DNA from: Patescibacteria group bacterium
GTDB taxonomy: Bacteria; Patescibacteriota; Patescibacteriia; 2-01-FULL-39-33
Length of the DNA stretch: 32,000 bases
Reading direction: 5' to 3'
NCBI GenBank assembly: GCA_041662745.1
Contig: JBAZRV010000002.1
Coordinates: 1 to 32,000, forward strand
The translations under genes were made by a program, and so were the position numbers. Below are positions 1-32,000 of this stretch, piece by piece. Numbering within the stretch: the first letter of the stretch is position 1; each line of letters starts with the position of its first letter. Below the pieces are notes generated by a model. That model was not told where the DNA came from. It saw only the letters and a program-made list of their open reading frames with translations, and made no database searches.

Positions 1-433
1 ATCGACAGCCGGCCTTCTTTTTGTTTTAGGCATAGGATCTTGGGTTAGGCAGGACGCCAATCGTCCTACATCCCAAGATACCATTTACACATAATATTTT
101 ACAGTCTCGCTTGTGATTTTAAAGAATTAATGGATTCAGACATGTTCTTAGACTTGGATGTGGATATTTCTGATTTATTGCCAGTGTCTCCTGTTTGTAT
201 GAGTGAAAACTTTAGGGTTACATACAAAAAAGGAGGGCAAGGGGGCCATAATTTTAGAGGAAGAATCCACAATCAAGAGTCATTGTCCAAAATAGGAAGT
301 AGCTTAAAGGAAAAGTTAAGAGGCATAAAGTTTTTAAAAAAAGAGGGTGATTACATTGGTAGAAAAATTCAAGCAGATTCATAAAGTAATTTTGAAAATG
401 GCTAAATGGTCTTTATTAATTTTAAGATCGTTG

Positions 434-666
434 TCCGCCCAAGAAAAACTGGAAATTGCCAATTCGAAAGGGCGGGCGGATGGAGGGGTTGGGGGAGGAA
501 ATCCGCCCGCTCATCAATTTTTGGGGGTGAAATCGGTTCGAATTTTTTTGTAAACACACCGCAGTGAGTATTTAGTATCGGACGACCCGCCTGCCTGCCG
601 GTAGGCAGGAGTGCCTTGGCTGAAGTCAGGCAAAAACAGAAGAATCTGGCTTAGGCCAGTTTTTTT
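434..666 (+). ncRNA. Candidate structured non-coding RNA; motif order resembles a very short RNase P RNA core (unconfirmed)
   Basis: A 12-bp helix pairs 470-481 with 501-512 and encloses a G-rich loop. An alternative 7-bp pairing joins 434-440 to 474-480. A 7-bp hairpin pairs 590-596 with 603-609. The 3' hairpin plus T7 lies at 646-666. Motifs occur in RNase P order: GAGGAAATCC (495-504), GGGTGAAA (525-532), CCGGTAGGC (598-606) and ACAGAA-N6-GGCTTA (636-653). Long-range pairings 444-452/656-664 and 456-460/629-633 mimic P1/P2. P3, P5 and a specificity domain cannot be drawn. Confidence 0.3.
646..666 (+). terminator. Intrinsic-terminator-like hairpin plus T-run
   Basis: The stem pairs CTGGC (646-650) with GCCAG (655-659) around a 4-nt loop. 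TTTTTTT follows at 660-666. Confidence 0.4.
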
Positions 667-915
667 GTTTTTAGTCAAAAGTGCAAAATATAAGGCGATT
701 TTTGGTTCGAATCTCGTTCTCTTAAAATTTGCTATTCAATCGTCACCACTCTTTTGGTGGTTTTTATTTTGGATTTAAAGCAGTTCATCAATTCTCGTTT
801 TTCTTCGTTGGTTCCATTCTTCAAGGTATGGACCGTATAAGTTTTCATATCAATATCTTGATGGCTGAGTCGGTCCTGTCCACATGTGGTTTTTCTTTCA
901 AATAATCAGCGCAAA

Positions 916-924
916 TGTTATAAT
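916..924 (+). promoter_or_regulatory. Extended -10 promoter element TGtTATAAT
   Basis: TGTTATAAT lies at 916-924, 55 nt upstream of the ATG at 979. Confidence 0.45.
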
Positions 925-978
925 ATAATTATTTAATGTGAGTTAGTATAACTTTTCTAGTCCAAATATAAAATTTAT

Positions 979-1335
979 ATGGGTTATGCCAATTTGTTAA
1001 TCTATTTCATTACTGGGGGTTTATTCACAACTTTAATTGTTGTCTTGGAAGAGAGTAATCATCGCCTCTTGTCCGGCTTAGCCACTCTTATTCCGGTATT
1101 TACTCTTGTGGCTTATATTTTTATCGGCGAGTCAAAAGGCGGGGCGGCAGTGGGGCAGCATGCCTGGTTTGTTCTTGTGGGAACGATCGTTTCTTGGATT
1201 CCCTACATGCTGGCGGTAGCCTATCTCTCGCCGAAAATCGGGGCGCATAGGGCCATCATTTCAGGCCTGGTGATTTTTTTTATTCTGGCCCTGTTGTATA
1301 TTGCGGTTGTCAGCCGTTTTAAATTGTTCCAATAG
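979..1335 (+). CDS. Small integral membrane protein, GlpM-family-like
   Basis: This is a 118-aa ORF with an ATG start and four hydrophobic helices. The patterns LIPVFTLVAYIFI and VSWIPYMLAVAYL resemble E. coli GlpM as recalled from memory; no search was run. Confidence 0.6.
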   Translation: MGYANLLIYFITGGLFTTLIVVLEESNHRLLSGLATLIPVFTLVAYIFIGESKGGAAVGQHAWFVLVGTIVSWIPYMLAVAYLSPKIGAHRAIISGLVIFFILALLYIAVVSRFKLFQ

Positions 1336-1382
1336 GTTAAAATTATTGCCAAAAAATAATTTCAATTACTAACTAAAACAAT

Positions 1383-2111
1383 ATGAGATTACAAAAAAAA
1401 GTTGCAGTAGTAACCGGCGCGTCATCGGGATTGGGCAAAGCCATTGCAGAAATGTTCAGTAAAGAAGGCGCCAGAGTCGTTTTTTCCGACATTAACGCCT
1501 ATCCAGGCAAACTGCCTGCGGGCGCGCTGTTTTTAAAAGCCGATACATCCAAAGACGCGGATGTTAAAAAATTAGTTAATTTCGCTGTCGCTAAACTCGG
1601 TCGTTTGGATATTATGGTTAATAATGCCGGCATCGGGTTGACAGGAGAGATTGTCGGCATGCCGGACAAGGTTTGGAACAAGGTGCTGGCCGTTAATTTA
1701 AACGGAGTATTCTATAGTTTGCGAGCAGCCGCGACTTATATGAAAAACAAAAAGATTAAGGGTTCAATCATCAATATGGCTTCTATTCTTGGCCAGGTTG
1801 GTTTCCGCAGCGCAGGGGCTTATTCCGCCGCCAAAGGAGGCGTTAATCAGTTGACGCGAACCGGCTCTTTGGAATTGGCGCCGTTTGGCATCAGAGTCAA
1901 TTCAATCGCCCCCGGTTTCATTGAAACGGGCATGACTAAGGGCATAAAAAATGACAAAGCGGCCAGTGCCGGAATTAACGCCGCTACGCCATTGGGGCAT
2001 ATGGGTGAGCCGGATGATATTGCCTACGCGGCCGTATATCTGGCCTCAGATGAAGCAAAATTCGTTACCGGCTCGGTTATGTATGTGGATGGCGGTTGGA
2101 CGGCGCAATAA
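1383..2111 (+). CDS. Short-chain dehydrogenase/reductase (FabG-like SDR oxidoreductase)
   Basis: The 242-aa product has the classical SDR signature: a TGASSGLG cofactor motif, NNAG, and a Ser followed by the YSAAK catalytic motif. Confidence 0.9.
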   Translation: MRLQKKVAVVTGASSGLGKAIAEMFSKEGARVVFSDINAYPGKLPAGALFLKADTSKDADVKKLVNFAVAKLGRLDIMVNNAGIGLTGEIVGMPDKVWNKVLAVNLNGVFYSLRAAATYMKNKKIKGSIINMASILGQVGFRSAGAYSAAKGGVNQLTRTGSLELAPFGIRVNSIAPGFIETGMTKGIKNDKAASAGINAATPLGHMGEPDDIAYAAVYLASDEAKFVTGSVMYVDGGWTAQ

Positions 2112-2198
2112 CATCGAAAAAATACTGCATCTCAGGCATACGCCAAAATTACGAATAAACATCCGTTGCATTTTAGATTAGGCCCCGACTCAGGTATA

Positions 2199-2228
2199 TT
2201 GACGAGTGCCTGAAATTAGTGTTATAAT
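2199..2228 (+). promoter_or_regulatory. Sigma70-type promoter
   Basis: The -35 TTGACG lies at 2199-2204. An 18-nt spacer follows. The -10 is TGtTATAAT with TATAAT at 2223-2228. The site is upstream of the 2314 CDS. Confidence 0.55.
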
Positions 2229-2313
2229 ACCCTTGTAAACATTGAGGTCGGGGGTGCTTAACCCGATTGCTCCGAAAAAAAAGCACTTACAATTTATTTA
2301 ATACATATAGCAT

Positions 2314-2814
2314 ATGCCCCAAAATGAAAAAACCTTAGAACAGCTTAGTCGCGTGGTTTTTTCCTGGCAGTATCCGGAGTTTGTCGTTTATCATAAGGAT
2401 AAACGTTGGTATGCCATCTCAATTGTCGTGTTGATCTTGGCTTTGGCCTGGACGATTTATGATAAGAACTATTTGTTCGGCGCTTTTTTGCTGTTATTTT
2501 ATCTGTTAATTCTGTTTCATGAGGGGCGCCGGCCGGAAATAATTGATTTTATTATTACCGAAGATGGCGTTAAATCAGGTGATAATTTTTATTATTTTAA
2601 AGACATTGATCACTTTTATGTTGTCTATCAGGCGCAAGGCGTAAAGAATCTTTATCTGGAATTCCGTAATTCCTTGCGCGGTCGCCTTATTGTGCCGTTA
2701 GACGGCCAAAATGCCGTGGCTGTCAGAGACTTTTTATTACAATACATGGCGGAAGATTTAGAGCGTGAAGCCGAACCTTTGTCTGAGCAATTAAGACGCT
2801 GGCTGAGGTTATAG
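2314..2814 (+). CDS. Hypothetical membrane protein (two TM helices plus soluble C-terminal domain)
   Basis: This is a 166-aa ORF with an ATG start. It has a hydrophobic hairpin (WYAISIVVLILALAW / LFGAFLLLFYLLILF). No recognisable catalytic motif was found. Confidence 0.7.
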   Translation: MPQNEKTLEQLSRVVFSWQYPEFVVYHKDKRWYAISIVVLILALAWTIYDKNYLFGAFLLLFYLLILFHEGRRPEIIDFIITEDGVKSGDNFYYFKDIDHFYVVYQAQGVKNLYLEFRNSLRGRLIVPLDGQNAVAVRDFLLQYMAEDLEREAEPLSEQLRRWLRL

Positions 2815-2894
2815 GACTTGATTTATATCGGTAAAAATGATAAGATATGAATCTGTTTCAAAAAGCTGTTTTTGGGACAGATTATTAGTATAAT

Positions 2895-2971
2895 GTACCC
2901 GTAGCTTAGCTGGATAAAGCGTCGGCTTGCGGAGCCGGAGACCACAGGTTCGAATCCTGTCGGGTACACCA
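2895..2971 (+). tRNA. tRNA-Arg, anticodon GCG, with encoded CCA
   Basis: The cloverleaf was folded by hand. The acceptor stem pairs GTACCCG with CGGGTAC. The D stem pairs GCTT with AAGC and A20 is present. The anticodon stem pairs TCGGC with GCCGG around the loop TTGCGGA. The T arm is ACAGG-TTCGAAT-CCTGT. The discriminator is A and CCA follows. Confidence 0.9.
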
Positions 2972-3033
2972 ATCACTTAAAAGCTTGTAAAGTTGAAAGT
3001 CCATAAAGTTGGATACCAAATCTGACACCTCCT

Positions 3034-5091
3034 ATGAACTTATCACTTGATAGTAAAATCAGCCAGGTTAGCCCTTATGCCAAACGCCTGGCTAATAAAT
3101 TAAGGAAATTAAATATTGAGACCGTTCGGGATCTCATTTTTTATTATCCTTTTCGTTACGAAGATTACAGTAAGTTAGCTAAGATCGCCGACCTAAAGGA
3201 AGGCATGGAGGCGGCGGTAATCGGGCGCTTGGAGCTGGTAGCCAGTCGTCGCAGTCATCGGCAAAGGAAAGTTGTCACTGAAGCGGTTTTAACCGATGAT
3301 ACCGGTTCCATTAAACTTGTTTGGTTTAATCAGCCTTGGATAGGGAAAACTTTAGCTGGCGGGGAGCTTATCAGGGTTTACGGCAAGATAGGCGGAGATA
3401 TGTATAGCTTGCATTTTAATTCACCTAATTATGAACGGACCGGTATTGGAGCGCCGGGCTTGGTGCCGATTTATCCTTTGACTTCCGGGTTGACCAATAA
3501 ACAATTGCGTTTTTTATTATCAGGGCTTAAACCGTTGATAACAAAAGTAAATGATTATTTACCTGAAGAAATCACCGGACGGCAGAATCTTATTAGCCTC
3601 TCTTCCGCACTGCTTAATGTGCACTGGCCGGAAAATGCCAGCGCTTTGGCGGCTGCCCGCCATCGTTTGGCTTTTGATGAGCTGTTTTTATTGCAAACTT
3701 GGTCGCAGATATTGCGACGCAATTTGAAAGAATTGGCCGCCCCCCCGATTGAATTTAAAGAATCAAAAGTAAAAGAATTTATAGCCAGATTGCCTTTTGA
3801 ATTAACTTTAGATCAGAAACGCGCCGCTTGGGAAATAATCAAAGATTTGGCTAAAACCGAACCTATGAATCGATTGCTGGAGGGGGATGTCGGTTCAGGT
3901 AAGACTGTTGTGGCCTTGATTGCCATGTATGATGCCGTCTTGAACGGCCAGCAAGCGGTTTTAATGGTTCCGACAGAGATTCTTGCCAGCCAACATTATC
4001 AGAGTATCAGCAAGTTACTGGATGGTTGCGGTGTTAACTCCGGTTTATTAACCCGAACACAAAAAGTGTTCAACGGCAAGGAAATCAGCAAGAAGGAATT
4101 TTTGAATAAAGCGGCTCTGGGGGAAATAGATCTGATTATCGGCACTCACAGCTTGATTCAGAAGGAGGCGTCTTTTAAGCGGTTGGGACTGGTTATTGTC
4201 GATGAACAGCATCGTTTTGGAGTTAAACAAAGGCAAGAATTAAAGCAAAAAGGCGTCGACAACAAGATCCCGCATTTCTTGTCTTTGACCGCTACGCCCA
4301 TCCCGCGTTCTTTGGCTTTGATTGTTTACGGCGATTTGGATTTGTCTTTGATCAAAGAGTTGCCAAAGGGCAGAAAAGCCATTATTACCAAGGTGGTACC
4401 GCCGGATAAGCGTTGGTTGGCTTACGAGTTCATCGATAAGCAGATTGCCGCCGGCCGGCAAGTGTTTGTCATCTGCCCCTTGATTGATCCCTCGGATAAA
4501 TTAGGCGTGCGTTCGGTGACCGAAGAATTCCATAAATTGGATAAGGAAGTTTTCCCGCAATTGCCGGTTGGTTTATTGCACGGCAAGTTGAAAGCGGAGG
4601 AAAAGGAAGGGGTGATGGCCGAATTTAAAAACAATAAGATAAAAATCTTAGTTTCCACTTCCGTGGTGGAAGTGGGCGTGGATATTCCTAATGCCACGGT
4701 TATGATGATTGAGGGCGCGGAGAGGTTCGGTTTGAGCCAATTGCATCAATTTCGCGGTCGCGTAGGGCGAGGTGATCATCAATCTTATTGTTTTTTGTTT
4801 TCCGAAGATCCTTCAGATCGGGCTTTGGCGCGATTGAATTATCTTTCCCAGACAACCGATGGCTTTGCTTTGGCTGAATATGACATGAAACAGCGGGGCG
4901 GTGGCAATGTATTCGGCCAGGAGCAGTCCGGTTTTATTGACAATTTAAAAATCGCCGATCCCGGCGATTTGGTTTTAGCGAAAAAGGCCCGCGATGCCGC
5001 AAAAGATTTTGTGACCGAGTTCCGGATGGAAGATTTTCCTCAGTTAGCCGAGGCGGTCAGCCAGTTCGGTTTGACGGCGCACTTAGAGTAG
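3034..5091 (+). CDS. recG: ATP-dependent DNA helicase RecG
   Basis: The 685-aa product has Walker A GDVGSGKT, the DEQH box VDEQHRFG, and motif VI QLHQFRGRVGRG. The N-terminal wedge-type region matches the RecG architecture. Confidence 0.92.
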   Translation: MNLSLDSKISQVSPYAKRLANKLRKLNIETVRDLIFYYPFRYEDYSKLAKIADLKEGMEAAVIGRLELVASRRSHRQRKVVTEAVLTDDTGSIKLVWFNQPWIGKTLAGGELIRVYGKIGGDMYSLHFNSPNYERTGIGAPGLVPIYPLTSGLTNKQLRFLLSGLKPLITKVNDYLPEEITGRQNLISLSSALLNVHWPENASALAAARHRLAFDELFLLQTWSQILRRNLKELAAPPIEFKESKVKEFIARLPFELTLDQKRAAWEIIKDLAKTEPMNRLLEGDVGSGKTVVALIAMYDAVLNGQQAVLMVPTEILASQHYQSISKLLDGCGVNSGLLTRTQKVFNGKEISKKEFLNKAALGEIDLIIGTHSLIQKEASFKRLGLVIVDEQHRFGVKQRQELKQKGVDNKIPHFLSLTATPIPRSLALIVYGDLDLSLIKELPKGRKAIITKVVPPDKRWLAYEFIDKQIAAGRQVFVICPLIDPSDKLGVRSVTEEFHKLDKEVFPQLPVGLLHGKLKAEEKEGVMAEFKNNKIKILVSTSVVEVGVDIPNATVMMIEGAERFGLSQLHQFRGRVGRGDHQSYCFLFSEDPSDRALARLNYLSQTTDGFALAEYDMKQRGGGNVFGQEQSGFIDNLKIADPGDLVLAKKARDAAKDFVTEFRMEDFPQLAEAVSQFGLTAHLE

Positions 5092-6423
5092 CGTTCCGAT
5101 GATTCTTGTTACCTCACTGATATGTTTAATAGGCAGTAATTTCAGATTTCCCGAGGGCGCATCCGGCCGAGCGGGAACAATGGCTTGAACATAACCAAGT
5201 CGCTGGGCCTCCTTTAACCGGCGAGCTAATTGCGGCACGCTGCGGATTTCTCCGGACAGTCCCACTTCGCCTAAAATCAAGGTTTTATTGGGTAATGATT
5301 TTTCCGTAAAAGCGGAAATAACCGCCATAGCCACCGCCAGATCGGCCGGCGGTTCTTTTATTTTTAGGCCGCCGGCGACATTAAGATAAACGTCCTGGTT
5401 GCTTAGATTAACTTTATTGTATTTGCCGATGACCGCCAGAAGCATCTGTAAGCGATTCAAGTCAAAACCGGTAGTTTTGCGTTGCGGATAGCCGAAAAAG
5501 GTTTTGGCGGTTAGTGATTGCACCTCTACGAGAAACGGCCTGGTGCCCTCAAGAACCATGGTAGCGCTGATGCCCGGATTGCCCGATGACAATTCCTTAT
5601 CGGCAAAAACACCGGCCGGATCGCTGACTTCTTTTAGTCCGCTACCGGTCATTTCAAAGACGCCGATTTCACCCACGGCGCCGAAACGGTTTTTAACGGT
5701 GCGTAAAATCTTAAAATTATTCTGCGCGTCATTCTCTAAATACATTACCGTATCCACTAAGTGTTCCAAGGTTTTGGGGCCGGCGACTTGGCCGTCCTTG
5801 GTAACATGACCGATAACTAAAACAGCAATATTATTTGTTTTGGCCAGCGACATTAATTTGGCGGTGCAGGCCGTGATCTGCCCCACGTTGCCGGCCGCGC
5901 CGGGGGAGTCGGCCGTGTAAACCGTCTGAATGGAGTCAACTATCAATAGTTGCGGTTTAAGCGCGGTGGCCGTGGCGATGACGGTGTCAATATCGGTTTG
6001 CGGCAAAAATTTTAATTTGCTCAAATCGTTGGTTAAACGTTCAGCCCGCATTTTTATTTGCGTTGCCGATTCCTCGCCGGAAACGTATAGAACAGAATCA
6101 AGCCTGTCGATCAGCTGCAAGGCCAAAGTGGATTTGCCGATTCCCGGATCCCCGCCCAAAAGCATTAAAGCGCCGTTAATAATGCCTCCGCCTAAAACGC
6201 GGTCAACCTCGTTTAAGCCGGTAGGGGTTCTGGTTTCTTTGCCTCCGATTATGGTTGATAAATTAATAGTTTTTTCCGCTCGAGCCGTATTAGCCGAATT
6301 TTCTGATTTTTTCAGTTCTTCCGTTAGTGTGCCCCAAGCGCCACAATCAAGACAGCGCCCTTGCCATTTAGGATATTGGGCGCCGCATTTGGAGCAGGAA
6401 AAAATCGTTTGTGTTTTTGCCAT
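5083..6423 (-). CDS. radA: DNA repair/recombination protein RadA (Sms)
   Basis: The 446-aa product has a C4 zinc finger (CSKCGAQYPKWQGRCLDCGAWG), Walker A GGDPGIGKST and the KNRFG motif. It ends in a Lon-protease-like C-terminal domain. Confidence 0.93.
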   Translation of the reverse strand: MAKTQTIFSCSKCGAQYPKWQGRCLDCGAWGTLTEELKKSENSANTARAEKTINLSTIIGGKETRTPTGLNEVDRVLGGGIINGALMLLGGDPGIGKSTLALQLIDRLDSVLYVSGEESATQIKMRAERLTNDLSKLKFLPQTDIDTVIATATALKPQLLIVDSIQTVYTADSPGAAGNVGQITACTAKLMSLAKTNNIAVLVIGHVTKDGQVAGPKTLEHLVDTVMYLENDAQNNFKILRTVKNRFGAVGEIGVFEMTGSGLKEVSDPAGVFADKELSSGNPGISATMVLEGTRPFLVEVQSLTAKTFFGYPQRKTTGFDLNRLQMLLAVIGKYNKVNLSNQDVYLNVAGGLKIKEPPADLAVAMAVISAFTEKSLPNKTLILGEVGLSGEIRSVPQLARRLKEAQRLGYVQAIVPARPDAPSGNLKLLPIKHISEVTRIIGTLL

Positions 6424-6426
6424 TTT

Positions 6427-7461
6427 TTATGGTAGTTTAGGCGGCTTGCCCATGTCTATGTGCCAACAGTTATTAACGGGCTCATCAATTACGCGTATCT
6501 CAGGGTAAATTATATTATTTATGGTCACATTATTTAAGACATAGCCAGGCTGCCCGTCATAGTAAAATGCTGTTTTTTGATTCTTGATTAAACCGCGGAA
6601 ATAGGCATTAGTTGTGTTGTTTCTGGGATAATCCAGCGCTGTGCCGTTGGCATGATTTGAACCGGTATCTTGCGGTCGATAAGCTGAAGTTGGTTGGGCG
6701 TCGGTAATGCTTGAGATGCTATTGGCCAATGATGATGTTTGCGGCTTTAATCCTTGCATATTGCCAGTAGCAGCATTGGAGCCGGATGGTACTTTATTGA
6801 CACTCTCCATGGTTCCTATGCCATTGTTATTAGTCGCATTATTTGATGAGTAATAGACAACCGGTTCAAATTCTTGGCCGGTTATAATCGTCAGACTTGG
6901 GCTAATAATACTAATTAACGTGTAAGATAGCAAGGCGAGAGCCAGTCCGGCTAAAGCTGAAAAAATAACGGACTTGGCTTCGGTGATTTTGCCGCTGTCA
7001 CCGCGCGCCAAAAGCCACTTGAATCCGCCCCACATTACCATAATCGTTGCTAATATGCCAACCGTCCCCAATAGCAGTGTGTACCAAGTATTAATGTAAT
7101 CAGGAAAAAGATCGGCGTTAACCGGAATTTTAGCGTCAGCCGTAAAGAGACCGCCGATAGCAACATTGGGAGTAAAGGTAAAAGATGCCTTACTATTCTG
7201 ATTAGTGGTTTTTGTTAAGCCAACGTTTACAGTGGTATCGGAAGGCATTGATTGAGTACTTTCCGCCGCTCCATTGGGATAGGTGGTGAAGCATTGGTGA
7301 ATACAACTACTGAGTTGTTCTTGAGTCCAATCCAATCCCGAATCGTAACAATTAGCAAGGCATTGTTGGTATTCAGCTTTAGTATCGGCCAAAACCGCCG
7401 CCGGCAGCAACAAATTAAAAGCCAGAGTAAGCATTAAAAATATTTTTAGCAAGTATCTCAT
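6427..7461 (-). CDS. Secreted/membrane protein: signal peptide, Cys-rich N-domain, VirB2/TrbC-like T4SS-pilin two-TM domain, C-terminal LAS/M15-like peptidase motifs
   Basis: The 344-aa product starts with a signal peptide, followed by CLANC...CIHQC. The two-TM block WYTLLLGTVGILATIMVMWGGFKWLLARGDSGKITEAKSVIFSALAGLALALLSYTLISII matches the CPR T4SS-pilin pattern. The C-terminus carries SAYR, SNHANGTALD (SxHxxGxAxD, i.e. H-x6-D) and WHID. Confidence 0.85.
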   Translation of the reverse strand: MRYLLKIFLMLTLAFNLLLPAAVLADTKAEYQQCLANCYDSGLDWTQEQLSSCIHQCFTTYPNGAAESTQSMPSDTTVNVGLTKTTNQNSKASFTFTPNVAIGGLFTADAKIPVNADLFPDYINTWYTLLLGTVGILATIMVMWGGFKWLLARGDSGKITEAKSVIFSALAGLALALLSYTLISIISPSLTIITGQEFEPVVYYSSNNATNNNGIGTMESVNKVPSGSNAATGNMQGLKPQTSSLANSISSITDAQPTSAYRPQDTGSNHANGTALDYPRNNTTNAYFRGLIKNQKTAFYYDGQPGYVLNNVTINNIIYPEIRVIDEPVNNCWHIDMGKPPKLP

Positions 7462-7480
7462 AATTAATATAAAAAATAGT

Positions 7481-8536
7481 TCAATTTTTTATAATTTCCC
7501 ATTCTACCGCATCCCGACTAATATTAATTAAGCGTAGAGGCGCATCCATACCGTCTAATTGATAAATTCCTCCCACTACCAGATCAGGGGATATTTTTAA
7601 AGTGTCCATCATCAACATTTCATCAGCGGCCAGGGAATTGGTTGATATACTGAATCTATCATCGGATAATTGATGCAGTTCTAAAGGGCTTAGACTTAGA
7701 TTAGTTAAGGTGTTTCCTAGATTAACGAGACTATCTATTTCTTGGGTTGATAGTAGTTGATATTGCATGCAAGTTCCCATAAGTCCGGCGCTGCTGGGCA
7801 GAGTGCCGGCGTCTTCACTGTTGCAATAAGGCTTATAAATATCAAAACCTGCTTTTTTTAGTTTATTTCTGACGTTTTGTTCGGCTTCAGGCAGAATTTG
7901 CTTGTTGAGTTGGTTTTGAGATAATTTTCTCAATTCTGAATCGGTGAGTGGTTTATATTCACGCACTATAGGTTCTCTGCCCTCAAGATTTATGTCGCTT
8001 AGATTGGGGTTAATAATGGATATTAAAGTGTAAGACAATAAAGCCAAAGCTAATCCGGCCAAAGCCGAAAAAATCATTGATTTGGCATCAGTGATTTTGC
8101 CGCTGTCACCGCGGGCTAAGAGCCATTTGAATCCGGCCCACATTATCATGATGGTGGCCACGATGCCAATAATGCCAAGCATCAAGTCATACCAGGCCTT
8201 AATATAATTACCCAATAAATTTTCGTTGACATTGCCGCCGGTAAAACTGCCCAGGGGGATATTAAGGATTAAATCGCCGGATTGGCCCTTGTTGGCGACC
8301 GCGTCGAATGCTGCTAATTGCGCTTTTTGCGCCGCTTCATAGTCGCTTTTACAAAGAGGAAAACCGTCAGTGGCCTGCTGTTGGCAGGCTGCATCGCCGG
8401 GTTCGCAATTATCAAGCTGGTCTTGCTGTTGTTTCAGGCAATCATCAACGTAATTCGCCCTAACTGTGGTTTGGGGAAGAAACAGAAAATAAACAATTAA
8501 GGCGATAATTCCTAAGGTTGTGATTTTTTTACTCAT
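7481..8536 (-). CDS. Secreted/membrane protein with VirB2/TrbC-like T4SS-pilin two-TM domain (paralog of 6427-7461)
   Basis: The 351-aa product has a signal peptide and a 4-Cys N-domain. Its block WYDLMLGIIGIVATIMIMWAGFKWLLARGDSGKITDAKSMIFSALAGLALALLSYTLISII is nearly identical to that of the neighbouring gene. The C-terminal domain of about 170 aa is unrelated and unassigned. Confidence 0.85.
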   Translation of the reverse strand: MSKKITTLGIIALIVYFLFLPQTTVRANYVDDCLKQQQDQLDNCEPGDAACQQQATDGFPLCKSDYEAAQKAQLAAFDAVANKGQSGDLILNIPLGSFTGGNVNENLLGNYIKAWYDLMLGIIGIVATIMIMWAGFKWLLARGDSGKITDAKSMIFSALAGLALALLSYTLISIINPNLSDINLEGREPIVREYKPLTDSELRKLSQNQLNKQILPEAEQNVRNKLKKAGFDIYKPYCNSEDAGTLPSSAGLMGTCMQYQLLSTQEIDSLVNLGNTLTNLSLSPLELHQLSDDRFSISTNSLAADEMLMMDTLKISPDLVVGGIYQLDGMDAPLRLINISRDAVEWEIIKN

Positions 8537-9816
8537 GGCAGGTCAATTTTATAAATTCTGTTGTTAATCGCATCGTTGAAAAATAACGATTTGGGGGAGG
8601 AAATATTATACATAATATTGTTAATGCTGCCTTGGCGAGTCGGTGTGGCGATTAATGTCTGTTGGCCCGTAGTTAAGTCAATTTGGTAGATGTCATCGGT
8701 CAGATTGTCGGCCACGCTGCGATCAATATCGGCGCCGTCAGGCAAATTGCGCGGTACGGCGCAATAGAGCGTGTCGTTGCCGGCAAAAGCGCATTTGTCC
8801 GGCCAAGTATTAAGAGTCAAGGGTTGGCGATTAGTGCCGATATTGTCGCCGTAAGCGTCGGAAATCCATAATTGCGGTTTGAAATCGGTCATGTTGTGTA
8901 CGCTGTAAAGCAAACGCCCGCCATTAGGCGACCATTCGCTTTGGAATCCCCGGCCTTCCACAATCATGGATTTGAAGTTTTCGCCGTTTAAGCCGACGAA
9001 GTAAACCTCAGAGCGATTGAGATCTTTGCCCTCATTGAAAGTAGCGACCATTTGGTTATTGGGGGACCAGTTTGTTTGGATTTGGTTTTCTATGCCGCCG
9101 ATGCTTTCTAAAATTTTGGGATTGGAACCGTCGTATTTGGCGGCGACTAAGAAACGATTTTCCGCATCCAACGCCATGTTTTTGAACAATATTTGTTCAT
9201 CATTAGGAGAGAATTCAAAACTCTCCCAATGTTTGGGTAGAGTGATTTGTTTTTGGGTGTTGAAATCGTAGATAATGTTAGAGCCGTCGGGATATTCTAA
9301 TACGGCTTTGCCGCCCTTATTGTCCCAAACGGCATTAGAGACATTGTAGAACACCTGATCGCTTAGAGCGGTGATATTGCCATTGCCGTCCACGCGATAG
9401 AACTTGCCGTCTTTAGTGTTGTAATAATTAATTGTTCCGCCGGAAGTCATGGAAGAAAAATAAACCGGATCCTTGACTATAGCGTTTATGGCCGTTAATC
9501 CGCCTTGAGCTGTTTGGGTGACTGTAGGCACCGAAGCTGATATCTGTCCGGGAGATTGGGGCAGGGAACCGGATTGCGCCGCTATTTGTTGGTTGCCGGC
9601 GCCGGCCTCAGGAAATTGACTGATAGTAGTGGTGGCCGGCTGTTCTATCGGTGTAATAGCGGGGGGAGCGAAAAACGGCAACCAAAAAAACCAATAAGCA
9701 AAAAAGACCAGTAAAATTATCGCACCGATGATCAAGGCAAAAACCCCGATTTTTTTCCAGTCAAGATTCATATGGTATTTATTATTAGCCGCCGGTTTCT
9801 CCTTCGCCCTCGCCAT
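8533..9816 (-). CDS. Membrane-anchored TolB-like beta-propeller (PD40-repeat) protein
   Basis: The 427-aa product has an N-terminal TM helix (IGVFALIIGAIILLVFFAYWFFWLPFF) and a Pro/Gln/Thr-rich linker. WSPN-type repeats follow (WSPNNQMVAT, WSPNGGRLLYS). Its stop overlaps the next start as ATGA at 8533-8536. An alternative ATG lies at 9771. Confidence 0.8.
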   Translation of the reverse strand: MARAKEKPAANNKYHMNLDWKKIGVFALIIGAIILLVFFAYWFFWLPFFAPPAITPIEQPATTTISQFPEAGAGNQQIAAQSGSLPQSPGQISASVPTVTQTAQGGLTAINAIVKDPVYFSSMTSGGTINYYNTKDGKFYRVDGNGNITALSDQVFYNVSNAVWDNKGGKAVLEYPDGSNIIYDFNTQKQITLPKHWESFEFSPNDEQILFKNMALDAENRFLVAAKYDGSNPKILESIGGIENQIQTNWSPNNQMVATFNEGKDLNRSEVYFVGLNGENFKSMIVEGRGFQSEWSPNGGRLLYSVHNMTDFKPQLWISDAYGDNIGTNRQPLTLNTWPDKCAFAGNDTLYCAVPRNLPDGADIDRSVADNLTDDIYQIDLTTGQQTLIATPTRQGSINNIMYNISSPKSLFFNDAINNRIYKIDLP

Positions 9817-10459
9817 GAGTGGCGCCGCTAGACGGTTGCGGGCCGGCTTCTTGAGCGCTTGGCGTGGAGGCGGGAGTGGCCGCCGGAGAACCGGTTTCGC
9901 CTTCTTGGACGCACTCCAAACTGCCGCTGATTAATTTTTCCGGATCATTGAGCAAATAACTTATTGCGCCATCAAGATAAAACGACCAGCCGCATTTTTC
10001 ATAGGCATAGTACATGCTGCCGCCGATCATGATAATGATGATTAGAATTAAGGCAATAACCCAGAGCCACCAGGTTCCCGCGATGAAAGTTATTGCCAGC
10101 CAAATATATCTGAGCGTTTTAACGGTTTTCATGGTCCGTTTAATTTTTTCTTCCGCTTCAGCCGTTTGCGAGGCGACTTTAATGGCGGTGTTGGCGGCTT
10201 GCTCTTTTTTAGCGTTAAGCGTATCGGCTTGATTATCATCAAAATTCTGGCGATCGGGGCGGTTAATTCGGTTTATTGAAGAAGCCTGGCTGGACCCATC
10301 GTCCGGACTCTCTTCTTGCTGGTTTTGCGACTGATCGGAAGAAATTGAACGGCGGCTTAATGCAGTGTCTATGGGGGAAAAATTATTGGCGCGGGTCAAT
10401 TCGTTGCGTTTGGCGTTTTTTTGGCTGTTTATTTTACTGGCTATTGTCACTTCGTCCAT
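9785..10459 (-). CDS. Hypothetical membrane protein with disordered N- and C-terminal regions
   Basis: The 224-aa product has a low-complexity Ser/Gln/Asn-rich N-terminus. A TM hairpin follows (LRYIWLAITFIAGTWWLWVIALILIIIIMIGG), then a 2-Cys segment and a Gly/Glu/Pro-rich tail. It is the first gene after the minus-strand promoter. Confidence 0.7.
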   Translation of the reverse strand: MDEVTIASKINSQKNAKRNELTRANNFSPIDTALSRRSISSDQSQNQQEESPDDGSSQASSINRINRPDRQNFDDNQADTLNAKKEQAANTAIKVASQTAEAEEKIKRTMKTVKTLRYIWLAITFIAGTWWLWVIALILIIIIMIGGSMYYAYEKCGWSFYLDGAISYLLNDPEKLISGSLECVQEGETGSPAATPASTPSAQEAGPQPSSGATHGEGEGETGG

Positions 10460-10507
10460 ATCTAATTTAATAATTCGTCACAGTAAGGCCTAAAGAATTA
10501 CATCCTT

Positions 10508-10536
10508 ATTATACCATTTTTTGCTTTTAGTCGCAA
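10508..10536 (-). promoter_or_regulatory. Sigma70-type promoter for the minus-strand operon
   Basis: On the minus strand the -35 TTGCGA lies at 10536-10531. A 17-nt spacer follows. The extended -10 TGgTATAAT lies at 10516-10508. The promoter is about 45 nt upstream of the ATG at 10459. Confidence 0.55.
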
Positions 10537-10569
10537 AGTATTATCGGTTGATATTTTTTTATAAAACAA

Positions 10570-10588
10570 GCAATCATAATATGATTGC
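10570..10588. promoter_or_regulatory. Perfect 8-3-8 inverted repeat GCAATCAT-AAT-ATGATTGC between divergent promoters
   Basis: Read directly from the sequence. It lies about 34 nt beyond the minus-strand -35 and about 40 nt upstream of the plus-strand -35. Confidence 0.4.
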
Positions 10589-10627
10589 ATTAAGAAGATG
10601 TTTTATGTTGTAATTAATAATTGTAAT

Positions 10628-10656
10628 TTTTCAAAATGGCCAAAATATTGTATAAT
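10628..10656 (+). promoter_or_regulatory. Putative promoter of the pilus-associated operon
   Basis: TATAAT lies at 10651-10656 and is immediately preceded by TG. A weak -35 TTTTCA lies at 10628-10633 with a 17-nt spacer. Confidence 0.45.
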
Positions 10657-10673
10657 TAATTGTAGTTAATGCT

Positions 10674-10711
10674 TGTGGATAAGTCATGGATTATTCGGCG
10701 TTTATCCATGA
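10674..10711 (+). promoter_or_regulatory. Cluster of DnaA-box-like motifs / hairpin in the 5' leader
   Basis: TGTGGATAAG lies at 10674-10683; its first 9 nt are the reverse complement of TTATCCACA. Two related boxes are CATGGATTA (10685-10693) and TTATCCATG (10702-10710). An 8-bp inverted repeat pairs TCATGGAT (10684-10691) with ATCCATGA (10704-10711). Confidence 0.5.
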
Positions 10712-10732
10712 GCAAATTAAGGTGACAAAAAT

Positions 10733-13375
10733 ATGCTGTTAAAACAGCCCACTAAATTTTTTCGGGTCGCGATTTCGGTCGTGGGCGGCCTGTCTTTGTT
10801 TTTAATTCCTTTAATCCCTGTTTCGGCTTGGACCGGCCCGACAGACGATCCGCCCAATGGCAACGTGGCGGCACCCCTTAATCAATCAACGCTTTTTAGC
10901 GGTGATGTAATTTCTGGCAGGTGGAATACATTAATGATCACCCCTGACGGTTGCAGTGCCGCCTCCCTGGTTGGTTGGAACGGAACTAAGTTGGTTTGTA
11001 CTTCAACTTTGCCGTCAGCCGGAGGAATCAGCGGTACGATTAATTACGTATCCAAATTTACCAGCGCTAATACGCTTGGCAATTCTTCTATTTTTGATAA
11101 TGGCAACGTCGGCATAAATGATTCGGCTCCGGCTGCCACCTTGGTGGTAAGAAAGCCTACCAGCGTTGTTACCGCTACTTGGTTGCGGGTTTTTGATGAT
11201 TCCCAAAATCCCGAAATTCAATTGCAGTATTCCAGTGATGCTAACGGGCACTGGGGTATTTATAATAATCAGACCGAAGATGCTTTCAGGATTTGGGGCG
11301 GCGGCAATGATCGTTTGGCGATCAAGCAGAACGGCAATGTCGGCATCGGCACAAATAATCCTCTTGTTAAATTAGACGTAGTTGGCGTAGTCAGTTCCAC
11401 CGGTTTGCAAGTTAACGGTGCAATAACCGCAAGCAGCTTAGTTGGTAGCGGGAGTCGCTGTCTGCAAGCCAGCGCTACCGGTCAAATTTCCGCTACGGCC
11501 TCGGCTTGCGGTACGGGAGGCAGTACCGGTGGCGGAGTCAATTATGGACTGGCCGGCCAAACCGCTTATTATCCGGCTAATGGCACTAATGTTACCGGTA
11601 CCTCGGCCTTGATTATTGATAATGCCAACGGCCGAGTAGCTGTCGGTACGGCTACATCGGCTAATCATCGCTTTTTGATTAAATCGGCTAATGTACTGGG
11701 TTATGCCATGAAAATATTGGATTCCAGCGGCAGCATACCGCTTTTATCTGTCGTTGATTTTGGCACAGCGGCTTTTAATGCTATGGTGGGCATTGGTGTT
11801 GATACTCCCGCTGAAATGCTAGAAGTAGCGGCTCCTGTTAGCGCTAAAACAGCCAGAGTGCGTATTACTGATAAGGTCAATAATCCGGAACTACAATTGC
11901 AATACGGCATCGGTAGTGAACATTGGTCTGTGTATACGCGCAATACGGAGATCGCCGGTCAACCTGGTACGGCAGACAGTCTAAATATTTGGGGGGGCAC
12001 ATTGGATAGGATGACTATTAATCAATGGGGAATGGTGGGTATAAATAATACTGATCCGCAAAAACGATTACATATAGGTCCCGGTCCGACATATTATCCG
12101 GCGTCGTCATTGGCTATTACGGAAAGTCCGGCCAGTATTTGGAATCCCGGCGCTGATTCAGGAATTGAATTTAGTGTTATGGGAGCCGGTAACTATAGAA
12201 ATGAGGCCGGGGCTATAGGGTATACTGCGTCATTGACGAATGAAGATTCAAGGGGGTTTGATTTTTATGTTGGCAGAACCGATCCTCCCACCGTTCATGG
12301 TTGGGGCGATGGCATACCGGCAATGAAAATCAGGAGTGAAAATGCTTATGTTGGTATTGGAACTTGGATGCCATTATCATCGTTGGTTGTTTCTAATCAG
12401 TCAATAATAACTAAGCGTTCGGAGATTGCCAATAAAGACGTTTTCGTTGATATTAATACTAATACCACTAACTACTCTAACGGTTTGAAATGGTCTGTTG
12501 GCGTGACTACAAGTTCTCAAGACTTATGGTGGCTATATCGTCCAGCTGAAACTTCCGATTTAGTGTTGGCTACCGGTGATAATAACCCCTCCAACAGGCT
12601 GATAACTTTTTTATCTAATGGTAAAATAGGCATCGGGACTAACAGTCCGGTATCTACGTTTAATGTTGTAGGCGATAATGCCTCAGGGTATGGCATCACT
12701 CAGCCGGATGGCGCTACTGCCTATATTAAAAACACCCACATTACCTCCGGTTTGGAATATTCTTTCGGTTTAATCGGCGAGGGTTATACGGCTGGTATCC
12801 TGGGCTTATCTTCCAGCGCATCAGGCGTTGGTATTTTTGGCCTTAGTTCTGCCGGCACTGCAATTCAGGGAAGAACAGAAGGTGGGACTGCCGTTTCCGG
12901 CGATGCTTTAGATAGCAATGGTTTTGCAGGATATTTTAGCGGCGGTAAGGGCGTAGCTATTTCCGCTGGCAGTAATGTTAATCCCGGTTTGCAATTAAGC
13001 GGGGGTGTCAATGGTACTTTTATGCAACTTGATCGCGGCGGCGTTTATAATGGTTTATTCGGGGTGGCCGGAGCCAGTGCTCAACTTATTAATAATTCAG
13101 CGGGAGGCGATATTGTTTTAAGAAGTAATGGCGGAAAATTGATTTTAGGAACCGCTTACGCGTCGCCGGTTATTACGATTAGCGGTACTAATGCGGGAAT
13201 AGGAGTCACTTCACCGACTCAAAAATTACAAGTTGATGGCACAGTTAGGGCAACCGGCTATATGGCAGGTTCGGCAACGGGCATAAGCAGGACAGTCACG
13301 GTCAAAGGCAGAACCAATAGCAATTGCAATTTAATTTTTACTAACGGTCTTTTGACGAGCAGTAATTGCCCCTAA
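10733..13375 (+). CDS. Large secreted repeat protein (tail-fibre-like G-[IV]-G-T-x-x-P modules)
   Basis: The 880-aa product has a signal peptide or anchor followed by AWTGPTDDPPNGNVAAPLN. Eight copies of a motif like NVGIGTNNPLVKLDVVG are present. Two longer repeated modules contain NPE[IL]QLQY...HW..Y......IWGG..DR[LM].I.Q.G.VGI. An AAGGTG RBS sits 8 nt upstream. Confidence 0.85.
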   Translation: MLLKQPTKFFRVAISVVGGLSLFLIPLIPVSAWTGPTDDPPNGNVAAPLNQSTLFSGDVISGRWNTLMITPDGCSAASLVGWNGTKLVCTSTLPSAGGISGTINYVSKFTSANTLGNSSIFDNGNVGINDSAPAATLVVRKPTSVVTATWLRVFDDSQNPEIQLQYSSDANGHWGIYNNQTEDAFRIWGGGNDRLAIKQNGNVGIGTNNPLVKLDVVGVVSSTGLQVNGAITASSLVGSGSRCLQASATGQISATASACGTGGSTGGGVNYGLAGQTAYYPANGTNVTGTSALIIDNANGRVAVGTATSANHRFLIKSANVLGYAMKILDSSGSIPLLSVVDFGTAAFNAMVGIGVDTPAEMLEVAAPVSAKTARVRITDKVNNPELQLQYGIGSEHWSVYTRNTEIAGQPGTADSLNIWGGTLDRMTINQWGMVGINNTDPQKRLHIGPGPTYYPASSLAITESPASIWNPGADSGIEFSVMGAGNYRNEAGAIGYTASLTNEDSRGFDFYVGRTDPPTVHGWGDGIPAMKIRSENAYVGIGTWMPLSSLVVSNQSIITKRSEIANKDVFVDINTNTTNYSNGLKWSVGVTTSSQDLWWLYRPAETSDLVLATGDNNPSNRLITFLSNGKIGIGTNSPVSTFNVVGDNASGYGITQPDGATAYIKNTHITSGLEYSFGLIGEGYTAGILGLSSSASGVGIFGLSSAGTAIQGRTEGGTAVSGDALDSNGFAGYFSGGKGVAISAGSNVNPGLQLSGGVNGTFMQLDRGGVYNGLFGVAGASAQLINNSAGGDIVLRSNGGKLILGTAYASPVITISGTNAGIGVTSPTQKLQVDGTVRATGYMAGSATGISRTVTVKGRTNSNCNLIFTNGLLTSSNCP

Positions 13376-13386
13376 TCCAAGAGGTC

Positions 13387-15069
13387 ATGGTTAATCGCGC
13401 GTTTAAATACGGATCACTCACTATGTTGACGGCCATTATCGTTTTGGCTGGAGTATTGGCTTGCCGGTTGGCGTTCATGCAAGAAACAAATGTAATTTAT
13501 GATGTGGCCGGCTGGCTCTGGAGTGATAATTATGGTTGGATTTCGTTGAATTATCAGAATCCGGGATTGCCGGAAAGCGGAGATACGAGATCATATAAAA
13601 TTCAATTGGACAGTAACAATAATCTATCCGGCTATGGCTGGTCAGAGTATGTTGGTTGGGTTTGTTTCGGCTTCACTTGCTCCGGTTCCGGCATTGGAGG
13701 TATTCCATCCTTTGATGGTGGCTGGGATGCCAGTTACGATCCAATAGCTAAGAAAATCACTGGTTGGGCCGGGATTGTTTCTCTGGGTAATGAGGGTTAT
13801 CTGCATTTGGGCGGCACGGTAATTGACGGTTCCTTAGCTAATGGTGTCGGCCAGGCTTGCTATGATTGCAATACTAATAATGAGGAAGGATCATTAAATT
13901 GTCGCAGTTGCTTTGCCCGCGTCAGGGTTGATGGTGAAAACATACCGGATACCAGCGTTACTTCAACCAGTGCCGGTAGTGGTTCCATATGCTTTAATTG
14001 CAACGGTTGCCAAACTTCAACTAATCCGTTGGGCACTGCCAGTCGCATTATTTGCACCGGCGGTTGCAGCGGCGGTTGTAAAAAATATGGCACCATAGTT
14101 AATGGTGTCAACGGTACAATTTTAGGTTGGGGTTGGAATGGTGATAGCACCAATCTAATTGGCGCCGGCTGGGTGGAGTTTAATGGCGCAGCCGAGATTG
14201 TCTATCCTTGGTTGCAAACGCAATTCGGTTCGGTTTACGGTTCTAACTATATCAGACAAAGATTTGAAAAGGGCCGTAACGCCACTTATTGTATTTTTGC
14301 CAAGGATGTTTATAGTTTCACTTCCACCAATTGCCAGCAACCGTTTTTTTCTGATGTCGCCATTGCTTATCCGACATTGCAGAATGGTGTTTATAGGAAT
14401 GCTTTGGGACAGATTGATTTGGCTGGCTTAACTACGGAATACAGAAGAATCGGCAATACTCGCTATAATAAGTATGATCAGGTTTTGAATATTTACAATA
14501 ATGCAACAACTTGGAAAAACAGCGAAGTTTTTAATAATAGCGTGTACGTTATTAAGGGAAATCTGACTATTGATGCTGGGTTCGCCATTGCTAATGGCGG
14601 TAATGGACAGCGGGGCAACGGTTTAGTGGTAGTTGATGGCGATTTGAATATTAAAAGTGATTTTGGTTATAGCAACGGTTCTTTGCCCGATGATTTAAAG
14701 AAGCTCGGATCAGTGGCCTGGGTGATTAAAGGCGATGTGATAGTTGATCCGACGGTGACTAAGATTGTCGGGGCTTATCTGCTTTTAGGCAAAGATGGCA
14801 TTTTATGTCAGACGGAAAGCGGCTCTTCCGCTGATTATCCTAAGTATATAGCTAATGGTTGCGGAGTGTTTTTTTCTAATGAAAGTCCAAATCAATTAGT
14901 AACATTGGGATTGATTATTGCCAGGGCCTTTGATTTTCGACGTACTTACTCCAAATTAATTCAGGGTTCAGAGAGGATAATTTATGACGGCCGCCTAATC
15001 GCTAATCCGCCTCCCGGACTCAAAGCTTTGGCGGAAAATTTGCCGGTGATTCGTGATTATCAGTATTGA
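13387..15069 (+). CDS. Large secreted/membrane-anchored protein with Gly-Trp repeats and a CxxC-rich region
   Basis: The ATG at 13387 is preceded by AAGAGG. The ORF-track start at 13366 is a TTG that overlaps the upstream gene. The product has an N-terminal TM helix. Repeats include GWLWSDNYGWISLN, GYGWSEYVGWVCF and GWGWNG...GAGWVEFN. The Cys cluster reads CYDC, CRSC, CFNCNGC and CTGGCSGGC. Confidence 0.8.
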   Translation: MVNRAFKYGSLTMLTAIIVLAGVLACRLAFMQETNVIYDVAGWLWSDNYGWISLNYQNPGLPESGDTRSYKIQLDSNNNLSGYGWSEYVGWVCFGFTCSGSGIGGIPSFDGGWDASYDPIAKKITGWAGIVSLGNEGYLHLGGTVIDGSLANGVGQACYDCNTNNEEGSLNCRSCFARVRVDGENIPDTSVTSTSAGSGSICFNCNGCQTSTNPLGTASRIICTGGCSGGCKKYGTIVNGVNGTILGWGWNGDSTNLIGAGWVEFNGAAEIVYPWLQTQFGSVYGSNYIRQRFEKGRNATYCIFAKDVYSFTSTNCQQPFFSDVAIAYPTLQNGVYRNALGQIDLAGLTTEYRRIGNTRYNKYDQVLNIYNNATTWKNSEVFNNSVYVIKGNLTIDAGFAIANGGNGQRGNGLVVVDGDLNIKSDFGYSNGSLPDDLKKLGSVAWVIKGDVIVDPTVTKIVGAYLLLGKDGILCQTESGSSADYPKYIANGCGVFFSNESPNQLVTLGLIIARAFDFRRTYSKLIQGSERIIYDGRLIANPPPGLKALAENLPVIRDYQY

Positions 15070-15121
15070 GCAGATATTTAATTATTAATTTTTAGTCATT
15101 AGTCATCAATTTTAAATTTTT

Positions 15122-16231
15122 ATGTTCGGATCAAAGAAAAACAATTATCTCGGCGTCGATCTGGGATCTTCCTCGATTAAAGTTGTAGAATTAGCCAATT
15201 ATTCCGGCCGGCCACGTTTGGTCACTTACGGTTTTACAGAAAAAAGCCCGACTAATATTTCGGAATCCGGAATAATTTCCGATGTTGAAGAAACTGCTGC
15301 GATTCTTAGGGAAGTCTGTAGAAAATCAAAGGTTACGGCTAATAAGGCCGTAGCCGCCCTGCCTAATTTTTCTGTTTTTACTTCTATTTTGACTTTGCCG
15401 TCATTATCCAAAAAAGATCTGGCTGCGGCAATAAGCTGGGAAGCCAAGAAGATTATTCCCATGCCGCTGGAGGAAATAATTTTAGATTGGAAAATCGTAG
15501 AAGAGTTTGAAGTTGGCGGGGGCGGTGCGGATAAATTGCCGGAATTAAGCCAAGAAGCCAATCCTTTGAAAAAGATATTTTCTAAACCGAAGAAAAACGT
15601 CCGAGTGCTTTTGACTGGAGCCAGCAAACAGCTAATCAAAAAGTACATTGATATTTTTGCTAAATGCGGTTTGACTTTGCTCAGTTTGGAGACTGAGAGT
15701 TTTGCTTTGATCCGCTCGCTTTTGGGCGATGATAAGTCAACAGTAATGATTGTTGATATGGGCGCGGCTACTTCCAGTTTAGTGGTGGTTTCCAAGGGGG
15801 TGCCGGTACTGAATCGATCGTTGGAACTGGGCGGTCAAGCTTTAACCAAGGCAATTTCCATGGCCCTGAATGTTAATTTGGATCGCGCCGAGCAGTTTAA
15901 ACAGGATTTGTCATTAGATTCGGAAACAAGCGAAAACTCTTTGCCCCAGACAGTAGAAAAAGCTTTTGCTCCGATTTTAAATGAAATCAGCTATACTATT
16001 AATTTATATCAGGATAGTAATAATACTAAGATTGATAAGTTGATTTTAACCGGCGGCACGGCTCTCTTAGGGCATTTATCGGGTTATTTATCAAATAATT
16101 TTAATATTAATACGGTTATCGGCGATCCTTGGGCGCGGGTAGTTTATCCGGTTGATTTGAAGCCCATTTTAGATCGCGTCGGAGCGCGTTTTGCCGTTCC
16201 TGTCGGCTTAGCTATGCGAGAAATAGAATAG
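15122..16231 (+). CDS. pilM: Type IV pilus assembly ATPase-fold protein PilM
   Basis: The 369-aa product has an actin-like N-terminus (LGVDLGSSSIKVVEL). Its size and its position directly upstream of the pilN/pilO-like genes fit PilM. Confidence 0.88.
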   Translation: MFGSKKNNYLGVDLGSSSIKVVELANYSGRPRLVTYGFTEKSPTNISESGIISDVEETAAILREVCRKSKVTANKAVAALPNFSVFTSILTLPSLSKKDLAAAISWEAKKIIPMPLEEIILDWKIVEEFEVGGGGADKLPELSQEANPLKKIFSKPKKNVRVLLTGASKQLIKKYIDIFAKCGLTLLSLETESFALIRSLLGDDKSTVMIVDMGAATSSLVVVSKGVPVLNRSLELGGQALTKAISMALNVNLDRAEQFKQDLSLDSETSENSLPQTVEKAFAPILNEISYTINLYQDSNNTKIDKLILTGGTALLGHLSGYLSNNFNINTVIGDPWARVVYPVDLKPILDRVGARFAVPVGLAMREIE

Positions 16232-16255
16232 TTGTTAGCATATAGCAATAAAAAA

Positions 16256-16264
16256 TGTTATAAT
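16256..16264 (+). promoter_or_regulatory. Extended -10 element TGtTATAAT immediately upstream of pilN (possible leaderless start)
   Basis: TATAAT lies at 16259-16264. Only 8 nt separate it from the A of the ATG at 16273. Confidence 0.4.
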
Positions 16265-16272
16265 ATCAGTAC

Positions 16273-17550
16273 ATGCCAGATGTTAATTTGCTACCGGAAG
16301 AATTAAGAAAAAAAGAAAACGAAGAACAAAGGCGAAGAATCAGTCGGACGCCCAGCTTTGATATTTCCTTAACCAATCCGGAGGAAATAAAATTAGAAAA
16401 AGCCGGTTGGCTTAGCAGATTATTCGGCAAGCCCGTCTCTCCTATTGTTTCTTCATCCCGTTACCAATCGTCAGTCAGTGATAATCCAGTGGCTGTTTTG
16501 CCGACCTTTAAGTCCTCGGCGCCGGCTAATTTGCCGATTAGCGAAGGAGTTGATCGGAGTAATTTTTATCGGCAGGAATCAAAACGATTAGCAGAGTTAA
16601 CCAGTCAAGATAAAAAGGAAGAATCAAGATTAGAATCCATGCCGGCGTCTAAAGCAGTTGCCTCACCGCAAATCAATCAATCGTCAAGTAAGAAGGGCGG
16701 TTGGCGGAAAATCTTGGCTTCTTTATTTTCTCGTTCCGGAAAAGTTGAACCCAGAATACATTTAGCTAAACCATCAGAAGCAACAGTATCTTTAGCGCCA
16801 ATGCCGATCAAGTTTAGGGAAGAAAAAGTGGAATTGAAGACCTCCCCGAATCAGCCGATCAAAGAGGGGGCGAGAGAAATCGCTGGCGTTAAGATTGAGC
16901 CGATTAAGAAAGAAAAAAAACATAAGTCCAGCAAGTATGGCGGCTATCACACGACTGAACCGATTACGCACGATCGCCATACCTATATTAATTTAATACC
17001 GTCTGAATTATTAAAAGGAAAGGCTGGGGGGGTCAATTGGTTTAGGGTAGTTTCATCGATGATTTTGCCGGCATTAGTGGTGTTTTTTTGCTATTTGGGC
17101 ATGAGTTGGCTGCAGAGTAATATTAATCAGAAGATATCAATCAATCGTAATGAATTAACACAGCTGCAAAAGAGTATTGGAGATTATAATGAACGAGCCA
17201 GAATAAACAATGATACGGCTAATCGTGTCATTACTCTTAAGAAATTATTGGATAATAGAATTTATTGGACTAAATTTTTTACATTGCTAGAAAAATATAC
17301 TTTGGATGGCGTGTACTTTAAAGAGTTTAGGGCCGATATCGCCGGACTTATTTCTTTGCCGGCTACGGCCGATAACTATGAAACATTGGCTCGGCAACTC
17401 GTAGTACTAAAAGACGCTAATGATTTTGTTAAAGATGCCAGAACTACCAGCATGCAAGTTTCTACCGACCCCAAGGCCGGAGTTACCGGCATTGATTTTC
17501 TTTTGCGTTTAACCCTGGCTGACGGCGTTTTTCGCCATTTGGTCAAATAA
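16273..17550 (+). CDS. pilN: PilN-like pilus assembly protein with long N-terminal extension
   Basis: The 425-aa product has VNLLPEE at residues 4-10 and a second INLIPSE at residues 239-245. The second motif sits just before the single TM helix (ILPALVVFFCYLGMSWL). A coiled-coil plus PilN-type periplasmic region follows. Confidence 0.8.
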   Translation: MPDVNLLPEELRKKENEEQRRRISRTPSFDISLTNPEEIKLEKAGWLSRLFGKPVSPIVSSSRYQSSVSDNPVAVLPTFKSSAPANLPISEGVDRSNFYRQESKRLAELTSQDKKEESRLESMPASKAVASPQINQSSSKKGGWRKILASLFSRSGKVEPRIHLAKPSEATVSLAPMPIKFREEKVELKTSPNQPIKEGAREIAGVKIEPIKKEKKHKSSKYGGYHTTEPITHDRHTYINLIPSELLKGKAGGVNWFRVVSSMILPALVVFFCYLGMSWLQSNINQKISINRNELTQLQKSIGDYNERARINNDTANRVITLKKLLDNRIYWTKFFTLLEKYTLDGVYFKEFRADIAGLISLPATADNYETLARQLVVLKDANDFVKDARTTSMQVSTDPKAGVTGIDFLLRLTLADGVFRHLVK

Positions 17551-17553
17551 TTT

Positions 17554-18132
17554 ATGCCTGATTTAAGCTATAAAAAAACCATCATTGATATTTGGAATAA
17601 GTATGAACGTTTTTGGCTGTTTTTAATCGCTATTTTAGTGTTAATTATCGGTTATTTGTTGGTTTTAAACAAGCAATTAGCGAATTATAATGAGAGTCGA
17701 CAGGCAGTGGCCGGCTTACAGGAAAAAATTTCTATCGCTAAATTCCAATTAAACGAATCGCAAAGGAACGCCTCTCAAATAGTTGAATTGACAACTGAGG
17801 AGAAGCGTTTATTATCCTTGGTTTTGCCATCAGCGCCGGATACGCCGAGTATGATAGTGCATTTTACTAACCTAGCCAAGCGCGCCGGTTTCGTAGTTAG
17901 TAATTTATCTTTCAGCGATAGCGTTAATGTTTTGCCCAATGCTCCGGCTACGGCGGCCGGCGTGCAAAAAATAATGATTAAATTGCAATTAGCCGGCGGT
18001 GATTACGACTCCTTCCAATTATTTTTAAGTTTGTTAGAAAAATCAGCAATTATTGCCGATATCAATTCCATTAACGTTACTGACAATGGGGAATCGTACA
18101 ATATTTCCTTGGTAACATACTATCGGCCTTAA
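17554..18132 (+). CDS. pilO: PilO-like pilus assembly protein
   Basis: The 192-aa product has an N-terminal TM helix, a coiled-coil segment and an alpha/beta C-terminal part. It is joined to pilN by a TAATTTATG junction. Confidence 0.7.
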   Translation: MPDLSYKKTIIDIWNKYERFWLFLIAILVLIIGYLLVLNKQLANYNESRQAVAGLQEKISIAKFQLNESQRNASQIVELTTEEKRLLSLVLPSAPDTPSMIVHFTNLAKRAGFVVSNLSFSDSVNVLPNAPATAAGVQKIMIKLQLAGGDYDSFQLFLSLLEKSAIIADINSINVTDNGESYNISLVTYYRP

Positions 18133-18135
18133 TTT

Positions 18136-18465
18136 ATGGATAAAACAGAAAAAAAATCATCTAAACGCTTATATTTTTTGCTGATCATCTTGATCGTCAT
18201 TCTTTACGGCGCCTTGGCCTATTGGCAAAAATTTTGGCCGTTTTCTTTATTACAGGAGCAAAGCGTGGTCAATTTGGGCAGTCAATTCGTTAGAATAAAT
18301 CGCGATATTTTTCCCGACGTCAAGCAGTTGAATCAATGCAATGATTGGCCGATTGTCGGGGTTGAGTTGAGTCCTGATCGCGGCAATCCGTTTAAACGGA
18401 AGACGGCGGATGTTAATGCTATTGTTAATACCTCAACCGCGCAATGTCGCGAATTGGGGGAATAA
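18136..18465 (+). CDS. Small membrane-anchored protein, possibly PilP-like
   Basis: The 109-aa product has an N-terminal TM helix. Its DRGNPF motif is reminiscent of the R-[DN]-P-F motif of PilP-type proteins. It lies between pilO and pilB. Confidence 0.6.
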   Translation: MDKTEKKSSKRLYFLLIILIVILYGALAYWQKFWPFSLLQEQSVVNLGSQFVRINRDIFPDVKQLNQCNDWPIVGVELSPDRGNPFKRKTADVNAIVNTSTAQCRELGE

Positions 18466-18470
18466 AATTT

Positions 18471-20213
18471 ATGCCCGATATCCAATACAATGAGAGAATA
18501 AAAAACTATTTATCCAGCCATAATTTAGTGAATCCTTCTATTTTAGAAGAGGTTCTTAGCGTGGCGAACAAAAGCAAAAAAATGATTGAAGAGGAGCTGG
18601 TGGATCGCAATGTTTTTGGTCGCAATGAATTGCTTAAGGTAAAAGGCGAGGTATTCAATTTGCCCGTAGCCGATCTGGCGGCCAGTCAGATTAAACCGGA
18701 GATTCTTAATTTATTGTCTCAGAAAGTAGCGGAGAATTATAAAGCCATCGTGTTTGCTCAGGAGGGTAAAAAGGTCAGTGTCGGCTTGGTTGATCCAGGG
18801 GATTTCATGGCTAATGAAGCGATTGAATTTTGGGCCAAAACATCCGGTTTTCAAATTAGTTATTTCGTGATTTTATTGGAAGATTTTCGTCGTTTTATTA
18901 AAAGTTATAGCGGTTTTAGTAAGGAAATAGGCACTGCTTTGCAATCAGCAGAAGAGAAATATGCGGAAAAAGAAGAGGGTATAGTATTGGAAAGCGGAGC
19001 CGCTTTGGAAGAAAAAATTAAAGCCGCTCCCGTAGCTAAAATTGTTTCCGTTATTATTCGTCATGGCATTGAGGGTAATGCCTCGGATATTCATATTGAG
19101 CCTGGGCGCAATGAAAGCCGAGTGCGTTATCGCGTGGACGGAATTTTGCATACCTCGTTGACTTTACCGGCCTACATCCATAACGCCGTAGTGTCGCGTA
19201 TTAAGGTTATGGCTAATCTGAAGCTGGATGAAACACGCCTGCCTCAAGACGGCCGTATTCGGTCGCAAATAGACGGCCAGGAAGTTGATTTGCGTATTTC
19301 TGTTCTGCCCATGCTTAATTCGGAGAAGGTGGTCATTCGCGTTTTAGATACCTCCGCCGGCGTTCCCAATTTGGCTCAGCTTGGTTTTCTTGACAACGAA
19401 ATAGAGATTTTAAATCAGAACGCCAATAAACCGTTTGGCTTGATACTTCTGACCGGTCCGACCGGTTCAGGTAAAACGACGACTCTATATTCAATTTTAA
19501 ATCAAATTAAAACGGAAAACAGCAATGTTACCACCTTGGAAGATCCGATAGAGTATTCTATCGCCGGTATCAATCAATCTCAAATTAATCCGGATGTGGG
19601 GTTTACCTTCGCTTCCGGTTTGAGAGCGATTTTGCGCCAAGATCCCAATATTATTATGGTGGGAGAAATCCGTGATAGCGAAACGGCCGAGCTGGTCATC
19701 CATGCCGGCTTGACTGGCCATTTAGTCTTTTCTACTTTGCATACAAACAACGCTTGGGGCGCTATTCCGCGCATGATTGATATGAAAGCGGAGCCCTTTT
19801 TACTCTCTTCCACTCTTAATTTGATTATGGCGCAACGTTTGGTTAGGAAGGTTTGTCCCAGTTGCCGTCAGGAAGTGTCGTTGCCCGGACCATTGCTTAA
19901 GCAAGTGGAGAGCGAAATTAAACAAATTCCGCCAGAATTGCTTAAGCGGTATGTGCCGCAAGTAAGATTTTATCGAGCGGTCGGTTGCGATCTTTGTGGC
20001 CAGAGCGGTTTTTCTGGACGTACGGTTATAAGTGAAATTATTGCTATCACGCCGGAATTGCGAGATATTATTGCTAAAGAAAATTTTTCTAACGAAGTGG
20101 TTATGGCGGAATTGAAAAAACAGAATTTTGTCACTTTAATGCAGGACGGCATAATGAAATCAATGATGGGCCTGACCACCATTGAAGAAGTGATGCAAGT
20201 AACACAAATGTAA
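18471..20213 (+). CDS. pilB: Type IV pilus assembly ATPase PilB (GspE family)
   Basis: All catalytic motifs are canonical: Walker A GPTGSGKTTT, Asp box EDPIEY, Walker B IIMVGEIRD and His box TGHLVFSTLHTN. A tetracysteine motif CPSC...CDLC and an N-terminal MshEN-type domain are present. The ATG at 18471 follows a GGGGG run and avoids overlap. An alternative ATG lies at 18444. Confidence 0.92.
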   Translation: MPDIQYNERIKNYLSSHNLVNPSILEEVLSVANKSKKMIEEELVDRNVFGRNELLKVKGEVFNLPVADLAASQIKPEILNLLSQKVAENYKAIVFAQEGKKVSVGLVDPGDFMANEAIEFWAKTSGFQISYFVILLEDFRRFIKSYSGFSKEIGTALQSAEEKYAEKEEGIVLESGAALEEKIKAAPVAKIVSVIIRHGIEGNASDIHIEPGRNESRVRYRVDGILHTSLTLPAYIHNAVVSRIKVMANLKLDETRLPQDGRIRSQIDGQEVDLRISVLPMLNSEKVVIRVLDTSAGVPNLAQLGFLDNEIEILNQNANKPFGLILLTGPTGSGKTTTLYSILNQIKTENSNVTTLEDPIEYSIAGINQSQINPDVGFTFASGLRAILRQDPNIIMVGEIRDSETAELVIHAGLTGHLVFSTLHTNNAWGAIPRMIDMKAEPFLLSSTLNLIMAQRLVRKVCPSCRQEVSLPGPLLKQVESEIKQIPPELLKRYVPQVRFYRAVGCDLCGQSGFSGRTVISEIIAITPELRDIIAKENFSNEVVMAELKKQNFVTLMQDGIMKSMMGLTTIEEVMQVTQM

Positions 20214-20241
20214 TTTAATTATTATCAACTAAATTGATATT

Positions 20242-20619
20242 ATGAAAGACAAGAAAATAAACATCCTCATCGTGGAAGACGATGTTTTCCTGGCCGATTT
20301 GTATAAGACCAAATTTGCCCTGGAAGGGTTTAAGGTAGTCGTGGCCTATGACGGAGAAAAGGGCTGGGAAGCGGCGAGGAAGGGTTCGCCGGATATTATT
20401 TTATTGGACTTGGTTTTACCTAAGATGAGCGGTTTTGATATTCTTAAATCACTTAAGGCCGATAGTAAATTGGAAAAAATTCCGGTAATTCTTTTGACTA
20501 ATTTAAGTCAAAAATCAGACGTAGAAAAGGGATTAAAGTTGGGTGCCAAAGATTATTTGATCAAGGCTCACTTTATGCCGTCGGAAGTGGTGGAGAAAAT
20601 CAAAAAGTTAATTGCGTAA
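20242..20619 (+). CDS. Single-domain response regulator (CheY/PilH-like receiver)
   Basis: The 125-aa product has ILIVEDD, a phospho-acceptor context (ILLDLVLPKMSG), LTN and a conserved Lys in YLIK. It has no output domain. Confidence 0.9.
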   Translation: MKDKKINILIVEDDVFLADLYKTKFALEGFKVVVAYDGEKGWEAARKGSPDIILLDLVLPKMSGFDILKSLKADSKLEKIPVILLTNLSQKSDVEKGLKLGAKDYLIKAHFMPSEVVEKIKKLIA

Positions 20620-20621
20620 TT

Positions 20622-21686
20622 ATGGATACCAGTCAGGATTTATTTTTGAAACAGGTATTAACCGAAGGGATAACTGCCAGTGCTTCTGATTGGCATTTTA
20701 CCGTCGGTCATTTTCCGATTATAAAAGTTAATGGCGATTTACGTTATCTGGAAGACAAGGGTGTTATTACGGCAGAATTCATGATTAAGCTGGCTGAGGC
20801 GTTATTGACGCCGACGCAACAGCAAAAGTTAGCCAAGGATAAAGAGATAATATTAACCTATAATTTTGATAAGAATCTTCGCTTTAAAATAAATTTGTTT
20901 TATCAGAAGAGCTTTCTATCCGCTACTTTCCGTTATGTGCCGGTACAGATTCCTGCTTTGAGTCAATTGGGTATGCCGGCAACAGTAAGGGAGTTAATTA
21001 AATTAAATCGAGGCCTGGTTATTGTTTCCGGTGCCTTCGGTTCCGGCCGCACCTCTACCGCCGCCTCCATGATTGAGGAAATAAATATCAGTCGCAAAAA
21101 ATACATCATCACCATTGAAGATCCGATTGAGTATGTTTTCGCCAATAAAAAAAGCGTCATTGAACAGCGTCAGGTGGGCCAAGATACTAATAGTTATGTC
21201 GATGCTCTGCGTTATTTCCAAGAAGAGAGCGGTGATGTGCTGTTTTTAGAACAATTAAACAGCGCTTCTATCATCCCGCCGGTTTTAGAGATTGCTCGGG
21301 GCAGCGCTTTAGTGATTACCACTATGGCTGCCGATACGTGCGCCAGATCCTTAACCGCTATTCTTGATTATTTTCCCGCCTTTGATCAGGAACGCATCCG
21401 TGATTTGTTGTCCGGTGCCTTGAAGGCGGTAGTTTGCCAGAAACTTCTGCCTAAGATTGGCGGCGGCGTAGTTCCGATTTGTGAAATCCTTTTAGTTAAT
21501 GATACGGTCAGGGCGACTATTGCCAGCGGGAATCTTAATCAGTTGGACAATATTATCGCCACCTCTCGCCGTGAAGGCATGGTATCTTTTAATCAAGCTC
21601 TGAACGAGGCGTTAAGGGCTAATTTGATCACTTACGAAGAGGCGCAGGAGCATTCTCCTGATCCTAATGGTTTGGGGAAAAATTAA
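20622..21686 (+). CDS. pilT: PilT-like retraction ATPase homolog with degenerate catalytic motifs
   Basis: The 354-aa product has PilT length and order, and it retains the Asp box IEDPIEY. Walker A reads GAFGSGRTST, with Arg encoded by CGC at 21048-21050 where Lys is expected. The Walker B region reads DVLFLEQLN. The His-box position reads RGSALVITTMAADT and contains no His. Confidence 0.85.
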   Translation: MDTSQDLFLKQVLTEGITASASDWHFTVGHFPIIKVNGDLRYLEDKGVITAEFMIKLAEALLTPTQQQKLAKDKEIILTYNFDKNLRFKINLFYQKSFLSATFRYVPVQIPALSQLGMPATVRELIKLNRGLVIVSGAFGSGRTSTAASMIEEINISRKKYIITIEDPIEYVFANKKSVIEQRQVGQDTNSYVDALRYFQEESGDVLFLEQLNSASIIPPVLEIARGSALVITTMAADTCARSLTAILDYFPAFDQERIRDLLSGALKAVVCQKLLPKIGGGVVPICEILLVNDTVRATIASGNLNQLDNIIATSRREGMVSFNQALNEALRANLITYEEAQEHSPDPNGLGKN

Positions 21687-21698
21687 TTTTTATTAATC

Positions 21699-22910
21699 AT
21701 GCCGATATACAAATACAAAACTAAAGATCGCCGAGGCAATATTGTTGAAGCGGCCATGGATGCGGTTTCTACCGAGGCCGTAGCCAATTTTTTATTGGAT
21801 AAAAAATTGGCCATCATTGACATTCGGCCACAAGCCGCCTTAAGCGTCTGGTATTGGCAGAAACTTTTATTTTTTAAGCGGGTCAGCAATAAAGATTTGG
21901 TTATATTTTTTCGTCAATTGGCGGTAATGGTTGAAGCTAATATCCCACTGGTACGCGGTTTGCGTATCTTAGTCCGGCAAACCAAGAATGATTATTTGCG
22001 TAATGTAATTGACAAGGTGGCGGACGAAGTGGAGGGCGGATCAAGTTTTTCTTCCGCCTTAGAGGCCTATCCCGATGTTTTCACTAAGTTTTATGTCAAT
22101 ATTATGCGTTCCGGTGAGACGTCAGGCCGCTTATCGGAAGTGATGAATTATTTGGCCGATCAAAAAGAAAAGGATTATGATTTGGAATCCAAGGTTAGGG
22201 GGGCGATGATTTATCCGGCCATGATTGTTTTAGTTTTGGGCGTAGTGGGTTTTATCGTCGTAGCCTTTGTTATTCCCGGCATTACTAAAATGTTAGTGGA
22301 ATCAGGCGCTCAGATACCGTTAATTACCAGGTTAATGATGAATTTAGCTAATTTTTTAAGGAATTTTTGGTGGTTAGTGGTGCTTTCAGTTGCTGGTTTG
22401 CTAATAATATTTTTTGTCGGTCGGCAGACGCCTGAAGGCAGACGTTTTCTGGATTGGGTAAAACTTAAAATTCCTATTTTTGGCGCTATTTTTAAGGATA
22501 TTTATATTGTGCGTTTTGCTCAGAGTTTTGCCACCCTGATTAAAGGCGGAGTTCCCATCGCCCAGGGCTTAGCCGTGGTGAAGGAGGTTGTTGACAATAA
22601 ATTATTTGAAGAAATGATTAATGATGCAATTGAAGGCGTTAATGAAGGCAATCAGATTTCTGAGAGTTTGGCCGCCAGTCCTTATTTGCCGCAAATCGTG
22701 GCTAATATGATCAGTATTGGAGAAGAATCGGGAAAATTGGAAGAAGTATTAGATAAGGCTGCCGATTTTTATTCCAAAGAAATAGATAATTCGGTTAGGA
22801 ATCTATCCAATCTGATTGAACCGATAATTATGATTGTTTTGGGAATTGCAGTGGCATTGTTTGTTATTGCAGTCATCTTGCCAATGTGGCAGTTGTCGTC
22901 TGCTTTTTAA
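21699..22910 (+). CDS. pilC: Type IV pilus platform protein PilC (GspF family)
   Basis: The 403-aa product has two GspF-type repeats with three TM segments, typical of PilC. It follows the pilB and pilT-like genes. Confidence 0.9.
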   Translation: MPIYKYKTKDRRGNIVEAAMDAVSTEAVANFLLDKKLAIIDIRPQAALSVWYWQKLLFFKRVSNKDLVIFFRQLAVMVEANIPLVRGLRILVRQTKNDYLRNVIDKVADEVEGGSSFSSALEAYPDVFTKFYVNIMRSGETSGRLSEVMNYLADQKEKDYDLESKVRGAMIYPAMIVLVLGVVGFIVVAFVIPGITKMLVESGAQIPLITRLMMNLANFLRNFWWLVVLSVAGLLIIFFVGRQTPEGRRFLDWVKLKIPIFGAIFKDIYIVRFAQSFATLIKGGVPIAQGLAVVKEVVDNKLFEEMINDAIEGVNEGNQISESLAASPYLPQIVANMISIGEESGKLEEVLDKAADFYSKEIDNSVRNLSNLIEPIIMIVLGIAVALFVIAVILPMWQLSSAF

Positions 22911-22953
22911 AGTTTGCAAATTGCTGGTTTTTCTGTTTTTTTATCATTTTTTG

Positions 22954-22962
22954 TGCTATAAT
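22954..22962 (+). promoter_or_regulatory. Extended -10 promoter element TGcTATAAT for the pilin gene
   Basis: TGCTATAAT lies at 22954-22962 in the 162-bp gap after pilC. Confidence 0.5.
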
Positions 22963-22978
22963 TATGTTATAAAATAGC

Positions 22979-22988
22979 TGTGGATAAG
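22979..22988 (+). promoter_or_regulatory. TGTGGATAAG motif (DnaA-box consensus), second copy
   Basis: This 10-mer is identical to 10674-10683. It lies 16 nt after the -10, versus 17 nt at the other promoter. Confidence 0.5.
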
Positions 22989-23050
22989 CTAAATAACCCA
23001 TTTAATAAGGGAAAGGTCGAGGAAAAAGCTTAAGAGACAGTTGAATTTTA

Positions 23051-23066
23051 TTCACTCGCGAGTGAA
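23051..23066. promoter_or_regulatory. Perfect 16-bp palindrome TTCACTCGCGAGTGAA in the pilin leader
   Basis: Read directly from the sequence. It ends 6 nt before the ATG at 23073 and 31 nt before the ATG at 23098. Confidence 0.4.
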
Positions 23067-23072
23067 CTTAAA

Positions 23073-23507
23073 ATGTTAAATATAAATTATAAACCTATGA
23101 ATAAGAAAGGTTTTACTTTGATTGAATTGCTGGTGGTTATCGCCATTATCGGCATTTTGTCTTCAGTTGCCATTGTTTATTTGCAAGATGCCAGAAATAA
23201 AGCTAATGACGCCAAGGTTCAATCTAATATTGCCACCGCCTCCACTCAAACGGAAATTGCCAGGGCCAATGGAGAAAGCGTTGATTCCGACACTTATAGA
23301 GATTCTGTTATCGCAAAGTTAGGCACTTATCCTTGTACTGCCGCCGGTAAGGTTAGTTGGACCGCTTCACCTTCCACTACGGCCTCTGTTGTTGCTTATT
23401 ATGCCCAACTTTGTACCAGCGATTCCTATTTCTGCGCTGATACCAACGGCTTTAGAGGATTGAATACGGCCGTTCCTGCCGTAGACGGACAATGCAATGC
23501 TAATTAA
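23073..23507 (+). CDS. pilA: Type IV pilin (major pilin candidate)
   Basis: The class III signal reads MNKKG|FTLIELLVVIAIIGILSSVAIV, with Gly at -1, Phe at +1 and Glu at +5. Four C-terminal Cys are present. The gene has its own promoter and a strong terminator. The biologically likelier start is the ATG at 23098, which gives a 5-aa leader. The longest ORF starts at 23073. Confidence 0.9.
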   Translation: MLNINYKPMNKKGFTLIELLVVIAIIGILSSVAIVYLQDARNKANDAKVQSNIATASTQTEIARANGESVDSDTYRDSVIAKLGTYPCTAAGKVSWTASPSTTASVVAYYAQLCTSDSYFCADTNGFRGLNTAVPAVDGQCNAN

Positions 23508-23517
23508 GATTTGAATT

Positions 23518-23549
23518 AAACCCTCCCGTTAAATCGGGAGGGTTTTTTT
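23518..23549 (+). terminator. Rho-independent terminator after the pilin gene
   Basis: The stem pairs AAACCCTCCCG with CGGGAGGGTTT around the loop TTAAAT. A T-run follows. Confidence 0.85.
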
Positions 23550-23562
23550 GTCGGTTTGTTTA

Positions 23563-23571
23563 TGGTATAAT
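23563..23571 (+). promoter_or_regulatory. Extended -10 element TGgTATAAT
   Basis: TGGTATAAT lies at 23563-23571, 19 nt upstream of the ATG at 23591. Confidence 0.5.
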
Positions 23572-23590
23572 ATTAAGGTAAATATAACCT

Positions 23591-23974
23591 ATGCGACGAC
23601 TATCTTATAAAATCATTGTCTATTCCATGCTGCTTATTTTGGGGCTGATTTTTACCGGTTTGGCCGTTTGGTTTTATAGCGGTCAAGCGAGGGATTTTGA
23701 GCGTCTTAAAGGCCTAAAAGTCTGGCAGGATATTATGGCTGAATACTTTTCCAAGTACAATACTTACCAAGTCATTAATTGCAATCCGGGCATGGTCATC
23801 AGCCAGTGTTTTCCCGATCGGGCCACCCCGCTTGATCCTATCAATAATGGCAATTATAAGTATCTCGTCGGCACTTTGGGCGAAACCGATTACGAGATTA
23901 ATTTTTATTTAGAGCGCGGTATCGGCGGCCTTAGGGCCGGCGGTTATACTTGGACTAAAAACGGCGTGAAATGA
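23591..23974 (+). CDS. Membrane-anchored pilin/pseudopilin-like protein lacking a prepilin cleavage motif
   Basis: The 127-aa product has an N-terminal TM helix without G-F-T-L-x-E. Its C-terminal pattern LDPINNGNYKYLVGTLGETDYEINFYLE resembles the GspG-type DPWGxxYxY...Y/FDL core. Its stop overlaps the pilD start as ATGA at 23971-23974. Confidence 0.7.
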   Translation: MRRLSYKIIVYSMLLILGLIFTGLAVWFYSGQARDFERLKGLKVWQDIMAEYFSKYNTYQVINCNPGMVISQCFPDRATPLDPINNGNYKYLVGTLGETDYEINFYLERGIGGLRAGGYTWTKNGVK

Positions 23975-24714
23975 TTTTATTTATTTTCATTATCGGCTTG
24001 ATTGTCGGTAGTTTCCTCAATGTCGTTATTTGGCGACTGCATTCAGGCGAACCGATTGTTTTTGGTCGATCGCAGTGCCCGCGCTGCCAAGCTAAGCTGC
24101 GACCGAAAGATTTGATACCGTTACTGAGTTTTATTTTTCTGCAGGGCAGGTGTCGTTATTGTCGGCAACCGATTTCTTGGCAATATCCTTTAGTGGAATT
24201 TGCTACCGGCCTGCTCTTTCTCCTGGCTTATAGCTGCCATCCCCAGCCATTAATTTTTTTTAGAGACGCAGTATTAATTTCTATTTTAATCGTTATTTTT
24301 GTTTACGACTTGCGCTGGCAGTTGATTCCCGATCAGATAACTATCCCCGCCATTATTTTATTGTTTATATTCAGCTTGCTTTTAGGCAGCAGTTTATGGT
24401 TGTTGATCTTTTCTGTCTTAGTTGGTTTTGGTTTTTTCGGCTTGCAATACCTGGTTTCTTCCGGGCGTTGGATCGGCGGCGGTGATTTGCGTTTAGGCGC
24501 TTTGATGGGGGCGACTTTGGGCTGGCCTCTTCTGATAGTCGCCTTATTAATCGCTTATATTATCGGCGCCGCGGTTTCTATGATATTATTGATTTTAGGT
24601 AAAGCCAAAGCTAAGACGCCCATCGCCTTTGGTACTTTTTTGGCCTTGGGCACTTTAATCGCTTTGTTTTGGGGTGAAAGAATCATCAGTTGGTATCTTG
24701 GTCTATTATTATAA
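23971..24714 (+). CDS. pilD: Prepilin peptidase / N-methyltransferase PilD (peptidase A24)
   Basis: The 247-aa polytopic product has the Cys motif CPRC...CRYC. The catalytic Asp contexts are VYDLRW and GGGDLRLG. Confidence 0.92.
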   Translation: MILFIFIIGLIVGSFLNVVIWRLHSGEPIVFGRSQCPRCQAKLRPKDLIPLLSFIFLQGRCRYCRQPISWQYPLVEFATGLLFLLAYSCHPQPLIFFRDAVLISILIVIFVYDLRWQLIPDQITIPAIILLFIFSLLLGSSLWLLIFSVLVGFGFFGLQYLVSSGRWIGGGDLRLGALMGATLGWPLLIVALLIAYIIGAAVSMILLILGKAKAKTPIAFGTFLALGTLIALFWGERIISWYLGLLL

Positions 24715-24717
24715 TGT

Positions 24718-25230
24718 ATGTTACGACATAAATTACAGCAAGGGTTCACTTTGATTGAATTGCTGATTGCCATCGCTATTTTTACGATGCTTTCTTCTTT
24801 TATGGTGGCCAGTTTTACCAGTGACGAGAAAACCCGCCTATTAAAAGAACAGGCTGATTTGGTTTTAGCCGGAATTGATCAGGCGCGTAATTTATCTTTG
24901 GCCGGCAGCGGCCCAAGCAATATTTATTCTCAACAGTTTGTTTTTACTGTCAGTAATTGCCAAACCGGTTGTTTTTATGAGGTCAAGGGCCGAGATCCGG
25001 ATCAGCAGATAGTCAAGAAAAATTTAGAGGGGATAAGCGTCACTGTTAAAAATGAAACGAGCAATCAGTTGTCAATTTCTTTCGCCGTGCCTCGGGGGCG
25101 AATGGCCTTGTCCGGCGATAGCAATCCCAGTGAGGCCCAGATAGAAGTCAGTAACAATTCAAGCGCTTTTTGCATCCAAGTTAACAGTATTTCTGGTAAG
25201 GTTGAGGAAATTAAAGGCAATTGCCCGTAG
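24718..25230 (+). CDS. Minor pilin, prepilin-type N-terminal domain (GspH/FimT-like)
   Basis: The N-terminus reads MLRHKLQQG|FTLIELLIAIAIFTML. The product is 170 aa. Confidence 0.85.
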   Translation: MLRHKLQQGFTLIELLIAIAIFTMLSSFMVASFTSDEKTRLLKEQADLVLAGIDQARNLSLAGSGPSNIYSQQFVFTVSNCQTGCFYEVKGRDPDQQIVKKNLEGISVTVKNETSNQLSISFAVPRGRMALSGDSNPSEAQIEVSNNSSAFCIQVNSISGKVEEIKGNCP

Positions 25231-25234
25231 TTCT

Positions 25235-25849
25235 ATGATAAGATTAAAAAATGACCAATCCGGCCAAAGCCTGATTGAATTGATTGTTTCCATCGCTGTT
25301 ATAACTATCGGCCTCTTTTCTGTTTGGTTTTTATTTTTGGTTAATTTTAATGCCGTTAAAGAGTCGGAAATGCGTATTGTAGCGGCCAATCTGGCTCGCG
25401 AAGGAGTGGAAATAACCAAAAATGTCCGTGATAGCAATTGGCTGAGAATGGCCAGGAATATTCCCGACGAAACCTCTTTGTGGCTATGGGATAGGGGATT
25501 GGCTGATGGCAGTTATACCGTTGATTATAAGAGTGGTTTATTTGAGGTTACAGACAGCAGCCAAACTGGTAAATTATTTTATGGTATTGATGGCTACTAT
25601 TCGGTTCAGCCGTCAAATAAAGCCTCTTTTTTTTCCCGTTTTATTACTTTAACCTCCATTTGTTGCAATGATAGTAATCCCGAAGATTTAAAATGTGATG
25701 ATACGGCTTATTTTTCTCCTACGGATAGCGGCGGTTGTCCTAATAATACCCTTAAGATCGGTATTAATATCAGTTCTCGTGTCACTTGGTCTTATTCCGG
25801 CCAGCCTCGCCAACTCATCGTAGAAGATCAATTGTTTAATTGGCGTTAA
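25235..25849 (+). CDS. Minor pilin (PilV-like), non-canonical +1 residue
   Basis: The N-terminus reads MIRLKNDQSG|QSLIELIVSIAVITIGL, with Glu at +5. The ATG at 25235 avoids overlap. The ORF-track start at 25202 is a TTG. Confidence 0.8.
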   Translation: MIRLKNDQSGQSLIELIVSIAVITIGLFSVWFLFLVNFNAVKESEMRIVAANLAREGVEITKNVRDSNWLRMARNIPDETSLWLWDRGLADGSYTVDYKSGLFEVTDSSQTGKLFYGIDGYYSVQPSNKASFFSRFITLTSICCNDSNPEDLKCDDTAYFSPTDSGGCPNNTLKIGINISSRVTWSYSGQPRQLIVEDQLFNWR

Positions 25850-25852
25850 TTT

Positions 25853-26428
25853 ATGGAATCAAAATCTAATTACAATCAAGGGTTTACTTTAATAGAGATG
25901 CTGATTACTGCCGGTTTGTTTGCCATTACTTCGGTTTTGGTCGGCGGAGTTTTTATCAATGTCAATAATCTCCAGCAGCAGACTGCCAATATGCAAAAGT
26001 TGCAAAATGACGGCCGCTATATGATTGAAAAAATAGGCCGGGAAATTCGCGGCCGGGAGCTGGATTATGAAAGGACTTTGCCGCCTGTTGACGGTAAGGT
26101 TGATAGGCTGATATTTAAAAAGGATGAGGCCGGGGAGATTTGGCAATTGGCTTATGATCCGGAAGATCTTACGGCTAAGATCTTTATTACTACCCTTAAC
26201 CCCGATGGCACTGTTTTCGCCCCCCTAAACGCTTCCGACGTGGGCGTAAGCAACTTGCAGTTCATCGTCAGCCCGATTTATGATCCTTATGCCGGCATTA
26301 CGGCCGATGATTATATTTATCAGCCGAAAATTACTTTACTTATGTCGATTTATAATAAAAATGCGCCCGATCGCTATCGTAAGGAATTGCGGCTGCAGAC
26401 TACGATTTCTTCCAAAGTCTACCATTAA
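25853..26428 (+). CDS. Minor pilin (PilW-like), prepilin-type N-terminal domain
   Basis: The N-terminus reads MESKSNYNQG|FTLIEMLITAGLFAIT. The product is 191 aa. Confidence 0.85.
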   Translation: MESKSNYNQGFTLIEMLITAGLFAITSVLVGGVFINVNNLQQQTANMQKLQNDGRYMIEKIGREIRGRELDYERTLPPVDGKVDRLIFKKDEAGEIWQLAYDPEDLTAKIFITTLNPDGTVFAPLNASDVGVSNLQFIVSPIYDPYAGITADDYIYQPKITLLMSIYNKNAPDRYRKELRLQTTISSKVYH

Positions 26429-26430
26429 TT

Positions 26431-29342
<2,912 letters not shown>

Positions 29343-29443
29343 TTTCATTAAATGCCGTTGTAACTATTTATTGCCCGGCATTACCGGCGATTGACAAGGA
29401 GCAAGGCAAAAAATCCTGATTTATTAAAATAAAGATTGAATTA

Positions 29444-29467
29444 AACGCCTGCTGACAGGCGTTTTTG
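29444..29467 (+). terminator. Rho-independent terminator after ligA
   Basis: The stem pairs AACGCCTG with CAGGCGTT around the loop CTGA. TTTTT follows. Confidence 0.8.
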
Positions 29468-29472
29468 CATAC

Positions 29473-29502
29473 TTGATTTTTTTCGTTGTTTTATGTTATT
29501 AT
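29473..29502 (+). promoter_or_regulatory. Promoter of the GT2 gene, geometry suggests leaderless mRNA
   Basis: The -35 TTGATT lies at 29473-29478. An 18-nt spacer follows. The -10 is TGtTATTAT with TATTAT at 29497-29502. Only 7 nt separate the -10 from the ATG at 29510. Confidence 0.45.
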
Positions 29503-29509
29503 TTAGTAT

Positions 29510-31006
29510 ATGAAAGAGGCCGCTAAACAACGTTTATCGGAAATTTTTCCCGCTGCCATTGTTTGGCTGACTTTTGTTGCTGCCATAGGATTATCATTAA
29601 TAAAACCGCTTTGGGCGGTTTATTTTATTTTGATTTTTTCCGTTTATTGGATTGTCCGCTTATTTTACATGCTATGGTGGCTGATTTCCTCTTGGATCAA
29701 ATTCCGACGGAACATTAAGAAGGATTGGCTGGAGCAGGTTAAAAAGTTACCTAAAAATTATCTTGATTATTGGCATGTTATTACCTTACCCACCTACAAG
29801 GAGCCTTACGAAGTAATTGAAAGAACTTTTGAAACATTGCTTAAGTGCGATTACCCCAAGGAAAAGATGATTGTTGTTTTGGGCGGAGAAGGGGGGGATA
29901 AAGAGAATTTTTTAAAGGTGGCTGCCAAAATAGAAGCTAAATATGCGGACAGATTCAAGAAACTGATGATTACCGTGCATCCTCGCCGGCCTGATGAATT
30001 GCCGGGCAAGGGCAGTAACGTCCATTATCAGGAAGAGCGCCTTAAAGAGTATATTGATCAAGAAGGAATCCCTTATGAAGATGTGATTGTTTCTTGTTTT
30101 GATATTGAAACCCTGCCTCATCCCCAGTATTTCGCCTATTTGACTTATAAATATTTAACTCATCCTAATCCGACCCATGCCAGTTATCAGCCATTAGTGC
30201 TTTATAATAATAATATTTGGGAGTCTAATCCGATCATTCGCGTAGTGGCTTCAGCCACGACTTTTTGGCTATTGACTGATATGTCGCGCCCGGAGCGCTT
30301 GTTGACCTTTTCCAGCCATTCCATGAGTTTTAAAATGATTGTTGATGTCGGCGGTCATGAAAAGACAATTGTTTCTGAAGATTCGCGCATTTGTCTGCAG
30401 GCCGTAGATCATTACAATGGCGATTATGAAGTGGTGCCTATGTTTATTACCGTATCTATGGACACTGTCTATATTGGAAAGTTTTGGCAGTCCTTGGGCA
30501 ATCAGTATAAGCAAATGCGACGGTGGGCTTGGGGCGTAGAGCATTTCCCTTGGATGTGGGATCATTTTTTCGGCGCCCATAAAAATACTAAAATTCCCTT
30601 GCACGTGCGTTTAAGGTACTTTTGGGTGCAAGCCGAGGGCATGTATTCTTGGGCGACGGCGCCGATATTGATTTTAATTGTCGGCCGTCTGCCCTTAGCG
30701 ATGATTTCCGGCGCTGATAAAGCCACGGCTTTTGTCCAGAATGCGCCGATTACTCTTGAAAATTTAATGACTATCGGTATGGTTGGCTTGGTTTTGAACG
30801 CGGTCATGTACACCTTTTCTTTGCCGGAACGGCCAAAGCACATGTCAGTTTTTAATTGGCTGATAATGGTTCTGCAGTGGGTATTATTCCCCGTTACCAT
30901 GATTATTTTCGGCTCTATTCCGGCCATAGAATCGCAGACCCGCTTATTGCTTGGCGGCAAGTATCGTTTGGGTTTCTGGGTGACGGAAAAGAAATTAACC
31001 AAATAG
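29510..31006 (+). CDS. Polytopic family-2 glycosyltransferase (processive, cellulose/chitin-synthase-like)
   Basis: The 498-aa product has N- and C-terminal TM bundles. The cytoplasmic domain has D-containing motifs (GGEGGD, CFDIET, SEDSRI) and the Q-x-x-R-W motif QYKQMRRWAWG. Confidence 0.85.
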   Translation: MKEAAKQRLSEIFPAAIVWLTFVAAIGLSLIKPLWAVYFILIFSVYWIVRLFYMLWWLISSWIKFRRNIKKDWLEQVKKLPKNYLDYWHVITLPTYKEPYEVIERTFETLLKCDYPKEKMIVVLGGEGGDKENFLKVAAKIEAKYADRFKKLMITVHPRRPDELPGKGSNVHYQEERLKEYIDQEGIPYEDVIVSCFDIETLPHPQYFAYLTYKYLTHPNPTHASYQPLVLYNNNIWESNPIIRVVASATTFWLLTDMSRPERLLTFSSHSMSFKMIVDVGGHEKTIVSEDSRICLQAVDHYNGDYEVVPMFITVSMDTVYIGKFWQSLGNQYKQMRRWAWGVEHFPWMWDHFFGAHKNTKIPLHVRLRYFWVQAEGMYSWATAPILILIVGRLPLAMISGADKATAFVQNAPITLENLMTIGMVGLVLNAVMYTFSLPERPKHMSVFNWLIMVLQWVLFPVTMIIFGSIPAIESQTRLLLGGKYRLGFWVTEKKLTK

Positions 31007-31007
31007 C

Positions 31008-32000
31008 ATGATTAGTCCTAAAGTTACCATAATTATTGTTACCAGAAACAGCCAGCGTTTTATGGCGTCTTGTTTGGATTCAATTTATGCCCAGACTTAT
31101 CGTGATTTCCAGGTTTTGGTGATTGATAATGACAGCCATGACGGCACGGTAGAATTTGTCCGTTCTAATTATCCGCAAACCGTGATGTTCGTCAATAATA
31201 AGAACTCTGGTTTTGCTAAAGCCAACAATCAAGGCATCAGGCTGATTAAGTCGCCGTTTTTTCTATTATGCAATCCGGATATAATTTTGGAACCCGATTG
31301 GCTGGAAAAGATCATGTCCATAGCCGAGTTGGAACAAAACAATGATTGCGCCAGTTTCGGCGGGAAACTGCTTAAGTTAAAATTAATTAATGCGGAAATA
31401 GGCGAAACGGAAAAAACCGAAATCATTGATTCTTGCGGTTTAAAATTCCTCAAAAATCATCGTTTTGTGGAATGGGGGGCCGGTGATCCGGCAGCAGAAT
31501 ACAATCAGGCGCAAGAGGTGTTCGGCCATTCCGGCGCTTTAGTGTTGTTGCGTAAAGAGTCATTGGAACAGGTTGTTATTCAGGATAGGCACCATTATAC
31601 CGGTGATTTTTTGGACAGTAATTTTTTCTTTTATAAAGAAGATGTGGATTTGGCTTGGCGTTTGCGCCTGCAGGGTTTTAGATCGATGTTCATACCCGAG
31701 GCCGTGGCTTATCATTTGCGAACCTTTCCGGCAGCGCAGAATAATCGCTTGGGCGAGGTGGTTGCCAATCGCCGCCAGCAAAATGATCTGGCTCGCTATT
31801 ATTCTTACCGTAATCATTTTTTGGTCTTGCTGGGCAATGAATATTTATCCAATCTAATCATTTATTCGCCGTTCATCGCCTGGTATGAGCTGAAGAAATT
31901 CTGTTATTTGTTGATTTTTGAAATTAGGAATTTAAAAGCGATTGCCGAAGTGATCGGGATGTTGCCCCAAACATTAGCCAAGCGCCGGCAGATTTTTCGA
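31008..32000 (+). CDS. Family-2 glycosyltransferase (soluble GT-A type), 3' end beyond the window
   Basis: I translated this ORF by hand from the ATG at 31008. It stays open to the window end, giving 331 codons, and is not in the supplied ORF track. The N-terminus reads MISPKVTIIIVTRNSQRFMASCLDSIYAQTYRDFQVLVIDNDSHDGT. The later motif FFFYKEDVDLAWRLRLQGF also fits GT2. Confidence 0.85.
   Translation, partial: MISPKVTIIIVTRNSQRFMASCLDSIYAQTYRDFQVLVIDNDSHDGTVEFVRSNYPQTVMFVNNKNSGFAKANNQGIRLIKSPFFLLCNPDIILEPDWLEKIMSIAELEQNNDCASFGGKLLKLKLINAEIGETEKTEIIDSCGLKFLKNHRFVEWGAGDPAAEYNQAQEVFGHSGALVLLRKESLEQVVIQDRHHYTGDFLDSNFFFYKEDVDLAWRLRLQGFRSMFIPEAVAYHLRTFPAAQNNRLGEVVANRRQQNDLARYYSYRNHFLVLLGNEYLSNLIIYSPFIAWYELKKFCYLLIFEIRNLKAIAEVIGMLPQTLAKRRQIFR

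Follow-up and report, generated by a model that had tools for sequence, protein, structure and literature searches.

A large part of bacterial diversity belongs to the Patescibacteria (CPR), which cannot be cultivated alone and depend on type IV pili for finding hosts and for DNA uptake. Their genomes contain few regulators and, to our knowledge, essentially nothing is known of gene regulation for any CPR gene. The window considered here (the whole stretch of DNA analysed, 32,000 nucleotides) was identified by Pfam assignment as a type IV pilus locus of an uncultured member of this group, and a search for relatives of its PilB showed that the genomes of the nearest ones are labelled Candidatus Buchananbacteria. 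The pilus genes include a long machinery operon and a separate gene for the major pilin, and an identical 10-mer, TGTGGATAAG, follows the -10 element of the promoter of each. The question that arises is what this short sequence does at both promoters, and what reads it.

The pilus locus

The machinery operon is about 12 kb long and opens with two large Pfam-negative proteins of 880 aa and then 567 aa, after which it runs through PilM, PilB, a receiver-only response regulator, PilT and PilC; the order from the 880-aa gene to PilC is the same in all related loci. The major pilin is a monocistronic unit with a strong terminator of its own, and its true start is ATG 23097 (MNKKGFTLIELL), not that of the longer ORF starting at 23073. 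Several minor pilins and then LigA (Pfam) are also found in the window beyond the major pilin, whilst T4SS_pilin-domain genes and radA lie on the opposite strand. GC skew climbs monotonically along the window, and dnaA and oriC were absent both from the window and from every relative locus collected. The main features, in order of position, are as follows.

10628..10656, plus strand: sigma-70-type promoter of the pilus machinery operon, TTTTCA-17-TATAAT, with the -10 at 10651-10656
10674..10683, plus strand: box copy 1, TGTGGATAAG, the core 9-mer of which (10674-10682) is the reverse complement of TTATCCACA
10719..13375, plus strand: Shine-Dalgarno AAGGTGA (10719-10725) and first operon gene, 880 aa, ATG 10733
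15122-16231: PilM (Pfam)
18444-20213: PilB (Pfam)
20242-20619: response regulator, receiver domain only (Pfam)
20622-21686: PilT (Pfam)
21699-22910: PilC (Pfam), the machinery operon continuing to 22910
22952..22962, plus strand: pilin promoter, extended -10 TGTGCTATAAT, TRTGnTATAAT-like in every lineage
22979..22988, plus strand: box copy 2, TGTGGATAAG, the box being exact or changed at one base in 8 of 9 lineages
23097..23545, plus strand: major pilin, 136 aa, with N_methyl motif and no Shine-Dalgarno, and its intrinsic terminator (23518-23545)
23971-24714: prepilin peptidase (Pfam)

Two exact copies of the box

The initial annotation had described two exact copies on the same strand at closely similar distances past perfect TATAAT hexamers, and a scan of both strands of the window bore this out. 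TGTGGATAAG occurs twice, both times on the plus strand, 17 nt after TATAAT 10651-10656 with the 880-aa gene downstream, and 16 nt after TATAAT 22957-22962 with the major pilin downstream; the TGTGC ahead of the pilin TATAAT makes it an extended -10 of the Gram-positive type. Dinucleotide shuffles contained a mean of 0.05 copies of TGTGGATAAG and none of the 100 shuffles reached two. Matches to the 9-mer with one mismatch were found at chance level (nine in the window against 7.8 expected), which leaves just the two exact copies as out of the ordinary. As a source of the repeat, a pilus island that left att-site or direct-repeat scars on insertion was considered and rejected, as the two sites have only the TATAAT and the box in common.

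Conservation in related genomes

Orthologous loci were gathered from genomes and metagenomes through PilB relatives, homologues of the 880-aa protein and homologues of PilC and PilM. They represent about nine lineages of Buchananbacteria/Falkowbacteria-type CPR, with identities to the window proteins of 58-95% for PilB, 53-61% for PilC and 66-75% for PilM. At the operon site the 9-mer or a 1-base variant is present in all six related lineages where the site is visible, being exactly TGTGGATAA in the window, L001, L006, L008, L002, L143, L144 and L145 and TGTTGATAA in the Falkowbacteria-type L146, and a perfect TATAAT stands 17-18 nt before the box in 9/9 operon-site sequences. At the pilin site the box is exact or one base off in eight of nine lineages, and the L142 pilin promoter has no box. 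The pilin-site sequences are given below.

Exact TGTGGATAA: window, L001, L006, L003, L132, L140, L141
L002: TGTGGAAAA
L144: TGTGGACAA
L145: TGTGAATAA
L146: TGTGGATAT
L139: CGTGGATAA

The idea that the box keeps one offset from the -10 holds for the window (17 and 16 nt) and for the operon site (17-18 nt), but not for the pilin site, where the spacing varies from 11 to 19 nt across lineages. A comparison of the regions upstream of orthologous pilus genes, which had been proposed as a check, thus places the box at both sites in genomes whose PilB, PilC or PilM is only 57-75% identical to that of the window. Over 386 kb of related, non-redundant DNA there are 16 exact copies of the 9-mer at the two sites and two elsewhere, the latter two copies lying within genes on the operon strand and being about the number that base composition predicts (automated scoring gave 15 intergenic copies, the operon-site copy of L144 at 3048 having been mis-scored as coding where a spurious ORF overlaps it). 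Within that DNA the motif is accordingly neither frequent nor randomly placed. With only two exact copies beyond the two promoter sites, a DNA uptake sequence was rejected, since a DUS/USS has hundreds to thousands of genomic copies. In viral contigs, the pattern TATAAT-N9-17-GCT-N0-1-GTGGATAA gave at least 120 matches, which is chance level, and the 17-mer TTGTGGATAAGTCAATT gave eight, approximately chance, none of them in a pilus-promoter context. The proposal that the two promoter-proximal copies did not arise by chance and mark a common control element is upheld by the shuffles (0/100) together with the conservation at orthologous sites and, on this comparative evidence from sequence, the box is a real, conserved cis-regulatory element common to both pilus promoters of this CPR clade.

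What belongs to the element

The conserved part is the 9-mer TGTGGATAA alone, the flanks and the rest of the leaders having diverged. The base preceding the box is mostly a pyrimidine and the tenth base is G at most sites and A, T or C at others. A GC(T) prefix does precede both copies in the window, but it is lineage-specific, the GC becoming GG, CC, AG, TC or AT in relatives. Two degenerate copies after the operon box, CATGGATTA (10686-10694) and TTATCCATG (10702-10710), are likewise present but not kept even in the closest relatives, L001 and L006, the leaders of which carry unrelated inserts of 80-110 nt and contain neither the degenerate copies nor the 8-bp hairpin noticed in the window. 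Prefix and degenerate copies were both rejected as parts of the motif, conservation being absent in relatives, and the suggestion that the degenerate copies serve as extra DnaA boxes has to be given up: they are lineage-specific and the inverted one is more plausibly the 3' strand of an RNA helix.

The DNA-level setting

The box lies 11-19 nt past the -10 of both pilus promoters, where binding could affect the promoter, and at both it is predicted to fall within the region covered by RNA polymerase, roughly +1 to +20. The operon site of the window also includes the following feature on the other strand.

10659..10687, minus strand: promoter-like site ATGACT-17-TACAAT, the box being the first 9 nt of its spacer

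In alignment, the operon site of L002, L143, L144, L145 and L146 has on the minus strand a near-consensus TTGACT-17-TAYAAT with its -10 at exactly 17 nt, and gene maps of the relatives show that this divergent promoter points at clpB or lemA. The box, which reads TTATCCACA on the minus strand, supplies the first nine spacer bases of the divergent promoter in L002 and L143-L146. The divergent -35 is ATGACT or ATAACT in the window group, and the minus-strand site of the window, judged by its letters, is a decayed version of the promoter seen in the relatives. A 19-nt block, GGTTGTGGATAAGTCAATT, is invariant in L143, L144 and L145 whereas the adjoining promoter spacer has diverged, and the conserved block is longer in these lineages because AGTCAA is the -35 of the divergent promoter. 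The overlap with the divergent promoter puts the box in a classic repressor position.

The RNA-level setting

The positions of the -10 elements, together with pairing that takes in bases upstream of the box, indicate that the box lies inside the predicted transcript. Three predicted structures are relevant.

10670..10714, plus strand: operon-leader helix (MFE), box strand 10670-10683 with 10701-10714, 14 bp including three G.U pairs
22975..23043, plus strand: pilin-leader helix P1 (fold), outer part 22975-22981/23037-23043 and inner part 22985-22990/23027-23032
23045..23074, plus strand: second pilin-leader hairpin (RNAalifold), core TTCACTCGCGAGTGAA at 23051-23066 with a U-tract/A-tract extension

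In the MFE folds of every box-bearing pilin leader, the box and a few preceding bases make up the 5' side of an imperfect helix, with the conserved block AAAGGUCGA in the apical loop and the 3' side directly after it; in P1 of the window the GGA of the box is in an internal loop and the conserved AAAGGTCGA (23012-23020) in the apical loop. A register-free test took the most favourable duplex energy of the 15-nt box region with the leader sequence downstream of it, compared this with 1000 dinucleotide shuffles of that leader, and yielded p = 0.013-0.041 for the window group, L002, L132, L139, L145 and L146 and values above 0.05 for L003 (0.25), L140 (0.36), L141 (0.13) and L144 (0.46). Combined over eight lineages, the Fisher p is 7e-5, or 4e-4 with the worst member per lineage. 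Replacing the native box by the consensus costs 2.5-3.4 kcal/mol in L002, L139 and L146 but only 0.5 kcal/mol in L145, and the L144 partner CUUAUCC still complements the consensus although L144's own box is mutated, so that three of the five box variants in the pilin leader are clearly compensated, one is marginal and one is not. L142, without the box, is also without the helix. The pilin leader as a whole is not unusually stable (z = -0.45). The second hairpin has six pairs, three of them with changes on both sides, and in L142 and L144 it contains U.G pairs, which favour an RNA structure over a palindrome in DNA. MAFFT with RNAalifold recovered no other structure, the 3' strand of the box helix being put out of register by the variable loop. 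Rfam 15, applied to the window and four relatives at gathering scores, gave no match, and permissive scans of both leaders gave sub-threshold chance matches.

The operon leader of the window folds with an MFE of -19.6 kcal/mol (z = -2.9), and its duplex energy has p = 0.001 against shuffles. The 14-bp helix, whose 3' strand includes the inverted degenerate copy, competes for that strand with the 8-bp hairpin 10684-10691/10704-10711; the latter pairing does exist as described in the initial annotation, but the MFE fold prefers the helix of the box and the hairpin is not conserved. L001, L006 and L008 keep the closing helix GCUUGUG(GA)/CAYRAGY just before the Shine-Dalgarno in spite of their unrelated inserts (p = 0.01-0.02), and the version peculiar to L144 has a C-G pair changed to G-C (p = 0.06). 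No operon-leader partner was detected by the duplex test in L002, L143, L145 or L146 (p = 0.33-0.86). The earlier suggestion of a 5'-leader RNA element therefore stands for the pilin leader, with its compensated helix, and for the operon leader in the window group, but not for the operon leader in these four other lineages.

The pairing raises the possibility that the box is read in the mRNA, either by an RNA-binding protein or small RNA or as a 5'-proximal stability or translation stem. The cis partner in the pilin leader would then sequester the box, which would be free in most operon leaders, and the 5' strand would be fixed by the factor while the 3' strand was merely complementary, as in overlaps of the Bgl/Sac-type RAT and terminator. 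All instances do lie on the transcribed strand past a -10, and the box helix with its AAAGGUCGA apical loop accompanies every box-bearing pilin leader, where the spacing from -10 to box varies (11-19 nt), G.U pairs are frequent, complementarity exceeds that of shuffles in six sequences (p = 0.013-0.041; Fisher 7e-5 to 4e-4), the partner matches the variants of L002, L139 and L146 (2.5-3.4 kcal/mol better; L145 only 0.5) and L142 has lost box and helix together. Against this, the operon sites of L002, L143, L145 and L146, where the box is best conserved, have no detected partner, the L144 box has mutated without compensation, a helix strand alone fails to explain an invariant 9-mer over two unrelated leaders and many lineages, and exact identity with a DnaA box would be a coincidence of the order of 1e-5; the missing Rfam match and the z of -0.45 for the whole pilin leader point the same way. 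An element acting purely as RNA is on balance doubtful, if still the main rival to an operator on DNA. Conservation of the box at four partnerless operon sites means that RNA pairing is not the reason for it: the RNA helix of the pilin gene is real, yet it cannot be the cause of the conservation of the box. Given that only the 5' strand is fixed in the helices and that conservation is best at operon sites without a partner, something must read the sequence itself.

What reads the box

The box is an exact DnaA-box consensus, and this makes DnaA the leading candidate. The E. coli DnaA box consensus is TTWTNCACA (PMC10989985). Both window sites and most relatives match TTATCCACA at 9/9 positions, with the proviso that this consensus is that of E. 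coli and may not be that of the present organism. For an arbitrary 9-mer, such identity would be a coincidence of about 1e-5, DnaA sites are perhaps a percent of all conserved regulatory sites, and a perfect box should be bound by any canonical DnaA. The conserved cluster contains no gene for a DNA-binding protein, which implies that the factor is encoded elsewhere, as DnaA would be; a regulator encoded within the cluster was rejected, the sole response regulator being a receiver domain only and the small Pfam-negative proteins being membrane-anchored or pilin-like. DnaA is also known to repress transcription, and to act as a roadblock, from sites within promoters or directly after them (PMC11317965; PMC2533591).

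A number of observations count against DnaA. Three of the six variant types (TTTTCCACA, TTGTCCACA and TTATTCACA) favour DnaA, having their change at box positions 3 and 5, the two that TTWTNCACA leaves free, but variants also occur at positions invariant in E. coli, namely TTATCAACA and ATATCCACA in L146 and TTATCCACG in L139; the relaxed consensus fits TTTTCCACA and TTATTCACA and does not fit TTGTCCACA, TTATCCACG, ATATCCACA or TTATCAACA. In E. coli in vivo, DnaA occupies almost only double boxes, the rule being two boxes 2-3 bp apart, and 13 of 32 consensus single boxes were occupied (PMC11317965), whilst DnaA of B. subtilis needs box clusters (PMC2533591). At the pilus sites no second box is conserved 2-3 bp away or within 30 bp, neighbouring 9-mers matching 1-4 of 9 positions, which is background. 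Only the operon site of the window has a second box, matching at 6/9 positions across a 2-bp gap (CATGGATTA, also given as TAATCCATG), and it is not conserved, so that the doubled or clustered boxes of DnaA-regulated promoters are not found here. All instances of the box have a single orientation, co-directional with transcription, and the compensation of box variants in the pilin leader is what an RNA-level element predicts. As for the earlier proposal of a DnaA operator, then, DnaA survives as the likeliest identity of the reader, the core being exactly TTATCCACA, but the additional boxes do not.

The reading preferred here, which is put forward tentatively, is that the two sites are operators for the same sequence-specific protein, most probably DnaA, and that an mRNA hairpin has formed around the box once transcribed. 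The 9-mer TGTGGATAA would place the machinery operon and the pilin gene under one trans-acting factor, acting on DNA as the operator of a protein that recognises one asymmetric site of 9 bp, with DnaA as leading candidate. Bound within the footprint of RNA polymerase at both promoters, the protein would repress initiation or block early elongation, and in those relatives that have an overlapping divergent promoter at the operon site it would cover the spacer of that promoter as well. Pilus output would then track the amount of active DnaA, in other words the replication status of the cell. As the box is transcribed, the mRNA may have evolved around it, a downstream segment pairing with the box in the pilin leader, and in the window group also in the operon leader, to give a 5'-proximal hairpin that probably stabilises or tunes the mRNA.

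A bolder version, which is possible but which we would not yet expect to hold, is that DnaA has been recruited as the master switch of type IV pili in these host-dependent ultrasmall bacteria, with pilus production inverse to replication initiation. Such bacteria encode very few transcription factors, and a single consensus box lies at a predicted +1 to +20 of both units. The transcribed box in its leader helix might add a second, RNA-level layer. Such a switch, if it exists, would alternate a search phase with a growth phase, pili serving for host attachment and for the uptake of DNA as a source of nucleotides.

The operator could also belong to a different, clade-specific DNA-binding regulator of the pilus, its likeness to a DnaA box being incidental. 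The evidence of position and conservation applies to such a protein as much as to DnaA, and the missing double or clustered boxes and the variants at DnaA-critical positions fit it at least equally. It is nevertheless an unlikely solution: the cluster has no linked regulator gene, a lone asymmetric 9-mer is unlike the 14-20 bp dyads or direct repeats to which most bacterial regulators bind, a perfect 9/9 DnaA box arising by coincidence is improbable, and DnaA would in any case be expected to compete for the site.

A signal to the elongation complex, such as an ops/JUMPStart-like site for a specialised NusG paralogue or a sigma-dependent pause close to the promoter that would ensure read-through of the 12-kb operon, has little probability. 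Its attractions are an asymmetric motif of 9-12 nt on the non-template strand of the leaders of surface structures, a variable distance from the -10, the resemblance of TGTGG-ATAAG to the extended -10 of the clade (TGTGnTATAAT) and a pilin without a Shine-Dalgarno, which RfaH-dependent genes often lack too. There is, however, no similarity to ops (GGCGGTAGnnTG), a short monocistronic pilin with its own terminator needs no antitermination, and the -10-like hexamer does not have the T at -7 that is critical. A box that recurs by chance, or that is carried along passively inside conserved promoters and is functionless in itself, might be entertained for AT-rich DNA in which 1-mismatch matches are at chance level (9 against 7.8), but it is scarcely credible when 0/100 shuffles have two exact copies and both sites are conserved in many diverged lineages while the flanking bases change.

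Several established classes of element were considered separately and rejected. A CsrA/RsmA site does not fit, as the GGA is mostly in a stem and has become GAA in L145 and UGA at the L146 operon site, and as the pilin has no Shine-Dalgarno for a second site. A -10 of the sigma-28/SigF type (GCCGATAA) was dismissed since box-anchored alignments of the pilin site have no conserved upstream element at a fixed distance, and since the RNA pairing includes the box, which must hence be transcribed. The RfaH ops element (GGCGGTAGnnTG on the non-template strand) has no sequence resemblance to the box, and CIRCE/CtsR-like and Fur-like readings were rejected on sequence or architecture.

Implications

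A box common to two pilus promoters and found clade-wide offers a first concrete, testable handle on CPR gene regulation. Were DnaA its reader, as the operator reading proposes, the cell cycle would be linked to host-seeking in episymbionts and the DnaA regulon extended from replication and nucleotide genes to a surface organelle. Were the reader an RNA-binding factor, the pilin leader with its box helix, AAAGGUCGA loop and GC hairpin would constitute an undescribed cis-regulatory RNA.

Comparison with known systems

Control of a pilin through its leader RNA is known from Clostridioides difficile, where a c-di-GMP-II riboswitch lies upstream of pilA1. The two cases are alike in having a long structured 5'UTR before the major type IV pilin of a monoderm-like bacterium, with conserved blocks in helices and loops. 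They differ in that the leader described here has no Rfam riboswitch match and no recognised terminator or Shine-Dalgarno-sequestering expression platform, and in that the box recurs at a second promoter without the rest of the leader. Stem-loops at the 5' terminus stabilise mRNAs such as E. coli ompA and those with the B. subtilis aprE and ermC leaders, which resemble the present case in that the helix begins a few nt inside the predicted 5' end of the mRNA for a surface protein with very high expression; the sequence of those stems is not conserved, whereas here the 5' strand is invariant and common to two genes. The ops/JUMPStart element, which recruits RfaH in the leaders of pilus, capsule and LPS operons, is likewise a short asymmetric leader motif of long surface-structure operons, on the non-template strand and at a variable distance from the promoter, but its sequence is unrelated and the box is also found before a short monocistronic gene.

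The promoters of the DnaA regulon (E. coli dnaA, nrdAB, rpoH and mioC; B. subtilis dnaA, sda and ywlC), and with them the DnaA roadblocks within transcribed regions, have the identical 9-mer TTATCCACA. The likeness extends to a position in or just after the promoter, to tolerance of variation at positions 3 and 5 and to the expected effect, repression or a roadblock (PMC11317965, PMC2533591). The pilus element differs in that its box stands alone, neither doubled nor clustered, in having pilus targets rather than replication and nucleotide genes, in being always co-directional and in that the transcribed box is part of an RNA helix, DnaA binding here being putative. As it lacks the double or clustered boxes, the element would not, on present sequences, be filed as an established member of the DnaA regulon. 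A literature search found no paper tying DnaA boxes to pilus promoters or to CPR gene regulation. In the leader RNA of E. coli hisL, 'rDnaA boxes' have been proposed in stem-loops, with DnaA binding also proposed, but each has two mismatches and binding was not reproduced in vitro (PMC10989985). The hisL case shares with the pilus element DnaA-box-like sequences in 5'-leader stem-loops and differs from it in that the box here is perfect, DnaA binding again being putative; it may thus serve as a weak precedent for DnaA-box-like sequences in leader stem-loops. The box is best regarded as a further instance of an element type already known, whether operator or leader motif; its exact match to the DnaA box is unusually suggestive, and its dual embedding in overlapping promoters and in an mRNA helix is unusual too.

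Conserved elements of the pilin leader

Besides the helix in which the box, the conserved 9-mer identical to the DnaA-box consensus, pairs as 5' strand with a downstream partner, the leader of the major pilin gene carries the following conserved elements.

23045-23074 (core 23051-23066): second hairpin, YYCACUCG(CG)AGUGRR
23012-23020: block AAAGGTCGA (AAAGGUCGA), found also in the related pilus loci L001, L002, L003, L132 and L139-L146

The second hairpin is lengthened by a U-tract/A-tract. Three of its six pairs are altered on both sides and U.G pairs occur in L142 and L144, and because of these changes the comparison argues for a structure formed in the RNA, not for a palindrome in the DNA. 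Since no U-run lies 3' of it, a terminator can be ruled out, and Rfam gave no match for it. The block is kept in all the pilin leaders compared, including that of L142, which is without the box, and in each case its position, 3-24 nt downstream of the box, is within the apical loop that the box helix encloses; the block may be a loop for protein binding or a stand-by ribosome site. A Shine-Dalgarno sequence is absent before the pilin start ATG at 23097 (23075-23099), as in every lineage compared, whereas a strong one, AAGGTGA (10719-10725), precedes the first gene of the pilus machinery operon. At the pilin site of L144 the box is mutated to GGACAAC and the partner CUUAUCC (L144 18242-18300) remains complementary to the consensus GGAUAAG; the change is uncompensated and presumably recent.

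The operon site and its surroundings

10733-10900, with orthologues in L143-L146: large first operon proteins (790-1358 aa), no Pfam domain
6427-8536, minus strand: two paralogous proteins of ~350 aa with the PF18895 T4SS_pilin domain
10659-10687, minus strand: window equivalent of a divergent promoter, TTGACT-17-TAYAAT
L002 1666-1723, L143 3883-3940, L144 3013-3070, L145 5554-5611, L146 2123-2180: the divergent promoter
L008 5510-5545: short tandem repeats, CCTATGG units, non-coding, operon leader
L003 12900-13010: short tandem repeats, GAGTTCC/GAGTTAC and CTGACTTT units, non-coding, upstream of the pilin promoter
L149 3330-3375: three tandem boxes, TGTGGATAAGTC TGTGGATAAC T TGTGGATAAGTCAATT, on an unrelated viral IMG/VR contig

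Common to the first operon proteins are an N-terminal membrane anchor and, after it, the motif A-W-x-x-P-x(2-3)-P-P-x-G-N-V-A-x-P-L; these proteins are candidate pilus-associated surface proteins. The T4SS_pilin paralogues belong to an operon divergent from the pilus cluster, an arrangement kept in L006, L008 and L145. The near-consensus divergent promoter interleaves with that of the pilus operon, is directed toward clpB or lemA and holds the box in its spacer; in the group to which the window belongs, only a decayed form of its -35 is left. In L008 and L003 the repeats adjoin box sites. The viral triple box is a typical DnaA-box cluster and bears, by happenstance, the GTC flank of the operon-site box.

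The operon leader of the window can form two mutually exclusive hairpins (10684-10714), a 14-bp box helix and an 8-bp hairpin (10684-10691/10704-10711), which have the 3' strand 10701-10714 in common. These alternatives are confined to the window genome, as is CATGGATTA, which lies 2 bp past the operon-site box and, with a 6/9 match, makes of it a 'double DnaA box' in the style of E. coli.
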